Source: Candidatus Micrarchaeota archaeon
GTDB taxonomy: Archaea; Micrarchaeota; Micrarchaeia; Anstonellales; Bilamarchaeaceae
Length of the DNA stretch: 64,000 bases
Direction of reading: 5' to 3'
Assembly (NCBI GenBank): GCA_043821365.1
Contig: JBDRCX010000002.1
Span: 1 to 64,000, forward strand
The translations under genes and the position numbers were made by a program. Within the stretch, counting starts at the first letter, position 1. Each line of letters opens with the position of its first letter. The notes beneath the pieces were generated by a model. That model did no database searches and was not told the origin of the DNA. It saw nothing but the letters and a program-made list of their open reading frames with translations. This document shows, piece by piece, positions 1 through 64,000 of the stretch.

Positions 1-487
1 TTTTGTCTTTTTTTAATATATCCTTTCCCATATCCGCTCTTCTTTTTAGATTCTCTTGTAATCTCCCAAGTTCTTCTTTGTTAGATAATTTTGTCAGTAT
101 GTACCTTTTGTATTCTGCAGTTGTGGCTGACATAGTACCCAGAAGAGAGTGGGCATTTGCAAGTGTTAATTTTATTTCGTCAGGCCTTAGTATTTCAACA
201 CTGTAAGGGCTGTTTGCCATACAAATAGCTCCAAGAACCGCAAAGTCCTTTGCTAAAACTTTAAGCTGGATGGAACTTGACCAATTTTTGTCCTCAGCTC
301 CTCCAGTTGGTTCATCTATCTCACCAAGTGCAAATACAACTCCTTGTTTGTGGATTATCTCATTTATGAATCCAGTTCCTAGTTCTTGTACTAGTTCTTT
401 TGTTTTTGCATGTATGTCAAAGTATAGCATAGCCAGGATGCCTCCGCTAGCTATAGTCTCACGTGTTAATTTTTCTATGTCTCCCAT
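1..487 (-). CDS. Conserved hypothetical protein, partial (runs off window start)
   Basis: Open frame read by hand from ATG at 487 (MGDIEKLTRETIASGGILAMLYFDIHAK...) with no stop before position 1; absent from the ORF track. Confidence 0.75.
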   Translation of the reverse strand, partial: MGDIEKLTRETIASGGILAMLYFDIHAKTKELVQELGTGFINEIIHKQGVVFALGEIDEPTGGAEDKNWSSSIQLKVLAKDFAVLGAICMANSPYSVEILRPDEIKLTLANAHSLLGTMSATTAEYKRYILTKLSNKEELGRLQENLKRRADMGKDILKKDK

Positions 488-658
488 ACTATATTCTTAG
501 TTCGTTAACTCTTTATAAACAATTCCACCATGGGTTTTGGTCATGTTAAATGGTCATAACAATCATATTTATATTAATCACACCAACACTCCCCTTTCAA
601 TTCTGTTTTTCTTACATCTTTAAAATACCATCATGGCATGTTCTACTCGGTGCTATTT

Positions 659-1537
659 ATGAAACCTAAAAGAAATTTTCGTGGACCATCACGTGGTTCG
701 AATGATAAGGAATTTGCAGATAAAAGAGAAAGGTTCCTTAAACGAACAAGGCAGGCAGTCATGGAAGCTCTCAAAAGTAGAGATATGCTTCTAGGAACAG
801 TCACAAGAACAATAGAAGATCTTGATAAAACCATAAACTTACTCGGTGAAAAATTAGAGGACTGGTATGGAATATATTTTCCAGAATTCAAGGCAGATGA
901 CAAGCTTCAGTTTGCAAAAGCAACATTGGCTATTGATAGATCTAATCTAGATGAAAAAGAACTCTCATCTATCCTTGGCCAGAACAAATCTCTTGAGGTT
1001 GTTGAAAAAGCAAAAAAAAGTCTTGGTGTTCAACTTTCCCAAAAAGACCTTTCAGAATGTTTGGCTCTTTCAAAGACAATCATTTCTCTTGAGAAACTTC
1101 GTGAAGATTATGAAGGGTATCAAAAAGAACTTGCAGAAGAGCTTTGTCCTAATCTTTCTGAAGTTGCAGGTCCAGATATTGCTGCAAAACTTGTTTCTCA
1201 TATGGGTACTCTTTATAGACTTGCAATCTTACCTGCAAGTGCAATTCAGGTTATTGGTGCAGAAAAAGCACTTTTCAAACATCTAAAAAATCGAAAGGTT
1301 CCTCCACCAAAACATGGTATAATTTTCCAACATGCAAAGATTTCGTCATCTCCAAAATCAATCAGAGGGAAAATTGCGCGTACTTTGGCAAATAAACTAA
1401 GTCTTGCTGCTAAGGCAGATGCATTTAGTAAAAGAAGAATTTCAGCTCCTTTGAGGAAAGAATTTGACGAAAGGGTAGTTCAACTTATGAAAGAGTATGA
1501 ACTTGCAAAATCAAAAAAACAAACAGATCAAAAGTGA
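659..1537 (+). CDS. nop5: Nop5/Nop56-type C/D-box sRNP protein (coiled coil + Nop domain), N-terminally short
   Basis: LEDWYGIYFPE, CPNLSEVAGPDIAAKL, PASAIQVIGAEKALF, PKHGIIFQH, RGKIARTLANKLSLAAKAD. Confidence 0.92.
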   Translation: MKPKRNFRGPSRGSNDKEFADKRERFLKRTRQAVMEALKSRDMLLGTVTRTIEDLDKTINLLGEKLEDWYGIYFPEFKADDKLQFAKATLAIDRSNLDEKELSSILGQNKSLEVVEKAKKSLGVQLSQKDLSECLALSKTIISLEKLREDYEGYQKELAEELCPNLSEVAGPDIAAKLVSHMGTLYRLAILPASAIQVIGAEKALFKHLKNRKVPPPKHGIIFQHAKISSSPKSIRGKIARTLANKLSLAAKADAFSKRRISAPLRKEFDERVVQLMKEYELAKSKKQTDQK

Positions 1538-1544
1538 AGCCATC

Positions 1545-2168
1545 ATGAAAGTTTTGGCATTTTCTGATCTACATCACGAAGAAGCAGCTTTAGAATCTCT
1601 TGTAGAACTTGGAAAAAAACATAATCATGTTTTTATCTGTGGCGACACTTCAAGAACAGAAATATTTGCAAAAACTGTTTTACAAGAATTTCCAAATGGT
1701 TTTATCATACCTGGAAATTGGGACAGTGAACATGTGAACAATCTTTTTTCTTCTTCTCCACAATGGATACACGGAAGACGAGTTGATCTATTTGGTAATT
1801 TAAATGTTGTTGGTTTTGGTTTTTCCCCTCCAACTCCATTTGGGACATTTGGTGAAATAAGTGAAGATGAATTTTATTCAAAAATGTCAAAGCTACCAAT
1901 AGATAAGAATACTCTTCTGTTGCTTCATACTCCCCCTAAAGGTCATTTTGATGAAGCATTTTTGAGGCACATAGGTAGTTCTTCAATTCTAAAAATTATA
2001 GAAGAAAAAGAACCGTTGGTAGCATTTTTTGGACATGCACATGAGCATTCAGGGATTAAGGTGTTGGGGAATACTATGCTAGTAAAGCTTCCACCAGCAA
2101 ATAATATGCGTGCCTGCTCTCTTACAATAAAAAACAAAAAGATTTCTGCGGAGTTTATTACATTATGA
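1545..2168 (+). CDS. Calcineurin-like metallophosphoesterase
   Basis: SDLH, CGD, PGNWD, LHTPP, GHAHE metal-binding motifs. Confidence 0.9.
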   Translation: MKVLAFSDLHHEEAALESLVELGKKHNHVFICGDTSRTEIFAKTVLQEFPNGFIIPGNWDSEHVNNLFSSSPQWIHGRRVDLFGNLNVVGFGFSPPTPFGTFGEISEDEFYSKMSKLPIDKNTLLLLHTPPKGHFDEAFLRHIGSSSILKIIEEKEPLVAFFGHAHEHSGIKVLGNTMLVKLPPANNMRACSLTIKNKKISAEFITL

Positions 2169-2554
2169 TAACCATTAGAACAATTGGTCCCTCAGAATAC
2201 GATTCTGCAAAAGACTTTATCAAAAAAGTTTTTCCAAATGCAATGGTTAGGGTTAGTGATGATGATACTATAATCTTTGCAGAAGCAGGCGGAAAGCCAG
2301 TTGGATTTGCACATATGGTTGATGATTCAGATAGATTGATCCTACAAGGTCTTGGTGTTGATGATTCTGCACGTGGCCAAGGGATTGGCACAATTCTTTT
2401 GGAATATGTCATATCTATGTTTGATGATGGTGTCAGACCCATTTACCTTAAAGTTAAGGTTATGAACCCAGTCATTGATCTGTATTTACGTTATGGTTTT
2501 TTCCTTAAAAAATTCGGTCATAGTCATGTTTTGGTTAAAAAAATAAATAGTTGA
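2165..2554 (+). CDS. GNAT family N-acetyltransferase
   Basis: LGVDDSARGQGIGTILL acetyl-CoA motif A; YLRYGF; ATGA overlap with upstream gene. Confidence 0.88.
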   Translation: MITIRTIGPSEYDSAKDFIKKVFPNAMVRVSDDDTIIFAEAGGKPVGFAHMVDDSDRLILQGLGVDDSARGQGIGTILLEYVISMFDDGVRPIYLKVKVMNPVIDLYLRYGFFLKKFGHSHVLVKKINS

Positions 2555-2712
2555 CCAAAACAATTTGCTTAAATAATTATGTTACCCAACTTTACTACTG
2601 AATTTTATCAAACCTGAGCATTTCTTAGGTTGAAGTTTAGGGAACTATACTCACGTGGAGGTCTAAGGAACCACATTAGTTTGTAGTAGTAGTTCCTTAA
2701 TTGAACTAAAAT

Positions 2713-2785
2713 GGGGAAATGAGCTAACCTGGTATGCTGTCAGCTTTGGGAGCTGGTTGTCTGAGTTCAAATCTCAGTTTCCCCA
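2713..2785 (+). tRNA. tRNA-Pro(UGG), intronless
   Basis: GGGGAAA/TTTCCCC acceptor; TCAGC-TT-TGG-GA-GCTGG anticodon arm; CTGAG-TTCAAAT-CTCAG T arm. Confidence 0.95.
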
Positions 2786-2844
2786 TCTTCATTTTCGAAT
2801 TTTTTGGAAGTAAGATTTATATATCTATATTGAAAATCTATCTC

Positions 2845-3999
2845 ATGACCAGTATCAGAAAGAAGAGGTACCCCAGCCTCGAGCATAAATCGATCGTCGT
2901 AAAAAAATCTAAAAAACCAAAAAAAACATCATCATATAAAAAAGCTCCAGACCGTTTACGCTTTTCCGATCTTGCCAAAATTCTTACAAGTGGCGAGCGT
3001 TTAGCTATGCTCAGCGCAGTTGACCGACTTCGGGGCCGTTCCAGAATTTTAGTTGAACTTGCACTGTTTTCAAATTTTCAATTTGTAAGATTGGCGGCAG
3101 TTACAAATCTTTCTAGTGATGTTGAAGCACTTGTTGATATTGCAAATTACTGTCACTATGATGACACTCGGGTTTCAGCACTTGATGAACTTTCCTCAAA
3201 TATGGGTGCATTGGTTGAAATTGCATGCTCTTCTTTATTTGGAAATACACGGGTGGACGCAGTTAGTTTTATTACAGATCCATTATCCCTTGCAACAATA
3301 GCAGCAAAATCCCCAAATAAGGATTCAAGAACAGTTGCTCTAAAAAAAATTGCAAATAATAAAAACGCATTGAAAAAAGTTGCAGAAGAATCAACTTATA
3401 AACCTGCAAGATTAGGTGCACTAAAGAGCCTATCTTCTGATGTTGATGCCATGTGTTCTCTGACACTTTCAAAAAACAGTGATGTGAAAAAAGTTGCAGT
3501 ATCGACTCTCTCCAGTGTTGTGGATGAAATAGATGATATGGATGCATTGACTGAAATTGCCAAACATTCGTCAAATGAGGACTCAAGATACATTGCGGTT
3601 GGAAGAATATCAAATGATCCTGCTTCTTTGCGTTCTGTGATATCAGAATCTAAATATTCAGATGCACGTTCCACTGCTCTTATGCTGTTATCTGATATGG
3701 TTCCAAGTATAAAAGATATGGAAGTGTTGACAGATGTTGCAATTCTTTCACCTTATGAAGACTGTAGAGTTGCAGCAATAGAGCGTTTGGTCGGCCACAG
3801 TGCTGCTTTATTGGAAATAGCCAAAAAAGGAAAATACAGGGATTCAAGAGATCTTGCCCTTGAGAAACTCAAGTCTGATTCAAGTGCACTAAAAAGCGTT
3901 TCAAGGCTTTCTCAGTATAGCGATACAAGGAAAAAGGCACATAGGTTGATGTCAAACCCAAAAGTTTTCCATTCAGAGCTTACTAAGATTCTAGGCTAA
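2845..3999 (+). CDS. HEAT/LRV-like helical repeat protein (about 12-13 repeats of ~25 aa) with basic N-terminus
   Basis: Recurrent DxxALxEIAxxSxYxDxRxxAxxxL units; the ORF-track extension to 2734 runs through tRNA-Pro, so start moved to ATG 2845. Confidence 0.75.
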   Translation: MTSIRKKRYPSLEHKSIVVKKSKKPKKTSSYKKAPDRLRFSDLAKILTSGERLAMLSAVDRLRGRSRILVELALFSNFQFVRLAAVTNLSSDVEALVDIANYCHYDDTRVSALDELSSNMGALVEIACSSLFGNTRVDAVSFITDPLSLATIAAKSPNKDSRTVALKKIANNKNALKKVAEESTYKPARLGALKSLSSDVDAMCSLTLSKNSDVKKVAVSTLSSVVDEIDDMDALTEIAKHSSNEDSRYIAVGRISNDPASLRSVISESKYSDARSTALMLLSDMVPSIKDMEVLTDVAILSPYEDCRVAAIERLVGHSAALLEIAKKGKYRDSRDLALEKLKSDSSALKSVSRLSQYSDTRKKAHRLMSNPKVFHSELTKILG

Positions 4000-4029
4000 T
4001 TTATATTTTTATCTTTACATTTTCTACAC

Positions 4030-5298
4030 ATGTTTGACCCATTCCTAGTAATAGGAGCCACAATACTGCTTGGTTACTTTTCAATAGCATTTTTTGATAG
4101 AACAAAAATATCCCAAGTTATACTTCTTATGCTGTTTGGGTTTATTCTAGCCCATGTACTTGGTGTTGTTGATGCATCAAATAATTCAGTAATAATCTCA
4201 ATTCTGCCATTTTTATCCACTCTTGCACTTATCATCCTTCTATTCGATGCAGGTCTGACATTTGATGTTGTTTCTGTTGCAAAATCAATACCTCGAAGTT
4301 TTCTATTCACTCTAACAATCTTCTTCTTTACCATGCTCATAATCACACTGGTTTTGTGGGTGTTTTTCGGCTGGCCATTACTTTATGGTGCCCTTCTTGC
4401 TGCGGTTTTAGGTGGTACAAGCTCTGCCATCGTAGTTGCGATGATTGAAAAAACAAGATTGGATAAGGAAACAAAATCAATGCTTGTATTGGAATCAACA
4501 ATAACTGATGCATTCTGTATTATTTTTGCAGTTTTCATAGCGCAATTAATTGCATTGGGAAGTACGCCAGATTTCGGTATTCTGACTGGTTCTCTTGCCA
4601 ATTCAATATTCATGTCAATTGTTTTTGGTACTGTGAGTGCAATTCTTTGGTTGGTAATCTCTAAGCGTTTCCTCATATCAAAATTCAGCTATATGCTTAC
4701 TCTATCAATAATATTCATTCTTTATGCAGTTACTACCTCTTCTGGTTTTAACGGCGGCCTTGCTGTTTTTGTGTTTGGTATAATAATAGGAAACATATCC
4801 GGACTTCTTGGCCTTGTTAATATCAAATGGGGTAATAGGATTAGTCCAACAATACAATTTTTCCAAGGTGAGATAACCTTTTTCATAAGAACATTCTTCT
4901 TTGTATATATCGGTCTTCTCATATCTCCAGATTATTTCCAATTCCCAATAGTTATTTTTGCTGCATTCTTAACATTCCTATTCATAGTATCAAGATCAAT
5001 TGTTTCCAAGTTCTTTTTACCAAGTATTAATTCAGCAGGAAGAAATATGGTTGTTGCAATGATGCCGCGTGGTCTTGCAGCAGCAGTATTAACTACCTTA
5101 CCACTAATCGTGGCAGTTCCAATACCTGATTTCAGGGAGCTTGTCTTTGTCACATTGTTATTCACAAATATTGTTGCAACACTTGGTGTAATTCTATTTG
5201 ATTATTCTCCTCCTGATGATGAATCACTTTCCGAATTGGAGGAAAAAGATAGTAGCAATGTAGACAAGGTAGATGAGGATAAAGACAGCCCCTCCTAA
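4030..5298 (+). CDS. Cation:proton antiporter, CPA1/NhaP type
   Basis: About 12 TM helices; LFDAG, GTSSAIV, LESTITDAFCI, FFFVYIG, MMPRGLAAAVL. Confidence 0.9.
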   Translation: MFDPFLVIGATILLGYFSIAFFDRTKISQVILLMLFGFILAHVLGVVDASNNSVIISILPFLSTLALIILLFDAGLTFDVVSVAKSIPRSFLFTLTIFFFTMLIITLVLWVFFGWPLLYGALLAAVLGGTSSAIVVAMIEKTRLDKETKSMLVLESTITDAFCIIFAVFIAQLIALGSTPDFGILTGSLANSIFMSIVFGTVSAILWLVISKRFLISKFSYMLTLSIIFILYAVTTSSGFNGGLAVFVFGIIIGNISGLLGLVNIKWGNRISPTIQFFQGEITFFIRTFFFVYIGLLISPDYFQFPIVIFAAFLTFLFIVSRSIVSKFFLPSINSAGRNMVVAMMPRGLAAAVLTTLPLIVAVPIPDFRELVFVTLLFTNIVATLGVILFDYSPPDDESLSELEEKDSSNVDKVDEDKDSPS

Positions 5299-6180
5299 TT
5301 TTTTTATTCCTTTGTTTACTGCAGCAACATAGAAAAAAAGTGTATTTGCAACAACTGCAAATAATAATGCAACCATGAATATTGGAAGCTGAACCTCTAT
5401 GGGATTTATTACCGATGCTGTTCCTAAAACAAGAGTTAAATTTGCCATATTGCTTCCTATTGCATCCCCAATAGCAAGTCCATAATGTTTTTTTCTTATG
5501 GCCTGAAGGTCAATTGTAAGTTCTGGCAGCGAGGTTCCCAATGCTATTATTGTTGCACCGATAAAACTCTCAGCAATACCAGCTATTCTTGCAAGTTTAA
5601 CTGCAGAATCAACAACAAATCCAGAACTTATCATGACAAACAGAACACCTATACTGAAAATAATAAATGCGTGAAACGCTTCCTCTTTTTTAACGAGTTT
5701 TTCTTCTTTGCCATCAGCTACTGGTTTTTTCTTTAATGTGTGCCATACATAAACTCCAAAAATCGTCAGAAGTGCAATTCCTTCAAATAATCCAAGAACT
5801 TTTTGCTGTACGTAACTATTGAATACGATATAAACAGATATCACTGTTGTCAATAATAATACAATTGCAATGTCCTTCAGGCTTGATGCATGTATTTTTA
5901 GTTTGTATATAAATGCACCAAGTCCAAGTATCAATAAAATGTTTGTAATGTTTGAACCAAATACATTTCCAGCTGAAATAGCACCTTGGCCTGAGACAGA
6001 TGATATGATTGAAACAGACAACTCTGGAAGGCTTGTTGCAACTGCCAATAATATGAATCCTATGGCCACCTGGCTTACCCTAAAATAATTTGCAAGCTTT
6101 GCAGCACTATCTATCACCGCACTTGATGAACGAGCTAATATGGCTATAGATATGATTAATATTATTGTTTCCTGAATCAT
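5224..6180 (-). CDS. Calcium/sodium antiporter (CaCA, YrbG-like)
   Basis: Two alpha repeats ATSLPEL...GNVFGSNITN and GTSLPEL...GDAIGSNMAN. Confidence 0.92.
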   Translation of the reverse strand: MIQETIILIISIAILARSSSAVIDSAAKLANYFRVSQVAIGFILLAVATSLPELSVSIISSVSGQGAISAGNVFGSNITNILLILGLGAFIYKLKIHASSLKDIAIVLLLTTVISVYIVFNSYVQQKVLGLFEGIALLTIFGVYVWHTLKKKPVADGKEEKLVKKEEAFHAFIIFSIGVLFVMISSGFVVDSAVKLARIAGIAESFIGATIIALGTSLPELTIDLQAIRKKHYGLAIGDAIGSNMANLTLVLGTASVINPIEVQLPIFMVALLFAVVANTLFFYVAAVNKGIKKLGGAVFILIYLVYIATIFFLQFGK

Positions 6181-6223
6181 CCAATAAGCAACTAATTTAA
6201 AGTTTAAATGTTTTACCCTCTCC
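6181..6223. promoter_or_regulatory. Putative bidirectional promoter between divergent antiporter genes
   Basis: 43-bp spacer containing tandem TTTAAA elements (tttaaagtttaaa). Confidence 0.45.
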
Positions 6224-7510
6224 ATGATTTCTTCAATAAAAAAATATTTTCCACTAGTATTATTAGCTGTTTTTTTGTTTCTATTGGCAAGTATTATTAG
6301 AACCAGTATTTTTGGTCATGTTGATGAGGAGGATCATATATATTTTGAAATAGTTTTCTTGTTGTTGCTTGCTGTTTTAGGTGAACTTACTGTTGTTTAT
6401 TTCAAAATTCCTTCAGTCATGATATTAATGATTCTTGGTATACTCATGAGCCCAAGTTTCATAGCACTAACATTTCATTTTATTGAGTCACTCGACCTTC
6501 CAATTTGGATGCCATCAGAACCTCCAGAAATACTTCGTGCTGATAATATAATCCACATCTTTGCTCAACTTGGTGCAATAATCTTGTTATTCAAAGTTGG
6601 TCTTCACAATAAGATGGAAGGTATTTTTTCAAAGGATAACCTTATCGTTGCTTTGTGTGGAATTGTATTCCCATTTCTTATTGGATATTTTTATGCAAGT
6701 TTTTCTGGCGGTAACTTCGCCTACTCTATGTTTGTTGGAGCAGCTTTAACAGCTACAAGTGTTGGGGTTACTGTTGCAATTTTGAGGGAATTTAAACTGC
6801 TGAATGAAAGATTTGCTGAAATAATCATAGGAGCAGCAATTATCGATGACATTCTTGGTTTGCTTGTTCTGTCCTTTGTAATAAACATGACCGGTGAAAC
6901 AGAGTCGTTTGTACCAATAATAATGACATTTATATCTGCTGCAGTTTTTATATTTGGAAGTGTTGTTGCAGGGGATTATTTTGTCAGGTACATGGATCGT
7001 ACAAAATTCAGCCAAATGGTTTTCCTCTCTGTTTTGGCATTTATGCTTCTTTATGCATATTTTGCAGAATTCATAAAATTGTCTGCAATTGTTGGGGCCT
7101 TCATGGCAGGTGTGATACTTAATCGGAGTAAGCATCTTAAAGAAATTGAAGAAAAAACTTACGGTCTGGAACTTCTGTTTATGCCAATTTTCTTTATTTC
7201 ACTTGGTATCCTTGTTGATGTCAATTCACTTGCTATTTTTGCAATACCAATCCTCATAATAACAGTACTAGCAATGCTTAGCAAAATTATCCCCTGTGGT
7301 ATTGCTTCTTTATTTGCAGGTTTATCAAAACGAGATTCTCTTGTTGTTGGTGTTGGGATGGCACCACGAGGGGAAGTGGCTCTTATTGTGGCTTCCTTGG
7401 GTCTTTCCACAGGGGTACTTGCTGTTTCAGAATACTCTGTAATATCTGCAATGGCCCTCATCACCACGTTCCTAGTCCCTCCTTTACTTGGAAAATTGCT
7501 TTCCAAGTAA
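6224..7510 (+). CDS. Cation:proton antiporter, CPA2/KefB-NapA type
   Basis: LLFKVGL, ATSVGVT, AAIIDDILG, FMPIFFISLG, GMAPRGEVALI. Confidence 0.92.
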   Translation: MISSIKKYFPLVLLAVFLFLLASIIRTSIFGHVDEEDHIYFEIVFLLLLAVLGELTVVYFKIPSVMILMILGILMSPSFIALTFHFIESLDLPIWMPSEPPEILRADNIIHIFAQLGAIILLFKVGLHNKMEGIFSKDNLIVALCGIVFPFLIGYFYASFSGGNFAYSMFVGAALTATSVGVTVAILREFKLLNERFAEIIIGAAIIDDILGLLVLSFVINMTGETESFVPIIMTFISAAVFIFGSVVAGDYFVRYMDRTKFSQMVFLSVLAFMLLYAYFAEFIKLSAIVGAFMAGVILNRSKHLKEIEEKTYGLELLFMPIFFISLGILVDVNSLAIFAIPILIITVLAMLSKIIPCGIASLFAGLSKRDSLVVGVGMAPRGEVALIVASLGLSTGVLAVSEYSVISAMALITTFLVPPLLGKLLSK

Positions 7511-7541
7511 GTATTATATTTGGTGTCATCAATAGTCTCTC

Positions 7542-8552
7542 ATGAAAAAATTATGGTTTTTATTTCCAATGTTGATTATTCTTTTTGGATGTTTTGAACA
7601 ATCTACTCCTGAACCCATTGTTCTTGACGAACAATTATCTGTACCTGTACAAAGCAACAACACAACTCAAATTATCGAAACGCAACCAGAACCAACTCCT
7701 TTAGAGATAGCGAATCAGACTGCATTTGAATTTGCTATTTTATCATCCACATACGCCTATGATGGTTTTGGTATGACTCTGCTTAATTATTCTGAAGGCG
7801 ACGAATTCACTTTTACATACCTCTATAATTCACAATATGCTGGCTTTGGAAATCGATCTGAATTCTATCTAAAAAGTTCACTCCGTACTCATACTCTTGT
7901 GTTAACAGTTGTAGATAGTGAAGTTACTTCTGCAATACTTGATGGAGTTTATAACGAACTAGAATTAGGAATGGTTGATGTTGCTGAAACATTTGATTTT
8001 GATTTAGTGAGCCTAGAAACATGCAAAGAATTGGCAATTGATTTTGTGGAACAAAGCAATGTTTTCCAGACAAAAGTATATCAAGGAATGTCTGCTTGGA
8101 CAAACAATGCTAGTGTCACCAGGCTATCGGATACGTTATGTCAGGTTAGGGTCTTTATTCCAACAAGTTCTGACGGACAATATTACGAGTCTGTTTATGT
8201 TTTTGTTGATCATGATGTTGTTTTCTTTCCAAATTCAAATTCCCAACGTAGCTGGATAGACATATATATGGATCCAAATGCAGATTATTCAATTATCCTA
8301 ACACCACTTCCAAATCCACTTTGCCCACCAGGACAACTAATGGCGACTTCAACTCACCTTAAATTCTGCTTTGAACCAACAATAACAAACAACATGCCAT
8401 GTTCGAGTTCTGTTTCATGTGAAAGAGGTGCTTGTGTTAGAACCAGCATGGGCGAATTTGGTACACCTACCAAATGTTTTGATTATCCTTTTGGCTGCAG
8501 ATATTGGGTTGCTGAAAATAACCAGCCTGCAAAATTAGTCTGTCTTAGTTGA
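7542..8552 (+). CDS. Secreted lipoprotein-like protein of unknown function, Cys-rich C-terminus
   Basis: MKK + hydrophobic stretch + LFGC lipobox-like motif; several Cys near the C-terminus. Confidence 0.6.
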   Translation: MKKLWFLFPMLIILFGCFEQSTPEPIVLDEQLSVPVQSNNTTQIIETQPEPTPLEIANQTAFEFAILSSTYAYDGFGMTLLNYSEGDEFTFTYLYNSQYAGFGNRSEFYLKSSLRTHTLVLTVVDSEVTSAILDGVYNELELGMVDVAETFDFDLVSLETCKELAIDFVEQSNVFQTKVYQGMSAWTNNASVTRLSDTLCQVRVFIPTSSDGQYYESVYVFVDHDVVFFPNSNSQRSWIDIYMDPNADYSIILTPLPNPLCPPGQLMATSTHLKFCFEPTITNNMPCSSSVSCERGACVRTSMGEFGTPTKCFDYPFGCRYWVAENNQPAKLVCLS

Positions 8553-8607
8553 TTGTGCTAGTAGCGCAAAAACTAAGTAATTTAAATTTCCCATCCTAGA
8601 TCTATCC

Positions 8608-9321
8608 ATGACTAAAAGCGATCGGGTTCCAACCTGTATTCCTGGTTTTGATGAGTTAATTGCAAACGGTCTAGAGAAAAATAGTATTACTGTGCTAAAA
8701 GGAGGAGCAGGGAGCGGTAAAACAATATTATCACTACAATACCTCCACGGCGGCTGTACAAAACATGATGAAGGTGGGGTGTTTATCAGCTTTTTAGAAT
8801 CAAAAGATTCTGTTTATACAACTGCTAAAAAATTTGGTTGGGATTTTGAAAAATTAGAAAAAGATAAATTATTCAGGTTCATAAAATATACCCCACACGA
8901 GATACAAAAAATAGTTAAAGATGGGGGCGGATCGCTTAGAGACACCATAGAAGCCCTTGAAGCAAAAAGGATTGTTGTTGATTCATTGACTGCATATGGT
9001 CTTGTTTTCAAAACAGACTATGAAACAAATGAAGGTGTGATGAACTTCATGAGCCTTTTGAAATCATGCAACTGTACTACTTTAGTTACTGAAGAATGCG
9101 AAGCAAATCCCAATGAAATAGAAAGTGGAAGATTAAGCTTTCTTAGTGATGGTCTTGTTAAACTTTATCATCTTCGGAAAGAGTATGGTAAATACCGTGC
9201 TCTTGAAGTAGTAAAAATGAGGCATACTGATCATTCAGATAGGATGCATATGTTCGACATTTCTGGTAAAGGAATTGTCATCAGAGAACAATCGGGTATT
9301 TTTGAACGCAAAAATGATTAG
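8608..9321 (+). CDS. Single-domain KaiC/RAD55-like ATPase
   Basis: DRVPTCIPGFDELI, GGAGSGKT, IVVDSL, SDGLVKL, EVVKMRHT. Confidence 0.9.
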   Translation: MTKSDRVPTCIPGFDELIANGLEKNSITVLKGGAGSGKTILSLQYLHGGCTKHDEGGVFISFLESKDSVYTTAKKFGWDFEKLEKDKLFRFIKYTPHEIQKIVKDGGGSLRDTIEALEAKRIVVDSLTAYGLVFKTDYETNEGVMNFMSLLKSCNCTTLVTEECEANPNEIESGRLSFLSDGLVKLYHLRKEYGKYRALEVVKMRHTDHSDRMHMFDISGKGIVIREQSGIFERKND

Positions 9322-9356
9322 AATGCTATTTAATATTTAACCTGTAATCTTTTTTG

Positions 9357-10100
9357 ATGGTTGTAAAGACTGGTGTTACTGGTTTGGATAAACTACTGGA
9401 TGGTGGTTTCCCAGATTATTCCACTGTTCTTGTATCTGGTGGGGCTGGAACTGGTAAAACAATTCTTGCACTTCAATTTTTGTTTGAAGGAATTCAGAAG
9501 AAAGAAAAAGGACTTTTTATAACATTTGAACAAAGCAAAGAAAAAATACTCGACCAGTGCTCTAGATTTGGTTGGGATTTTGAAAAATACGAAAAGCAAA
9601 AACTATTTCGAATTGTTGCCATGGATGATGTTGGAATTGCAAATATCCTCACCAAGATTAAATATAATCTAGATGATTTTAATCCAAAGCGCATGGTTAT
9701 AGATTCAATCACATTTATGTCATTATCTGCCTACTCTGCCAAAAGACTTATTGATCTTGATAAAACAAGTGTGGTGGAGCTTTATGAAGGTGGTAGGGAG
9801 AGCACATCTCCTGAATTTGATGGTCTTATAGTAAGAAAACTGCTAATTGATTTTGTAAAAATACTGCAACACAGGAAAATAAGTACGATTTTAACATCAG
9901 AAATACCAAAAGACAGCACTTGGTTGAGTAGAGATACATTTTCTGAATATGCTTCGGATGGTGTTCTTCTTCTAAAATCTGTTTCTATGGGAACACAGCT
10001 TCATAGGACAATCGAAGTCGTTAAAATGCGCAATACTAAGATTAAGGGTGGCATTTACGGATTTGATTTTCAAAAAAATGGGATCAAACTCAGCGTTTAA
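9357..10100 (+). CDS. Single-domain KaiC/RAD55-like ATPase with internal insertion
   Basis: KTGVTGLDKLLDGG, GGAGTGKT, FITFEQ, MVIDSI, SEYASDGV, EVVKMRNT. Confidence 0.9.
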   Translation: MVVKTGVTGLDKLLDGGFPDYSTVLVSGGAGTGKTILALQFLFEGIQKKEKGLFITFEQSKEKILDQCSRFGWDFEKYEKQKLFRIVAMDDVGIANILTKIKYNLDDFNPKRMVIDSITFMSLSAYSAKRLIDLDKTSVVELYEGGRESTSPEFDGLIVRKLLIDFVKILQHRKISTILTSEIPKDSTWLSRDTFSEYASDGVLLLKSVSMGTQLHRTIEVVKMRNTKIKGGIYGFDFQKNGIKLSV

Positions 10101-10175
10101 GTCTTTTTTATCTGGTGTAACTGTTATAAATATGTAATACTAATGTAGTTTCCAGTATCCGAAAAGTTGGTTCCC

Positions 10176-11279
10176 ATGCCAGTAGGAGATAGCGTAACAA
10201 GTTGGTTTATCCGTAACATAGTTCTGCCTAATGCAGAAGACATAACACATCCTGGTTATATCCTAAGCAAATTCAGTGAAGGTGGACAGACTATTTCTTT
10301 GCGTGAATTCTTTTTTCCTGAGAGTTTTTATGTTGAATTTGAAAAATCTATTGCAAAAAAGTTTGGTAAGAAAGGGGAAGCTAAACTTTATTCAGTTGGC
10401 AAAAGATTTGGTTACCGGTATGCGGTACTTTCCTATTTTAAGAAATATGGTGATCTTGGGAAGAAAAAGTTTCAGGAATTTTTGTACATGTTCGTTCGAT
10501 ATATAGAAGTTATATATGCGAAAAAATTACAACATAAAATGGACGCTGAAAAAAAATTACTTGAGCTTACTGCAGATTCCTATGTTTGCTGTGAAAAAAA
10601 TGGGTATGGTTACTTGCTTTTGATAGGTGCATGGCTTGGAATTTGGGCATTTCTAATGGATGATAAAAAAATAGAAGGAGTTCAGGTTGAATGTCAGGGC
10701 AGAGGAGACAAACGGTGTAAATTAGTCTGCAAACCAAATGGCACTTCTTTTACAGAAGAAAATATGGATGATCTTGAGGAAGATCAGGGTACATATGCAC
10801 TCCTAAATACTGTCCATCCATCTACAAATGATAACTATTCTCTTAAGGAACTTATTGAGAACCAAATATTCACTTACCAGAGTGGTAGACTATTCTTCGA
10901 TAAAGAAAGAATGGTTGGTATCGAAGCAAGTTTGTATTATATGGTGGACAATGCATTTTCGGATAAATCTTCTAATGACATATTATTTACAAGCGCTTTC
11001 AATAGTGGGAAAAAAATATCAGTAGGTAAAGATGTAATCTTTGTCCAGAGATTTCTAGCTTGCATTGGATTTGGCGATGTTCAAATCATTCCGAATGGGA
11101 AAAAATTCCAAGTTATTTTCAATCATTTTCCATGGACAAGATTTTCTGAAGAATGCAAATTTACCCTTTTGGCTGGGTTTACCTCAGGATTATTAAGCGG
11201 TTGCACAGGTAAGAAAATATCCTTCACAAAAATCTCAAAATCTGTTGAGGCAGATGGTTTCCATGTTCAAATGGCTTAA
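10176..11279 (+). CDS. Tandem V4R (4-vinyl reductase-like) ligand-binding domain protein
   Basis: LYSVGKRFGYRY...VECQGRGDKRCKLV in the first domain; second copy ERMVGIEAS...AFNSGKK...CIGFGDV...GFTSGLLSG. Confidence 0.75.
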   Translation: MPVGDSVTSWFIRNIVLPNAEDITHPGYILSKFSEGGQTISLREFFFPESFYVEFEKSIAKKFGKKGEAKLYSVGKRFGYRYAVLSYFKKYGDLGKKKFQEFLYMFVRYIEVIYAKKLQHKMDAEKKLLELTADSYVCCEKNGYGYLLLIGAWLGIWAFLMDDKKIEGVQVECQGRGDKRCKLVCKPNGTSFTEENMDDLEEDQGTYALLNTVHPSTNDNYSLKELIENQIFTYQSGRLFFDKERMVGIEASLYYMVDNAFSDKSSNDILFTSAFNSGKKISVGKDVIFVQRFLACIGFGDVQIIPNGKKFQVIFNHFPWTRFSEECKFTLLAGFTSGLLSGCTGKKISFTKISKSVEADGFHVQMA

Positions 11280-12144
11280 AACTCAGTTTTTCTTTATTCA
11301 TCATCTTTTCAAGTTAGAAGATCAACTTGCAAATTCTCTTAGTTTTGTTGTTGGTGTAATACTTGCATTTGGTGGAATACCGCCCCTTTCTCTTTCTCTT
11401 CTTTATGGCTTAGTTGCGGTTTGTTGCGCTCTTTTAGGTATAAATCTACTCAATCACATAACTGATGTTGAAATAGATAGGATAAACAAACCCCACCGTC
11501 CACTTCCCAGCCGGAAAATGAAAGAAGGTACAGCAATTTTGATTACTGCGTTTCTATTCACCCTTTCTTGTGTAACAGCAATTTTGGTTTCATTTCCCGT
11601 ATTTTTTCTTACATTCCTTTACATTTTTTTAGGAGTGTTGTATAGTGCTGAACCACTAAGGTTAAAAGAAAGATTTTTGGTTAATAATCTTGCGGTTGCA
11701 GTTTTCTATAATTTTATTAATTTCCTAATTGGCTGGTCGATTTTTCAACCAATTTTTGCTGCTCCATATCCCCTGCTCATTCTTTTGTTTACATATGATT
11801 TCATTGCAATAAATTCCAAAGACTATCATGATCTTGCAGGTGATAAGGAATTTGGGGTTAAGACAATTGTTTCATTGTTTGGGGTTGAAAATGCAATGAA
11901 AATCGATAAGGGTGCCCACTTTGCCATTCAAATTACTTTCATTCTTCTGGCTCTTCTTGGGTTCTTACCATCATACATCCTTGCATTCAGCATCATTACA
12001 TTAGTTTTTGTTTTTATGATTTTCCTAGACCTAAGCCACAATAAGAATTTTATGCGGTTCTATCACATGTCCTTTGGTCTCCACATATTTTTCAGAATTC
12101 TTATTCTGATTTTGTTCTTTACTCATATACTGGGACTAATGTAG
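11263..12144 (+). CDS. UbiA-family intramembrane prenyltransferase
   Basis: NHITDVEIDRINKPHRPLPS and KDYHDLAGDKEFGVKT Asp-rich motifs, YSAEPLRLK, about 8 TM. Confidence 0.9.
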   Translation: MFKWLKTQFFFIHHLFKLEDQLANSLSFVVGVILAFGGIPPLSLSLLYGLVAVCCALLGINLLNHITDVEIDRINKPHRPLPSRKMKEGTAILITAFLFTLSCVTAILVSFPVFFLTFLYIFLGVLYSAEPLRLKERFLVNNLAVAVFYNFINFLIGWSIFQPIFAAPYPLLILLFTYDFIAINSKDYHDLAGDKEFGVKTIVSLFGVENAMKIDKGAHFAIQITFILLALLGFLPSYILAFSIITLVFVFMIFLDLSHNKNFMRFYHMSFGLHIFFRILILILFFTHILGLM

Positions 12145-12177
12145 TTTGGAGATTATCTAAATTATAATAAGAAAAAT

Positions 12178-12384
12178 AGCCTCAGGAGAGAGTTGAACTC
12201 CCGACCTACTCCTTGTGCCTTTTAGGAAAAGGCACCCCAAAACAAGGGTGCTAATTTTGCGTCCTTCAGTCCGCAAAATAGATACAATACAAAATCCAAA
12301 AGGATTTTGCAATCAGATGGTTTTTGTTAAACTTTTTTCCAAAAAGTTTACGAGAGAGTCGCTCTACCACTGAGCTACTGAGGC
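12178..12384 (-). tRNA. tRNA-Thr(CGU) with 135-nt intron at 37/38 (intron 12214..12348)
   Basis: Exon1 GCCTCAG TA GCTCAGTGGTAGAGC G ACTCT CT CGT A; exon2 A GGAGT AGGTC GGGAG TTCAACT CTCTC CTGAGGC T; no clear BHB at the junctions. Confidence 0.85.
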
Positions 12385-12407
12385 TTACTTTGAAAAAATA
12401 GTTTGAT

Positions 12408-13682
12408 TTAGTTTATAAAAGCCTCGTACCGCACAACTTCACCCTTTTCAAAATAATATACACTATTCTTACCCTGCTGTTTTGAAGTTTGTACTGCCGT
12501 ATTTGCGTTGGCAAATATTGTTTCAACCATTTGTTCTACTTTTTGATGAGACAAACACCGTGTTCCTTTTGCACCTAAGATTTGTGAAATTTCCGTAGAC
12601 ACAATTTCATCCACACTTGCTACTCCCACACTGCATGTCACATTTCCATCTGTAAATTTTCCTCTTATTCTATCTGCTATTTCAAGAGCTTCTTTTTTGC
12701 TAACTCCTTTTATCACACCTGCAAATTCATCCCCACCCCATCTTGCTACCATGTCTTCAGGTCTTATTGATGCTTTTGCAGTTTCTGCTAATCTTCTCAA
12801 TTGTTCGTTTCCTTTTTGATAACTAAAATCATTCAGACGTTTAAGATTGTCAAGATCTATCAAAAACACCCAGACATTATTCATTTCACCTAGGATCACT
12901 CTTCTTATAGCTCCTATTAATTCTGCATTAAAATCAACAAATTTTGTGAGTGTAGTTATTGCATCAAATTTATGTGTAATGATAAATGCAATTTGTGAAG
13001 CAGCCTCTATTGCCACATGGGCACTCCAATAGGCAGCATCTAAACCAGTTAAATCTGAGTCTTTACAACGTAGATCCCCTTCAAATACTACCATCCCTGA
13101 TGGATAGCTTGGATCTCTGTAATAAAATGGCATGAAAGCTATTGACCCAGGTGTACTTCCCTTTCTTGCTCTTTCAGTATCGAAAATTGTACACCCACGA
13201 TTATTCATATCAAGGTCATCAAAAATAAGCATGATTCCACTTTGATCAACAAATGTTGGTTTTCTTGTGGCAAATGCATGGTCTCTCATTGTCCTAATTC
13301 TATGTTTTCCAATTATGCAATCTCTCTCATTTGATCCATAAACAACAAATTCATTTCTTTCTCGCATAACTGAAACTCTATGTTCAAGTTTACCTACTGA
13401 ACCTTTTGCTACTCTTGGAAGCAGATACACTCCACAGCATGTGGAATATTCAAAGATTCCCATCAGTCTTGCTATGTAATCTCCAAGTTTTGGGTAGTCC
13501 TCACTCATCATTCTACCTGTTTTGAACATTGCCATTGTAATGCCGTAATCTGGTATCACAGATGTGATTAATCGTCTACCAATCCTATCTGGTTCTAATA
13601 ATTTTTCTCCTAAATTAGGTCTACTATCGGATAGTTTTTGTATGCCTAAGGTATCAGCAACTGCAATTCTTCTGGGCGCCAT
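12408..13682 (-). CDS. GAF-GGDEF protein (diguanylate-cyclase-like dinucleotide cyclase)
   Basis: FLIDLDNLKRLND, IRPEDMVARWGGDEF, VTCSVGVA, SKQQGKN; upstream GAF-like SIAFMPF...GMVVFEG...AASQIAFII, then DAITTL. Confidence 0.88.
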   Translation of the reverse strand: MAPRRIAVADTLGIQKLSDSRPNLGEKLLEPDRIGRRLITSVIPDYGITMAMFKTGRMMSEDYPKLGDYIARLMGIFEYSTCCGVYLLPRVAKGSVGKLEHRVSVMRERNEFVVYGSNERDCIIGKHRIRTMRDHAFATRKPTFVDQSGIMLIFDDLDMNNRGCTIFDTERARKGSTPGSIAFMPFYYRDPSYPSGMVVFEGDLRCKDSDLTGLDAAYWSAHVAIEAASQIAFIITHKFDAITTLTKFVDFNAELIGAIRRVILGEMNNVWVFLIDLDNLKRLNDFSYQKGNEQLRRLAETAKASIRPEDMVARWGGDEFAGVIKGVSKKEALEIADRIRGKFTDGNVTCSVGVASVDEIVSTEISQILGAKGTRCLSHQKVEQMVETIFANANTAVQTSKQQGKNSVYYFEKGEVVRYEAFIN

Positions 13683-13886
13683 GGTAACTTTGATTTGTCT
13701 AATGGAGTTTAAAAATGTTGTTATGTGGTTAAATCAAAATTTGTGATTTTGCACATTTTTGTTGTTTTTTTATTAAACCTTGTGTGATTTTGTATAATTT
13801 TTGTTTTTATTTTGTTTTTTTAATTAGAATCAAGCCAATTCCTAGGCTAATTAATTATCCGTCTTTTATTTTTACTAAAAAGAGAA

Positions 13887-14010
13887 TGCGGTCGCCGAGA
13901 ATTTCACATCGCTTCGCTCGTGAAAAAAATCACCGAGCGTTCGGCGAAGATTTGAACTCGGGTTATGGGGTTGGAAACCCCAAGTCCTAACCAGGCTAGA
14001 CTACAACCGC
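13887..14010 (-). tRNA. tRNA-Gly(UCC) with 50-nt intron at T-loop position 59/60 (intron 13901..13950)
   Basis: GCGGTTG/CGACCGC acceptor; TGGGG-TT-TCC-AA-CCCCA; BHB with U54-A57 pairing to intron UGAA, flanked by 3-nt bulges. Confidence 0.92.
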
Positions 14011-14091
14011 ATTCTGATGCGGTGTATATTGGCACAGGCCAATAAGACAACCGCATGTTTTTGTTAATGTAATATGTTATTTTTATAAACT

Positions 14092-14571
14092 CTATAGCTT
14101 CATCCTCATTTCAATATGAAAGTCTATAAATCCAAATTTTCTGTAAATTCTTGCTGCATTTGGATTTAATGCATGCGCAGCAATTGATAAATATTTGATT
14201 TTCTTTTTCTTGAACCACTTCATTGCCAATGTCATGAATTTTCTTCCAATTCCTTTACTTCTGTATTCAGGTTCAATATATAAATCAGAAAAGTGCCCAA
14301 GTTTTTTTATTTTAAATATTGGTATATTCTTCTTTATTATATTCAATGAATATCCAATTATTTTCTTCTTTTCTATTGCTATAAAAATAATCGCATTTTT
14401 CTTTTCAATCTCTCTTATTGCCCATTGTTTCCATTTTAATTCACTTTTTGGTAATAATTCGTAAAAATCTTTTTTGTTGTCTTTTGCCAAATTCCTGTGG
14501 TGCTCCATTAGTTTTTTCCAAAGTGGTATTATATCGCTTATTTCGCTTTTTTTTGCAATTCTTATCTTCAC
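14092..14571 (-). CDS. GNAT family N-acetyltransferase
   Basis: DLYIEPEYRSKGIGRKFM, NPNAARIYRKFGF. Confidence 0.9.
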   Translation of the reverse strand: MKIRIAKKSEISDIIPLWKKLMEHHRNLAKDNKKDFYELLPKSELKWKQWAIREIEKKNAIIFIAIEKKKIIGYSLNIIKKNIPIFKIKKLGHFSDLYIEPEYRSKGIGRKFMTLAMKWFKKKKIKYLSIAAHALNPNAARIYRKFGFIDFHIEMRMKL

Positions 14572-15227
14572 TTCAACACCGATGCAAGTTCCTGTAAGAA
14601 TGTTTTTGGGTCTTTTGATCTGACAAAAGCACTTGCAAGCAGAACTCCATCTGCATCAAGTTCCATTGCTTTTTCTATATCTTCTTTGTTGCTTACTCCG
14701 GCACCACAAAGAACTTTTATCTTATGATTAACATCCTTTACTGCTCTTACTGAATTTATCACTATTTCTGGTTTTGCTTTCGAAACACTAATTCCACTCC
14801 CAATAAGCTCTGGTGGTTCAACTGCAATAAATGTAGGTGAAAAATGTGCTATTTCAACTGCCTCTTTTGTACTTGCTGCACATACAAGGCTTTCCAACCC
14901 AACCATGTGTATTCTTTCAACTGTTGTTTTGACTAATTCCAGTGGCAATCTTTTTTCTGAATGATTAACTAAAGATCCCTTTACTTGGAAATGTTTCAGC
15001 AATTCAACAGGTATTGACCCTGTGTGTGCTCCAGGTTGTTGAGGATCAACATGCTGTGCGAATGTTTCTACTCTTTCTGCTGATTCATGTAAGAATGAGG
15101 CTGGAGGGCAAACAACGATTCTAACCCCAGTCTCTTCAACGACTTCTTTAACAACATCCGCAAAGAAAAGAGACTTTTCTATTGTTTCAGGATATGTTTT
15201 CAAATTCAAGACTATCATAGTTACCAT
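14568..15227 (-). CDS. tpiA: Triosephosphate isomerase, archaeal type
   Basis: NLKTY, AQHVD, NHSE, VEPPELIGSG, CGAGV, VLLAS. Confidence 0.95.
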   Translation of the reverse strand: MVTMIVLNLKTYPETIEKSLFFADVVKEVVEETGVRIVVCPPASFLHESAERVETFAQHVDPQQPGAHTGSIPVELLKHFQVKGSLVNHSEKRLPLELVKTTVERIHMVGLESLVCAASTKEAVEIAHFSPTFIAVEPPELIGSGISVSKAKPEIVINSVRAVKDVNHKIKVLCGAGVSNKEDIEKAMELDADGVLLASAFVRSKDPKTFLQELASVLK

Positions 15228-15240
15228 ACTCCTGTTAAAT

Positions 15241-15357
15241 TTAAATTTTGGTTAGTTGACTCGCTTCGCTCGTGAGGAGTCGAGGGCCCCCTCAAATAAT
15301 AAAATACGTCGAGAGCTTGAAATAAGTTTCAAGTTCGTCGTTTTATAGAATAAAACG
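15241..15357. repeat. Array of short palindromes in the 3' trailer of tRNA-Ser
   Basis: gactc..gagtc (15258-15281), gaggg-cc-ccctc (15282-15293), gagcttgaaa-taag-tttcaagttc (15313-15336), cgttttat-aga-ataaaacg (15339-15357). Confidence 0.7.
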
Positions 15358-15470
15358 CCGAGGACAGGATTTGAACCTGTAATCCACAAGGGATCGGTTT
15401 TCTCAAATAATCCGGTTCGAGATTCGTCAGTTTACACTTCCGACGCACTACCGGGTTATGCGACCTCGGC
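15356..15470 (-). tRNA. tRNA-Ser(CGA) with two introns: 30/31 (17 nt, 15423..15439) and 37/38 (16 nt, 15400..15415)
   Basis: GCCGAGG/CCTCGGC-G73; long variable arm; spliced anticodon arm TCGGT-CT-CGA-AA-ACCGA; 4-bp central helices at both introns. Confidence 0.92.
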
Positions 15471-15501
15471 ATAATGATTAATTTAATTATAACTAGACCT
15501 T

Positions 15502-16074
15502 TTAATCAGACTCTTCAAACTCCTGAGCTTCATATACTAAAAATTCCATTCCGTTTGTGTCATGCCAGGCGGTTGCTGTAAGTCCTGCTTTCATGCACAA
15601 ATGACCTAAAAATTCTTCTTTTGTAGTTAATTGTTCCCATACAACTGGCAGGAAAGTTGCCCGTGCCCAGCCTTTTTTTATTATCAAACCATGTTTATTT
15701 GGTTTTAGTTTTTTGAGCAAATCCTTACTATCTTTTACTGGAAATGATTCTGGTTTTGTTAATACTGATATTGATATTTTTATTGTTTCCAATTCATCTA
15801 CCCTAAGAGATTGAAATCGTGAATCATTAAATGCTGAATTCAAAGTATTATCAATAATGTCAAAAATAAGTGGTCTATGGGCTTCCAAACTTCCAATACA
15901 TCCTCTCAAATTCCCATTTTTATATAATGTTACAAAACATGCACCTTCTTCTATAAGCTTTGGAAAAGGTACTTCTGATGGTTGAATTTGCAGTTGTTTG
16001 CCACTGCTAAAAAAATGAGCAAGTGTTTTTCGTGCTAATTCTAATAAAAAATTCTGCTCTTTTTTATTTAACAA
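15502..16074 (-). CDS. amrA: AMMECR1-domain protein (AmmeMemoRadiSam protein A)
   Basis: GACFVTL, LRGCIG, AFNDSRF, ISISVLT, HGLII, ATFLPVVW, FLGHLCMKAGL. Confidence 0.93.
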   Translation of the reverse strand: MLNKKEQNFLLELARKTLAHFFSSGKQLQIQPSEVPFPKLIEEGACFVTLYKNGNLRGCIGSLEAHRPLIFDIIDNTLNSAFNDSRFQSLRVDELETIKISISVLTKPESFPVKDSKDLLKKLKPNKHGLIIKKGWARATFLPVVWEQLTTKEEFLGHLCMKAGLTATAWHDTNGMEFLVYEAQEFEESD

Positions 16075-16078
16075 AAAA

Positions 16079-16345
16079 TCACCTTTTCTTTGTGTATATA
16101 CTTTTTATCCAAAATTCTTTGAAAATAGGGAAAGTTGCAGTTGATAGTACGAATCCAATGGCTGGTATTAAGGAATTTACCCAAGGGTCTGGTGCATTAA
16201 TTCCTATTAAGAGTATGAGTGCAAGTAGATAGATAGACGCGCCGATTACTAGTCTTCTTGTATTGCTTAGTTCCCATGCTTTGTCTGCTTCTACTCTAAC
16301 ATTTCTTTCTTTTATTTTTTTGATTTCTTTTTTAATCTCTGTCAT
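16079..16345 (-). CDS. Small two-TM membrane protein
   Basis: RNVRVEADKAWELSNTRR followed by two hydrophobic segments; inside the amr operon. Confidence 0.65.
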   Translation of the reverse strand: MTEIKKEIKKIKERNVRVEADKAWELSNTRRLVIGASIYLLALILLIGINAPDPWVNSLIPAIGFVLSTATFPIFKEFWIKSIYTKKR

Positions 16346-17131
16346 TTACTTCTCCTCGTAAAAAGCATAACATCCATAGCCAACCACCCTTGATTTTGGT
16401 CCTGCGGTGTCCCCAGAATTTCTGTAATCTAAGAGTTTACCTGTCCACTTTTTTTCCTTTGCAACATGCATGAGCACCAGTATTGGTATTTTTCCACAAG
16501 CATCTCCGACTGCCTCGAATTTTTCAATATCTAATCTTGGTACTGTTTCATTTGCCGTACTATCTGTTTTTACTGCGTCATCGTAAAATTTGTAATGGCT
16601 TAAGTCTGAACTTGCAATTATGATTGTTTCTTCATCTAATTCTTCCATTATTTCCTTTGCTAGTTTTGTTGGGTCTACCTGCCCACACAAAATCGGCCAG
16701 ATTTCAACATCACCAAGAACTGTTTGAATAAATGGCAACTGTACCTCCAGACAATGTTCTGGTTGGTGTGCTTCTGGATAAGTTACTATGGTTGGTTTTG
16801 TTTTTGTTATCGCTCTAATTTCACCCAATGGTGTTTGCCAAAACTCATAACCAGCTTCACATGCGCCCTGAAATCCAGCATAGTGAGATGGCCCTATCAA
16901 TATTACTTTCTTTATTTTTCCTTTATATTTTGAAAGAAGTTTGTACCCATAACCAGCCACTGATCCAGAATAAATATATCCTGCATGAGGCACAACAAGT
17001 CCGGTTAGTTTTCCGTTAATTTTTGTCTCTTTTGCATCTGAAAGGAATTTATCAATCATCTTCTTTATCTCATCTGGATTATCCGGGTAAAAAGCACCTG
17101 CAACTGCAGTTCTTCTTATTCCTAAACCCAT
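16346..17131 (-). CDS. amrB: MEMO1-family protein (AmmeMemoRadiSam protein B)
   Basis: AVAGAFYP, VPHAGYIYSG, GPSH, EHCLEVQLPF, SSDLSHY, CGKIP, SGD...VVGY. Confidence 0.95.
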   Translation of the reverse strand: MGLGIRRTAVAGAFYPDNPDEIKKMIDKFLSDAKETKINGKLTGLVVPHAGYIYSGSVAGYGYKLLSKYKGKIKKVILIGPSHYAGFQGACEAGYEFWQTPLGEIRAITKTKPTIVTYPEAHQPEHCLEVQLPFIQTVLGDVEIWPILCGQVDPTKLAKEIMEELDEETIIIASSDLSHYKFYDDAVKTDSTANETVPRLDIEKFEAVGDACGKIPILVLMHVAKEKKWTGKLLDYRNSGDTAGPKSRVVGYGCYAFYEEK

Positions 17132-17138
17132 GATCTCA

Positions 17139-17480
17139 CTATTCTAAAATCTTGAATGATTTTACATCCATCACAGTTCTTGGTCCTTCCCAACCCTGGG
17201 AAATTGGTTGCCCTGGTTGATATGGACCAACAGTATGGCTAGTGTCTGTTTCAACAACCCCAATTACCTCCAATCGTTTCCCTTCATAGGAACTGTTTTG
17301 TGGGAAATTTAACAAGTATACAACTGAATCGTTTGTTTGCAAGACTGGCCCTCCTTTATACTGTTCACTATAGACCCCAATCATGGTGGTCAGGTTACCC
17401 TTCACATTCATATTATCTCCCTCATTATGAATACATCCTGCGAATATTAAAAATAAACTGAAAATCATCATCCTAATCAT
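17139..17480 (-). CDS. Small lipoprotein-like protein
   Basis: Hydrophobic N-terminus with FAGC; ATG overlaps the amrS stop. Confidence 0.6.
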   Translation of the reverse strand: MIRMMIFSLFLIFAGCIHNEGDNMNVKGNLTTMIGVYSEQYKGGPVLQTNDSVVYLLNFPQNSSYEGKRLEVIGVVETDTSHTVGPYQPGQPISQGWEGPRTVMDVKSFKILE

Positions 17481-18535
17481 TTCCAAATCCCTGCCACATT
17501 TTCTTTACAAAATCTACATTTGCCATCAATAATATTGTTATTTCTGACTGTGAAACCGATTCTTGTTATCAGATCTTTTCTGCATCTTTTACATAATGTT
17601 GATTCATAACTAGCATATGCAATTCCAACATTGCCACAATAAACATGATGCAACCCAGTTAGTCTTCCTATCTCTCTAGCTCTAACTAGACTTGCTGGTG
17701 GAGTTGGTTTTTTGTCAACCAGTTTGTAATCTGGATGAAATGCAGTTATGTGCCATGGCATTTCAGGATCAATATCAACTAAAAACTTGACCATTTCTTT
17801 AAGTTCGTTTTCATTGTCGTTAAGATTAGGAATCAGCAAAGTGGTAATTTCCACCCAGATTCCAAGTTTTTTTGCATATTTTATTGATTCTTTTATTGGT
17901 TCAAGATCAGGAACTTTGCATAGTTTCTGGTAGAAATTTTTATTATAAGCTTTAAGATCAATATTTACTGCATCTATGTATTTCTTGATTGCATTCCAAC
18001 ATTCTTTTGATTCATAACCATTTGTAACGTAAATTCCTTTCAATCCCTTTTTTCTAGCTAGTTTCATTATGTCAATTGCATACTCAGTGAAAATCGTTGG
18101 TTCATTGTAGGTAAATGAGATTGATTTTGATCCACTTTGAACTGCAGCATCAACAACTCTCTCTGGTGACCAATCTTCACATCTGTTGAGCATGTTTTGA
18201 AAATACACTTTCCAGTTTTTTGGATCATGTACTCGTGCTTCCTGCGGAGCCTGACTCATACCGAAATTTTGACAAAAGTCACACGCAAAATTACAACCAA
18301 ATGTTCCAATAGAGAAGCTTTTAGTTCCAGGTAGAAAATGAAATAAAGGTTTTTTCTCTATTGGGTCAGCCCAAACTGCACATGGCTTTCCATAGACAGA
18401 TAACTTCAATTTTCCTTTTTCATTTGTTCTAACACCACAAAAACCAGCAGCATTAGGTGCAATATTACAATATCTAGAACAAGCAAGACATTTTATTGTT
18501 TTTCCTGTTTTTTTTGCCAGCATCTTTGCCGTCAT
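17477..18535 (-). CDS. amrS: AmmeMemoRadiSam radical SAM enzyme
   Basis: CLACSRYC, GFCGVR, DPIEKKPLFHF, GCNFACDFCQN (CxxxCxxC), TYNEP, AFHPDYK, YCGNV. Confidence 0.95.
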   Translation of the reverse strand: MTAKMLAKKTGKTIKCLACSRYCNIAPNAAGFCGVRTNEKGKLKLSVYGKPCAVWADPIEKKPLFHFLPGTKSFSIGTFGCNFACDFCQNFGMSQAPQEARVHDPKNWKVYFQNMLNRCEDWSPERVVDAAVQSGSKSISFTYNEPTIFTEYAIDIMKLARKKGLKGIYVTNGYESKECWNAIKKYIDAVNIDLKAYNKNFYQKLCKVPDLEPIKESIKYAKKLGIWVEITTLLIPNLNDNENELKEMVKFLVDIDPEMPWHITAFHPDYKLVDKKPTPPASLVRAREIGRLTGLHHVYCGNVGIAYASYESTLCKRCRKDLITRIGFTVRNNNIIDGKCRFCKENVAGIWK

Positions 18536-18596
18536 TTACTTTTTTTCTATTACAACCATTTAATATCTTTCTAGTAAATATCATTTTGGTGGTTTA

Positions 18597-19472
18597 TTGT
18601 CTACTCCTCAAACAGGAACATTTACAGTAAAATCAGGGCTCGCTAAAATGCTTAAAGGCGGGGTAATAATGGATGTTACTAATGCTGATCAGGCCAGAAT
18701 TGCTGAAAAGGCTGGTGCAGTGGCAGTAATGGCGTTGGAACGTGTACCTGCAGATATAAGAGCACAGGGCGGGGTTGCAAGAATGAGCGATCCTTTGAAA
18801 ATAAAAGAAATCCAATCCGCAGTTACGATTCCCGTTATGGCAAAGTGTAGAATTGGTCATTTTGTTGAAGCCCAAATTCTCCAAGTTCTTGGTGTTGATT
18901 ATATTGATGAAAGTGAGGTTCTGACTCCTGCAGATATGCATTTTCATGTTGATAAGACTAAATTCAAAACTCCATTTGTTTGTGGAGCACGTAATTTGGG
19001 GGAAGCATTGCGCAGAATTAATGAAGGTGCAGCAATGATGCGTACCAAAGGAGAAGCTGGCACTGGAAATATTGTCGAAGCAGTTCGTCATATTAGGGCA
19101 ATTAATTCTGAAATCAAAGCTCTAGAATCATCAGATCATTCAGTAAAAGCTAAGGAGTATCGTGTTCCGCTTGATCTTGTTAATGAAGTTATTAGGCTTG
19201 GAAGGCTACCTGTGGTTAATTTTGCAGCAGGTGGCATTGCCACGCCAGCAGATGCAGCCCTATGTATGCAACTTGGTGTTGATGGTGTTTTTGTTGGTTC
19301 TGGTATTTTCAAGAGCAGTGATCCTGCTAAGAGAGCAAAAGCAATTGTTGATGCTACTGCCCATTTCAATGATGCAGATAAAATTGCAAAGGCAAGCGAA
19401 GGTCTAGGTGCTGCAATGCATGGACTTGAGATATCAAAATTCGGAACAAAAATGGCAGAACGCGGAATATAA
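18597..19472 (+). CDS. pdxS: Pyridoxal 5'-phosphate synthase lyase subunit
   Basis: [52 protein letters not shown]; TTG start after GGTGGT. Confidence 0.97.
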
Positions 19473-19546
19473 ATTGATTGCTTATAAATACAATCAATAA
19501 CATGCATACCTATCCATACTATTATTTGTTGGTGGAAAGTGATCAA

Positions 19547-20821
19547 ATGAAATCTTTTTGGTTTGTGCTTTTTGCACTATTGTTCGTAGTCGGTTGTATC
19601 TCTCAGGGCGTTGTTCCAGAACAACCAGCATCTGGTCTAAATCCACCATTAATAGAACCAATTCAACCAATACCAGAACCAAACCCATCAGAACAAACAT
19701 CCATCATCTCTGCACAAATTGTCGGTGATCCTGTCTTTTTGCAAAAATTTGGTGACTCATGGTTTAGTACATGGGCAGATGATGACAAACTTTATTTATC
19801 CTGGGGTGATGGAACTGGTCGCGGTGATTGTTATCCTGAAGCATATAATAATCTCGAAGCTCCTTTTTGTGATTCGTCTTGCGGAACTCCAGAATCATTT
19901 CTTTTTTGTGATATTTTTTGTTCTACCTTCGCTTGCAATACCTGCTATGCACCATGTACATTAACTGATGCTGGACTTGTTAGCTTGGAGGGTTCTGTTC
20001 CATATTTTACTGAGTGTCAAGATGAATGCATTGTGAGTCTCCATATTCCAACCGGAACTCCATTATTTGATAAAAACATAGATCCAGGTACATTAAGAAA
20101 TGACAAACCATCTAGTCTTCTTTTTTACAACAAAACTCTTTACTGGGCTGGACATAGCCCAGCAGGTCATCCTGATTTTGGGTATCTTGCCTATTCACAT
20201 GATTATGGGCGTACTTGGACTGAAGTTGAAAAGTCTCCTTGGACAAATGACAGTGTATTTAGAGTGCTTATGTTTATCAACATGGGAAGGAATTACGAAC
20301 TTAATCAGGATGGGTATGTTTATGCATTTGGCATAGGCAGCGAAGAGGCATGGACAAAAGACACTAATCTCCATGGTCGCGAAGAAAATGAAGAACAAAC
20401 AGTTTATTTAACTCGTGTTCCAAAAGATTCCATCCTGGATTATGGCAGATACGAGTATTACGTTACTATCGATGAAAATGGGAATCCAATCTGGTCTGGT
20501 AACGAAAATGATGCAACACCTTTAGAAGGACTTGAAACGATCCAAACTGCATCAGCAATGTATCATGAAGGTACAGGGAAATATCTTTTCTTGACTGCTT
20601 CACCTGGCGCATTATTTGAAGCACCTCAACCATGGGGGCCTTGGAGAAAGGTGGCACCGCTTTTTAATGAAGGGGATAATTCGGCATGGAAGTTAGGTGG
20701 TTATGTTCCTGGTATTATTACCAAGGACGCTGGGCCAAACTACTTTTATTTCACACTTGCAGGAGGGCCTAGTCGTTATCAGCTTCACATTGGCAAAATT
20801 GAAATGGAACTAAATAATTAA
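19547..20821 (+). CDS. Lipoprotein with DUF4185-like beta-propeller and Cys-rich insert
   Basis: VVGC lipobox; GDSWFSTWADDDKLYLSWGDG, SHDYGRTW, YVYAFG, LFEAPQPWGPW. Confidence 0.6.
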   Translation: MKSFWFVLFALLFVVGCISQGVVPEQPASGLNPPLIEPIQPIPEPNPSEQTSIISAQIVGDPVFLQKFGDSWFSTWADDDKLYLSWGDGTGRGDCYPEAYNNLEAPFCDSSCGTPESFLFCDIFCSTFACNTCYAPCTLTDAGLVSLEGSVPYFTECQDECIVSLHIPTGTPLFDKNIDPGTLRNDKPSSLLFYNKTLYWAGHSPAGHPDFGYLAYSHDYGRTWTEVEKSPWTNDSVFRVLMFINMGRNYELNQDGYVYAFGIGSEEAWTKDTNLHGREENEEQTVYLTRVPKDSILDYGRYEYYVTIDENGNPIWSGNENDATPLEGLETIQTASAMYHEGTGKYLFLTASPGALFEAPQPWGPWRKVAPLFNEGDNSAWKLGGYVPGIITKDAGPNYFYFTLAGGPSRYQLHIGKIEMELNN

Positions 20822-20855
20822 ATCTAATAGATCAATGGACTAATCTAAGATATAT

Positions 20856-21434
20856 ATGAAAATTGGTATCCTTGCCCTTCAGGGCGGTGTTATTGAACAT
20901 ATAAATGCAACAAACCAGGCAGCCAAAAATCTAGGCATTAATTGTGAAATTATCGAAGCAAGAACAAAAGAACAACTTCAAGATTTGGATGGGCTAATAA
21001 TTCCTGGTGGCGAAAGTACTGTTCTTCAAAAACTATGTGAAAGGGAACATATTTTCGATCAAATTAAACACACCAAAGCTATCTTTGGGACATGTGCTGG
21101 GGCAATACTATTGGCTAAGAAAATAAACAACCGAGAAGCAGAACAAAAAACTCTTGGGCTAATGGATATTGAAATCACTAGAAATGATTATGGAAGACAA
21201 AACGAATCGTTTGAACAAAAACTTGAAACTGAATTTGGCAATTTAAATGCAATTTTCATTAGGGCACCGAGGATAAAATCAACTGGTACTACTGTTAAAA
21301 TAATTGCAAAAAATAAGGGTGAAGTGGTTGCCTGCGTTCAACAAACATCTGGTCATTTTTATCTGGCAACATGCTTCCATCCAGAGTTATCAACCATCAA
21401 ATTCCACGAATATTTTTTGAATTCTTTACTATGA
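20856..21434 (+). CDS. pdxT: Pyridoxal 5'-phosphate synthase glutaminase subunit
   Basis: GILALQG, PGGEST, FGTCAG, RNDYGRQNESF, FIRAP, FHPE. Confidence 0.95.
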   Translation: MKIGILALQGGVIEHINATNQAAKNLGINCEIIEARTKEQLQDLDGLIIPGGESTVLQKLCEREHIFDQIKHTKAIFGTCAGAILLAKKINNREAEQKTLGLMDIEITRNDYGRQNESFEQKLETEFGNLNAIFIRAPRIKSTGTTVKIIAKNKGEVVACVQQTSGHFYLATCFHPELSTIKFHEYFLNSLL

Positions 21435-21574
21435 TTAGCTTCATTCGTGGTGCGGACTCTCACCCATCGATTTAAAATCCTAACTAATCAACAAATTAGA
21501 ACTATTATTCTACTTAATATAGAAAATAAGAGGAGATTGAAAAAGGACCTTGGTCCTTTTTAAGGTGAATACTT

Positions 21575-22090
21575 ATGGGAATCAGACCCGGAAGGGCAAT
21601 TAGAGATGCAGATAAGGTTGCATGGACAAGATATTCGAGAAGCAAGCCTAGAAAATCTTTTATCAAGGCATTGCCACATACTGACCTCCATCAATATAGA
21701 ATGGGTGCTATGAAAGATGATTTTGATCTTGAAATGAGCTTAGTCAGCGAACGTGCAGTTATCATAAGAGACAATGCAATTGAGAGTGCAAGACAAAGTT
21801 CAAACAAAGCATTGGAAAAAGAAGCACCAGGAAATTACTATTTTATCGTCAGAGTATATCCACATCATGTTGTTAGAGAAAACAAGATGATTTCAGGAGC
21901 AGGTGCAGACCGTCTTCAGAAAGGTATGCGACAATCATTTGGAAGGCCAACTGATAGGGCAGCCAGATTAAAAGTAGGAACGGCATTATTCACAATATTC
22001 TCATACAAAGCACACGAAGCAACTCTAAAAAAGGCACTAGTTAAGGCAAAGATGAAGCTTTCAGGAAAATTCAGAATAAAAGTAAAATAA
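21575..22090 (+). CDS. rpl10e: 50S ribosomal protein L10e (uL16)
   Basis: RVYPHHVVRENKMISGAGADRLQKGMRQSFGRP; AGGTGA RBS. Confidence 0.95.
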   Translation: MGIRPGRAIRDADKVAWTRYSRSKPRKSFIKALPHTDLHQYRMGAMKDDFDLEMSLVSERAVIIRDNAIESARQSSNKALEKEAPGNYYFIVRVYPHHVVRENKMISGAGADRLQKGMRQSFGRPTDRAARLKVGTALFTIFSYKAHEATLKKALVKAKMKLSGKFRIKVK

Positions 22091-22095
22091 AAAAA

Positions 22096-22272
22096 TTATT
22101 TGAATTGGTACTTACACAATTCAATTTCTGCTTTTTCAACAGCATCTGCATATTTGCTATCTAGAACAGCTATGAGTCCGCGAATATCTTGTTTTTTTAT
22201 TAGTTTTTCTATTGCAGTTTCTCTAGTTTTCTTATTTGGCGAGCATGCTGCAATTTGATGGAGTCTTTTCAT
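22096..22272 (-). CDS. Small helical hypothetical protein
   Basis: 58 aa MKRLHQIAA...; ATG overlaps the TGA of the upstream HTH ORF (ATGA). Confidence 0.55.
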   Translation of the reverse strand: MKRLHQIAACSPNKKTRETAIEKLIKKQDIRGLIAVLDSKYADAVEKAEIELCKYQFK

Positions 22273-22433
22273 GAATCCCACCTTACATAACGCCAGATGG
22301 TCATTCGTGAAACCTTCATCATGACAGCAAGTTCACGTACAGTGAACTCTCCTGTTAGATAAAGCCGTTTTATTGCTTCTCTATTTTCGGCATCAAAAGC
22401 CGGTTTTCTACCTATTTTCCTAATTGGTTTCAA
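22269..22433 (-). CDS. Small resolvase-type (Hin/HTH_7-like) helix-turn-helix protein; start uncertain (TTG, or frameshift from ATG 22446)
   Basis: Hand translation KPIRKIGRKPAFDAENREAIKRLYLTGEFTVRELAVMMKVSRMTIWRYVRWDS; GRKP arm plus VSRxTIWRY recognition helix; missed by ORF track. Confidence 0.7.
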   Translation of the reverse strand: MKPIRKIGRKPAFDAENREAIKRLYLTGEFTVRELAVMMKVSRMTIWRYVRWDS

Positions 22434-22438
22434 AACAC

Positions 22439-22522
22439 CCTTTCATATTTTTCACCTCGTCTTGTTAAATAAAAATTGAAAGACTTGAACCGCAGTTCAA
22501 GAGCCTTTCATATTTTTCACCT
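22439..22522 (-). repeat. 19-bp perfect direct repeat (RBS + ATGAAAGG) flanking a hairpin
   Basis: cctttcatatttttcacct at 22439-22457 and 22504-22522; cttgaac-cgca-gttcaag hairpin at 22484-22501. Confidence 0.85.
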
Positions 22523-22784
22523 TTTTTATATATTTTATACTAACCATACTGAATCTCAAAGAAAATTAGTTGAAAATTTTCTAGAGTTCAGACTGGATTA
22601 TTGCATCTCAGTTCCTGTTCTTCCTCTAGAAACTCTCATATTGTAAAACTCATCTCCAGCTCTTTATAAATATTTGTCACATTTTCACAGCCTTGTCACT
22701 AAATTGGTATGTTTATTTGTGTTTGCTTGTGGTTATAGATTTATAAACTTAATTATCCATAATATATTCGGGAGGGGTGAGCTT

Positions 22785-24614
22785 TTGGCCCATGATAAAA
22801 TAACTGTAGATGAACCGCTTATCAGTACTGATGTGGATAGTCTAATCCGTATGCTTTCTGAGCAAAAAAGAGTTTCTCTTAATGATCTCAGAAAAACCTG
22901 CAAGATTGACAAAAAAACCATGGAGAAATGGTTGGCTGTTCTTGAAGATGAAGGATACATCAATGTTGAATATGGCATTCGTGGCACTTTTGTTAATTGG
23001 GTTGGACTTGGTATGGAAGACAACTCAAATGGTTATGTTGTTGATAATACGCCAACTATTGTTTCACAATCAAATGATATGCCACCCCCAGTTGAAACTT
23101 CACCTGTAGAAACTCCTGTTGCAGAAACAGTGGATACTCAAACAGTTGAAACTGTAGAGATAAAAGACGAAGTTCAAGAAGAAGAGCCAGAAGAAGAACA
23201 AGTTGTTGAAACTCAAGAAGAACAAATTGAAGAGGGCCCAGAACCAGAAGAACTTCTCAGCGAATACCTTGCAAGGAAAAAACAAAAAGGTTCAATAAAT
23301 GTTGATGAACTTCGTGCAAATATAATTAATAAATTAGATAAGAACGAAGCTAATCCAGACGATCTTATATTCGTTGACGAGAAAGTCGAAGAACAAGATC
23401 CTCCAGAGAAAATTTATGAAGAAGAGGTACAACTACCTGATGTTGAATTTGAAAATCCAGTAATTACTCCTAAACCCACCACAACCAAAGATCAAATTGA
23501 CGTTAGAGATCTTATGAATGCATATTTATCTGAAATAAACAAGGAAAAAGAAGAAATCGAAAACCTAAAAAAAGAAAAGGAAACTCTTTACCGTGATAAA
23601 TTTGTGGTGATAGAAGGAAAAATGCAATCTGATGTTGCAGTTCTAAGTGAAAAAATTATCGAAAAACAAAGCAGAATTGCAGAATTAAAAGAAAGAGTAC
23701 TTGCACTTCCTGATAAAGTTGATGAACTCAACAGACTACAAAGGGAAATGGACAGATTGAAAAAGGAAGGAAGAATGGCTCTTGACAGAACTAAAAGAAA
23801 AGCTGACGAGTTTGTTTCAAATATAGCGGATTCAAAAACAACAATAGAAACAAAGATTGCTGAAGTTAATGATGTTGTTACTAACCAATCAAGCAAAATA
23901 CAAGAGTTTGAATCTTTGAGCACTTCTCTTGATACTAAAGCAGAAAAACTCAGAACTGCATTAGATTCTGCACAATCGCAAGTATATGAAATAACATCCA
24001 CAATGGCTGCATTAAAAGCAGACATCGAACAAGTGGAACAAATGAGAACTGATATTTCAACCATGACTGAAACTATAAAAACAAGAGTTGCTGATCATGG
24101 TGAAGAACTAAGTGCACTTGAAGCAGAATTAGAAGGCATAGCAAAGATGGAACACTGGATACAGGAATATGTACGTGACTATGAGGGTAAAGTAGAAGAA
24201 ATCGAAGATTATGTATCCAGAAGCGACGAAGAGCTCGATGAATTAAAAAATGCAGCAGAATCGCTTTACATGAGAGAATACCTTGGCCAGCTTGAGAACA
24301 TGACTCAGGATTACCAAAATGCTCTTTACGACACAGTTTCAAAAGAACAGGATCTTGATCAAAGAATTGCAAATTCAAAATCAAGAATAACTGAACTTGT
24401 AAAAGAAAGCCAGGACATGATCAAAAAAATAAGAAGTGAAGTTCCAGGTTCAAATGAATATGGAAAACTTCTTGCACGTGTTAAGGAGAAAACAGGTAAA
24501 ATAAAGGTAGTTGTTAAGGAAAAACAAAGCGAAAGAAGCAAGCTAAAAGAAGACTCCAAAAACACAAGAAAAACTCCGAAAAAACCAAGTCCAAAAGGTA
24601 AGAAAAAGAAGTAA
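22785..24614 (+). CDS. Winged-helix + acidic linker + long coiled-coil protein
   Basis: TDVDSLIRML...EKWLAVLEDEGYINVEY wHTH-like N-terminus; E/P-rich linker; about 350 aa of heptads; basic tail; TTG start after GGGGTGA. Confidence 0.7.
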   Translation: MAHDKITVDEPLISTDVDSLIRMLSEQKRVSLNDLRKTCKIDKKTMEKWLAVLEDEGYINVEYGIRGTFVNWVGLGMEDNSNGYVVDNTPTIVSQSNDMPPPVETSPVETPVAETVDTQTVETVEIKDEVQEEEPEEEQVVETQEEQIEEGPEPEELLSEYLARKKQKGSINVDELRANIINKLDKNEANPDDLIFVDEKVEEQDPPEKIYEEEVQLPDVEFENPVITPKPTTTKDQIDVRDLMNAYLSEINKEKEEIENLKKEKETLYRDKFVVIEGKMQSDVAVLSEKIIEKQSRIAELKERVLALPDKVDELNRLQREMDRLKKEGRMALDRTKRKADEFVSNIADSKTTIETKIAEVNDVVTNQSSKIQEFESLSTSLDTKAEKLRTALDSAQSQVYEITSTMAALKADIEQVEQMRTDISTMTETIKTRVADHGEELSALEAELEGIAKMEHWIQEYVRDYEGKVEEIEDYVSRSDEELDELKNAAESLYMREYLGQLENMTQDYQNALYDTVSKEQDLDQRIANSKSRITELVKESQDMIKKIRSEVPGSNEYGKLLARVKEKTGKIKVVVKEKQSERSKLKEDSKNTRKTPKKPSPKGKKKK

Positions 24615-25154
24615 TCATAATTTCATTTGGTCTTTTTTCTCTTTTCTACTTCTTGCATCATCTACAACTGCAAGCCATGAATCGCCTATTTTCATGAAGT
24701 AATTACCAAATGTCTTACTTAAGGAAATACGCATTGGTCTGAATTTTCTTTTACTTTCTATTGCAACTATCGTATCTCTTTCAACTTTTATCATACCAAC
24801 TCTTTTTAGACGTGGCAAGACTCTGTTGTAAAAGGTTGCTTTTGATATGTTATTCGTCTTAACAAACTCAGAGGTCTCCTCTCCTGTCATGTGTGTTTTT
24901 TCACACAGTGTTTTCAGGAAACTAGTTGCTATCTCATAATATCTTGGCTGATATTGTTTAGAAAAAATAAAATTAGCCAGTTCATCAATATTCCATGCAT
25001 TTCTTGTTATATTCTCGTTCTTATCTTGAAATGATCTTACTTCATGACTATCATGCCGTGGTAGGTATATGGATTCTGATGAGGGCACTCCTCTTGATGT
25101 GATTTGTTTTTTTTGTTCAATTCTATCGCTTGATGGTGTTTCTATCTCTTCCAT
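24615..25154 (-). CDS. Hypothetical protein, winged-helix-like
   Basis: ISKATFYNRVLPRLKRVGMIKVER HTH-wing pattern. Confidence 0.65.
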   Translation of the reverse strand: MEEIETPSSDRIEQKKQITSRGVPSSESIYLPRHDSHEVRSFQDKNENITRNAWNIDELANFIFSKQYQPRYYEIATSFLKTLCEKTHMTGEETSEFVKTNNISKATFYNRVLPRLKRVGMIKVERDTIVAIESKRKFRPMRISLSKTFGNYFMKIGDSWLAVVDDARSRKEKKDQMKL

Positions 25155-25280
25155 AACTCAGAAACCCAGGGAAAAAATATAAGGTTTACTGTAACGATGA
25201 TCTAGTATATCAACAATAAGGTTAATTTTTCAACCAAGTAATTAAGGTATTCAGTTCAAGATTATCTGGGTTAGCTTCGC

Positions 25281-25589
25281 TTACCCAAACAAACTTCCAA
25301 AACCAGATTCTGCTTCTTCCTCTTCTTTTAATATTTTTTCAACAATTCTCTTTTCAACATCCTCTGGTGCTTTTTGTGCAATCTCTTTAAGTTTTTCGTC
25401 TGCTTTTTTTACAAAATCTTCAGAAGTAGATATGTAAACATAGAATTTGGTTTTATCTTCGTCAAGTACTGTCCCGTCCTTAATCTTATACCCTGCTCTT
25501 GCAAAACTATCATCTGCATATGGGTCTGCTTCGAGAATCTTTGTTATTTCTGCTTTTTTGCTAGGTTCGCATTCATATACTCGATACAT
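25281..25589 (-). CDS. Small conserved hypothetical protein
   Basis: 102-aa ORF in operon; ends EEEAESGFGSLFG. Confidence 0.7.
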   Translation of the reverse strand: MYRVYECEPSKKAEITKILEADPYADDSFARAGYKIKDGTVLDEDKTKFYVYISTSEDFVKKADEKLKEIAQKAPEDVEKRIVEKILKEEEEAESGFGSLFG

Positions 25590-26365
25590 CAGTCTTCCTC
25601 CTCTTTATAGTGTTTTTTTGTCCTACCTGATTTTGATTTACTTGAATTCTCAGTCATAACTATGAGTGCACCATACACAACCGGGTATAAGAAAAATATG
25701 GTTGCTATCTGGACAAATGGTATAAAATTCAAAATCCACGTAAGAGCAAATAATATGTACAATCCTATAAACATGATGTGTTTTCTTCTTAGTACGTTGA
25801 AACCATGTCTAAGCGAACTATACAATCCTGCATCAAATGCTCCTGAAGATACAAATGCAGGTGTGAATATCATGTGAATTACAAATGTTATCATTGCTAC
25901 AGTAAGTCCTATTATCCAATCCATATATGCAACATCAATCAATACGAAATAGTACAGCGCTATTAATGGTCCTGCCACTAAAATCCATATCAGGTCTCTA
26001 AGAAGCTGTATTGCAAAGTTTTGTGGTGCCTTTTCCAGTGCATATGAGAAAAACGATGTTAGGGTTATTTTCTCTTTCCACAGAGCACCATGATATGCCC
26101 ATGCAAGACTTGCATTCAATCCATTTGCAAAGAACACAAATGCCAGACCAATTATTCCTAGGAAACCAATAGTTGGTATTGCCTCTAGGTCAAATTCCTG
26201 TCCTATTACCGATAGGAAAATAAAATAAATTAACAGAAGCCCAAGAGTTGCAAAAAAGAAAAGTATCAGCATAAAAACATACATTATCGAACCCCATAGG
26301 AAAAGAAATGGGTTCTTTGTATACGCACTAAATGATTTTTTCAGACTTTCTATCAAATTATCCAC
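25589..26365 (-). CDS. Multi-pass membrane protein
   Basis: About 6 hydrophobic segments; ORF track. Confidence 0.7.
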   Translation of the reverse strand: MDNLIESLKKSFSAYTKNPFLFLWGSIMYVFMLILFFFATLGLLLIYFIFLSVIGQEFDLEAIPTIGFLGIIGLAFVFFANGLNASLAWAYHGALWKEKITLTSFFSYALEKAPQNFAIQLLRDLIWILVAGPLIALYYFVLIDVAYMDWIIGLTVAMITFVIHMIFTPAFVSSGAFDAGLYSSLRHGFNVLRRKHIMFIGLYILFALTWILNFIPFVQIATIFFLYPVVYGALIVMTENSSKSKSGRTKKHYKEEED

Positions 26366-26477
26366 CTTTTAAAATTACTTAAGTAAAAACACACTTGTAT
26401 TTTTACATCTTTCGAATACCACTAATAAAGCAAATTATTTAAATGACACCTTCTATCTCATATTAGAGGGGCTTATT

Positions 26478-27944
26478 ATGAAAACTATACCTAGATGTAT
26501 GAGTACACAACATCCGGATAACGTTACAACTCCATTTTTTTCTGATTCAGATATACTTTCAGGTGATGCAGAAGTTAAAGAAGCATTTTTTGTGTTCTCT
26601 CAACTAGGTTGCCAGGAGCAGATGTGGGATAGCGAAGGTAAGGAAGCAGATAATCAGGTTGTTGAAAAATTACTTTCAAAATATTTAGATTTCTTTACAA
26701 AAAACAAACTAGGTGAGGATTTTCGTCTTACTTACAGAGTACCAAACCCTTCAGTGGAAAAAGGGCAAGGTAAAATATTGTTGGAAACATTGCAAAGTAT
26801 TCCGCGTGCATTTGATGCTGCAAAAGCAGCTGGTTTGGATGTTGCACCTATTTTTGAAGTAATAATCCCTATGACAACATCTCATCTTGAATTGAAGAGA
26901 GTAAAAAATTATTACAAACAAATTGTTATAGGCCAGAGAAATACTAAACTCGGAACTGAGAACATCTCTGTGAAAGAGTGGGTTGGTGATTTTCAACCAG
27001 AAAAAATTAATGTTATTCCGCTTGTTGAAAATTATGATTCTGTTTTGAATTGTGATTCTATAGTTTCAAAATATCTTAAGGGAAAACGTTATGAATATCA
27101 ACGTGTTTTCCTTGCAAGAAGTGATCCTGCTTTGAATTATGGTTCTACCGTTGCAGTTCTTTTATCAAAAATAGCACTACAAAAACTCCAAAAAGTTGAG
27201 GAAGATACAAGTGTTCCAATTTTGCCAATAATCGGTGTTGGGGCCGCTCCGTTCAGAGGTAATTTTGCACCAAATAATGTGAACAATTGCGGTGAAGAAT
27301 ATCCAAGTGTTCAGACATTCACTGCACAATCCTCATTCAAATATGATCATCCATTTCGTGATGTTGTCAATGCAGTTGACATGATAAACCACGGTAGAAA
27401 AAGACCTGCATTGCAAATTGATGAAAAAAAATCACTTGACTTGATGAAGAAAATGATTAAGGTTTATGAAAATCAGCTCAAGGACATGGCAGATCTTATC
27501 AATGGCATTTCAGTTTTTGTTCCAGGAAGACGAGCAAGAAAGCTTCATGTCGGTCTTTTTGGTTACTCTCGGTCAATGAAAGGAATGAAACTTCCTCGTG
27601 CTATCAAATTCTGTGGTGCTTTCTATTCCATAGGTATCCCGCCAGAACTTTTAGGTTTATCAGCTTTAACTGAAAAAGAATTCGATGATCTTCATGAACA
27701 TTATGCAAAAATTGAAGAAGACCTTAAAGATTCAGTAAAATTCCTTAATCCTAAAAACCTGAGCAAAATGCCGTCATCTGTGGAAAAAGGCATTTCCAAA
27801 GTACTTGAATGGATTGACTTTGAACCAGATGATGAATATGTTTCTATTAGTTCTAGAGTACTTGAAAATTTCAAGGCAGGAAGACACACAAGAATCGCAG
27901 AAGACATAAAGGCACTGGCGTGGAAAAGAAGGTTCTTGGGATAA
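26478..27944 (+). CDS. ppcA: Archaeal-type phosphoenolpyruvate carboxylase
   Basis: MSTQHPDN, MWDSEGK, FLARSDPALNYG, APFRG, RARKLHVGLFGYSR, LPRAIKF. Confidence 0.96.
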   Translation: MKTIPRCMSTQHPDNVTTPFFSDSDILSGDAEVKEAFFVFSQLGCQEQMWDSEGKEADNQVVEKLLSKYLDFFTKNKLGEDFRLTYRVPNPSVEKGQGKILLETLQSIPRAFDAAKAAGLDVAPIFEVIIPMTTSHLELKRVKNYYKQIVIGQRNTKLGTENISVKEWVGDFQPEKINVIPLVENYDSVLNCDSIVSKYLKGKRYEYQRVFLARSDPALNYGSTVAVLLSKIALQKLQKVEEDTSVPILPIIGVGAAPFRGNFAPNNVNNCGEEYPSVQTFTAQSSFKYDHPFRDVVNAVDMINHGRKRPALQIDEKKSLDLMKKMIKVYENQLKDMADLINGISVFVPGRRARKLHVGLFGYSRSMKGMKLPRAIKFCGAFYSIGIPPELLGLSALTEKEFDDLHEHYAKIEEDLKDSVKFLNPKNLSKMPSSVEKGISKVLEWIDFEPDDEYVSISSRVLENFKAGRHTRIAEDIKALAWKRRFLG

Positions 27945-27946
27945 AT

Positions 27947-29032
27947 ATGGATGTCATATCTCTGGCCAAAACTCTTGTTTCAATTGATTCACAAGTCCCA
28001 GGACCAGGCGAAATTGAAGTCAGTCAGTTCATATTTGATTACTTAAAAGAAATTGGTCTAAAGCCTCAAAAACAATTTTTTGATGGAAAAAGATTCAATG
28101 TGCTTGCTTTTGGTGGATCTCAACCATCTCTCATGGTAAATGTCCATCTTGATACAGTACCTATAAACGATCGCAAACAATGGAAAAGAAATCCATTTGG
28201 TGAAATTGTAAATGGAAAACTTTATGGAAGAGGAAGTTGCGATACAAAAGGCCATGCGGCATGTCTTCTTGCTGCACTTCAAAATCACATCAATGAGGAT
28301 GTAGTGTATATTTTCAATGGTGAAGAGGAAGGAAGCTTTGCTGGAATTGAAAAAGTTCTAGAATTGCGCAAAACCAAACTTAAGTCAATTCAAAATTCTG
28401 TTTCTCTTGAACCCACAGATGGGAAGTTGATGATTGGAAATAAGGGTAGTTATTTCATCAAAGTTTCTGCTACAGGGAAAACTTCCCATTCTAGTAGACC
28501 AGAACTTGGTGATAATGCCATATATAAAATATCAAAGGCTGCATTGGCAATAGAAAAATACAATAAAAAATTAACTAAAAGAAAATCTTCATTTGGTAAT
28601 GCATCAGCATCAGTTGGTATGGTTGATGGTGGAACTGCAACCAATGTTGTTCCTGATTCTGCATCTATGTTAGTTGATAGGAGGGTGCTTCCAGGTGAAA
28701 ACCCAAAAAAAGTTGAGAGCGAGTTTCGTGAAGTTGTGAATCCTCTTTCTGTTGATTTCATAAAGCGTATAGAAGCATGTTCTAGTTCTCCAAATTCAAA
28801 AATAGTTAGGCAGATGCAAACTATTCTCACTGGTTTTGATATGGATCCAAAACCCTATAGTTTTAGTGCGACTACTGAGCTTTCTGAGATTAGCAAGCAT
28901 GGAATTGAAGGGATAATCTTCGGTACTGGGGAGCTTGGTCAGGGTCACATGCCAGATGAATACATAACTATCGATGCATTAAATCGCGGAGAAAAGATTC
29001 TCCTTTCTCTATTAAAAAACTGGAGCAGGTAG
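27947..29032 (+). CDS. M20 family metallo-hydrolase (ArgE/DapE-like)
   Basis: NVHLDTVP, LYGRGSCDTKG, GEEEG, SHSSRPELGDNAI, GHMPDEYI. Confidence 0.9.
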   Translation: MDVISLAKTLVSIDSQVPGPGEIEVSQFIFDYLKEIGLKPQKQFFDGKRFNVLAFGGSQPSLMVNVHLDTVPINDRKQWKRNPFGEIVNGKLYGRGSCDTKGHAACLLAALQNHINEDVVYIFNGEEEGSFAGIEKVLELRKTKLKSIQNSVSLEPTDGKLMIGNKGSYFIKVSATGKTSHSSRPELGDNAIYKISKAALAIEKYNKKLTKRKSSFGNASASVGMVDGGTATNVVPDSASMLVDRRVLPGENPKKVESEFREVVNPLSVDFIKRIEACSSSPNSKIVRQMQTILTGFDMDPKPYSFSATTELSEISKHGIEGIIFGTGELGQGHMPDEYITIDALNRGEKILLSLLKNWSR

Positions 29033-29062
29033 TTTTTATTCCTTATCTAATATTCTATATTC

Positions 29063-30202
29063 ATGTCTATCGGTCCTATTGAATTACATCGAAAACTCCG
29101 AGGTAAACTATTCATTGGTGCAAAAGTAAAAATCAAAACCATTGATGATTTATCAAACTTATATACTCCTGGAGTTGCAAAACCATGTTTGGAAATTGCC
29201 AAAGATAAGAAACTTGTCTATGATTACACTATGAAGGGAAATACAGTTGCAATAGTGACAGATGGGACAAGAGTTCTTGGATTAGGTAACATTGGTCCGG
29301 AAGCTGCACTTCCGGTGATGGAAGGAAAGGCGCTTATTATGCAACAATTTGCCGGTATTGATGCAATCCCCATATGTTTAGATACAAAAGATCCTGATGA
29401 ATTTGTGAAAATAGTAAAAGCACTTTCTCCTGGATTTGGTGCAATAAATATCGAAGATATAGAAACACCAAAGGTTTTTTACATTGAAAAACGTTTGATT
29501 GAAGAACTTAATATCCCTGTTTTTCATGATGATCAACACGGGACTGCTATAGTTACCCTTGCTGGCTTATATAATGCTCTAAAAGTTGTTGGTAAAAGCC
29601 AGGATGTCAAAATAGGTATTGTTGGTGCCGGAAGTGCTGGCTATGCAATTTCCAAATTATTAACTTTTGCAGGGTTTACTGATATAGTTGTTTTTGATAG
29701 CAAGGGTGCACTTTCTTTAACTAGAATAAATCTCGATGGTCATAAATTAGAACTTGCAAAAATGAATAAATCTGGTTTTAGTGGCCAGTTAATTGATTTC
29801 CATGGCGCTGATGTGGTTATTTCCGCAGCATCTCCCGGTTCTCTTCCAATTGAGACAATTACTCATATGAATAAACCAAACATTGTGTTTGCACTTTCAA
29901 ATCCTACATCTGAAATTTCTCTTGAACAGGCGCATGAACTAAAAATAGATGTTTTTGGGACTGGCAGAAGTGATTATCCAAACCAAATAAATAATTCCCT
30001 ATGTTTTCCTGGTTTCCTACGGGCACTTTTGGATCTAAGAATTACTAAGATTACTAATGAGATGAAGGTTGCAGCTGCAAAAGGTATTGCAGGTTCAGTT
30101 AAAAATCCTACTAAAGACAAAATAGTGCCAGATGTTTTTGATAAAAAAGTAGTGAAAAATATTTGTAAGAAAATTAAACAAACCATTGAGGCGGAAAAAT
30201 GA
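29063..30202 (+). CDS. NAD(P)-dependent malic enzyme
   Basis: YTPGVA, DGTRVLGLGNIG, MEGKA, EDI, DDQHGTA, GAGSAG, FALSNP, QINNSLCFPG. Confidence 0.95.
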   Translation: MSIGPIELHRKLRGKLFIGAKVKIKTIDDLSNLYTPGVAKPCLEIAKDKKLVYDYTMKGNTVAIVTDGTRVLGLGNIGPEAALPVMEGKALIMQQFAGIDAIPICLDTKDPDEFVKIVKALSPGFGAINIEDIETPKVFYIEKRLIEELNIPVFHDDQHGTAIVTLAGLYNALKVVGKSQDVKIGIVGAGSAGYAISKLLTFAGFTDIVVFDSKGALSLTRINLDGHKLELAKMNKSGFSGQLIDFHGADVVISAASPGSLPIETITHMNKPNIVFALSNPTSEISLEQAHELKIDVFGTGRSDYPNQINNSLCFPGFLRALLDLRITKITNEMKVAAAKGIAGSVKNPTKDKIVPDVFDKKVVKNICKKIKQTIEAEK

Positions 30203-30897
30203 GTAGAAAAAAAAGAACCAAGAAAAAGAAACCAGAACCTGAAGTTATAAAACCTCCTGAAAAGAAGGAAATTGATTTTAATCAAATGTTTGCATGGTCA
30301 AAGGAATATATTAATCCGTGGGAACTTTCAAAATTAATTAATGGTCTTAGTGGTGTTGGTAAAATTAGTGACAGCTACACTATTGTTGCATTTTTTCAAC
30401 TAATTCAAATCCTTTCTGTAATTGTGGGTTATTTTCTGGTATTTGTATTGACTATGCCAACACTATCAAGTTCAGATCTTATCTCAATGGTTGTACAGCT
30501 CATTCTATCTACGGTAGTTGGAGTGGTGATCTTCTATTTTAGTTCATGGCTGTTGTATATGATTTCAAAATTATTCGGAGGGAAAGTTGATTTTGAAAAC
30601 CAGACATATGTACTAAGTGTTCTTGGTCTTTGCCACAGATTCATTTTCTTTGTAATCTTGATATTCGTATATCCATCCATGGTCGGAGCACTGCCTTTAG
30701 TACTTGGTGGGGTTGTAGTGTTGGGTATGTTCGTGATAAGTTTCTACTCCTGGTATGTCCAATTCCAAGTTATCAAACAACTAAATAATTTTTCAATTTG
30801 GAGATCTTTAGGAGTACTGGTTGTTTTCTTGATAATAAGCGCAGCAATAATGAGTATTGTTTCAGCATTGCTGTTGGGTGATGCTGTTCCAGTCTGA
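30199..30897 (+). CDS. Membrane protein, Yip1-like
   Basis: About 5 TM segments; KLFGGKVDF pattern. Confidence 0.55.
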   Translation: MSRKKRTKKKKPEPEVIKPPEKKEIDFNQMFAWSKEYINPWELSKLINGLSGVGKISDSYTIVAFFQLIQILSVIVGYFLVFVLTMPTLSSSDLISMVVQLILSTVVGVVIFYFSSWLLYMISKLFGGKVDFENQTYVLSVLGLCHRFIFFVILIFVYPSMVGALPLVLGGVVVLGMFVISFYSWYVQFQVIKQLNNFSIWRSLGVLVVFLIISAAIMSIVSALLLGDAVPV

Positions 30898-31022
30898 TTT
30901 TAGTGCTGTGGTAAAAAGACAAAAAATAAGTATCTTTATAATACTGCACCTTCAAATATAGAATTACATAAAATTCAGACCCACCCATGCGTCGAATTCT
31001 ATTGATTCTCGAGGGATTAATC

Positions 31023-31502
31023 ATGTATGATAAAAAAACAGATCTAAGATATGTACCAAATGCAGTACCGAGGGTCGAAGAAATAATCTCAAATATTGAT
31101 CATCCTGATGTTGAAATTAGAAGGGAGTACAGCACTGGTGCTATTTACGCACTTATGGGTGGCATATCTTCTGATGCAACACACAGATTACTTGATAAAT
31201 TGGCAGAGAGGCTTAAACTATCTTCAAAGGGTATTCCAACTGAACAAGATGTTTACGTACGTGAGCACTGTGCAAATGCATTTGAGATGGCAGGAGCAAC
31301 TGGTAAGGATGCGTTTTCTCACGTCTCAGTTCTAACTCAATCAAGGGAGTCTGATCCGCACGAATGGGTAAGAGAAAGAGCAAGAGATGCATTATCTTAC
31401 TTTCGTGAACAAAAATCTCGTTTACCTAGACCTGGACAGTTTACAAAAAATAGGGCGTCAGGCTTACCAACTAATGAAAAAAGACTACAATCTACTGTCT
31501 AA
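31023..31502 (+). CDS. HEAT-repeat-like hypothetical protein with basic tail
   Basis: DHPDVEIRR, DVYVREHCANA, DPHEWVRERARDAL. Confidence 0.6.
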   Translation: MYDKKTDLRYVPNAVPRVEEIISNIDHPDVEIRREYSTGAIYALMGGISSDATHRLLDKLAERLKLSSKGIPTEQDVYVREHCANAFEMAGATGKDAFSHVSVLTQSRESDPHEWVRERARDALSYFREQKSRLPRPGQFTKNRASGLPTNEKRLQSTV

Positions 31503-32904
31503 TTTCTTTTTTAATATTCCGATCGATTTCACTTGGTCCTGTTGCAGTTGCAATTATCCTTTCAAGTTCTTCTTTTTTCATTAATTTTTTATCTAAAATT
31601 AACTGTTTTAGGCTTATTTTTTTTGAATACGCTTCTTTAACCAAAATAGAAACTTCTTTGTAACCAAGGTATGGGTTGAATGCAGTTGCATATCCAAAAC
31701 TTCTTTCAAAATTTTCTTTTGTTTTTTCCACATCAACTTCAAGACCATCAATGCAGAATTTTCTAAACATCCCGCTTCCGTTTGCTAAAAGTTCAGCACT
31801 CTGAAAAAGATCATATGCAATTAATGGTGCTGCAAAATTAAGTTCAAGTTGGCCAGACTGCGCTGCTAGCATGATTGCATGATCATTTCCAATAACCTGG
31901 AAAACAAGCATGTTCACTGCTTCGGGTATTGATGGGTTAATCTTGCCTGGCATTATGGATGAACCTGGCTCAACTTCAGGTAGTATTATCTCTGCAATTC
32001 CTCCTTTTGGACCTGAAACAAGCAATCTTAGGTCATTTGCTATTCTTGAAAGTGTTACTGCGTAATTTCTATAGGCACTTGATAATGCCAACAGATCATT
32101 CATATTTTGGGTTATTTCTATTCCATCTTTTGCCATTTCAATTTCTATTTTGCCTTCTTTTCTTATGTAATCTGTTACCATTTCTCTAAATTTTGGGTGA
32201 GCAGTTATCCCACTTCCAATGGCTGTTCCACCCACGCCAATTTCTTTGATCATTTCCAATCCAGCCTTCATATTCTCTATATCTTTTTCTATTGCTCTTG
32301 CGTAAGCATCAAAGACTTGCCCATAACTCATGGGAACTGCATCTTGTAAATGGGTTCTTCCTATTTTCAATGTTTTTTTGTATTTGGCTGCCTTGCTTTG
32401 AAATGATTTTTTTAAGAGTTCTGCTTCATTAATTGTTTTTTTAGTGAGTCTTATTGCTGCTATTTTTACTGCTGACGGTATGACATTATTTGAACTTTGA
32501 GACATGTTTACATGGTCATTTGGATGTACTAATTTGTACTCTCCCTTTTTACCACCAAGTATCTCCTCTGCTCTGTTTGCAATAACTTCATTGACATTCA
32601 TGTGTAATGGAGTGCCAGCTCCAGCTTGAAAAGCATCCAGTACGAATTCATTATTGAATTTACCACTGATTACCTCGTCTGATGCCTTTGCTATGACGAG
32701 GCCTTTTTTCTTATCCAGTCTGCCAAGTTCTGCATTTGCCAAGGCAGCACATTTTTTTATTAGTGCAACTGCTTTGATCAATTCAATGTGAACTTTTATC
32801 TCACTTAGTTGGAAATTTTCCTTTGCTCTTGCAGTAAATGAGCCATAATATGCGTCTTCAGGAACATTTACTCTACCTAGAAAATCCTCCTCTGTTCTCA
32901 TCAT
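31492..32904 (-). CDS. aspA: Aspartate ammonia-lyase (fumarase/aspartase superfamily)
   Basis: QAGAGT, GRTHLQDAVP, GSSIMPGKINP, GQLELN; LQDAVP and GQLELN favour AspA over FumC. Confidence 0.8.
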   Translation of the reverse strand: MMRTEEDFLGRVNVPEDAYYGSFTARAKENFQLSEIKVHIELIKAVALIKKCAALANAELGRLDKKKGLVIAKASDEVISGKFNNEFVLDAFQAGAGTPLHMNVNEVIANRAEEILGGKKGEYKLVHPNDHVNMSQSSNNVIPSAVKIAAIRLTKKTINEAELLKKSFQSKAAKYKKTLKIGRTHLQDAVPMSYGQVFDAYARAIEKDIENMKAGLEMIKEIGVGGTAIGSGITAHPKFREMVTDYIRKEGKIEIEMAKDGIEITQNMNDLLALSSAYRNYAVTLSRIANDLRLLVSGPKGGIAEIILPEVEPGSSIMPGKINPSIPEAVNMLVFQVIGNDHAIMLAAQSGQLELNFAAPLIAYDLFQSAELLANGSGMFRKFCIDGLEVDVEKTKENFERSFGYATAFNPYLGYKEVSILVKEAYSKKISLKQLILDKKLMKKEELERIIATATGPSEIDRNIKKEIRQ

Positions 32905-33530
32905 CTCACCTTGTATGCTAAAAGCAACAAACCAAGCGCAACTGGACAAAATCCAGTTTCAGGTCGTGGTTGAACTGGTGGTTGATATGGAACTGTGTTA
33001 TTGGTTGGTGGTTGGTAAGGTGTCGTATTGTTTTGCGTTATGTTCTGACTAAGATTTTGTGAGATGTTTGTTTGTGCTGGCGGATCTTCAGGGATTGTAG
33101 GGGGTACAACTGGATCTTCAGGTGGGTCTGGTTCTTGTGGAGGTGCACCAAAACATTTCATATATGTAAACTCTATCTCTTGGCTTTGGTATCCTGTTGC
33201 ATCTGCCCTAAATATGAACAGTGCACTTAGGTAATCCATATTGCCAATTACATTTATGGTACTGATACCTCCATTATCTGTTGTTCCTGTTCCTAGAAGC
33301 TGATAACCATAATCAGTATAGAAAACATATGTTTTTGCATCTGCAATTGGTTCTTCATCTTCGTTTGTTATAAATGCAGTAAGCTGCTTGTTGGAACAAT
33401 CAACTGTAAGTTCGATTTCTAGTTCACCAAGATTAGGATCTCCTGTGTTTTTTGTATCTATGTAACTTGGTTTTACAGTAAATGCCATAGTCAAACTTAT
33501 CATCATCAAAAGAACAACATACAATTTCAT
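32901..33530 (-). CDS. Secreted beta-sandwich protein with P/T/N-rich linker and C-terminal sorting-like anchor
   Basis: Signal peptide; VDCSNKQL...EPIADAKTYVFY; C-terminus FCPVALGLLLLAYKVR. Confidence 0.65.
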   Translation of the reverse strand: MKLYVVLLMMISLTMAFTVKPSYIDTKNTGDPNLGELEIELTVDCSNKQLTAFITNEDEEPIADAKTYVFYTDYGYQLLGTGTTDNGGISTINVIGNMDYLSALFIFRADATGYQSQEIEFTYMKCFGAPPQEPDPPEDPVVPPTIPEDPPAQTNISQNLSQNITQNNTTPYQPPTNNTVPYQPPVQPRPETGFCPVALGLLLLAYKVR

Positions 33531-34249
33531 TTTACACCCTCCTCACTAGCATTTTTATCTGCAACTGGTTTCTTTCCCTTACGCCAGTATAATTTAGTAG
33601 AAGAAAAACCAGTAAAGTTTTTCTTACATACTTTAGTTTGCTTGACGTATTTAAAAATTATAAGCAATATCGCAATGAGTGCTATGACAGGTACCCACTC
33701 AACAACAGTGCTTGAACTTGTTTCAATATAACTTTGATTTTGGTAGGTGTTGTTGTAAGTATAGTTGTTAGAATAATTTTGGGTTGTTTGATTTTGGGTT
33801 TGGTTGTAACTAATTGGTGTAGTTGTTTGTTTTACATAAGTATTTTCTGCAGGTGTCCAGTTTGAATAGCATGGTGCGAGGTCAAATTGTACTGCCTTAT
33901 TTCTGTACCCGTTTTTCTCTATCAGAAGATTCCAACGGCTTCTCATATAACTGGTATTGCCCGGAAGTTGATGGAGTGCGGTGCCATTTTTAGGGGTTGT
34001 TATGCGGGATATTATCTGATTTGAATTTTCCAAATATTGTAAATAGGTTGTTGCATTTTCCACAGGCAGGTTGGTTCCATTCATCACAATAAGGTAAAGT
34101 TGCGCCTTTTCACAATCAACTGCAATGGAATATGTAAACTGTTCAAATATTATATCTCCGAGATCATCCTGGTCCCATACTCTGACCGCAACAAAAACAC
34201 TACTACTTAAGGATAGGAAAATAATAAAAAAAATTAAGATCTTTTTCAT
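33527..34249 (-). CDS. Paralogous secreted beta-sandwich protein with C-terminal TM anchor
   Basis: Signal peptide; VDCEKAQL...LPVENATTYLQY; T/N/Q-rich linker; TM then basic tail. Confidence 0.65.
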   Translation of the reverse strand: MKKILIFFIIFLSLSSSVFVAVRVWDQDDLGDIIFEQFTYSIAVDCEKAQLYLIVMNGTNLPVENATTYLQYLENSNQIISRITTPKNGTALHQLPGNTSYMRSRWNLLIEKNGYRNKAVQFDLAPCYSNWTPAENTYVKQTTTPISYNQTQNQTTQNYSNNYTYNNTYQNQSYIETSSSTVVEWVPVIALIAILLIIFKYVKQTKVCKKNFTGFSSTKLYWRKGKKPVADKNASEEGVK

Positions 34250-35205
34250 TCCAATCCTTTTGCAATTTGTGCTAAGAGTGCTTCTAATTGTATTCTGTCA
34301 TTTGCTCCTTCTACTAGCCTAAAATTATATTCACCAATCATTTCAATTAGTCTCATTCTTTGTTTTTCTGGTACTTCAATTTTCCCAGCTTCCCTGTAAA
34401 TTTGATAAAGTATGTCTTCTCCACTTAATCCATAGGTTATGATGAGCTTATCCAGATTCTCTCTTGCTGTTTGGAATTTTCCTTCAATTGCGCAATGTAC
34501 CATGTCCTTGATCTCTTTTGGCATTGCTTTGCTGCTAGTTTTATGTACAAGTTCACTTGTTATGTGATTTGATTGCATTGCACATCCTTGCATTATGTTC
34601 AATGCTCTTCTCATATCCCCTTCAGAAACGTAAAAAATTGCTTCGTATGCCTTTTCATCAATCTTAATTTTCTCAGACTTTGCTACATGTTCCAATGTTT
34701 TGTGCATTTCTTTGTCATCCAGAGGTACAAATCTAAAAACTGCACATCTGCTTTGTATTGGCTCAATTATTCTTGATGAATAGTTTGCAGATATTATAAA
34801 TCTTGTAACTGATGAATTTGCTTCCATTGTTCTTCTGAGTGCCTGTTGTGCATCTGTAGTTAGTGCATCTCCTTCATCTAAAAATATTAATTTGAATGGT
34901 GCTTCTCTCAATGAAACAGAACGTGCAAAATCCTTTATTCTTCCTCTGACAACATCTATCCCTCTCTCATCACTGGCATTAAGTTCAAGGAAATTACCAG
35001 CCAATCCATCGGGGTATAATTCATGTGCAAGAGCAAGAGCGCATGTTGTTTTTCCAACACCTGGAGGTCCTGCAAAAAGCATACTCGGCATGTTCTTTGC
35101 TTTGACAAACGCCTTCAGACTTTCAACTATTCCTTTTTGTCCTGCAACATCATCTAGCTTTTTTGGCCTATATTTCTCTGTCCAAGGTAAAATGTCCAAT
35201 TCCAT
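34246..35205 (-). CDS. rfcS: Replication factor C small subunit
   Basis: PWTEKYRP, GPPGVGKT, LELNASDERG, FLDEGD, IQSRC, GDMRRALN. Confidence 0.97.
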   Translation of the reverse strand: MELDILPWTEKYRPKKLDDVAGQKGIVESLKAFVKAKNMPSMLFAGPPGVGKTTCALALAHELYPDGLAGNFLELNASDERGIDVVRGRIKDFARSVSLREAPFKLIFLDEGDALTTDAQQALRRTMEANSSVTRFIISANYSSRIIEPIQSRCAVFRFVPLDDKEMHKTLEHVAKSEKIKIDEKAYEAIFYVSEGDMRRALNIMQGCAMQSNHITSELVHKTSSKAMPKEIKDMVHCAIEGKFQTARENLDKLIITYGLSGEDILYQIYREAGKIEVPEKQRMRLIEMIGEYNFRLVEGANDRIQLEALLAQIAKGLE

Positions 35206-35256
35206 TAATTTAGTTCCATCGTCAATCTATATAAATTTTCGCAGTAAGATCAGTTC

Positions 35257-35943
35257 ATGGATCGCGTTAAAACAGGTATTTCAGGATTGGATGAGATGTT
35301 AAACGGTGGTATCCCCTCAGGGAGACACGTTGCAATCTATGGTGGACCAGGTTCTGGTAAAACTTCATTCTGTTTTGAATTTTTATATCGTGGAGCAAAA
35401 CTTGGTGAAAATGGTCTTTATATTTCCTTAGAAGAAACTCCAGAAGATCTGTCAGATAATATGAAAAGTACATTTCCACTCTTTACTGATTGTGAACAAC
35501 TTGTGGCCGACAAAAAAATAGAACTTGTTAAACCAAACCAGCTTGATCTTGAGAATGTTGCAAACCTTCTTGAGGATAGAATAACTTCAAATAATATCAA
35601 AAGGGCTGCAATTGATTCTGCAACCATGATCAAATTGGCATTTCAGAGTGATACAGAATACAGACAAACTCTTTTTGAATTTCTGTCTCTTCTAAGAAAC
35701 CTTGATGTTACAACTGTCACAACTCTTGAAGCAAGCAGTGCAAGAAAAGATGATATGAAGTTTGATATTGAGCATTTTGTTATGGATGGTATAATCAACC
35801 TTTATAACCTAGATAAGGAAGACCGCAGGGTAAGGGCACTTGAAATAATGAAAATGCGTGGCACCGATCATTCTCGTGATATGGTACCATTTAAAGTAAC
35901 TCCATCTGGTATCAAAGTTTACATTGGCGAAAAGGTATTTTAG
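35257..35943 (+). CDS. KaiC/RAD55-like ATPase (third copy in window)
   Basis: DRVKTGISGLDEMLNGG, GGPGSGKT, YISLEE, AAIDSA, EHFVMDGII, EIMKMRGT. Confidence 0.92.
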   Translation: MDRVKTGISGLDEMLNGGIPSGRHVAIYGGPGSGKTSFCFEFLYRGAKLGENGLYISLEETPEDLSDNMKSTFPLFTDCEQLVADKKIELVKPNQLDLENVANLLEDRITSNNIKRAAIDSATMIKLAFQSDTEYRQTLFEFLSLLRNLDVTTVTTLEASSARKDDMKFDIEHFVMDGIINLYNLDKEDRRVRALEIMKMRGTDHSRDMVPFKVTPSGIKVYIGEKVF

Positions 35944-36438
35944 TTATCTTCTACCAACTTTAAATCTCACACCAAAGGCAGTCCCAAGGTGTGGGTTTAT
36001 TGGTTCTATTTTAAATGCTGGTCTTGGTGTGAGTCTAAAATCAGTTGTGCCAAGAGGTCCACTACCCCTAATATTCGGAATTGGTTGGCTTGCCATAACT
36101 CTTGGTCTTACAAGTCCTTCAGTGCCATTATGATGATCTTTTTTTGAGCGTTTTGTTCTTCCATTTGTACTATCATCTTCGATCTCAGGTGTTTTTTTCT
36201 CTTTATTTATTGGGTGTCCAAATCTATCTGCAAGCTTTTCAAGCAATTGTTTATGTTCTGATTCTCTTATCTGGCCAGTTGCCAATGCATTCTCAATCAT
36301 TGTGCGAAGTTTTCCCTCACCACAACCACTATTGATTACTCGATTCAACAGTCTTTTGAAAACAACAGTTGGTTCCAAAAGATGGGCGTACTTGTTAGCT
36401 CTTCCTGTTTCTGGTTGTTCTGGTGTTGTGTTGCTCAT
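35944..36438 (-). CDS. Hypothetical protein (ORFan-like), basic C-terminus
   Basis: 164-aa ORF filling the gap between kaiC-like gene and ileS. Confidence 0.55.
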   Translation of the reverse strand: MSNTTPEQPETGRANKYAHLLEPTVVFKRLLNRVINSGCGEGKLRTMIENALATGQIRESEHKQLLEKLADRFGHPINKEKKTPEIEDDSTNGRTKRSKKDHHNGTEGLVRPRVMASQPIPNIRGSGPLGTTDFRLTPRPAFKIEPINPHLGTAFGVRFKVGRR

Positions 36439-36584
36439 AGTTCCATTCTATGGTTGTTATATTTTTAAATAAGTGTTTTGTTTTTGTGTGACACCAGCTT
36501 ATAAATGCTTTTCGGGACAATCTATCTCTGCTAATTTGTGCCTTAGATAGAAAGATAACCTATCCGTATGGCTTAAGAGGGTTT

Positions 36585-39413
36585 TTGATGTATGATCATA
36601 GGAAAGTAGAGAAAGAAGTATTGGAATTTTGGGAAAAAGAAAAAATATATGAAAAGGCAAAAGCCAAAAATAAAGGTAGTGAAACTTTTTATTTTTGCGA
36701 TGGCCCTCCTTATGCAACTGGTCAAATTCATCCCGGTACTGGATGGAATAAAACAATAAAAGATGCTGTTTGTCGCTATCATAGGATCATAGGAAAAGAT
36801 GTGAGAGTACAAGCTGGATACGATACTCATGGATTACCAATTGAAGTAAAAGTTGAACAAGAACTTAAGTTCAAACATAAAAGTGATATAGAAAAATACG
36901 GAATTGGTAAATTTGTTGATAGATGCAAAGAGTTTGCTACAAAATATATTGGAGTTATGGGCAACCAATTCAAATCCTTAGGGGTTTGGATGGATTTTGA
37001 TAATCCATATATTACCTACACAGACAGTTATATCGAATCCTCATGGAGAAACCTCCAATTAGCTAATGAAAGAAATCTTCTTCACGAAGGTGTCTATGTT
37101 CTCCCATACTGCTATAGATGTGAGACCACAATGGCCAACTATGAGTTGGAATACGCTGATGAATCTGATCCAAGTATTTTTGTGAAATTCAAACTTAAAA
37201 ACAAAGAAAATGAATATTTGATAGTTTGGACAACAACTCCATGGACATTAGTCTCAAACATGGGAGTTATGGTACATCCGACCTTTGCATATGTTCGCAT
37301 AAAAGTTGGCGAAGAAATATGGGTAATTGCAAAAGAAAGATTAGACTACCTTATGGAATTACTTGGAGAGAGTGCAACTGTTGTCGAGGAACTTCCTGGA
37401 AGAAAATTAAAAGATTTAGAATATGATCATCCATTTCAAGACAAAATACACAAACATGCAGATAGAAAAGTTGTTTTGAGTGATGAATTTGTTACTCTTG
37501 AAGAAGGTACTGGTTTAGTACACACTGCACCAGGACATGGTCCTGCGGATTTTATTATTGGTAAAAGATATGGTATAGAAATATTCTCACCTGTTGATGA
37601 AAAAGGTAATTATACTGATGATGCCGGTGTATTCCATAAGAAGAATGTTAGAGAATCTAATCCCCTGATTATAGATGTTCTTAAGGAAAAAAATGTTCTT
37701 GTTTACGAAGCACGAATAAAACATAGATATCCCCACTGTTGGAGATGCAAAACACCACTTATTTTCCTTACAACAAAACAATGGTTCATTACAATATCTA
37801 AGATCAAAGACCAAATGCTTAATGAGATTGAGAAAACCGAGTGGCATCCTTCATTTGCAAAAGACCGATTCAAGGAGTTTGTTTCAAATGCACCAGACTG
37901 GTGCATCTCTCGTCAAAGATATTGGGGCATTCCACTTCCAATTTGGAGGTGTGAATGTGGAAAGATAAAAGTTATTGGTTCAATGAAAGAAATCCCAAAA
38001 GTAAAGGAACTCCACCGGCCATATATTGACGAAATAGAGCTTGATTGCGAGTGCAGTAAAAAAATGAAAAGAGTTCCAGATGTTCTTGATGTTTGGTTTG
38101 ATTCTGGTAATGCAATTTGGGCGTCTTTAACACCTGAAGAAGCAAAAATTTATTCAGAAAGAGCAGATTTGATTATAGAGGGCCAGGACCAGATTAGAGG
38201 TTGGTTTTATTCTTTACTTGGTTCTGGTGTTGTTCGATATGGTGCATGCCCATACAAAAAATTGCTTATGCATGGCTTCTTTGTAGATGAAAAAGGAGAA
38301 AAAATGAGCAAATCATTAGGAAATTTCATTCCTTTGGAAGAAATTCTTGACAAATATGGTGCAGACAGCTTTAGGCTTTGGGGTATTAGCAACACAATAT
38401 GGGATGAACTTAAGTTTAGCTGGGAAGAAATGAAAAAAGCAACCAGCGATCTTAATATTGTTCTCAATATGGTTGTTTTCCTTGAGAGATTCCATCCAAA
38501 GAAAAAAATAGAAAAAGCAAAACTAACAAAAATAGATGAATGGGCCTTAAGCAGATTAAATTCAACTATTAGAGATTTCAGAGCATCATTTGAATCCTAT
38601 GAATTAAATCGAGCTTCAAAAATAATCAGGGCATTCATAGTCGATGACATTAGTAGATTCTACATGAAAATTGCCAAAGATAGGATTTCAAATGAAGAAA
38701 ACCACGAAGCTGCGTTATCTACTTTATACCACATAATGCTTGAATCATTGAAGATGATCAGCTGCCTAAGTCCAATGCTCAGTGAGCATCTTTATCAAAG
38801 ATTCTATAGGAAATTTGAGGATGAAGAATCAATTTTCCTTCTGCGTTTGTCTTCAGAAGATAGTGGAAAAATAAATCAATTATATGAAAAGCAGATGGAG
38901 ACGGTAAAGGAAGTTGTTTCTGTTGCTTTGTTGGCAAGACAGACTGCAGGGATAAAAGTGCGCTGGCCAATTCAAACACTTTACATTGAAACAAAATCCC
39001 ATGAAGTGAAAGATGCATCGGGTGCATTTACAGACATAATCCAAAGTCTGATCAATGTGAAAGAACTCAAGGTTGTAGAAGAAAAACCAAAAGCAGATCT
39101 TGCATCTCAAGAATTCACCAATGGTTCTGTTCATATCGACAAGAAAATAGGCGAAGAACTTTACGAAGAGGGTCTGTTGAATGAGGTTAAAAGAAGAGTT
39201 CAGATGCTTCGTAAAGAAGAAAAACTTGTTGAAAAAGATAAAATCACACTAACAATCAACACTGAGAATGAATTTGAAGCAATTCTTAAAAAACATAAAA
39301 AAGAACTCTCAGAAGCAGTTAATGCGTCTCATGTGCATTATTCAGTTGAATCAAAAATGAATGAGTATACTATAGACGGAAGATTAGTGAAAATAGTAAT
39401 AAAAAAGGATTAA
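36585..39413 (+). CDS. ileS: Isoleucyl-tRNA synthetase
   Basis: DGPPYATG, GYDTHGLPIE, WTTTPWTL, GTGLVHTAPGHG, WCISRQRYWG, EGQDQIRGWF, KMSKS. Confidence 0.97.
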   Translation: MMYDHRKVEKEVLEFWEKEKIYEKAKAKNKGSETFYFCDGPPYATGQIHPGTGWNKTIKDAVCRYHRIIGKDVRVQAGYDTHGLPIEVKVEQELKFKHKSDIEKYGIGKFVDRCKEFATKYIGVMGNQFKSLGVWMDFDNPYITYTDSYIESSWRNLQLANERNLLHEGVYVLPYCYRCETTMANYELEYADESDPSIFVKFKLKNKENEYLIVWTTTPWTLVSNMGVMVHPTFAYVRIKVGEEIWVIAKERLDYLMELLGESATVVEELPGRKLKDLEYDHPFQDKIHKHADRKVVLSDEFVTLEEGTGLVHTAPGHGPADFIIGKRYGIEIFSPVDEKGNYTDDAGVFHKKNVRESNPLIIDVLKEKNVLVYEARIKHRYPHCWRCKTPLIFLTTKQWFITISKIKDQMLNEIEKTEWHPSFAKDRFKEFVSNAPDWCISRQRYWGIPLPIWRCECGKIKVIGSMKEIPKVKELHRPYIDEIELDCECSKKMKRVPDVLDVWFDSGNAIWASLTPEEAKIYSERADLIIEGQDQIRGWFYSLLGSGVVRYGACPYKKLLMHGFFVDEKGEKMSKSLGNFIPLEEILDKYGADSFRLWGISNTIWDELKFSWEEMKKATSDLNIVLNMVVFLERFHPKKKIEKAKLTKIDEWALSRLNSTIRDFRASFESYELNRASKIIRAFIVDDISRFYMKIAKDRISNEENHEAALSTLYHIMLESLKMISCLSPMLSEHLYQRFYRKFEDEESIFLLRLSSEDSGKINQLYEKQMETVKEVVSVALLARQTAGIKVRWPIQTLYIETKSHEVKDASGAFTDIIQSLINVKELKVVEEKPKADLASQEFTNGSVHIDKKIGEELYEEGLLNEVKRRVQMLRKEEKLVEKDKITLTINTENEFEAILKKHKKELSEAVNASHVHYSVESKMNEYTIDGRLVKIVIKKD

Positions 39414-39415
39414 AT

Positions 39416-39892
39416 ATGAAAGCATTAGTTGTGTTTTATTCCAGGACAGGTACAACTAGGAAAGTTGCCAATTTAATCAAGAGTATTCTGAAATGTGATA
39501 GTGAAGAAATTCATGACATTACTAGTAGGAAAGGCATTGTCGGGTATATACTTGGAGGCAGAGATGCACTGTTCAAATTGTTTACTTCTATCAAAAATGT
39601 GAAAAAAAATCCATCTGATTATGATTTAGTAATTATAGGAACTCCAATTTGGTCTTTCACACTTACTCCTGCTATTCGTTCGTATATTAATGGCCATAAA
39701 TCCAGTTTCAAAAAAGTTGCATTTTTCTGTACCGAAGGAGATAGTGGCGGTCAAAATGCATTCAAAGAGATGGAAAAATTGTCTAAATTAAAACCCATAG
39801 CAACTCTAGAGCTTAAAGAAGATAGAATAAAAAAAGAAAAATACGAAAATCATGTCAAAAAATTCGTACAAACTCTCATTTCTTATTCTTGA
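39416..39892 (+). CDS. Flavodoxin-like protein
   Basis: VFYSRTGTT, IGTPIW, VAFFCT. Confidence 0.9.
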   Translation: MKALVVFYSRTGTTRKVANLIKSILKCDSEEIHDITSRKGIVGYILGGRDALFKLFTSIKNVKKNPSDYDLVIIGTPIWSFTLTPAIRSYINGHKSSFKKVAFFCTEGDSGGQNAFKEMEKLSKLKPIATLELKEDRIKKEKYENHVKKFVQTLISYS

Positions 39893-39940
39893 ATTCAGTT
39901 CAGTATATTTATAAATAGTTGTGTGAATAAGTATATATCT

Positions 39941-41026
39941 ATGGTACATCGAACTGACTTCATCACTAATACTAGCCGTGCTTTAAATGATTATGCAAGT
40001 CGATCAGGTCTAAGGTTTAGGACTCCTATGCATGAAGGTTTAGAAAAATTTAGACGTCGTTTTGCTGATGCATTTGAAAAGATTGAAGAAAGACGTGATG
40101 GAGATTCAATCTATCAAAGTATGCTTCCTCTTCCTGATAGAAATGCAAAAATAACTACTGTAGAGGGAGATTCAGTTCATCTTTTAGTATCTAAGTTATT
40201 TCGTTCAAAAGACCAAGGTAGGTTAGGAGTTCTCATGTACCTGCTTAGAGAAGATAGTGTGAGAATATTCCTGATTTATCAAAGTCAAAGCCATTCAATG
40301 TGGAGAGTTGCACCTTCTGGTCATGAAGGTTGGTTTGGCAAGACAAACGATGAAAACCAGCTTAATCTTCCATGGACTTTTCAACGTATTTTGGACAGCC
40401 ACGCCTTAGATAGTCAAACTCGTCCAGAGTTAATCCATCCAAATCTTTTCAATTATCTTATTCTTCAACCAGCACTTTATGCCTTTTATGATGAAATGTG
40501 CAAAACAGTTCTTTTGGGGGTTGATGATCTAGAAACAACTCCTGTTCAATCAGGTGCAGCAATTGACATAAGAAGAGGAACTGTTAGCGATGTTCTTGAG
40601 TGGCCCACCCAAGGTTGTATCAAAAGAGCATGCTTTGATTCTTTAGATAGGGAAATCAGATATCATTTTGTTGTTTCGCCATATGGTTTTGGTATGTCAT
40701 CTGCAGAAGAACGTGTTTCTTTTAATAAATATGGTCTTCGTCCAATGCCAAAATCAATACTTCCACTTGTACGTCCATTTACTGATTATTATGAACAAAT
40801 AGATTATGCATTTGCTCCAGTTAATAGTCATTATGCATTACGGGATCCTGTTCGTATTTTAGCTGATCTTGCTCAAAAAATTGATGGCATCCAAATAGTT
40901 CCAAAAGAAGTGCTTCATTTTCTAAACTCTCTAAGAAAAGCTCTGATGGGTGAATGTGTAGATCTACCAAAAATAGATGAAAAAATATCTGCAAGATGGA
41001 GCGAAGCAGTTAGTTTGCACTCTTAA
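39941..41026 (+). CDS. Hypothetical protein (ORFan-like)
   Basis: Long ORF downstream of TATA-like tttataaa; no recognised motif. Confidence 0.65.
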   Translation: MVHRTDFITNTSRALNDYASRSGLRFRTPMHEGLEKFRRRFADAFEKIEERRDGDSIYQSMLPLPDRNAKITTVEGDSVHLLVSKLFRSKDQGRLGVLMYLLREDSVRIFLIYQSQSHSMWRVAPSGHEGWFGKTNDENQLNLPWTFQRILDSHALDSQTRPELIHPNLFNYLILQPALYAFYDEMCKTVLLGVDDLETTPVQSGAAIDIRRGTVSDVLEWPTQGCIKRACFDSLDREIRYHFVVSPYGFGMSSAEERVSFNKYGLRPMPKSILPLVRPFTDYYEQIDYAFAPVNSHYALRDPVRILADLAQKIDGIQIVPKEVLHFLNSLRKALMGECVDLPKIDEKISARWSEAVSLHS

Positions 41027-41198
41027 ATCTGCTTCTTTTGCTTATACTACTCCAACATCCTTTGCAAATGTATCTATGATCTATCTTCTTTCTTTTTTGA
41101 CTTTTTATGCATCCATTGCAAATATTTCTGTTACAGTAGTCGCATTCTTGAAGTTTGGCTGTTTGTAAGCCGCATCTTCCACATGTTTCAATAGCCAT
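41010..41198 (-). CDS. Small zinc-binding protein with four CxxC pairs
   Basis: CGRC, CDYC, CNGC, CKGC in 62 aa. Confidence 0.75.
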   Translation of the reverse strand: MAIETCGRCGLQTAKLQECDYCNRNICNGCIKSQKRKKIDHRYICKGCWSSISKRSRFKSAN

Positions 41199-41278
41199 TA
41201 ATTTCACTCTCTTAAGAAAATTTGTAAGAAAACTTAATATGGAAACCTATTTAATAGGTATTCTGGCAATGTTTTTCC

Positions 41279-41773
41279 ATGAAAGGGCAGTCTGGGGTGG
41301 AATACCTAACAACTTACGGATGGGCAATTTTTGTATTGCTTTTAATCATAGGGATAATCGTTTCAAGTGGTGTTTTAACTCCTAATTATCTTATTTCAGA
41401 GGAGTGTACATTTGGAAACAATCTTAAATGCAATTTCCTACTCACAAATTCTCCTTCAACTGGACAAAGTGAAATGAAAATCCAATTATTCAATGGTTTC
41501 CCCTACAAGGTTACAATAGATAAAATTGAACTTGAAACAGAAGACGGAGCCCAACAGTTTAGTGGATTTTTACCTGCTAATGTTAATATCTCCAGTGGAG
41601 ATTCAGAAATTTTCACTGGAATCTTGATTGATGCTCCAGTTCCAGAAGGTATGACAAAAAGGTTTAAGGGCAATATAACTTACTATTCTTGCGCACCTGA
41701 ACTTGGTCCTGTTTGTAGTAATGTTTCTCATGTAATAACTGGAAGGATTGCTGCACGGGTTACTCCACAGTAA
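41279..41773 (+). CDS. Class III signal peptide (archaeal pilin-like) protein
   Basis: MKGQSGVEYLTTYGWAIFVLLLII. Confidence 0.85.
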   Translation: MKGQSGVEYLTTYGWAIFVLLLIIGIIVSSGVLTPNYLISEECTFGNNLKCNFLLTNSPSTGQSEMKIQLFNGFPYKVTIDKIELETEDGAQQFSGFLPANVNISSGDSEIFTGILIDAPVPEGMTKRFKGNITYYSCAPELGPVCSNVSHVITGRIAARVTPQ

Positions 41774-44075
41774 CAGTAAGTTCTCCTTTTGTTGTTTCTA
41801 TTTTCTTTATTTTGCTGATTTTAGCAAGTTCGTCTAATAGTTCCTTGTCCATTTCTTCTGGTGTTGATAATCTTACTAATTCAAGTTCAGCATTTTGTGG
41901 AAGCTTGTTTTTTGATTTATATTGTCTTAATTGACTAACTACTTCGCTTAAAACCTCAACTTCTTCAACATCTTTTTTATATTCTTCTCCTGCTTCTGGC
42001 CATTTTTGGCTTGTTACATTTTCTTTGAATAAATTAGTGTAAATTTCTTCTGTTATGTGTGGTGTGAATGGTGACATTAGTTTCAGAGATTCCATAATCA
42101 CTTTTCTTAAAGTGTAGAATGATGCATTTCTTGTTGGTCCTTCTGTGTAAACTCTGTGCTTTACATACTCAAGATAATTATCACAGAACTCCTGCCAGAA
42201 AAATCTTTGTATCTTGTTCATTGCATAGTGATACTCGAAATTTTCAAGGTGTTCGGTACATTCTTTGATTAATGTGTTTAGTTTACCTATAATCCATTTG
42301 TCAACCATTGTCAGTTCTGGCTGTTCTTTTATCTCTTCTTTTACAACTGTCTCATAAAACCTTGCTGCATTCCAAATTTTACTTAGGAAACTTTTTGCAT
42401 ATTTTATGTCTTCAAAACTAAATGGTCTGTCTTTTGCCATTGCTCCGCTTAATGCAGCCCACTGCCTTATTGCATCAGTTGGATAGTCTTTGAGTAGGTC
42501 TGTTGGTGAAATTATATTACCCAAAGACTTACTCATCTTTTTTCCATCTGGTGCCAAAACATTTCCGTTTAATAGGATTGTTTCAAATGGAGGAATTCCA
42601 GTTAATGCTCCACTTCTATAAATTGTATAAAACGCCCATGTTCTCACTATTTCTACTCCCTGTGGACGTAATGAAACAGGATAGAACTTTTTCATTTTTT
42701 CCTTATCTGGCCATCCTGCAACTATCAAAGGACTTATGCTTGAGTCTACCCAACAATCGCATGTGCTTGTCTCTGCTTTCATTATCTTTCCGCATTCGCA
42801 TTTTTTTTCAGCTGCTTTTTCTGGATAGAATGGCAAATCTTCTGCTGGTGCTGTTTTTCCACATTCACATCCATAAAATGGCAATGGAGTACCAAAAACC
42901 CGTTGTCTTGAAATAACCCAGTCCCATTCTGCACCTTCTACCCAATCAATTAAATATGAAATTCCAAACTCAGGCACCCATTTTATCTTATGGGCCATTT
43001 CCTTGATTGTTTTTGCAGGTGTTCTTATGTCTGCAAACCATTGAAGGGATGGAATCAATTCAACTGCTGTTTTACATCTATCATGGACTTTTACTGTTTG
43101 TTTTAGGCTTTGTTTTTTGACAATTTTTCCTTGTGCTTCTAGTTCTTCAGTTATCTTTTTCTTTGCTTCAGCTATTTTCAATCCATCTAATGAATCAGAA
43201 TTGATCATTTTACCATACTGATTTATTGCTTGGTATAATGGAAGTTTGTGCCTGTGCATCCAGACAACATCCATTTTATCACCGAAAGTACAAACCATTA
43301 CCAATCCAGAACCAAATTCCTTGTCAACATCTTTATCTGGTAAAATTGGTACTTCTTTTCCTAATGGGGTTTTTATCTTCCCTGTTAATCCTTTGTATCT
43401 TTCATCTTCTGGATTGTAAAGAACTGCTTCGCAAGCATGTAATAGTTCTGGTCTTGTTGTTGCAATTATGTGTTCTTTATTGTCTTGAGTAAATTTGAGG
43501 TGGATCATATTCCCGTCTTTTTCTTCATCATCTAATTCTGCTTTTGCAATTGCAGAAACACATTTTGGACACCAATAAACAGGGTATTTATCTCTGTAAA
43601 CTAGCTTATTTTTGTACATTTCAATTAGTGAAATTTGGACTTTTTTATGATAATCAGGATCCATTGTTCTGTATTCATATCTCCAGTCTGGGCTGAAACC
43701 CATCTGAGTCATTTGTGTTTTCATTTTTGCTATCATTTCTTTTGTCCATTCAACGCATTTTTCTCTAAATTGTGGCGGTGGAAGTCGTCCATGTTTTTTT
43801 TCTACTTTTACTTCTGTTGGGAATCCTTGTGTGTCCCATCCTTGTGGATAATAGACGTTGAATCCTTTCATTCTTTTGTATCTTGCTGCAAAGTCAAAGT
43901 AGCTGTAGGAAAGAACATGGCCCATGTGCAATTCGCCAGATGTGAATGGTGGTGGGGTGTCTATTGAATAGATTTTTTTAGTGGCGTTATTTTCATCGAA
44001 ATTGTATGTTTTGTTCTCTTCCCAGTATTTCTGCCATTTTTCTTCTATTTTTTGATCAAATCTTTGTTGAAGCAT
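41760..44075 (-). CDS. valS: Valyl-tRNA synthetase
   Basis: DTPPPFTSGELHMGH, TTRPEL, GSGLVMVCTFGD, ISRQRVFG, RPQG, KMSKS. Confidence 0.97.
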   Translation of the reverse strand: MLQQRFDQKIEEKWQKYWEENKTYNFDENNATKKIYSIDTPPPFTSGELHMGHVLSYSYFDFAARYKRMKGFNVYYPQGWDTQGFPTEVKVEKKHGRLPPPQFREKCVEWTKEMIAKMKTQMTQMGFSPDWRYEYRTMDPDYHKKVQISLIEMYKNKLVYRDKYPVYWCPKCVSAIAKAELDDEEKDGNMIHLKFTQDNKEHIIATTRPELLHACEAVLYNPEDERYKGLTGKIKTPLGKEVPILPDKDVDKEFGSGLVMVCTFGDKMDVVWMHRHKLPLYQAINQYGKMINSDSLDGLKIAEAKKKITEELEAQGKIVKKQSLKQTVKVHDRCKTAVELIPSLQWFADIRTPAKTIKEMAHKIKWVPEFGISYLIDWVEGAEWDWVISRQRVFGTPLPFYGCECGKTAPAEDLPFYPEKAAEKKCECGKIMKAETSTCDCWVDSSISPLIVAGWPDKEKMKKFYPVSLRPQGVEIVRTWAFYTIYRSGALTGIPPFETILLNGNVLAPDGKKMSKSLGNIISPTDLLKDYPTDAIRQWAALSGAMAKDRPFSFEDIKYAKSFLSKIWNAARFYETVVKEEIKEQPELTMVDKWIIGKLNTLIKECTEHLENFEYHYAMNKIQRFFWQEFCDNYLEYVKHRVYTEGPTRNASFYTLRKVIMESLKLMSPFTPHITEEIYTNLFKENVTSQKWPEAGEEYKKDVEEVEVLSEVVSQLRQYKSKNKLPQNAELELVRLSTPEEMDKELLDELAKISKIKKIETTKGELTVTVE

Positions 44076-44176
44076 AGTAATACCTGCTAAATGTGGTGTT
44101 TACCTATACAAAAATGACGCAGTCTCCTTATAAATACGTGTTACGTCTGTTAAAATTAAGTAAAATAAAAATTAAA

Positions 44177-45115
44177 CTATGCAATCATTGTTCTTTTTGG
44201 AACAACTAGGTTTAGGTTGCCTGAATGGAGTTCTGTGACTGCACCTATGTGTCCGTCCAATGTAGATAAAACATCATCCATCTTATTTGTTCTAAGTGCT
44301 TCTTCAGCTGCTCTTATTGTGTTTGGTCCAAGTGATAGTAGTTTTGCAAGTTTTTCTCTTTCGAGCCTTCTTTCATCTTCACCTTTTTGTTCACTGATTA
44401 ATTTTGTAAGTGATTCTTTTGCTCTTTCTCTTGCATCAAGTGCTAAAAGTCTCATTGTTGGATTTGTTGAACTTTCTTCTCCACTTTGTGTTATCCCTAA
44501 TTGTTTTGCAGCTTCTGATACATCAGCAAGACCAAATCCCAATTGTAATGCCGCTCTAAGTCCGTCTTCTTGTTCTTGTTTACTTCGTCCTTCAAGGTAT
44601 TTAGCCACAAAAGTTGCTTTTGGTTGTCCATTTGCATAAGTTCCCCCATATGACGCTAGTTCGGCTGCAGTTTCCCCTCCTGTTGCCATGACTCCATTTG
44701 ATTCAGGCGTTCCTAGGGGGTGTGATTGTCCATACTCTACTGAATCATCAAGATTTTGTACTAGAAATACTTGCCTAAGTTCTCTAAATGTAGTTTCTGT
44801 TGCAACTACTGTAAGAGGAAAACTAAAACCGCTGAATCTAGCGAAATTGTTTTCAGCAATCGAAGCTACTACTGCTTGGTCTTGTTCCATCATCTTCGCT
44901 TGAATATCTTGGGTTATCCCGAGTGTTGGCGGTGTTTCCTGAAGGATTACTGGTAATCGTTCTTTGAATTTTCTTCTACTAACTTCAAAAAGGTCTACTG
45001 AGGCTTTTATATCTATTGGGGCTTCTGTTCTAATCGGTTGTTGTGCTGGTGTTTGTAATACAGGAGCAATTGGTGCATCTGTTTTATCCGGTTCAGTTAT
45101 TCTTGGAGCTGCCAT
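44177..45115 (-). CDS. Hypothetical protein (ORFan-like), Pro-rich N-terminus
   Basis: 312-aa ORF; no recognised motif. Confidence 0.6.
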   Translation of the reverse strand: MAAPRITEPDKTDAPIAPVLQTPAQQPIRTEAPIDIKASVDLFEVSRRKFKERLPVILQETPPTLGITQDIQAKMMEQDQAVVASIAENNFARFSGFSFPLTVVATETTFRELRQVFLVQNLDDSVEYGQSHPLGTPESNGVMATGGETAAELASYGGTYANGQPKATFVAKYLEGRSKQEQEDGLRAALQLGFGLADVSEAAKQLGITQSGEESSTNPTMRLLALDARERAKESLTKLISEQKGEDERRLEREKLAKLLSLGPNTIRAAEEALRTNKMDDVLSTLDGHIGAVTELHSGNLNLVVPKRTMIA

Positions 45116-45145
45116 AATATGTATTAGGAAAAGAGAATTAAAAAA

Positions 45146-45835
45146 CTACCTTCTTGCTATTGGTTCTTGTACTCCTGGTTCTAATGCTAAATATGCTCCC
45201 CCATAGAATTCTTTACTTGTTGTGTAATAAGAAGCTGCTGCAGTTAGATACCCACCTTCATGTTGTCCAAGTATTTGTCCTCGTTCATTCAGTGGTATCG
45301 CATAAGCAGTTATTACTTTTTCTCTAGACTCTCCCTCCTCGGTTATCTCAATTAATACTTTGAATCTTACTATTTTCTGACCTGTTAATTTTTCTATTGC
45401 ACTGGTGAAACCACTTATGTCTATTTGCCACATTCTTTTATCTTCTGGTATTGTTTTGTCGGTTAGTGAAAAACCCAAACTAGAACGAGTGTTTGGTACT
45501 ACAGTAGCTGCAATCAAACAATCTGGGTGTTGTTTTATATTCATGCGTCTTCCTGTTCTTGGTTCTATTACATCCTCTCTAAACTGATATTGTTTTTGCG
45601 TTTCTCTATCTAAATTAGGTATACTATCACCTAATCTTAGGGTATCGACCTTTATTCCAGCTACCTGTAATTCCTGTGCCATGGCAGCTCTTGGAGTAAA
45701 TAAAATTGCTGAAGTTGCACCAACAGTACCAAATGCTAATGCTGTACCTAATACAATAGAAGCAGCAAATCTATTAGAAACTTGAAAATAAGGACGCTTA
45801 GAAACTTCTGGTGGTTTGCGAAGCTGATCTTGCAT
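45146..45835 (-). CDS. Exported hypothetical protein (start uncertain)
   Basis: Basic leader, hydrophobic helix, AMA-QE signal peptidase I-like site. Confidence 0.6.
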   Translation of the reverse strand: MQDQLRKPPEVSKRPYFQVSNRFAASIVLGTALAFGTVGATSAILFTPRAAMAQELQVAGIKVDTLRLGDSIPNLDRETQKQYQFREDVIEPRTGRRMNIKQHPDCLIAATVVPNTRSSLGFSLTDKTIPEDKRMWQIDISGFTSAIEKLTGQKIVRFKVLIEITEEGESREKVITAYAIPLNERGQILGQHEGGYLTAAASYYTTSKEFYGGAYLALEPGVQEPIARR

Positions 45836-46099
45836 GTTACTGCGATGAAGTCTCATAGAAATCCATATAACTCGCCACAAAACCCATTAAAAAAACTATC
45901 GTTTTTTGTGAAAAATTACTATTTTTTTGAAAATTGTGATTTTTCCACATTTTCTAACCATCACAAACATGTGAAATGTTACAATTTACACTATTCTTGC
46001 AAAATCAGAGCATAAAATTAGAATTTTTATAACTGATTAAAAAAGTAAAAATAAAAGTGGATGCCTAAGAGTTATAATAATTCTTTTCAGAACTAATTT

Positions 46100-47494
46100 A
46101 TGAGAAAATTATCTGCTATTCTGGTTCTTTTGCTGGTATTTGGCTGCATCTCAGAACAACCAACTCAGAATCTTGATGAAAATGTTACAACCTATGAAAA
46201 CACATCTAACCTATCCAAATCAGATATAACCACAGCTGACAAAAATTATTCAATACGATTTGGTATTAATGGAGGTCTTTATTCAGATGGAAAAAACAAA
46301 CAGGAATTTTACTTAATAAAAAAACAACTTGATGATACTGGTCCTATTTGGCTAAGGCATCTTGGTAAAGTTGGGTGGTTTGACATATCTTCTCAGAAAG
46401 GAGAATGGGACTGGGAATTATTAGATAATGTTCTTCTGAATGATACTCACCCATGGGTAATAGAGATATTTGGTTCGACAGGAACAGTTTATCCGTATGG
46501 GGGATTCTCCCATGATTATCTCACTCAAATCCCTCGTAATGGAGGAACAAAAGAAGACATAATGAATTACATTAAATCATATTCAGTTAATCTTAGTGAT
46601 CCACAACAATTAGTAGATACTGAAGAGTATGTGAAAACCTTTGTATTGAGATACAAAGATCAGGTAAAATACTGGGAAATCAGCAATGAAGGTATAAATG
46701 CTCCAAACCGATACGAACTTATCAAATATTGCTATAAGTGGATAAAGGAAGTTCATCCAGATGCTATTATCATACTTACAGGAATTGCTGGAGATGATGA
46801 CGAGATGTTTGACACTGGTCTAGCATCCTTAGATACCATGTTGGCAAATGGCATTGGTGATTATTTTGATGTCGGTAATTTTCATTATTATGGAAAAATA
46901 GAAACTAATTTTGAGAAACAATTAGAGGATAGGTATTATGCCTATGATTCACTTCTAAAAAAATACAATCTAACCAAACCAATATGGGTTACTGAAACTT
47001 CCACGTCAAGTGCAACAAATTCTGTTTTATCAGGCCCAAGTTCCGAAAAATTACAAGCTCAGCATCTTGTAAAAAGATTTGTTGTTTTTGCAGGAATGGG
47101 AGCAGAAAAAGTGTTTTGGCATAGTTTCAAGGCATCAGATATTGATAATAAATTCTACGAATGTAATCTTGTTGATCAAAATACTAATCAACCAAAACCA
47201 GCATATTATACTTTCAAATTATTAATGGGCAAAATCGGGTATTTCCAGTCAGTTACAAAATTACAAGGAAATACTATAAGGTTATACAAATTCACTAATT
47301 CGGAAGATGTTGTTTTTGTTGCTTGGTCAACAAATTCTTCTCAAACACTTGATCTAAGTTCTTACTTGGGTTCTGATAGTGTTTTAGTGACACATCTTTT
47401 AGAAGAGAGGAATGCCACAATTATAAAAGAAGAATTACCTTCGAACAATATTACTATCACCGAAAGCCCGATTTTCATTGAAGAACTTACTTAA
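46100..47494 (+). CDS. Lipoprotein clan-A glycoside hydrolase (GH5/GH39-like TIM barrel)
   Basis: LVFGC lipobox; YWEISNEG acid/base, NFHYY, PIWVTETS nucleophile, KPAYY. Confidence 0.8.
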   Translation: MRKLSAILVLLLVFGCISEQPTQNLDENVTTYENTSNLSKSDITTADKNYSIRFGINGGLYSDGKNKQEFYLIKKQLDDTGPIWLRHLGKVGWFDISSQKGEWDWELLDNVLLNDTHPWVIEIFGSTGTVYPYGGFSHDYLTQIPRNGGTKEDIMNYIKSYSVNLSDPQQLVDTEEYVKTFVLRYKDQVKYWEISNEGINAPNRYELIKYCYKWIKEVHPDAIIILTGIAGDDDEMFDTGLASLDTMLANGIGDYFDVGNFHYYGKIETNFEKQLEDRYYAYDSLLKKYNLTKPIWVTETSTSSATNSVLSGPSSEKLQAQHLVKRFVVFAGMGAEKVFWHSFKASDIDNKFYECNLVDQNTNQPKPAYYTFKLLMGKIGYFQSVTKLQGNTIRLYKFTNSEDVVFVAWSTNSSQTLDLSSYLGSDSVLVTHLLEERNATIIKEELPSNNITITESPIFIEELT

Positions 47495-47601
47495 GTTTAT
47501 TTTCAACCAGAGGATCAAATTTCATCATTTGTTTTGCTGCACTTACTGTTATTGCAGTCATGACCATTGTTGCAATCATACTCTAAAATCATGCTTAAAA
47601 A

Positions 47602-48375
47602 TTAAAAAACTAGCTTCATACCATCTTTGGCAGCAATCGTTTTTACTCCACTTAATTTTTCGATTCTTTCAGCTTCTAAAGTTGGGCCAGCTCTAAGCAT
47701 TTTGATTCCCATATGCGTTATCACGCATGTTTTCGGCTGTGCTTCCTTAATTATCCTGACAACATCGTCTGTTTTCAAATGGCCTTCATATTCATCATTT
47801 TTTGGTTTTATGCAATTTATGATCAAAGCATCACAACCAGAAAATTCCTTACCAAATTCTTCTCTATATTCTGTATCGCTAATATAACCAACTACAACAT
47901 TATCTACTGTTAACTTAAACCCAAAATTACTTTCTTCATCATGCTTTAATTCAAGAATTTCAATTTCAAAATTTCCTTTACTAGTTTCAAATTTTTTCTT
48001 ATCACCGTACTTAGCTGAATAAACAGTGGAAACTTTTGACTGGTGCCATCTTCCTATCCCTCTATCTCTATCATCACTTCCATCTATGGTTTGCTTACTT
48101 CCAATCAAAATTCCTCTTTTTTTCAATGAATAATTAGTCATTCCCTCTATCAAAACAGCAGCATCGCTTACATGGTCAGTGTGGTTATGAGTTACAATAA
48201 TACAATCAAGATGCAAAGGATCCTGCCTATTCCTAATAGAATGCAAAAGTGCACCAGGTCCTGGGTCAACATGGATATTTGCTGAACGGGAGTTTATCCT
48301 AAATCCACCTGTCCCTCTAACCTGTTTTATAATATTAACGCGGCCACCGCCAGTTCCAAGAAAAACAAGTTCCAT
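47602..48375 (-). CDS. MBL-fold metallo-hydrolase
   Basis: FLGTGGG, VDPGPG, THNHTDH, YISDT, GHL, THMG. Confidence 0.88.
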   Translation of the reverse strand: MELVFLGTGGGRVNIIKQVRGTGGFRINSRSANIHVDPGPGALLHSIRNRQDPLHLDCIIVTHNHTDHVSDAAVLIEGMTNYSLKKRGILIGSKQTIDGSDDRDRGIGRWHQSKVSTVYSAKYGDKKKFETSKGNFEIEILELKHDEESNFGFKLTVDNVVVGYISDTEYREEFGKEFSGCDALIINCIKPKNDEYEGHLKTDDVVRIIKEAQPKTCVITHMGIKMLRAGPTLEAERIEKLSGVKTIAAKDGMKLVF

Positions 48376-48395
48376 GTTCTTGATTTAACACTAAA

Positions 48396-49295
48396 TTATT
48401 TAATCATCTTGCAGAACATGCAAATTCCCTTTGATGAAGCTTCGCCACAAGAAGAGCAACTACCTATTTTTTTTATTTGTCCATATTTTTTACGTAGTGC
48501 ATCCTCTATTTCTAGAAATGAATTCACTATCTTGAATTTTGTCCCAGGGTATCTTTCTTCACTTTCATTAATCATCTTTCTTACATGCCCTCTGAAAGCA
48601 AATCTTGCATATGGACATTCAATATGTTCAAGATCAATTTCTTTCAATAAAGCATAGATGGCTATTTCTTTTTCAGGGGTTAACATGAGTGGTTTTATCC
48701 TTTGTACTAATTTTATATCATCAAAAAGAGGTTCATTAAATCTTGCAAGGCGTGAAGGTTCATTCCTCATAATATTCATCAAAACTGTTTGTGCAACATC
48801 ATCAAGATTGTGTCCAATTGCCAATTTGTTTGCTTTTACTTCTTTTGCACCTTTATTGAGCATATACCTTCTTATCACACCACAAAAACTGCAAGGTAAT
48901 TTTTCTTCATCATTTTTCTCTATTTGATCAAGTGTTTTTCCAGCAACTTCTTTGAAAGAAAACACATGATGTTCAATTCCGAGTTCTTTACATTGTTTTT
49001 TTGCTATTTTGAGTGTTTTAGCCCGGTAGTTTTTGATTCCTTCGTCTATGGTTATGGCAACAAGTTCAAATGGAAGGTCTTTTTGCAGTTGATAAAGTGA
49101 TTGAAGTAAAACACAACTATCTTTTCCTCCAGATAGTCCAACAGCTATTCTATCTCCCTTTCGGATCATTGAAAATAGTCTAACTGTTTTTCTGAACCGT
49201 TTGTCAAACATCTTGATAAAATGCTTCTCACAAAGATATTTGCTGGAGTAAGGTAATACCACAATTGGTTCTTTTCCACAATAGCATTTATTCAT
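48396..49295 (-). CDS. tRNA 2-thiolation protein (TtuA/NcsA, TIGR00269-like)
   Basis: LSGGKDS PP-loop, CSFCGVIRR, GHNLDD, CPY, N- and C-terminal Zn fingers. Confidence 0.93.
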   Translation of the reverse strand: MNKCYCGKEPIVVLPYSSKYLCEKHFIKMFDKRFRKTVRLFSMIRKGDRIAVGLSGGKDSCVLLQSLYQLQKDLPFELVAITIDEGIKNYRAKTLKIAKKQCKELGIEHHVFSFKEVAGKTLDQIEKNDEEKLPCSFCGVIRRYMLNKGAKEVKANKLAIGHNLDDVAQTVLMNIMRNEPSRLARFNEPLFDDIKLVQRIKPLMLTPEKEIAIYALLKEIDLEHIECPYARFAFRGHVRKMINESEERYPGTKFKIVNSFLEIEDALRKKYGQIKKIGSCSSCGEASSKGICMFCKMIK

Positions 49296-49345
49296 TTTAT
49301 TACCACGGTGGTTCGTATCGAGCCGTTAGGCGAGACCAACGAACA

Positions 49346-49534
49346 TTAGCCTCCAAAAACTACTTTTATTATTTCAACTTTATCTGTTTTTTTAAGTTGA
49401 GTTGTTTCAGGCACAAGTTTTCCATTAACTTTTATCACTATTTCTTCTCTCATAAAACCAAGTTTCTTGACTAGTTCTATCATCGTACCATTAAAACTAA
49501 TTTTCTTCTTCTTATTGTCAATTATTATGTCTAT
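49346..49534 (-). CDS. ThiS/MoaD/SAMP ubiquitin-like sulfur carrier; no in-frame ATG at expected N-terminus
   Basis: Hand translation IDIIIDNKKKKISFNGTMIELVKKLGFMREEIVIKVNGKLVPETTQLKKTDKVEIIKVVFGG*; directly upstream of the thiolase; missed by ORF track. Confidence 0.85.
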   Translation of the reverse strand: MDIIIDNKKKKISFNGTMIELVKKLGFMREEIVIKVNGKLVPETTQLKKTDKVEIIKVVFGG

Positions 49535-49538
49535 TTCA

Positions 49539-49883
49539 TCACCTTAGAATAGCATCCTGATTGGTATATTTCTTAATCAACTTAGTAAAAAATCCAATGA
49601 TCCACTGTTCTTCAAAATCATTAGCCCAAATCCCTGCTACATTACCATTAATTCTAAATGTATACATTACTTCATCAGGTATTCCATCTCTTTCTGAATT
49701 CTTAAGTTCAGGTATTTTTTCAAATTGTTTAAGTTCGTTTTCATCTAACTGAAAAGTGCCGTAACCAGTTATTTTTCCCTTAACATTATGTATTATTGAA
49801 AGCTGATTTCCAGAGAATTTCAATCCCCATTCTCCATATCCAATTGGGTGATTAGCGCCTCCACTAGAAAACTCAACTTCCAT
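49539..49883 (-). CDS. Hypothetical protein
   Basis: 114-aa ORF leading the SAMP-ttuA-MBL run. Confidence 0.55.
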   Translation of the reverse strand: MEVEFSSGGANHPIGYGEWGLKFSGNQLSIIHNVKGKITGYGTFQLDENELKQFEKIPELKNSERDGIPDEVMYTFRINGNVAGIWANDFEEQWIIGFFTKLIKKYTNQDAILR

Positions 49884-49934
49884 GGACAAATTTGTGTGCG
49901 TAAGCTAAATAAGGCTTGGCTAATTAATAATTTC

Positions 49935-51158
49935 ATGAAGATCACATCCATATGGGCACGAGAGATACTTGACTCTAGGGGGAATCCAACTGTCGAAGTT
50001 GATGTTGCTACTGAGAATGCATTTGCAAGTGCCGCAGCTCCAAGTGGAGCATCTACGGGCACTCACGAAGCAGTTGAGCTTCGTGATGGGGGCACTAGGT
50101 ATCTTGGCAAAGGAGTCATCAATGCAGTTGATAATATAAACAACATAGTTGCGCCTGCATTGCTTGGTATGGATCCAACTGAACAAGAAAAAATAGATGA
50201 AAAATTAAAACAACTTGACGGTACTCCTTTCAAAAGCAAACTCGGTGCAAATGCTACTGTTGCAGTTTCTATGGCAGTTTTAAGAGCAGCAGCAGCTTCA
50301 GAAGGTAAAATGCTTCACGAGTATCTTGGTGGTGATACTCTACCATTTGCATTGTTCAACATAATCAATGGTGGGAAACATGCTGGGAACGGACTTGCAA
50401 TACAAGAATTTATGATAATTCCAGAAGCAGACATATTCTCCGAAAGGCTACAGATGGCAAGTGAAATTTATCACATTCTCGGAAAAAGGCTTGTTGATAA
50501 ATATGGTCCAACTGCAAAAAATGTCGGTGATGAAGGTGGCTATGCCCCTCCGATAAATAACGCATATCAAGCACTGGATGCCATTGTTGGTGCAATTGAA
50601 GAAGCTGGATATAAGGATGCATGTTCACTTGCTTTGGATGCTGCGGCATCCTCTTTTTATGACAGTAAAAAAGGTACCTATTCTATTGATTCAAAACATC
50701 TGAAAGAATCAGAACTAGTAGATTATTATCTTGATCTTACAAAAGCCTATCCCATAAAAAGTATAGAAGATCCATTTGATGAGGAAAGCTTTGAAGCATT
50801 TGCCGTTTTACACAAGGAAGCAAGAAATATTCAGATAGTCGGAGATGATCTTACGGTTACAAATGTTAAAAGATTAAAAGAAGCAATTTCTCATAAATCA
50901 ATAAACGCACTTTTACTGAAATTAAATCAAATAGGTACGGTAACAGAAACATTAAATGCAGTTAGTTTGTGCAAGAAAGCTGGTCTTAATATCGTTGTTA
51001 GTCATCGTTCTGGCGAAACAGAAGATTGTTTTATTTCTGATTTTACTGTTGGTATAAATGCAAAACAGATAAAAACAGGCGCTCCAGCAAGAGGAGAAAG
51101 AACGGCAAAGTACAATCAATTGTTGAGAATTGAAGAGAGGTTTGGTCTCTCTGGTTAA
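49935..51158 (+). CDS. eno: Enolase
   Basis: DSRGNPTVE, PSGASTG, NIINGGKHA, GDEGG, VGDDL, SHRSGET, QIKTG. Confidence 0.97.
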   Translation: MKITSIWAREILDSRGNPTVEVDVATENAFASAAAPSGASTGTHEAVELRDGGTRYLGKGVINAVDNINNIVAPALLGMDPTEQEKIDEKLKQLDGTPFKSKLGANATVAVSMAVLRAAAASEGKMLHEYLGGDTLPFALFNIINGGKHAGNGLAIQEFMIIPEADIFSERLQMASEIYHILGKRLVDKYGPTAKNVGDEGGYAPPINNAYQALDAIVGAIEEAGYKDACSLALDAAASSFYDSKKGTYSIDSKHLKESELVDYYLDLTKAYPIKSIEDPFDEESFEAFAVLHKEARNIQIVGDDLTVTNVKRLKEAISHKSINALLLKLNQIGTVTETLNAVSLCKKAGLNIVVSHRSGETEDCFISDFTVGINAKQIKTGAPARGERTAKYNQLLRIEERFGLSG

Positions 51159-51208
51159 ATAAAGGCTTAAAAAATATAGTGTGCAAGATTGCATAATAAA
51201 GTGAAATT

Positions 51209-52945
51209 ATGGTAGACAGAAAACCCAATCCAACAGATGCAAAAACATACTATCAAATGGGTAATGATTACTACGAAAAAGGCGACTATGACAAGGCCAT
51301 AGAAAACTACAATATGGCAATTTTATTAAATCCAATCTTCTCAGAAGCCTATTTCAATCGTGCTCTTTCTTATTATCAACTAAAAAACTTTGACAAATCA
51401 ATTGCTGATTATACAAAATCAATGGAACTTGACCCTCAAAATCCAATTATCTACAATAATCGAGGGGATGCATTTTATAGAAAACAAGATTTTCAAAGTG
51501 CAGTAAAAGATTATGATAAAGCAATTTCACTAAATCCCAATTACTTAAAAGCATTCTACAATCGTGGTCTTTCCTATGCTTCTATTGAAGAATATGAAAA
51601 AGCAGTGGAAGATTTTACTAAAGTTATTGGTTTGAAAGCTGATTTTGCAGAAGCCTATCACCTCAGAGGACTTGCATACGAGTATGCAGGTTCAATGTCA
51701 AGTGCAATTGCAGATTATGAAAAAGCACTTGAATTAAATCCAGAACTTACGGAGGCAAAAACACATTTAGATAGTGCCCGTTCCAAAAAAGACCAGGAAG
51801 GAAAAGGAGGGGAAGGTGGAACTGCAGATATAAAAATGCTTACAAAACCAAACATGAGCTTTACTGATGTTGCAGGTATGTCAAAGATGAAAGAAGAAAT
51901 CAGGGAAGCAGTTGTTTACCCGATGAGAAATCCAGACCTTGCAAGAAAATATGGTAAGCTTGGTGGTGGTGGTATTCTTATGTACGGGCCACCTGGTTGC
52001 GGTAAAACATTCATAGTAAAAGCAGCAGCAGGAGAATGTCATGCTGGCTTCATAAATGCTAAACTTTCAGATTTACTTGACATGTATGTTGGTAATACAG
52101 AAAAAAATATCCACAAGGTCTTTGAATTAGCCAGAAAAAATACACCATGTATTCTCTTCTTTGATGAAGTTGAAGCAATAGGTGGTAGAAGAGACCAACA
52201 GGAAGGTCAACAATATATGAAAATGGCAGTAAACCAGATGCTTTATGAAATGGATGGTGTTGAGGCCAATAATCAAAATGTGCTTATCATTGCAGCAACA
52301 AACGCACCATGGGATGTTGATCCTGCATTAAGACGTTCTGGTCGTTTTAGCAAAACAATTTATCTTCCAGAACCAGATTATACTTCTTGTGTTGCTATAT
52401 TGAAAATGCATGCAAAGAAAAGACCTCTAGGCAAGTTTATTCCATTTGGTGTACTTGGATTTGGAGTTTTGGGTTATGCATCTGCAGACCTAAAGGCAAT
52501 TGTTGATGATGCTGCTACCATTCCATGGAGACAGGCATTCCTTGGTATTGAGAAAAAAACAGAAGAACTAATGAAAGGTGGAATGTCAAAAGAACAGGCA
52601 GAAGAACTTGCACGAAAGCAGGTGCAGCAAAGACCGGTTACCATGGGAGACTTTGTACATGCAATTGTGAAAAAACGTTCCTCACTTCCTCCGTGGTATG
52701 AACAGGCAAAAAAACAAATCGGTAAGCAAGAAGAAATAACAATGGTCGATGGCAAAGAACACAAAAAAGTTACTGACAGCAAAATGGGACCTGGTGAAAA
52801 AGAAGCATTCAGAGACTTGCTAGGTACTATCAATGGCAGAAGTGAATGGTATAACAAAATTATCTATTCCATAAGAAAAGAATTGGTTCTTATTCTTTTA
52901 CGTTTAATAGTGGTAGTTACTGAACCTGGAAGGTTAATATTATGA
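51209..52945 (+). CDS. TPR repeats fused to a single AAA+ ATPase domain (Vps4/CDC48-like clade)
   Basis: 5-6 TPRs (AYFNRALSYYQL, YNNRGDAFY); GPPGCGKT, FFDEVE, AATNAPWDVDPALRRSGRF, RPVTMGDF. Confidence 0.9.
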   Translation: MVDRKPNPTDAKTYYQMGNDYYEKGDYDKAIENYNMAILLNPIFSEAYFNRALSYYQLKNFDKSIADYTKSMELDPQNPIIYNNRGDAFYRKQDFQSAVKDYDKAISLNPNYLKAFYNRGLSYASIEEYEKAVEDFTKVIGLKADFAEAYHLRGLAYEYAGSMSSAIADYEKALELNPELTEAKTHLDSARSKKDQEGKGGEGGTADIKMLTKPNMSFTDVAGMSKMKEEIREAVVYPMRNPDLARKYGKLGGGGILMYGPPGCGKTFIVKAAAGECHAGFINAKLSDLLDMYVGNTEKNIHKVFELARKNTPCILFFDEVEAIGGRRDQQEGQQYMKMAVNQMLYEMDGVEANNQNVLIIAATNAPWDVDPALRRSGRFSKTIYLPEPDYTSCVAILKMHAKKRPLGKFIPFGVLGFGVLGYASADLKAIVDDAATIPWRQAFLGIEKKTEELMKGGMSKEQAEELARKQVQQRPVTMGDFVHAIVKKRSSLPPWYEQAKKQIGKQEEITMVDGKEHKKVTDSKMGPGEKEAFRDLLGTINGRSEWYNKIIYSIRKELVLILLRLIVVVTEPGRLIL

Positions 52946-52949
52946 TTAA

Positions 52950-53012
52950 CTACAAACTTATTGTTTCATGCCCATTACCAGGGTAGCCCCCACCAGTCTT
53001 ATCTATAGCCAT
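52950..53012 (-). CDS. Putative 20-aa Gly-rich peptide MAIDKTGGGYPGNGHETISL
   Basis: GC-rich intergenic patch explained by Gly/Pro codons in this frame; TTTAAAA 21-27 nt upstream of ATG. Confidence 0.3.
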   Translation of the reverse strand: MAIDKTGGGYPGNGHETISL

Positions 53013-53078
53013 TTGGCCCGGATTTTATAAAATTTTAAATGAGGTGTAAACATGCCCCTGCATTTTTACGTCATCTAA

Positions 53079-53816
53079 ATGAGGTGTTATTCATGGAACG
53101 GGATTTACTTCCATATCAAAAAATTAGTAATAAAAATCGGAACATCATGTGTTGTTGAGAATGGGCAATTCAATTATGGAATTGCTAGAGGATTAGTGAA
53201 ACAAATCTGCGATTTAAAATCAAAAGGAATTGCGGTGGTGTTAGTTGTTAGTGGAGCAGCTGCTCTTGCAAGTGGCACCACTTCCAAAAGATTACTTGCA
53301 GCAAAAGGTAGCCAATTGCTTTTCAATAACTATTCTAAGCTATTTTCAGAATATGGTTTTGAATCATTTACTGCACTTTTGCATATCGATGATCTGGTTG
53401 ATACTGAACTGAAAAATAATCTACACTACCTTGCTTCGGCTGAGAAGATCATATGTTTAGTTAATGAAAATGATTTTGCAAAGCAAAACACAACAAACAA
53501 TGATATCCTAGCTGCAGAAATAGCCAAAACTATTGAAAGTGATTGTTTGGTTCTTTTATCTCCTGTTGATGGGTTTCTTGACCACAATGGAGTTAGAATT
53601 AACTATGTTGATTCTATTGCAAAAGTAAAATCGATGGTTAGGGAACATAAAAGTGAAAACGGTACTGGTGGAATGAAAACCAAGCTACATGCATTTGAAA
53701 GATGCGGCTGTATGGGAGTGCTAGCCAACGGTAGGCATTCCAACACTCTCCAAAGAATTTTATCCGGAGAGGATGTTGGATCGTTGTTTGTAGTAAAAGA
53801 GGAGAAAAATGATTAA
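53079..53816 (+). CDS. proB: Glutamate 5-kinase-like amino acid kinase without PUA domain; start ambiguous
   Basis: VIKIGTS, VSGA, VNEND, NNDILAAEIA, GTGGMKTK, GEDVGSLF. Confidence 0.75.
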   Translation: MRCYSWNGIYFHIKKLVIKIGTSCVVENGQFNYGIARGLVKQICDLKSKGIAVVLVVSGAAALASGTTSKRLLAAKGSQLLFNNYSKLFSEYGFESFTALLHIDDLVDTELKNNLHYLASAEKIICLVNENDFAKQNTTNNDILAAEIAKTIESDCLVLLSPVDGFLDHNGVRINYVDSIAKVKSMVREHKSENGTGGMKTKLHAFERCGCMGVLANGRHSNTLQRILSGEDVGSLFVVKEEKND

Positions 53817-53874
53817 TTCAATTTGTTTTTATCTGAGCTATTAGTTTATTATTTCTTTTCTACTTTTTTATATC

Positions 53875-55059
53875 ATGCTTGTTATCAAAAACGGAAGTGT
53901 CTTCATTAACGGAGATATCACCAAGAAAGATATTCTGATCGAAGATGGAAAAATCTCTAATATTAGTTCAAGCCTTGATGGAACAGAAACAATTGATGCA
54001 AGTGGAAAGATCGTTCTTCCAGGTCTTATTGATCCTCATGTTCATCTCCGTGAACCTGGAGATATTTATAAAGAAGATTTCATCACAGGAAGCAAAGCTG
54101 CCATTGCAGGTGGATTTACAACTGTGATGGATATGCCGAATAATAAATTTCCTACAATAACAAAGCAAAAACTCGACGAAAAAATCCAGTTGGCAAAAAA
54201 AGCAGTATGTGATATTCTTTTCCATTTTGGTGGTACTGATGATAATTTTGATGAAGTAAAAAAAGCAGATCCACAATCACTGAAACTTTACCTTGGAGAA
54301 ACAACTGGCATGCTTATTTTGAAAAATCAAGATTCAATTGAAAAACATTTCAACATATTCCCAAAAGAACGACCAATTGTTCTTCATGCTTCTGATCATT
54401 CAAAAGACGAATCAGTAAACCTACCAAAGACTTATGCCACAGTTGAAAATGCATCAAATCTAGCCAAAAAAACCAATCGTAGAATCCACCTTGCACATGC
54501 GTCTACAAAAAAAGAAATTGAAATTGCAAAACAATATAATAATTTCACAGTTGAGGCAGCTCCACACTATCTTTTTCTTTCATCTAATGATGCAAAAAAA
54601 CTAGGAGTATTTGGTAAAGTTTACCCTCCACTGAGAAGTGAAAAAGAACGATCAGAAATTTGGCAGGTTTTGCAAAAAGTTGATTGCATTGCAACTGATC
54701 ATGCACCACATACAAAAGAGGATAAGGAAAATGGGTGTGCTGGTTTCCCTGGTTTAGAAACAAGTTTGGCACTTATGCTTCGTGGTTCTGATCTTGGTCT
54801 TATTGATAGAAAATGGGTATTCAAAAGTATGAGTGAAAATCCAGCAAGGTTATTTAATATTCAGAAAAAAGGGAGAATTGAGAAAGGTTTTATCGGGGAT
54901 ATTACGATTCTTGATCCAAACAAAGTTTGGAAAGTGAAAGGAGAAGAAACTGAAACAAAATGCAAATGGTCTCCTTTTGAAGGAATGGAATTGAAAGGAA
55001 AAGTTCATTCAGTAATAAAAAGCGGAAATTTAATTTATCATGAATACGAATTTGTTTAA
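53875..55059 (+). CDS. pyrC: Dihydroorotase
   Basis: PGLIDPHVHLREPG, GGFTTVMDMPN, AAPHYL, YPPLR, IATDHAPH, SPFEG. Confidence 0.92.
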   Translation: MLVIKNGSVFINGDITKKDILIEDGKISNISSSLDGTETIDASGKIVLPGLIDPHVHLREPGDIYKEDFITGSKAAIAGGFTTVMDMPNNKFPTITKQKLDEKIQLAKKAVCDILFHFGGTDDNFDEVKKADPQSLKLYLGETTGMLILKNQDSIEKHFNIFPKERPIVLHASDHSKDESVNLPKTYATVENASNLAKKTNRRIHLAHASTKKEIEIAKQYNNFTVEAAPHYLFLSSNDAKKLGVFGKVYPPLRSEKERSEIWQVLQKVDCIATDHAPHTKEDKENGCAGFPGLETSLALMLRGSDLGLIDRKWVFKSMSENPARLFNIQKKGRIEKGFIGDITILDPNKVWKVKGEETETKCKWSPFEGMELKGKVHSVIKSGNLIYHEYEFV

Positions 55060-55913
55060 TTTATCCGTCCAATTGAAAAGTTTTCCCATCCAGCTCCATA
55101 TGTATAATCAATAGATAAACTTATTTGTTGATGGGCAACAAGCGGAATTTCCTCTGGCAAAGGCACAATCATCTTTGGCATTGTATCATCTTGTGGATTA
55201 AACCTCATACCTTCGCATGTTTCTGTTATTGATATTAGTCTAAGTGCATTCACAGTTCCAGTTCTTAACGCACGTAAGGAAATTTGAATTCTAACATCTA
55301 ATTCTTGTTCTTTTGAAAATAATATTTCAGAAGCATTTACTAATGAAGTAAGTTTCTCTGCTTTTGGGTGTGTTTCTCTAAATTCAAAATATGTTGTTGG
55401 TATGTAAACCAAGCCATCTTTATCTCCAAATGATGCACCAACTCCTTCTGCATAATTTACTATTCTCCTCGGTATTGTTATTGCCCCACTATCAATCCCT
55501 AATAAATGCTTGAAAACTGGTACTTGGGGTTCAACAACGCACCAGGTGCTCAACAATTCACCAACTAGTATATTTAGGTGTGGCAGATCATCTTTTGTCA
55601 TTTCTAGCGCATTCCCTACAATGAGTTTGATTCTATCATCCAAACCATTCCTCTCAAAATTTGCTTTTGCTATTTCTGCCATTCTTTCATCTTTTTCAAT
55701 TGCAATAATTTGTCTTGCGCCAGCGAGTGCAGCATAAATAGCCATGATTCCTGAACCAGTTCCAACGTCTACAACAATTCGATCTGGTGCAAGTTTCTCA
55801 AAAGCTCTTCTGAATGCATCATTTCTTCCTTTATTCCTAACAAATTCTATGTGTTCTGCAGCATGGAATGAACCACTCTTAGTATCTCTGAGGGTACTTC
55901 TCATTCTAGCCAC
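55056..55913 (-). CDS. Class I SAM methyltransferase, PRMT-like/COG4076-like
   Basis: RNDAFRRA, VVDVGTGSGIMAIYAALAGA, AIEKD, GELLSTWCVVEPQV. Confidence 0.85.
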   Translation of the reverse strand: MARMRSTLRDTKSGSFHAAEHIEFVRNKGRNDAFRRAFEKLAPDRIVVDVGTGSGIMAIYAALAGARQIIAIEKDERMAEIAKANFERNGLDDRIKLIVGNALEMTKDDLPHLNILVGELLSTWCVVEPQVPVFKHLLGIDSGAITIPRRIVNYAEGVGASFGDKDGLVYIPTTYFEFRETHPKAEKLTSLVNASEILFSKEQELDVRIQISLRALRTGTVNALRLISITETCEGMRFNPQDDTMPKMIVPLPEEIPLVAHQQISLSIDYTYGAGWENFSIGRIN

Positions 55914-56083
55914 CCAACATACAGCACAAATCCTGAGTTTGTTCTTTGGGTCTTAGAATGCATATCCCAAGAACGTTCACTAGTTTTGTGGTTCATAATG
56001 TTATTGTATGTTTTGTTCTATATAATTCGGTGTCGTAAATTTTTTTACGAAAGCTTTTTATTATTTTTAGTGGTTATTTACTT

Positions 56084-56821
56084 GTGGCATCGATAGATAG
56101 GAATATACTCAAGGAGTTTGGCCTTACTAATAATGAAGTTGAAATCTATCTAAAACTACTTATGAGTGGTTCAGTAACAGTCAATGTTATTGCAGAAAGA
56201 ACAGGTATGCATCGCCAGGCATGTTATGATGCTCTTGACAGACTTTTGGAAAAAGGGTTTGTTAGTTTTGTAATAAAAAATAATAAAAAAAACTTCCAGG
56301 CACTTCCTCCCGAACAACTTGTTATTTATGCAGATGATATGCGTTCAAAGCTTATCCAAATGCTTCCAGAATTAACAAAACTTAGGTCAGTACCAAAAGA
56401 AACAACCTCTGTTGAAGTGTATAAAGGCAAAAACGTGGTTCGTACTATTCTTCGTGATATGCTTAACCATATGAAACAAACACGCGAACCAACACTTATT
56501 CTTGGTATTGATGAGGGAAAATTTCGTGAATATGATAAGGCTTCAACTGAGAAATACATCTCAGATATACGGAAATTCGGTCTTAAAGAAAAGCTTCTTT
56601 CGTGTGAGGGCGCAACCGAATTTTTCCCTGGTAAACAATCAGAATATCGTCTTCTTCCAAAAGAATTTTTCAATCCAAATCCAACATATATTTACGGAGA
56701 CAAAGTTGTTTTTCTCATCTGGGGAAGTCCCATGTATGTAGTTATGATAACAAGTAAAGAAATAGCTGACACATCTAGAAAACAATTTAATGTTCTATGG
56801 AAAATAGCTAAAAAAAAGTAA
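56084..56821 (+). CDS. TrmB-family transcriptional regulator
   Basis: FGLTNNEVEIYLKLL, HRQACYDALDRLLEKGFVS, YIYGDKV. Confidence 0.88.
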   Translation: MASIDRNILKEFGLTNNEVEIYLKLLMSGSVTVNVIAERTGMHRQACYDALDRLLEKGFVSFVIKNNKKNFQALPPEQLVIYADDMRSKLIQMLPELTKLRSVPKETTSVEVYKGKNVVRTILRDMLNHMKQTREPTLILGIDEGKFREYDKASTEKYISDIRKFGLKEKLLSCEGATEFFPGKQSEYRLLPKEFFNPNPTYIYGDKVVFLIWGSPMYVVMITSKEIADTSRKQFNVLWKIAKKK

Positions 56822-56825
56822 AAAT

Positions 56826-57275
56826 TTAAGTCATTCTTTCTATTTTTATATGTGCTTCAGTGGTGCCATTGTAGGTTGAAGTTATTTTTATTTTAACCCA
56901 ACCACCAGAACCCATTGTATTTACAAGTGTTCCTGGATTATCTATTGGATATTTTACAACTTCAACAACTTCAGTTTCACCCTGGGGGGTATTTATTTTC
57001 AATGCTATTTCACCACCCCGTCCAGCATCATTTGTTGTTAGTGAAATGGTATTTGGTGGAACATAAACATCTGTAATTACCTGACTGCTAACACCCAAAC
57101 TTCCAACTGAATTTGCTAATGATCCAAGTCTTGAAACTGCAAGTTCTGCCTGATATGATGCTATCTGTTGGTTTGCATCATTTGCCTTCATATAAACAAG
57201 AACTAGCAATGGAATAAATATCAAAAGTACAAATCCCACAATAATCAGAAGTTCTGTACTAACCTGTCCTTTCAT
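56826..57275 (-). CDS. Class III signal peptide (archaeal pilin-like) protein
   Basis: MKGQVSTELLIIVGFVLLIFIPLL. Confidence 0.85.
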   Translation of the reverse strand: MKGQVSTELLIIVGFVLLIFIPLLVLVYMKANDANQQIASYQAELAVSRLGSLANSVGSLGVSSQVITDVYVPPNTISLTTNDAGRGGEIALKINTPQGETEVVEVVKYPIDNPGTLVNTMGSGGWVKIKITSTYNGTTEAHIKIERMT

Positions 57276-58364
57276 CTAATCTGCCCTCCTTTTTATTTTT
57301 GGTTTTTTCTTTTCCCTCTCCTTCCTTAGAACTGTGTTTGCTTCGCCTGCCACATCATCTATACATTCTTTGAGGAATTCACCCTCGCTTTTCATTGATC
57401 TGTGGCCATTATCTGTATCGAAATTTAGATTTACAACAAATGCTGATTTCCCTTCTTTTACATGTACATTGCAATTTCTTATGTTGAATGTTTTTCTGAA
57501 TTTCTCAAGTACATGGCTTATTTTTTGTTCTATATGACTATACTGGTTTCTACTATCTTCATTTAATCCAGAAATGTTAATTTGGATTCCTTTTTTGCTT
57601 AGGTCCTGGATTGTTTTGAAGATGTCAATTGCTGAAAGTACTCCAACTGGCTTTCCTTCTGCAACAACTATGACTGATGAAACCTGTTTCAGTATCATTT
57701 TTCTTACTGCCTGTTCAAGTGTTGTTTGTTCTTCAACAAGTACAATGTCTGGTCTAAGGAATTCTGATATCTTCATGTTATCTACATTGATCGTCTGATT
57801 CCGTATGTCTTTTCTACCAGTCACAAATAAATTTGGTCTGTTTGAAAGCGAACTAATATCATAAGTTGAAACAACACCAACAAAGTTTCTGTTGCGTGTT
57901 ACGACCAATCTCCTTGTTTTTCTTTCCTTCATGACCCTTCTTGCTATACCAACGCTATCGTTTTCATCAACAACATATGCTGGGCTACTCATCATTTCAG
58001 ACACTTCAATAACAGGTATCATCCTATCCTTGAGCATCTCCTTCATCAATTCAACTCTTGTTGTAATCCCAACTGGGCAATGTTCTCTATCTATGACTGG
58101 CAATGCTTTGTAATGCCCTGTCAGAAATGCGTCTATACGATCAAACAGTTGTGCAGTCTCAAAAAGAACTGGAGGTTTTACAACAACAGATTCACATCTT
58201 GTATTATGGGGTTCACGAACTTTCTGACCAATACTCTGATGGTCTATCATACCATAATATTTGCCTTTTTTCGTCACAATCACTGCCGGACTTTCATCAA
58301 GCTGAGAAAGTGCTTTTGATAACGAATCACTTGTTTCCAAAATTAAAGTTTGCTTTATTTCCAT
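57276..58364 (-). CDS. Four CBS domains + C-terminal HPF/RaiA-like domain (putative ribosome hibernation factor)
   Basis: CBS motifs ALPVID..PVGITT, VSEMMSSP, RRLVV, KPVGVLSAIDIF; C-terminal ~100 aa beta-alpha-beta-beta-beta-alpha pattern ending in basic helix. Confidence 0.7.
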   Translation of the reverse strand: MEIKQTLILETSDSLSKALSQLDESPAVIVTKKGKYYGMIDHQSIGQKVREPHNTRCESVVVKPPVLFETAQLFDRIDAFLTGHYKALPVIDREHCPVGITTRVELMKEMLKDRMIPVIEVSEMMSSPAYVVDENDSVGIARRVMKERKTRRLVVTRNRNFVGVVSTYDISSLSNRPNLFVTGRKDIRNQTINVDNMKISEFLRPDIVLVEEQTTLEQAVRKMILKQVSSVIVVAEGKPVGVLSAIDIFKTIQDLSKKGIQINISGLNEDSRNQYSHIEQKISHVLEKFRKTFNIRNCNVHVKEGKSAFVVNLNFDTDNGHRSMKSEGEFLKECIDDVAGEANTVLRKEREKKKPKIKRRAD

Positions 58365-58424
58365 AAACTAACACGCCCCTTGTTTCAGTATAAACTATAT
58401 AAAGGAAATAGGTATATAAGAATT

Positions 58425-59141
58425 ATGGCGAACCAGTTGCAGATTCAGTCAGCCCAGCAGTTTTCGTACTTCGAGTCAATGGTATCAAAACCAACCTGGA
58501 AAGATCTTCTTCTAGATTCAATCTCATCAAATAGTATTGACCCCTGGAATATTGATCTTGTTGAACTTTCTGATGCTTTCATAAAAAAAGTTCGTGAAAT
58601 GGAAAATATGGATTTTGTTCTTCAGGCCAATGTTATCCTTGCAGCATCAATTCTTCTGAAATACAAAAGTAATTATCTGAAAATGTTCAATTATCAATCA
58701 GAGATTCCGGAATTTATACCAGAAGGCGAAACATTTGAACCAATGGCAATGAGTGAAATCCCAGCCCTTGCATTAACCTCAAGGATTCCTCCAAAACGTC
58801 AAATCACACTCGATGAACTTATAGGTGAAATGGAACGCATAATCAAATATGATGATGTGGAAAGAGTTCACATTCCTAGGGGGTCAATAGTAGAAACAAT
58901 TGATATGGAACTAAGCGAACATGATATTGAAAAAGACATGGATGTTCTGCTTAGTGATATTAAGGCAAACACTGACGCCGAAGGCTGGTCTTTATTCTCA
59001 AGAGTTACACAAAATTCTAATCCTCATCAATTAATCTATTCATTAATATGTCTTCTACATCTTGTTCAGATGAGAAAAATTGATCTGAGACAAGATAAAC
59101 TTTATGGGGAGATATTCATCCGTTTTTTGGCTAAAATGTGA
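58425..59141 (+). CDS. scpA: Segregation and condensation protein A (kleisin)
   Basis: IDPWNIDLVELSDAFI, ANVILAASILLKYKS, ITLDELI, LLHLVQMRKIDLRQDKLYGEI. Confidence 0.9.
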   Translation: MANQLQIQSAQQFSYFESMVSKPTWKDLLLDSISSNSIDPWNIDLVELSDAFIKKVREMENMDFVLQANVILAASILLKYKSNYLKMFNYQSEIPEFIPEGETFEPMAMSEIPALALTSRIPPKRQITLDELIGEMERIIKYDDVERVHIPRGSIVETIDMELSEHDIEKDMDVLLSDIKANTDAEGWSLFSRVTQNSNPHQLIYSLICLLHLVQMRKIDLRQDKLYGEIFIRFLAKM

Positions 59142-59203
59142 TCATATTTACATAATTTCACATTTAAACTAACCTTATAAATACTTTTACGCACCTTTTC
59201 ATT

Positions 59204-61345
59204 ATGGCTATAGATTCAGCTAGCACTATTTCTCAACTCAGAGAAGTTGCATCAGCACATCCAGAACTATTTCCAAATCTTGTAAATTTGGCTGGCCGTG
59301 ATGGTTTATATGTTCGTACTACACTCTCACCAATGATTCCAGCTTCAGTGTGGGAGGAACTTCAAATAAGTTGGATAGAAAATTCTCCTCAAGAAACTTT
59401 CCTAGCTGCATTTTCTGCAAAACAAATGATAAGAGTATCGTCTAAAGTTAGTCAAGCTATTGATAGAAAAATACTTGGATATGTAACTACTGTTCTCGAT
59501 ACAAGACCAGAATTATTTCCAACTGTAAATGGGTTGCTGGGCTTGAATTTGCCGCACATTACCTCGACACTCTTCTGGAGAATTCCCAAAGCAACATGGA
59601 GTAGTTTACAGTTAGATTGGATTGAAACTTCTTCTGATGCTAGTTTTGTAACTGCATTGAGTGCTAGTGCAATGCGTACTGTTTCACCAGTAGTGAACAG
59701 AGCATTGAACAAAAGACTATTGAAAATAGTTGAAAAAGATCTCCATGAAAACCCAGGTGTTTTTCCCTCCACACTTGGCTTATCTAAACTTTCTAATTTG
59801 CCAGCTCGTCATTTACTACATTCAAGAATTCCAAATCAAACATTAGAAAAACTTCAACTAAGATGGGTGAAAAAAAGCACAGAGGAACATTTTCTCGTTG
59901 CTTTTTCTACAAATTCATTTAGTCAAATCTCTGATGCTGTTACTGCTGCAGTGAATCAAAGATTACTAGTGATTGTTAAAAAAACAATGAGGAAACACCC
60001 AGAAGTGTTCCCCACATGTTCAAGTTTAGCGCAGGTTGATGGTCTACCATGTACTACTGTCTTAGCAAAAAGGATTCCAAAAGCCGTTCTAGACGAAATC
60101 CAATCAAATTGGGTTGAAAACTCTTCAGAAAAAAACTTTCTTGCAGCATTTTCAAACAGTTCTATGACTTCTGTTTCTGAACCTGTTCAACTTGCAATTG
60201 ATGGGAGATTAAGAGACATCTATGTTTCTCATCTATCTACTGGCCGTCCACTCCCTAAACTCGGTAAATCTACTTTCAGTTCCCATGTGGTTGATTTTGA
60301 TGATCTTAGAGCTATTCATGGGATTTTCACAGGTCAAAGAAGTCCGGATCAACAATTAGTTTCTAAAATAGGTTTAAGGGTTGCTGAAAGAGAATCTTGG
60401 GTTCATTCTCTTATGGAAAAAAGGCTAGAGCAATTATGGTTTTTCAGAGAATTGGCTGTTCTTGCATTTGTTGGGTACGCAGATAACTCTACTGTTGTTT
60501 CATTTTCTCATGAAACACTACCAATTAAATTACAAAAAATATTCCCAGCTGTTCAAAATGTTCAACATGTATTTTTAGAAAATCTTGAAGATGGCACTAT
60601 CAAACCTTTAGATAGAACTATTCTGCTATCTGTTTTTCAATGGCTTTCACAACCAAGATTAGCCAATCTCATTAGAAATCTTTCTCTTTCTACAAGTCCT
60701 GGTCATGAGGTTGTTTTTACATATCCTCAAGATCATACTCTTCTTCCAGACGCAGTGGATAATCTAGCCAAACTTGGTTTCGAATTAGTTCGTTTAGGAG
60801 AACTTAGACTTACTCCACATGCAACAGCACAAGAACCTGAAAAACTCGAACAATTTTCACGAGTCGGAGTTATGAGAAGAACTAGTGGTGTTCCTGCTGA
60901 ATTAGCATCAGTTGATTTGTTTTTTAGCGATACTTCTACTCCTTCATCAATACAATCTACTAATATACTTGCAAGAACATACAAACCAAAAGATCTTGTA
61001 GATTCTCATCATTCTGTTGTTCTTCATAGTTCTGATGCACATGTTGGTGGATTTACAAAACCACAACTTGTTGAAATATGTTCTCTTCCACCATCATTCA
61101 TTCTTACTTTTGCAGGCGGTGAAATTGCTGGTTTTGATATGCATCCATCAAAAAGAGGAACAGTTGAAATCGAAGGATCTCCAATTAATTATGGGGTTAT
61201 TCAAGCAACATTTGCATTACTAAAGGGGGCAACTCCGACATTAGATATTGCTGATTCTATGCGTGAAAATTATCGTGCTTTTGTTGCCAGTCTAAAAACT
61301 CGAACTCCTAATGTAGCAGAAACAAGAATAAGAAGAGTAAAATAA
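59204..61345 (+). CDS. Protein with four 82-aa tandem repeats and a degenerate methyltransferase-like C-terminal region
   Basis: HPELFP/RPELFP/NPGVFP/HPEVFP at aa 19, 101, 183, 265; DRTILLSVFQWL...LIRNLSLSTSPGHEVVFTYP. Confidence 0.75.
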   Translation: MAIDSASTISQLREVASAHPELFPNLVNLAGRDGLYVRTTLSPMIPASVWEELQISWIENSPQETFLAAFSAKQMIRVSSKVSQAIDRKILGYVTTVLDTRPELFPTVNGLLGLNLPHITSTLFWRIPKATWSSLQLDWIETSSDASFVTALSASAMRTVSPVVNRALNKRLLKIVEKDLHENPGVFPSTLGLSKLSNLPARHLLHSRIPNQTLEKLQLRWVKKSTEEHFLVAFSTNSFSQISDAVTAAVNQRLLVIVKKTMRKHPEVFPTCSSLAQVDGLPCTTVLAKRIPKAVLDEIQSNWVENSSEKNFLAAFSNSSMTSVSEPVQLAIDGRLRDIYVSHLSTGRPLPKLGKSTFSSHVVDFDDLRAIHGIFTGQRSPDQQLVSKIGLRVAERESWVHSLMEKRLEQLWFFRELAVLAFVGYADNSTVVSFSHETLPIKLQKIFPAVQNVQHVFLENLEDGTIKPLDRTILLSVFQWLSQPRLANLIRNLSLSTSPGHEVVFTYPQDHTLLPDAVDNLAKLGFELVRLGELRLTPHATAQEPEKLEQFSRVGVMRRTSGVPAELASVDLFFSDTSTPSSIQSTNILARTYKPKDLVDSHHSVVLHSSDAHVGGFTKPQLVEICSLPPSFILTFAGGEIAGFDMHPSKRGTVEIEGSPINYGVIQATFALLKGATPTLDIADSMRENYRAFVASLKTRTPNVAETRIRRVK

Positions 61346-61351
61346 AAAAAA

Positions 61352-61747
61352 TTATGAAATAATGGTTGCGCCAGGTTTTGCTTTTGGCTTTGCCTTGACA
61401 ATCTTTACATTTGCTGGTGTCAAGAGTATTAATGCTGTTTTTGTGTCATTTGCCAAGCCTGCAACATCACCATTAATTTTCCCACTATGACTTCTTATTT
61501 TAGATAAAATTGTCTTAAGCCTATTTGGCTGGTTCTTGAGTGGGTATACATCCAAAACAACAATATTCTTTTGGCTAAGCTCTTTTACTGCAAGTTCTCC
61601 GTCGCCTTCATTCCTCAATTCGACTTTCTTAACATAGAAATCCGCAGGAGGGCTTACAACGTCGCCTTCAGCATCCATTAAATCTTCCAAATCAGGTACG
61701 TCTGATTGTTCGTTCTTTCCACCTAATATTTTATCGAAAAGTCCCAT
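61352..61747 (-). CDS. sepF: Cell division protein SepF
   Basis: MGLFDKILG; YVKKVEL...KELSQKNIVVLDV...INGDVAGL...LLTPANVKI. Confidence 0.85.
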   Translation of the reverse strand: MGLFDKILGGKNEQSDVPDLEDLMDAEGDVVSPPADFYVKKVELRNEGDGELAVKELSQKNIVVLDVYPLKNQPNRLKTILSKIRSHSGKINGDVAGLANDTKTALILLTPANVKIVKAKPKAKPGATIIS

Positions 61748-61830
61748 TAAATCACCACTGCATGGATACTCTTTAATTTAATGCAATTACTTTTTAAATG
61801 TACGTCGACTTCAATTCGACGTGTTTGCCA

Positions 61831-63123
61831 TTATGCAAACAATTTAGCCTTTTCAAATGCACTTTCAATGCATTTATCTGAATTATAATATCTAAATTCT
61901 GAGAATCTACCAAGTAGAGTTATGCCTTCAGATTTTGCAAAATCTTCTATGATTTTTATATTCTCTAAATAATCCAAATCATAAACAACATAGGCATATT
62001 TACACGTTACAAGTTTCTTGAAAACAACCTGCTTTTTGTCAATTACTTTTATATCGTGAAGATCATCTATTGTCCTTTCAATTATTTCACTTTTACTAAA
62101 TTTTGCTTTTTCCCCATCTGGCCGGAATGTTATTTCTGCAAGAACAGATGAATGCCCTTTAGGGACAGTGTTTGGACTCATATTTCCAGGGAAACTTATT
62201 CTATTTGGCAATCGTTCTTTGTCGGGTATGTATGCCCAATGTATGTCATTTAATTTTGGAGTTTCCAATCCAATCATTACTAAATAAATCGAGTTCCATT
62301 TTAGGTTGTCTACTGCATTTTTCACGTTTTCTGGTGCACCATCATATGCATGGATGAAATCACGGACGTGTATTGTGTTTACTATTTTATCATAGATTTT
62401 TTCCTCTGGTCCTTTCACAACCCAATTATCTCCTTCTTTTTTTATTTTATTTATTTTGAAATTTGTTATTATTTTTTTCTGATCAATCTGCTTGCTTATT
62501 GCATTACTTACTGTTTCGATTCCACCATAATTTGGATAATAAAAATTCAGTTGGTGGGTATATCCTTCTGATTCCATCCCCATTGCTGCTTTTTTCACGT
62601 CTTCTATTGGTGGTTGTGGTACCCTACCTTCAACCCAGAAGATATCCATTTTTTCAGTTGGATAATCCCAAACCTTGTTGTTGTAAGGATATAAATATTT
62701 CTCAGTTATTCCTTTTCCAAAACGGTAATACATCCATTCTTTGAAATTTTTTGGTTTGCTTAACTCACTTCCTTCTCTTTTATCATAGATTTCTTTGTAA
62801 TCATTGTAACATTCCATTGCTTCTTCTTTTGGTAAGTCTCCCAACCCATTTTCAAATGGATATTTAACTTTTATTCCTTTATAGAAAATTTTCGTATTTC
62901 TCCTATGTGTAAGCTTATTATCACCAAGAACATCCAACATATATTTTAGAACTTCCTGGTTTTTTGAAAATATTATGTGTGATCCCATATCAAAAGTATA
63001 TCCGTCTTCTTTCGCCGATCGCATAAGTCCTCCTACTGTTTTTTCCATTTCAAGAACTTCTGATTCGACTTTATTTGCAAATGTTAGGCCAGAAATACCC
63101 CCACCCAAAACTCCTATTTTCAT
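61831..63123 (-). CDS. FAD-dependent oxidoreductase (protoporphyrinogen oxidase/UDP-galactopyranose mutase-like)
   Basis: GGGISGL, GGLMRS, FDMGSHIIF, PYNNKVW, FYYPNYGG, GRFSEFRYYNSD. Confidence 0.85.
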   Translation of the reverse strand: MKIGVLGGGISGLTFANKVESEVLEMEKTVGGLMRSAKEDGYTFDMGSHIIFSKNQEVLKYMLDVLGDNKLTHRRNTKIFYKGIKVKYPFENGLGDLPKEEAMECYNDYKEIYDKREGSELSKPKNFKEWMYYRFGKGITEKYLYPYNNKVWDYPTEKMDIFWVEGRVPQPPIEDVKKAAMGMESEGYTHQLNFYYPNYGGIETVSNAISKQIDQKKIITNFKINKIKKEGDNWVVKGPEEKIYDKIVNTIHVRDFIHAYDGAPENVKNAVDNLKWNSIYLVMIGLETPKLNDIHWAYIPDKERLPNRISFPGNMSPNTVPKGHSSVLAEITFRPDGEKAKFSKSEIIERTIDDLHDIKVIDKKQVVFKKLVTCKYAYVVYDLDYLENIKIIEDFAKSEGITLLGRFSEFRYYNSDKCIESAFEKAKLFA

Positions 63124-63183
63124 ATTTATCATTACTCTATTTGTGGTAGGCACCGGATTTTTAAACATTTACCTATTCTATCT

Positions 63184-63335
63184 GCTGGAATGTTTCACTA
63201 ATTTGCTTGCATACGCTTGCAAATGTGAACTATAACAAAATCCAGTTTTGCATTTTTCGCTTGGCAAGAACGAATTCTCGTTCTTGATTGTTTTGAACGT
63301 TTTGCGTTCAAAGGCATCGTGAAAAATTAGCAAAA
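63184..63335 (+). promoter_or_regulatory. Highly structured leader upstream of hppA
   Basis: Nested stems ctgga/tccag, ttcac/gtgaa, atttgc/gcaaat, then a junction with perfect 9-bp and 8-bp hairpins ending just before AGGTGA. Confidence 0.5.
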
Positions 63336-63349
63336 CAAAAGGTGAATAC

Positions 63350-64000
63350 ATGGATGCAATATCATTGGCTATAGGAGCCGGCATATTGACACTGTTATAT
63401 GCTGTATATCTGGCTTATAGAGTGCTCAATCAACCTAGTGGAAATGACAAGATGAAAGAAATTGCAAAAGCAATTCAAGAAGGTGCAAATGCATTTTTAA
63501 TGAGACAATACACTACTCTTGCAATAATAGTAGTAATATTATTTGCGGTAATTTGGGTATGGCTTACTCAAGAAATGGCTCTTGCTTTTATTGCCGGGGT
63601 TATATCTTCTGCTCTTGCAGGTTATGTTGGTATGCAAGTTTCAGTACGTGCAAATGTGAGGGTAGCTGAAGCTGCTAAAAAAGGACTACAGCCTGCACTT
63701 GACCTATCTTTCAAAGGCGGGGCAGTTACTGGTATGGCATTGGCAGGCCTTGGTCTTGTTGGAGTTGGAGTATTATACTTATATTTCGGCAACATCACTC
63801 CACTGATTGGTTATGGTTTCGGTGCATCACTCATCTCCCTCTTCGCCCGTGTTGGTGGTGGGATATATACCAAAGCAGCAGATGTTGGTGCTGATCTAGT
63901 TGGTAAAATTGAAAAAGGAATTCCAGAAGATGACCCAAGAAACCCAGCAGTTATTGCTGATAATGTTGGTGATAATGTTGGTGACTGCGCAGGTATGGCA
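63350..64000 (+). CDS. hppA: Membrane-bound H+/Na+-translocating pyrophosphatase, partial (runs off window end)
   Basis: Hand translation from ATG 63350 after AGGTGA: IQEGANAFL...RVGGGIYTKAADVGADLVGKIEKGIPEDDPRNPAVIADNVGDNVGDCAGM. Confidence 0.96.
   Translation, partial: MDAISLAIGAGILTLLYAVYLAYRVLNQPSGNDKMKEIAKAIQEGANAFLMRQYTTLAIIVVILFAVIWVWLTQEMALAFIAGVISSALAGYVGMQVSVRANVRVAEAAKKGLQPALDLSFKGGAVTGMALAGLGLVGVGVLYLYFGNITPLIGYGFGASLISLFARVGGGIYTKAADVGADLVGKIEKGIPEDDPRNPAVIADNVGDNVGDCAGMA

Follow-up and report, generated by a model that had tools for sequence, protein, structure and literature searches.

A single-domain KaiC-like ATPase (KaiC2), a soluble double-V4R protein (V4R2) and an accessory UbiA-family prenyltransferase form a conserved gene trio in DPANN archaea. 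We found it in a 64,000-nucleotide stretch of contig JBDRCX010000002.1 from a Candidatus Micrarchaeota archaeon (the window). The functional link between the three proteins is real, and it suggests a so far undescribed system for sensing or handling isoprenoid lipids. The reading that we prefer, and to which we give about even weight, is a three-part module for an accessory prenyl-lipid branch, with KaiC2 as a ligand-gated switch. Both V4R domains and the KaiC-like ATPases of archaea have a wide distribution, and to our knowledge there is almost no experimental information on what either of them senses or controls. The literature that we searched contained nothing linking V4R or KaiC-like ATPases with prenyltransferases, and nothing relevant on KaiC together with V4R, archaea included.

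The first-pass annotation of the window had described four co-oriented genes, and the open reading frames, Pfam matches and predicted folds agree with this layout: two single-domain KaiC-like ATPases are followed by V4R2 and by a UbiA-family prenyltransferase gene that overlaps it (Table 1). The ATG at 10176 was taken as the start of V4R2. It is kept in a related genome, G288, where the TTG at 10167 is not. The overlap of 17 nt between V4R2 and UbiA that had been noted earlier holds for the UbiA start at ATG 11263, while starts at ATG 11254 and TTG 11245 give 26 and 35 nt, respectively. The nearest named relative of the source organism is Ca. Bilamarchaeum (Micrarchaeia, DPANN).

Table 1. Features of the KaiC/V4R2/UbiA locus (window coordinates)
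Feature	Position	Strand	Description
KaiC1	8608-9321	+	237 aa, single-domain KaiC-like RecA-superfamily ATPase; a lineage-specific add-on
KaiC2	9354-10100	+	248 aa, single-domain KaiC-like ATPase with insert; the conserved V4R2 partner
TATA-like TTATAAA	10124-10130	+	46 nt 5' of the V4R2 ATG; weak candidate for an internal promoter
V4R2	10176-11279 (alternative start 10167)	+	367-aa soluble protein, two PoxR/MopR/V4R-like domains
V4R2 N domain	~10209-10763	+	predicted PoxR-like fold
V4R2 C domain	~10767-11276	+	predicted PoxR-like fold
UbiA	11263-12144 (alternative starts 11245, 11254)	+	293-299 aa, accessory UbiA-family membrane prenyltransferase

Of the 401 genomes of the phylum, 43 contain V4R2. 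In 28 of these 43 its direct neighbour (within ~150 bp) is a UbiA gene at Pfam level, and four more cases lie at contig edges. The remaining loci with readable context have, in this place, a gene resembling PcrB/GGGPS or a cis-prenyltransferase, or else a highly divergent UbiA-like gene, the last of which comes with a SAM methyltransferase gene. Genes of the geranylgeranyl reductase (GGR) family are recurrent near V4R2, and CarS was seen once. Among 59 V4R2 loci, an isoprenoid enzyme is present within two genes at 51, a KaiC at 49, and both at 43; with 2-3 UbiA and ~8 KaiC-like genes per ~1,200 genes, the expected chance adjacency is ~0.5-1%. The V4R2-UbiA adjacency spans 12 families of this phylum and a second searched genome group, and precomputed Pfam hits place the trio on independent public contigs as well. 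In an apparent second DPANN phylum, V4R2 occurs in 18 of 301 genomes; at all loci there (12/12), a KaiC and/or a UbiA/GGR gene lies close to V4R2. The neighbourhood search that had been proposed earlier thus found V4R-UbiA adjacency to be strongly conserved, and the recurrent linkage with both a KaiC and an isoprenoid enzyme (43/59) backs the functional tie that had been suggested between the ATPase, the V4R protein and the prenyltransferase. The distribution is patchy: the module is present in 7 of the 40 genus genomes searched, counting the window genome, and is therefore dispensable.

Both ATPases are clear matches to Pfam PF06745 (cut-off 26.6), with 179.6 bits for KaiC1 and 183.1 bits, in two stretches, for KaiC2. 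Their Walker motifs are intact (KaiC1, GGAGSGKT at residue 32 and IVVDSL at 122; KaiC2, GGAGTGKT at residue 29 and MVIDSI at 114). A circadian double-domain KaiC was ruled out by protein length, as two tandem domains take ~500 aa, and on the circadian KaiC model TIGR02655 the proteins reach 98.8 (KaiC1) and 111.1 bits (KaiC2) against a cut-off of 546. In order to find the counterparts of V4R2-adjacent KaiCs from other genomes, we compared them with the eight KaiC-like paralogs of the window genome. KaiC2 was the best match for 26 of the 33, which marks it as their ortholog, and KaiC1 was the closest for only one. The conserved partner of V4R2 is therefore KaiC2 only, with KaiC1 as a local add-on, and the earlier treatment of the KaiC pair as a unit does not hold. 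Archaeal single-domain KaiC-like ATPases have been proposed as signalling hubs (Makarova, Galperin and Koonin, 2017, as cited in PMC5847659). KaiC1 and KaiC2 resemble these in their single domain, their intact Walker motifs and their genomic tie to a putative sensor protein, but the third member of the module is an enzyme and not a transcription factor.

V4R2 scores 19.1 bits against the Pfam V4R model PF02830, and no single stretch passes; as the cut-off is 31, the V4R assignment is sub-threshold by sequence. A precomputed PF02830 match is likewise present in only 1 of 37 relatives. The AF2 model (pLDDT 90) was more informative. The N-terminal half (residues 12-196) matches PoxR with Z 12.7 over 168 aligned residues, within the family of PoxR/MopR/DmpR sensor domains, and the V4R protein MJ1460 with Z 9.9. 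The C-terminal half, folded alone (pLDDT 94), matches PoxR with Z 10.7 over 139 aligned residues, DmpR with 9.9 and MJ1460 with 8.7, while unrelated structures score at most 5.3. The predicted fold of both halves thus confirms the tandem V4R/PoxR-like domains that had been read from the sequence, although the Pfam score alone stays below its cut-off. A CxxGxGDxxC segment of V4R2 (C173, C181) aligns with the C-x7-C segment of the zinc-site cysteine cluster of MopR, and the start of the C-terminal half aligns with MopR residues 15-62. In the V4R2 family, Cys 139 and Cys 181 are invariant and Cys 173 and Glu 167 are kept in at least 90%; the cysteine cluster is absent from the C-terminal half. 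Neither Pfam nor the AF2 model indicated a domain beyond the two V4R-like ones, in particular no AAA+ or HTH, and among the longer relatives searched there were no fusions of V4R2 with KaiC or with an enzyme, which is weak evidence. With 413 representatives at 50% identity for E <= 1e-3, and 187 for E <= 1e-30, V4R2 constitutes an uncharacterised family without a Pfam model of its own.

The prenyltransferase gene of the cassette encodes a clear UbiA-family protein (127.8 bits to PF01040, cut-off 34.2) with about seven hydrophobic segments. Numbered from TTG 11245, its Asp-rich motifs are intact (N70/D74/D78 in N-x3-D-x3-D and D193/D196/G199/D200 in D-x2-D-x2-G-D). Both are kept in all 27 V4R2-adjacent UbiAs, which also share the extra Asp of the second motif (27/27, versus 14/72 of the other copies). 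By fold family, Asp-rich motifs and best matches among PDB sequences (ChlG, 9sau, at 8.8e-12; DGGGPS, 6m31, at 2e-10), the enzyme resembles the branch of DGGGP synthase (DGGGPS), chlorophyll synthase and homogentisate phytyltransferase (HPT). It differs from this branch in remaining below every NCBIfam equivalog cut-off: it reaches 73.3 and 67.7 bits on the DGGGPS models (cut-offs 296 and 353) and 91.6 bits on the ChlG/BchG model NF005742 (cut-off 313), so that an identity as chlorophyll synthase ChlG/BchG was discarded.

A housekeeping DGGGPS identity was rejected as well. On contig 6, the window genome encodes another UbiA, which scores 151.5 and 145.8 bits on the DGGGPS models, 239 bits on NF009523 (cassette copy, 106 bits), and matches the DGGGPS 6m31 at 1e-19. 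In the phylogeny, the comparison with the housekeeping DGGGP synthase that had been asked for, the contig-6 copy falls in a 41-row clade to which each genome contributes about one copy. The cassette UbiA is not a member of this clade, and nor is any other V4R2-adjacent UbiA. The ether-lipid path of the window genome is encoded elsewhere in full (HMG-CoA reductase, GGPP synthase, GGGPS, CarS and the separate DGGGPS-like UbiA). V4R2-adjacent PcrB and cis-prenyltransferase copies, too, are second, low-scoring paralogs. To judge from these comparisons, the prenyl-transfer enzymes linked to V4R2 are always accessory, divergent paralogs. In the genus, orthologs of the cassette UbiA (>= 45% identity) occur only with V4R2 directly upstream (5/5 genomes). 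A single clade of V4R2-adjacent UbiAs was rejected by the AU test (p 5e-9; 52 rows, LG+G4), in which the set of other UbiAs includes one copy (L133) that may itself be a neighbour of V4R2, truncated where its contig ends. Because the V4R2-adjacent UbiAs do not form a single clade, there has been an exchange of the partner enzyme, which fits a generic role in prenyl handling but does not narrow down the chemistry.

In the module that we propose, the accessory membrane prenyltransferase (DGGGPS/ChlG/HPT type, motifs intact) would use a polyprenyl diphosphate to make a specialised prenylated product. Soluble V4R2, in putative contact with the enzyme and with KaiC2, would bind a hydrophobic polyprenyl compound, either substrate or product of the enzyme, in one or both of its PoxR-like pockets. 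Pocket occupancy would be passed on to the KaiC2 ATPase, which would then, in the presumed direction of control, turn the branch on or off. Because the module has no DNA-binding output, such control would act at the protein level. The logic would be that of a PoxR/DmpR sensor domain gating its ATPase, here split over separate proteins. The PoxR/MopR/DmpR sensor domains (XylR_N + V4R) of NtrC-family activators share with V4R2 the fold of both halves, and the Cys-x7-Cys segment of V4R2 can be aligned with MopR. They also combine a small-molecule-binding V4R-type module with a P-loop ATPase, a coupling suggested for V4R2 and KaiC2 by gene linkage. V4R2 differs from them in having two sensor domains and no AAA+ or HTH, in the separate ATPase of RecA/KaiC type, in sequence (13-17% identity), and in its partners, which are prenyltransferases and not phenol catabolism genes.

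The sensor logic is favoured by the match of both V4R2 halves to phenol-sensor domains that gate ATPases and by the specific partnership with ATPases of the KaiC2 type. Counting against a switch, the module contains no output domain, and so no defined target; counting against a prenyl ligand, the nearest structural matches of V4R2 bind phenols, not isoprenoids. A prenyl-type ligand is plausible. The tie of V4R2 to prenyltransferases of three folds and to GGRs makes polyprenyl compounds the most likely class of ligand.

Several other explanations have to be weighed against this module. V4R2 could be a soluble lipid or substrate carrier, or a chaperone, that passes a hydrophobic substrate or product to or from the prenyltransferase, with KaiC2 gating or powering loading and release. 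We consider this possible, if somewhat unlikely. It would agree well with the tight translational coupling of V4R2 and the enzyme gene (4-nt overlaps at many loci), with the recurrent GGR-family genes, and with partner enzymes of three unrelated folds that have only polyprenyl substrates in common. V4R2 also shares its fold (Z ~9) with TRAPP Bet3 and archaeal TRAPPC3-like proteins, and Bet3 was solved with a covalently bound palmitate whose chain is held in a hydrophobic channel (6aq3); covalent lipidation is documented for Bet3 only, and its context is vesicle tethering rather than a prenyltransferase operon. The V4R protein BchJ has been suggested as a chaperone or carrier in bacteriochlorophyll synthesis (PMC7242693), a pathway whose genes bchP (for a GGR) and bchG (for a UbiA-type synthase) lie next to each other in photosynthesis gene clusters (PMC6052148). 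A V4R protein, a UbiA of the ChlG/DGGGPS branch and the GGR family thus meet within one pathway, and by analogy this resemblance may be a lead to the function of the module. However, that pathway has no KaiC and a tetrapyrrole as its substrate, BchJ has a single V4R domain, and the chaperone role of BchJ is itself only suggested. Why a carrier should need a KaiC-like ATPase is not obvious, yet the conservation of KaiC2 equals that of the enzyme, and most archaea perform these reactions without such a carrier. Structurally, both halves of V4R2 are closest to phenol sensors, which could speak for a pathway to a prenylated aromatic (a prenyl-phenol, quinone or chromanol-like lipid), with V4R2 binding a phenolic acceptor, not the prenyl chain, and thereby regulating or feeding an HPT/UbiA-like aromatic prenyltransferase. 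Beyond its own clade, the nearest sequence relatives of the cassette UbiA carry the annotation homogentisate phytyltransferase, chlorophyll synthase or 4-HB prenyltransferase, the extra Asp is common to the adjacent UbiAs, and several V4R2 loci contain FAD enzymes and SAM methyltransferases that weakly resemble UbiG/UbiE. We nevertheless think such a pathway quite improbable: the annotations of the relatives are automatic, partners that resemble PcrB or cis-prenyltransferases are not known to prenylate aromatics, the FAD enzymes have their highest scores with the GGR family and not with UbiH, and aromatic-precursor genes were not seen at the V4R2 loci.

The first-pass annotation had envisaged the UbiA product as a prenylated, lipid-like molecule, possibly for quorum or host sensing, with V4R2 as receptor and the KaiC pair as transducer; we take this to mean a diffusible signal. 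A specialised small molecule would be in keeping with the conservation of the trio and with the accessory, fast-evolving nature of its enzyme. The patchy, accessory distribution also speaks for this model, and sensing of small molecules is proven for the V4R fold. On the other hand, the 59 loci revealed no conserved export, secretion or output component, nothing connects the module with cell-cell contact, a single KaiC is conserved instead of a pair, and the partner genes (GGGPS-like, GGR, CarS, cis-prenyltransferase) belong to bulk lipid chemistry. Quorum or host sensing is unsupported, and we give the diffusible signal only a slim chance. Its synthase-receptor-transducer logic is allowed as one version of the prenyl-lipid module, but with PcrB-, cis-prenyltransferase- and GGR-like partners, control of a lipid branch or the handling of substrates is at least as good an explanation as the synthesis of a signal. 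Finally, there might be no dedicated system, the cassette UbiA being an ordinary DGGGP synthase that lies beside KaiC and V4R genes by accident. UbiA genes do occur in every genome searched, and the Ca. Bilamarchaeum ortholog of the cassette UbiA is automatically annotated as DGGGP synthase. We regard this explanation as hardly credible, given adjacency across 12 families and a second genome group, the separate DGGGPS-like copy on contig 6, the position of the cassette UbiA outside the housekeeping clade and its strict co-inheritance with V4R2 in the genus. The automatic label should be corrected to accessory paralog.

The prenyl-lipid module is compact, conserved and testable. It combines one KaiC lineage with one double-V4R family (~190-400 sequence clusters), both linked to GGRs and to accessory prenyltransferases whose three folds are unrelated, across apparently two DPANN phyla. 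It gives direct access to the question of how DPANN archaea regulate or traffic isoprenoid lipids, with relevance to membrane biology and host dependence. A more far-reaching version, which we judge unlikely, is that V4R2 and KaiC2 are a portable prenyl-lipid sensing switch, to which accessory prenyltransferases of three different folds have repeatedly been recruited for a lineage-specific prenylated lipid or signal, possibly at the symbiont-host membrane interface. If true, the enigmatic KaiC-like ATPases of archaea would for the first time have an input defined by its ligand.

Neither flank of the cassette was counted to the module, as the upstream 336-aa open reading frame (7542-8552) and the downstream GGDEF gene are kept only in the closest relative, G288. 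A role in defence was also dismissed: PADLOC defence models had no match for KaiC1, V4R2, UbiA or the upstream 336-aa protein, and their matches to KaiC2 were just at P-loop level (< 20 bits). The TTATAAA that had been noted ahead of V4R2 is present and kept in G288, where it forms a conserved block inside a spacer that has otherwise diverged between the two genomes. Its count in the window is at chance level (32 versus 30.9 expected), and the motif was therefore not accepted as statistical evidence; on the strength of the conserved block, it is a weak candidate for an internal promoter.

An ORF scan recovered the four co-oriented genes that the first-pass annotation had placed at 8608-12144. 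Walker A and Walker B motifs are intact in both KaiC-like ATPases, which score far under the cut-offs of the NCBIfam models for circadian KaiC. The third gene, V4R2, starts at an ATG that the closest relative, G288, shares; an upstream TTG is not kept there. Its reported overlap with the fourth gene, the cassette UbiA, exists; the length of 17 nt is one value in a range of 17-35 nt, since three in-frame UbiA starts are possible. The TATA-like motif noted earlier is also present. TTATAAA occurs 32 times in the window against 30.9 expected by chance, which is no enrichment; the copy ahead of V4R2 is, however, the conserved block of an otherwise diverged spacer common to the window and G288. The window genome is a DPANN Micrarchaeia assembly of 1.2 Mb, 87% complete, with Ca. 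Bilamarchaeum as its nearest named relative.

Coordinates of the cassette genes and of features in and around V4R2 loci (window positions unless a locus is named)
Feature	Location	Strand	Length	Description
Na+/H+ exchanger genes	4030-7510			two copies plus Na/Ca exchanger
Upstream ORF	7542-8552	+	336 aa	directly upstream of KaiC1
KaiC1	8608-9321	+	237 aa	single-domain KaiC-family ATPase; PF06745, 179.6 bits (Pfam)
KaiC2	9354-10100	+	248 aa	single-domain KaiC-family ATPase; PF06745, 183.1 bits (Pfam)
TTATAAA	10124-10130			TATA-like motif
V4R2	10176-11279	+	367 aa	double-V4R protein
Cassette UbiA	11263-12144	+		UbiA-family membrane protein; 127.8 bits (Pfam); about 7 hydrophobic segments
tRNA-gene halves	12150-12400	-		5' half ends at about 12350; 3' half at about 12171-12205
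GGDEF gene	12408-13682	-	424 aa	diguanylate-cyclase domain; 70 bits (Pfam), TIGR00254
Na+/H+ exchanger	L149, 6990-8354			near KaiC-V4R2
Na+/H+ exchanger	L155, 4860-6152			near KaiC-V4R2
Tandem V4R2 genes	L037 (G189:C89), 5525-7869			two copies
Amino-acid dehydrogenase	L058, 950-2215	-		Glu/Leu/Phe/Val type, after V4R2-UbiA
Amino-acid dehydrogenase	L065, 7965-9176	+		Glu/Leu/Phe/Val type, after V4R2-UbiA

V4R2 reached 19.1 bits with the V4R Pfam model, below the cut-off of 31, and had no NCBIfam match. Thirty-five relatives went into an AlphaFold2 model with a pLDDT of 90. Over residues 12-196 it resembles the domains with which PoxR, MopR and DmpR sense phenols, at Z 12.7 across 168 aligned residues; Z is 9.9 for MJ1460, a V4R protein of M. 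jannaschii, and about 9 for proteins of the Bet3 type. The C-terminal half, modelled alone (pLDDT 94), matched PoxR (Z 10.7), DmpR (9.9), MJ1460 (8.7) and YslB (8.6), with unrelated entries at 5.3 or less. When the family profile was compared with MopR, the C-x7-C segments aligned with each other, and the start of the second half aligned to MopR residues 15-62. Two cysteines, 139 and 181, never vary in the family, and Cys 173 and Glu 167 hardly do. The earlier claim of a tandem V4R protein holds at the level of predicted fold, as each half matches PoxR-type domains. Together, the fold matches and the MopR alignment identify V4R2 as a duplicated PoxR/V4R-type ligand-binding module without a further domain. 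As a double small-molecule-binding protein it shares its fold with ATPase-gating sensors. At 50% identity the family has 413 representatives at E<=1e-3 and 187 at E<=1e-30; members are either unannotated or bear the labels "hypothetical" or "predicted hydrocarbon binding protein", and clusters that look alike are recorded from DPANN archaea. No family model exists for V4R2.

Of 401 genomes sampled from the phylum, 43 have V4R2; they represent 29 of 155 genera. Comparison of its coordinates with all PF01040 matches across these 43 genomes placed a UbiA gene within about 150 bp in 28; four V4R2 copies were at contig ends. V4R-UbiA adjacency, proposed at the outset as a test, is thus conserved. 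In 11 of the 43 genomes a canonical UbiA neighbour was absent, and the neighbourhood was read in all of these except G385 (short contig). G071 and G166 have a PcrB/GGGPS-family gene as the neighbour, G344 a UPPS-family cis-prenyltransferase gene (as does G101, counted among the 28, at its second V4R2 locus), and G097 a divergent UbiA-like gene. Elsewhere V4R2 was accompanied by a SAM methyltransferase gene and then by a cis-prenyltransferase gene (G125, G257) or a very divergent UbiA-like gene (G020, G086, G286, G393). Genes of the geranylgeranyl reductase (GGR) family (TIGR02032) recur in seven V4R2 loci.

Public contigs with precomputed Pfam hits provided an independent view of the neighbourhood. 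One arrangement is UbiA-GGR-V4R2 followed by an inverted KaiC, a second KaiC-V4R2-PcrB, and a third KaiC-V4R2-UbiA followed by inverted GGR and CarS. In a fourth, V4R2-GGR is followed by an inverted UbiA, and a KaiC-like gene closes the locus. A second genome group, centred on a public record labelled Aenigmatarchaeota by NCBI, was taken to be a second phylum because none of its listed genomes appeared in the first search. V4R2 was present in 18 of its 301 genomes, and all 12 fetched loci had KaiC and/or UbiA or GGR nearby. In a conservative tally of 59 V4R2 loci, two being one and the same place, an isoprenoid enzyme adjoins V4R2 in 45 and is at most two genes away in 51; KaiC is at most two genes away in 49, and both are found in 43. 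With 1-5 UbiA genes per genome, about eight KaiC-like genes in the window genome and some 1,200 genes in all, adjacency by chance is expected at about 1% or less. Incidental adjacency of the three is excluded; KaiC, V4R2 and prenyl-transfer genes form a conserved trio.

KaiC genes lying directly next to V4R2 in other genomes were compared with the window genome's own eight KaiC-like paralogs. KaiC2 was the best match for 26 of 33 and KaiC1 for only one; V4R2 has a dedicated KaiC lineage. This preference places KaiC2 in the conserved core, with V4R2 and the prenyl-transfer enzyme, and KaiC1 outside it as a local addition. The KaiC pair, treated as a unit in the first-pass annotation, is not conserved as such; KaiC2 alone is.

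The cassette UbiA was rejected as the housekeeping DGGGP synthase (DGGGPS). A separate UbiA on contig 6 scores higher (NF009523, 239.5 against 106.5 bits; DGGGPS models, 151.5 and 145.8 against 73.3 and 67.7 bits), and the cassette copy lies outside its clade. Among solved structures, the contig-6 protein best matched M. jannaschii DGGGPS (1e-19; ChlG 1e-7), whereas the cassette protein matched ChlG (8.8e-12) and DGGGPS (2.3e-10) to a similar degree. A tree of 103 UbiA sequences, all from V4R2-positive genomes, has a 41-row clade with roughly one gene from each genome, among them the contig-6 gene; no V4R2-adjacent gene falls in it. The 27 V4R2-adjacent UbiAs form four faster-evolving groups outside that clade, and a single clade of them was rejected (AU p 5e-9, 52-row subset); the partner was therefore recruited or exchanged more than once. 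The accessory enzyme of the trio is intact. Both Asp-rich motifs are kept in all 27, and an extra Asp (D-x2-D-x2-G-D) is found in 27/27 against 14/72 other copies. V4R2-adjacent PcrB-like and cis-prenyltransferase-like genes are second, lower-scoring paralogs, with a better-scoring copy elsewhere in each genome. In the window genome, HMG-CoA reductase, a GGPP-synthase-type enzyme, GGGPS and CarS are all encoded outside the cassette, so that its core ether-lipid pathway is independent of the cassette. Queried across 40 genomes of the genus, the cassette UbiA had orthologs of at least 45% identity only in the window genome, G288, G262, G236 and G714; V4R2 lies directly upstream in 5/5, G714 having been examined after the prediction. 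The Ca. Bilamarchaeum ortholog is auto-annotated as DGGGP synthase.

None of the module's protein families is new, and signalling modules built around KaiC have been put forward before; the literature searched contained no link of V4R proteins or KaiC-like ATPases to prenyltransferases. The partner enzymes have three unrelated folds (UbiA, PcrB TIM-barrel and cis-prenyltransferase), and these and the GGRs share only polyprenyl substrates. The simplest inference is that a polyprenyl compound is the ligand of V4R2. Our preferred reading, at about even odds, is that a split sensor-ATPase switch governs an accessory prenyl-lipid branch. V4R2 and KaiC2 would then be sensor and ATPase divided over separate proteins, and control of the branch would be exerted at the protein level. 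The module includes no DNA-binding or export component. The first-pass annotation had inferred that the UbiA product is sensed by V4R2 as receptor and relayed to the KaiC pair as transducer; this model, with the product as a diffusible signal, we consider improbable.

It is somewhat unlikely that V4R2 is instead a carrier of the BchJ or Bet3 kind; a chaperone idea exists for BchJ (PMC7242693), with BchG/BchP as context (PMC6052148). A prenylated-aromatic pathway, with V4R2 binding the phenolic acceptor, would fit its resemblance to phenol sensors, the HPT/ChlG-like relatives of the cassette UbiA and the methyltransferase genes in V4R2 loci; we hold it to be as improbable as the diffusible signal. 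The switch and its rivals concern a module of good experimental tractability.

Several further observations were made around the cassette. The upstream ORF, for which Pfam, NCBIfam and PADLOC gave no match, and the GGDEF gene, convergent with the cassette, are conserved in position only in G288. Two tRNA-gene halves, recognized by eye and separated by a long hairpin-rich insert, were called by neither ARAGORN nor Rfam (E<=0.01). Na+/H+ exchanger genes lie near KaiC-V4R2 in the window and on two unrelated contigs, which may be chance or reflect a loose tie with membrane/ion homeostasis. The amino-acid dehydrogenase genes belong to two distant genomes, and four other V4R2 loci share an aminotransferase-class gene. 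P0195, a 189-aa predicted protein on a 1.2-kb metagenome contig, has precomputed KaiC (PF06745) and UbiA (PF01040) hits and is either a genuine fusion/overlap or the product of faulty gene calling where KaiC and UbiA adjoin. Besides the tandem V4R2 genes of G189, fragments with in-frame stops accompany an intact copy in G655 (G655:C18), G554 and G687, which hints that the module has undergone duplication and decay.

Follow-up and report, generated by a model that had tools for sequence, protein, structure and literature searches.

Does a GGDEF protein from a Micrarchaeota archaeon still make c-di-GMP when the residue that reads the guanine base is Asn in place of Asp? This question is raised by P0001, a protein of 424 amino acids encoded on the reverse strand of the first 64,000 nucleotides of contig JBDRCX010000002.1 (hereafter the window; Table 1). 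We consider P0001 to be an active, dimeric, GAF-gated dinucleotide cyclase that most likely still makes c-di-GMP, with a rough probability of 0.55. The host is a tiny groundwater archaeon of the Micrarchaeota (DPANN) with about 1,200 proteins, present at groundwater and biofilm sites.

The P0001 gene had 0 differing letters in contigs from three public runs of two studies. These contigs are also identical at the Asn292 codon, which rules out an assembly error there. The start codon position is common to P0001 and P0002, its homologue in Ca. Bilamarchaeum (58% identity). No membrane or signal segment was predicted in P0001, and the protein would be cytoplasmic and homodimeric.

Table 1. Positions in the window of the P0001 gene, its domains and motifs, and the neighbouring tRNA genes
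Feature	Position	Strand	Evidence
GAF-GGDEF gene P0001	12408..13682	-	ORF; Pfam GGDEF E 2e-19; start shared with P0002
N-terminal residues 1-39, little conserved	13566..13682	-	pLDDT <50 at 11-33; weak alignment
GAF-fold sensor domain, residues 40-212	13047..13565	-	AF2 pLDDT 87.5; VIA; Foldseek
Linker helix from GAF to GGDEF, residues 213-237	12972..13046	-	model helix; interface 219-237 in predicted dimer
GGDEF catalytic domain, residues 238-410	12453..12971	-	Pfam PF00990 at 239-406; Foldseek
Asn292 codon AAC, base-reading position (PleD Asp344)	12807..12809	-	PleD alignment; sequence; three runs
RxxD inhibitory (I) site R307-P-E-D310	12753..12764	-	aligned to PleD R359-D362
GGDEF active-site motif, residues 316-320	12723..12737	-	sequence; family conservation
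tRNA-Thr(CGU), 135-nt intron in anticodon loop, directly downstream of P0001	12177..12385	-	ARAGORN with introns; by eye
tRNA-Gly(UCC), no intron, directly upstream of P0001	13935..14010	-	ARAGORN; Rfam 38.4 bits
tRNA-Phe(GAA), 35-nt intron	15355..15471	-	ARAGORN with introns; Rfam

Domain make-up and catalytic motifs

P0001 matched the Pfam GGDEF model (PF00990) over residues 239-406 with E 2e-19 and 70.4 bits (cut-off 23.8), and NCBIfam TIGR00254 with E 9.8e-20 and 70.9 bits (cut-off 37.4). Foldseek matches of the GGDEF domain included PleD, WspR, DgcZ and DosC, with TM up to 0.83 by target. The motifs read I-D276-L-D278, L-K281-R-L-N284-D, FSYQK-G291-N292, R307-P-E-D310 and G316-G-D-E-F320, the I-site being separated from GGDEF by the five residues MVARW. 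We aligned P0001 with PleD (1w25) by HMMER, and found that N284 corresponds to N335, RPED to R359-D362, GGDEF to PleD GGEEF, and N292 to D344, with a single gap after 'ND'. This confirms the original prediction, which had described an intact GGDEF motif, metal-binding Asp, Lys and Asn of LKRLND and RPED I-site, together with Asn at the D344 position in a segment one residue shorter. The residue set of the GGDEF family is fully present: D276 (PleD D327), K281 (K332), N284, and K401/K405 (K442/R446). Compared with canonical class I diguanylate cyclases, P0001 has the RxxD I-site but not the Asp at the D344 position.

These features are conserved in the family. Among 45 members with overall identity of 35-60%, D276, K281, N284, R314, GG[DE]EF, K401 and K/R405 vary little or not at all. 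Position by position, the GGDEF motif has G in 42/45, G in 45/45, D or E in 45/45, E in 45/45 and F in 42/45, and the I-site has R in 42/45 and D in 45/45. An inactive domain would not be expected to retain such a catalytic set at this level of identity. The family set includes metagenomic members (P0124-P0174), and its archaeal assignment rests on the named relatives.

The N-terminal half had been labelled a GAF sensor, a label that is correct by predicted fold and not by Pfam sequence profile. The Pfam GAF models (PF01590, PF13185, PF13492) gave no match to P0001 listed at E up to 1. By fold, the AF2 model of residues 40-237 (pLDDT 87.5) is close to the GAF domains of Nlh2 (VIA Z 10.8), NifA (10.7) and PtsP (10.5), with about 140 residues aligned in a comparison that spans residues 4-198 of the model. 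The top Foldseek list for this model is made up almost wholly of GAF domains, and its Atlas structure neighbours are also GAF proteins. The sensor domain carries its own family motifs, LEHR (99-102) and MPFYYRDPxxPSGxVVFEGDLRC (184-206), which form invariant columns in the alignment.

Structure prediction of the P0001 homodimer gave an ipSAE of 0.73 (median of three runs), versus 0.00 for the best control. The mark it reached had been calibrated on 30 proteins solved as pairs, of which 20 reached it, and on 23 solved as single chains, of which one did. Contact agreement between the runs was at least 16%, partner pLDDT was at least 73, and the predicted interface is formed by helices 41-64 and 219-237. 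The model supports a homodimer through the GAF domain and linker, but GAF dimers have already been solved, and the score may stem from resemblance to those structures.

Among characterized proteins, Dcsbis (PA2771) of Pseudomonas aeruginosa is the best PDB sequence match to P0001 (4zmu/4zmm, E 1.3e-10), and 4zmu is also the best full-length structural match. Both proteins have a GAF-linker-GGDEF layout and an RPED I-site. However, Dcsbis keeps the canonical GD, and the GAF domains are alike in fold only (9% identity, Z 7.3), the archaeal one escaping the Pfam GAF models. PleD (Caulobacter) and WspR (Pseudomonas) have the GGDEF fold, the catalytic residues and the RxxD I-site in common with P0001, but they carry Asp344, where P0001 has Asn preceded by a one-residue deletion that P0002 also has. 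In addition, a GAF-like input domain takes the place of REC in P0001, and its archaeal host lacks EAL, HD-GYP and PilZ.

We propose the following mechanism. The GAF-fold domain would bind some small ligand, and the linker helix (213-237) would pass its state on, fixing how the two GGDEF domains are set in register. Each GGDEF domain would bind one purine NTP with Mg2+ through D276, K281, N284, N292, D318/E319, K401 and K405, and the two would jointly make a 3',3'-cyclic dinucleotide by condensing these NTPs. The RxxD site (R307-D310) would bind the product and limit output. Asn292 stands in for the carboxylate that normally reads the Watson-Crick edge of guanine. Breakdown and reception would fall to proteins outside the classical EAL, HD-GYP, PilZ and MshEN families. 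The host genome encodes a DHH-DHHA1 protein of 309 aa elsewhere (contig 6, near 511094-511312), which is a candidate for the breakdown step.

Residue 292 and the probable product

Position 292 is occupied by N in 24 and by D in 21 of the 45 family members, and by nothing else. Asn is encoded by both AAT (8) and AAC (4), indicating that the residue is under selection. N and D have switched at least 4-6 times on the family tree, and even sister sequences differ: P0007 has N where P0012 has D (support 95), and P0008 has N where P0126 has D. One half of the tree is rich in N (21 N, 3 D; split support 99). We found no column of the GGDEF-domain alignment (residues 238-411) that co-varies with N/D beyond phylogeny, and the 24 Asn-type members are divided into 12 with GGDEF and 12 with GGEEF. 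Judged from these sequences, a near-isosteric, tolerated substitution would fit the repeated switching, the missing co-varying site and the 12:12 motifs no worse than a new class of product would. Because Asn has the length of Asp, could form a hydrogen bond with guanine and alternates freely with Asp, we expect the main product still to be c-di-GMP. GTP affinity is possibly lower, or purine selectivity relaxed.

Several points weigh against c-di-GMP synthesis by P0001. In GTPases, the Asp-to-Asn change in NKxD weakens GTP binding and moves the preference to xanthine nucleotides, and by analogy a similar effect may occur here. P0001 and its sister P0002 both lack one residue in the loop that leads to N292, and their branch is long (0.85), so that their active-site geometry may differ from that of the rest of the family. 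The known c-di-GMP phosphodiesterase and receptor families are absent from the genome, and D344 has been called essential for activity in a review (PMC7288161).

Rather unlikely, in our estimate, is an altered substrate choice, in which the main cell product of the Asn292 enzyme would be 3',3'-cGAMP, c-di-AMP or another purine dinucleotide acting as a distinct messenger. Position 292 corresponds to an established selectivity residue, at which Ser/Thr defines the Hypr enzymes and an S-to-D change restores c-di-GMP (PMC6456294, PMC9140294). The Hypr enzymes that make 3',3'-cGAMP (GacA/GSU1658 of Geobacter, Bd0367 of Bdellovibrio) are likewise variants at this position with the I-site kept (PMC6456294, PMC9140294). 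On chemical reasoning, a carboxamide could pair with adenine (N1/N6) or guanine, and N is held in the mostly-N half of the tree despite synonymous codon turnover. However, Ser/Thr Hypr enzymes have GGDEF exclusively, the 'Goldilocks' rule (PMC6456294), whereas the Asn-type members of the P0001 family have GGDEF and GGEEF equally; P0001 has Asn292 and not Ser/Thr, and the restriction to GGDE[F/Y] does not extend to the Asn-type members, though P0001 itself has GGDEF. Asn284, which contacts guanine, is also unaltered, as is the RxxD I-site. Furthermore, repeated N/D switching among close relatives with no co-varying residue would be surprising if each switch also called for altered downstream receptors. 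In the literature searched we found neither a description of an Asn-type GGDEF class, the original Hypr paper lying outside that coverage, nor enzyme activity for any Asn-type GGDEF.

The partner genes also bear on the product. As the original prediction had proposed, the host genome (87% complete) was searched with profiles for EAL, HD-GYP, PilZ and MshEN, and no match was found. EAL and PilZ are also absent from the host's family of genomes, and a DAC gene (c-di-AMP synthase) was found neither in the host genome nor in its family (0/73 genomes). The lack of DAC, EAL and PilZ favors an altered product. In a phylum sample of 401 genomes, EAL was found in 2, PilZ in 1 and HD_5 over the cut-off in 40, and GGDEF genes were present in about a third of the Micrarchaeota genomes sampled. 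Common GGDEF genes with almost no EAL or PilZ point to undescribed archaeal turnover and receptor proteins in Micrarchaeota. HD-GYP over the cut-off occurred in 0/11 genomes with an N-type copy versus 3/3 same-genus genomes with a D-type copy; this would also favor an altered product, but the association is only a hint, coming from three related genomes, two of them with marginal scores. A search for the cGAMP-type riboswitch (RF01051, GEMM-I) gave no match in the host genome, a result of little weight against cGAMP since the control genomes likewise gave 0 matches.

It is quite improbable that P0001 is a sensor or scaffold like GdpS, whose GGDEF domain would bind an NTP or dinucleotide, make none and act by protein contacts. 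This would agree with the reported essential role of D344 (PMC7288161), with turnover and receptor partners that are undetectable in the genome, and with class III of PMC13725321, described there as GGDEF proteins with intact motifs and activity not demonstrated. On the other hand, the metal-, phosphate- and base-contacting residues except 292 are conserved over 45 low-identity sequences, D-type and N-type members have all of them in common, and the I-site is retained.

A native archaeal gene with conserved neighbors

The GGDEF gene is native to its Micrarchaeota genome and conserved, as the original prediction of an archaeal protein had it. We found the gene in eight named Micrarchaeota MAGs, and 8/8 contigs of the genome scan bear Micrarchaeota names. 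The named relatives from the sequence search and the genome scan are annotated as Micrarchaeota, and more than 10 genomes of the same genus have the same arrangement. The conserved neighborhood consists of AmmeMemoRadiSam - TIM - tRNA-Gly, the GGDEF gene and then an intron-bearing tRNA. The tRNA-Gly lies upstream of the GGDEF homologue in most relatives, the intron-bearing tRNA occupies the same downstream place, and the neighboring TIM is of archaeal size. In the window, tRNAs with BHB-type introns stand on both sides of the gene. The proposed position between two intron-bearing tRNAs stood for tRNA-Thr and tRNA-Phe but not for the tRNA-Gly directly upstream, which is intronless.

A bacterial origin had been considered from the outset, as a possible bacterial or chimeric contig. 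GGDEF domains occur overwhelmingly in bacteria, and archaeal examples were questioned in an earlier census (PMC5847659), but there is hardly any chance that bacterial DNA was mis-binned or mis-assembled here, given the even GC across the region (~0.35-0.36), the archaeal features on both sides, the kept arrangement, and single contigs from independent runs that span the GGDEF gene and both tRNA neighbors. Contamination is ruled out by the even GC, the intron tRNAs, the eight Micrarchaeota contigs and the kept synteny.

The gene had also been assigned to a signaling island with the KaiC-V4R-UbiA module. We rejected this assignment. Outside the window, the nearest relative, Ca. Bilamarchaeum, is the only one in which the KaiC-KaiC-V4R-like-UbiA genes adjoin the GGDEF gene, and the conserved neighbors elsewhere are the housekeeping genes AmmeMemoRadiSam, TIM and tRNA-Gly. 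The V4R match is weak (19.1 bits versus a cut-off of 31), and the GGDEF gene is convergent with UbiA, which excludes co-transcription of these two.

The premise that c-di-GMP signaling is essentially bacterial is out of date. The main text of Sidorov et al. 2026 (PMC13725321) describes archaeal GGDEF proteins, from Methanocella arvoryzae MRE50 and, in 20 further cases, from MAGs that are mainly DPANN. For several of the archaeal GGDEF proteins, some from DPANN MAGs among them, it reports diguanylate-cyclase read-outs with Salmonella and E. coli as hosts. Like P0001, they are encoded on contigs verified as archaeal, and some have GAF inputs. Neither Micrarchaeota nor an Asn variant comes up in the same main text, and six accession numbers of the P0001 family do not occur in it. 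In the Micrarchaeota genomics literature examined, we found no mention of GGDEF or c-di-GMP.

Implications for signaling in Micrarchaeota

Whether archaea use c-di-GMP was answered only in 2026, by heterologous assays (PMC13725321). That work left open the frequency of the enzymes, their partners and the role of variant motifs. The locus studied here represents a clean, vertically inherited archaeal family with a natural Asp/Asn polymorphism on a known selectivity residue. Its closely related D-type and N-type pairs allow direct comparison.

A further reading, which we regard as speculative and unlikely, is that, besides the Ser/Thr Hypr enzymes, nature holds a second specificity class in the Asn-type GGDEF proteins, making a non-c-di-GMP dinucleotide or a mixture tuned by ATP:GTP, and that they drive a private archaeal messenger system. 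If this is true, a Micrarchaeota lineage without DAC, EAL and PilZ would possess a private system with its own receptors and phosphodiesterases yet to be found.

Putative cyclase gene and its domains

The C-terminal half of the cyclase P0001 matched the Pfam model PF00990 (GGDEF) with an E-value of 2e-19 (70.4 bits, cut-off 23.8), and TIGR00254 far over its curated threshold (E 9.8e-20). Residue equivalences with PleD were taken from HMMER alignments to solved diguanylate cyclases. D276, K281 and N284 correspond to PleD D327, K332 and N335, R307-P-E-D310 to the I-site R359-D362, and G316-G-D-E-F320 to the GGEEF motif of PleD. All the GGDEF-domain motifs named in the original prediction are thus present and rightly positioned, with one gap immediately past 'ND'. 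The base-reading position, D344 in PleD, is N292 (codon AAC, 12807-12809). An assembly error at Asn292 was ruled out, since contigs from three public runs of two studies (biofilm and groundwater) span the gene with 0 differing letters.

Residues 1-238 of P0001 matched no Pfam model. The AlphaFold model of the whole protein was confident (pLDDT 81.6), and a separate model of residues 40-237 was better (pLDDT 87.5). Solved GAF domains topped both structure searches with the latter: VIA gave Nlh2 (Z 10.8), NifA (10.7) and PtsP (10.5), the alignments covering about 140 residues across the model, and the Foldseek list held GAF domains almost throughout. The Atlas structure neighbours of the sensor domain are also GAF proteins, and the top structural match to the full-length protein is Dcsbis (4zmu), likewise a GAF-GGDEF cyclase. 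The predicted label 'GAF-GGDEF' is therefore correct at the level of fold, but not of sequence profiles; as modelled, the N-terminal half is a GAF fold that has diverged past their reach. We found two GAF-domain motifs specific to the family, LEHR (99-102) and MPFYYRDPxxPSGxVVFEGDLRC (184-206).

The predicted P0001 homodimer passed its controls (median ipSAE of 3 runs 0.73, best control 0.00), with contact agreement of at least 16% and partner pLDDT of at least 73. In the calibration, this mark was reached by 20/30 proteins solved as pairs and 1/23 solved as single chains. In the prediction, the two chains meet through helix 41-64, residues 186-190 and the linker helix (219-237). The pass may mirror likeness to solved structures, since these already include GAF dimers.

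Gene neighbourhood and candidate signalling partners

Features around the cyclase gene
Feature	Position	Strand	Description
KaiC-KaiC-(weak V4R)-UbiA	8608-12144	+	two tandem KaiC-family ATPase genes, 370-aa protein, UbiA prenyltransferase
tRNA-Thr(CGU)	12177-12385	-	135-nt intron in anticodon loop (ARAGORN with introns); directly downstream of cyclase gene
Cyclase gene (P0001)	12408-13682	-	uninterrupted ORF, 424 codons
tRNA-Gly(UCC)	13935-14010	-	without intron; upstream of cyclase gene
GNAT acetyltransferase gene	14092-14571	-	between tRNA-Gly and TIM
tRNA-Phe(GAA)	15355-15471	-	35-nt intron (ARAGORN with introns); farther upstream of cyclase gene
AmmeMemoRadiSam cluster	15502-18535	-	AMMECR1, 88-aa ORF, Memo, 115-aa ORF, radical-SAM gene

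P0001 is closest to a protein of Candidatus Bilamarchaeum dharawalense (58% identity), and the remaining named full-length relatives are annotated as Micrarchaeota or Micrarchaeia. A scan for the GAF-motif pattern in one genome per prokaryotic species found 8 loci, all of them on Micrarchaeota-named contigs (8/8). Many of these genomes, and more than 10 genomes of the same genus, have the order radical-SAM, Memo, small ORF, AMMECR1, TIM, tRNA-Gly(UCC), GAF-GGDEF and intron-bearing tRNA. Ca. Bilamarchaeum has a collinear AmmeMemoRadiSam cluster, as does at least one Micrarchaeota MAG that is more distant. The GAF-GGDEF gene is inherited vertically in this lineage. Contamination and chimerism were set aside given the flat GC content around the gene, the conserved gene order and the Micrarchaeota-named contigs. 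The GNAT gene looks like a lineage-specific insertion into this order, because no related locus examined has a counterpart there.

The gene had been placed between two intron-bearing tRNAs. The tRNA-Thr and tRNA-Phe genes do carry introns (for tRNA-Phe, the Rfam match of 39.9 bits has 42 nt inserted in the anticodon arm), but the adjoining upstream tRNA-Gly does not. The tRNA-Thr gene was missed by default ARAGORN and Rfam runs; its intron is unusually long, and several inverted repeats, potential hairpins, were seen by eye. In the groundwater-run contigs, exons similar to these are joined across other, shorter inserts, in what are presumably tRNA genes from related organisms.

The original prediction also joined the cyclase gene and the KaiC-V4R-UbiA block into a 'signalling island', for which we found no evidence of a functional unit. 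The block lies convergent on the opposite strand with tRNA-Thr between, and is collinear only in Bilamarchaeum, the closest relative; other relatives have just distant KaiC paralogues (~30% identity) 4-5 kb away. Within it, the UbiA gene overlaps that of the 370-aa protein by 35 bases, and the V4R match of this protein (19.1 bits) is under the Pfam cut-off of 31.

The window genome (1.20 Mb, 87% complete) has one Pfam-detectable GGDEF gene. The suggested search for EAL, HD-GYP, PilZ and MshEN partners found none in this 87%-complete genome, nor was a DAC gene found. Among its 4 DHHA1 proteins, a 309-aa DHH-DHHA1 protein (contig 6, 511094-511312, locus L033; DHHA1 46.2 bits) is the sole obvious candidate for a nanoRNase or cyclic-dinucleotide phosphodiesterase. 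Across the phylum, GGDEF domains are common (141/401 genomes, counting the unpublished G029, on which no other result here depends; 69/188 high-quality genomes), and EAL (2/401) and PilZ (1/401) are almost absent. HD_5 (HD-GYP-type) was over the cut-off in 40/401 genomes, and DAC was found in 26/381 (0/73 in the window's family). Many Micrarchaeota GGDEF proteins are short (200-300 aa). HD_5 was over the cut-off in 3/3 same-genus genomes with an Asp-type copy (G118, G244, G377; one strong, two marginal) and in 0/11 genomes with an Asn-type copy, counts too few and from genomes too closely related to serve as evidence.

Asparagine and aspartate at the base-reading position

Searching 1.84 billion representative proteins with a profile yielded about 40 full-length family members, which were aligned with genome-derived copies (45 sequences). 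The PleD-344 position is N in 24/45 and D in 21/45, with no other residue. The maximum-likelihood tree has two halves, separated with 99% support: one is mostly D (18 D, 3 N), and the other, mostly N (21 N, 3 D), includes the window protein beside its Bilamarchaeum sister. We counted a minimum of 6 N/D changes, at least 4 of them forced by well-supported branches, and some separate sisters such as P0007 (N) and P0012 (D). Among the genome-derived copies examined, Asn is encoded by both AAT (8) and AAC (4), so the residue has persisted despite synonymous codon changes. Judged from these alignments, Asn at this position is a family trait that alternates with Asp. At 35-60% overall identity, the 45 sequences show little or no variation at the I-site and the remaining catalytic residues, and no other column of their GGDEF domain (residues 238-411) tracks the N/D state beyond the phylogenetic expectation. 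Only the window protein and its sister, on their common long branch, have the one-residue deletion.

One Micrarchaeia genome (isolate STL-MIC1; L058, L060; also G157) has two Asn-type GAF-GGDEF paralogues, one at the TIM/tRNA-Gly position and the other elsewhere. Its third GGDEF protein differs at the N-terminus and has the canonical Asp.

In Hypr enzymes, the shorter Ser/Thr functions exclusively with GGDEF and never with GGEEF ('Goldilocks' model; PMC6456294). In contrast, Asn-type family members use GGDEF (12) and GGEEF (12) equally, as expected since Asn and Asp are equally long. Hence the family is neither Hypr nor Hypr-like in behaviour.

Outside the family, 21/21 other GGDEF proteins fetched from Micrarchaeota have the canonical Asp. 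Asn occurs in 22/352 non-family domains of a set biased by the P0001-family query, several with intact motifs; thus Asn-type domains exist beyond this family. Non-family metagenomic Gly-Asn proteins include P0120, P0081, P0036, P0049, P0037, P0020, P0119 and P0106. The P0120 group has intact NDxxGH and GGDEF motifs, some with REC or MerR-GAF inputs, and the intact-motif Gly-Asn proteins among those listed have GGDEF in 9/9 cases and GGEEF in none.

Predicted activity and product

P0001 is most likely an active, ligand-gated, product-inhibited dinucleotide cyclase, because its catalytic residues are intact, position 292 varies only between D and N, the I-site is kept and the sensor domain is predicted to form dimers. 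We put the probability that its main product is still c-di-GMP at roughly 55%, because D and N replace one another between close relatives with no compensating change and the second guanine contact, N284, is unchanged. Several archaeal GGDEF proteins tested so far in bacterial hosts behaved as diguanylate cyclases (PMC13725321), which also counts for c-di-GMP. Set against these points, position 292 is the known selectivity residue, a carboxamide could by its chemistry pair with either adenine or guanine, and Asn is held stably in one half of the family; an altered or relaxed purine preference is on balance unlikely. A non-catalytic role, set against the intact catalytic residues, is less likely still.

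A September 2026 paper (PMC13725321) described archaeal GGDEF cyclases, including DPANN and GAF-linked examples; the archaeal setting is therefore no longer new. In the searchable literature, we found neither a Micrarchaeota GAF-GGDEF family nor a natural Asp/Asn polymorphism at the GGDEF selectivity residue. The polymorphism in this family is directly testable.
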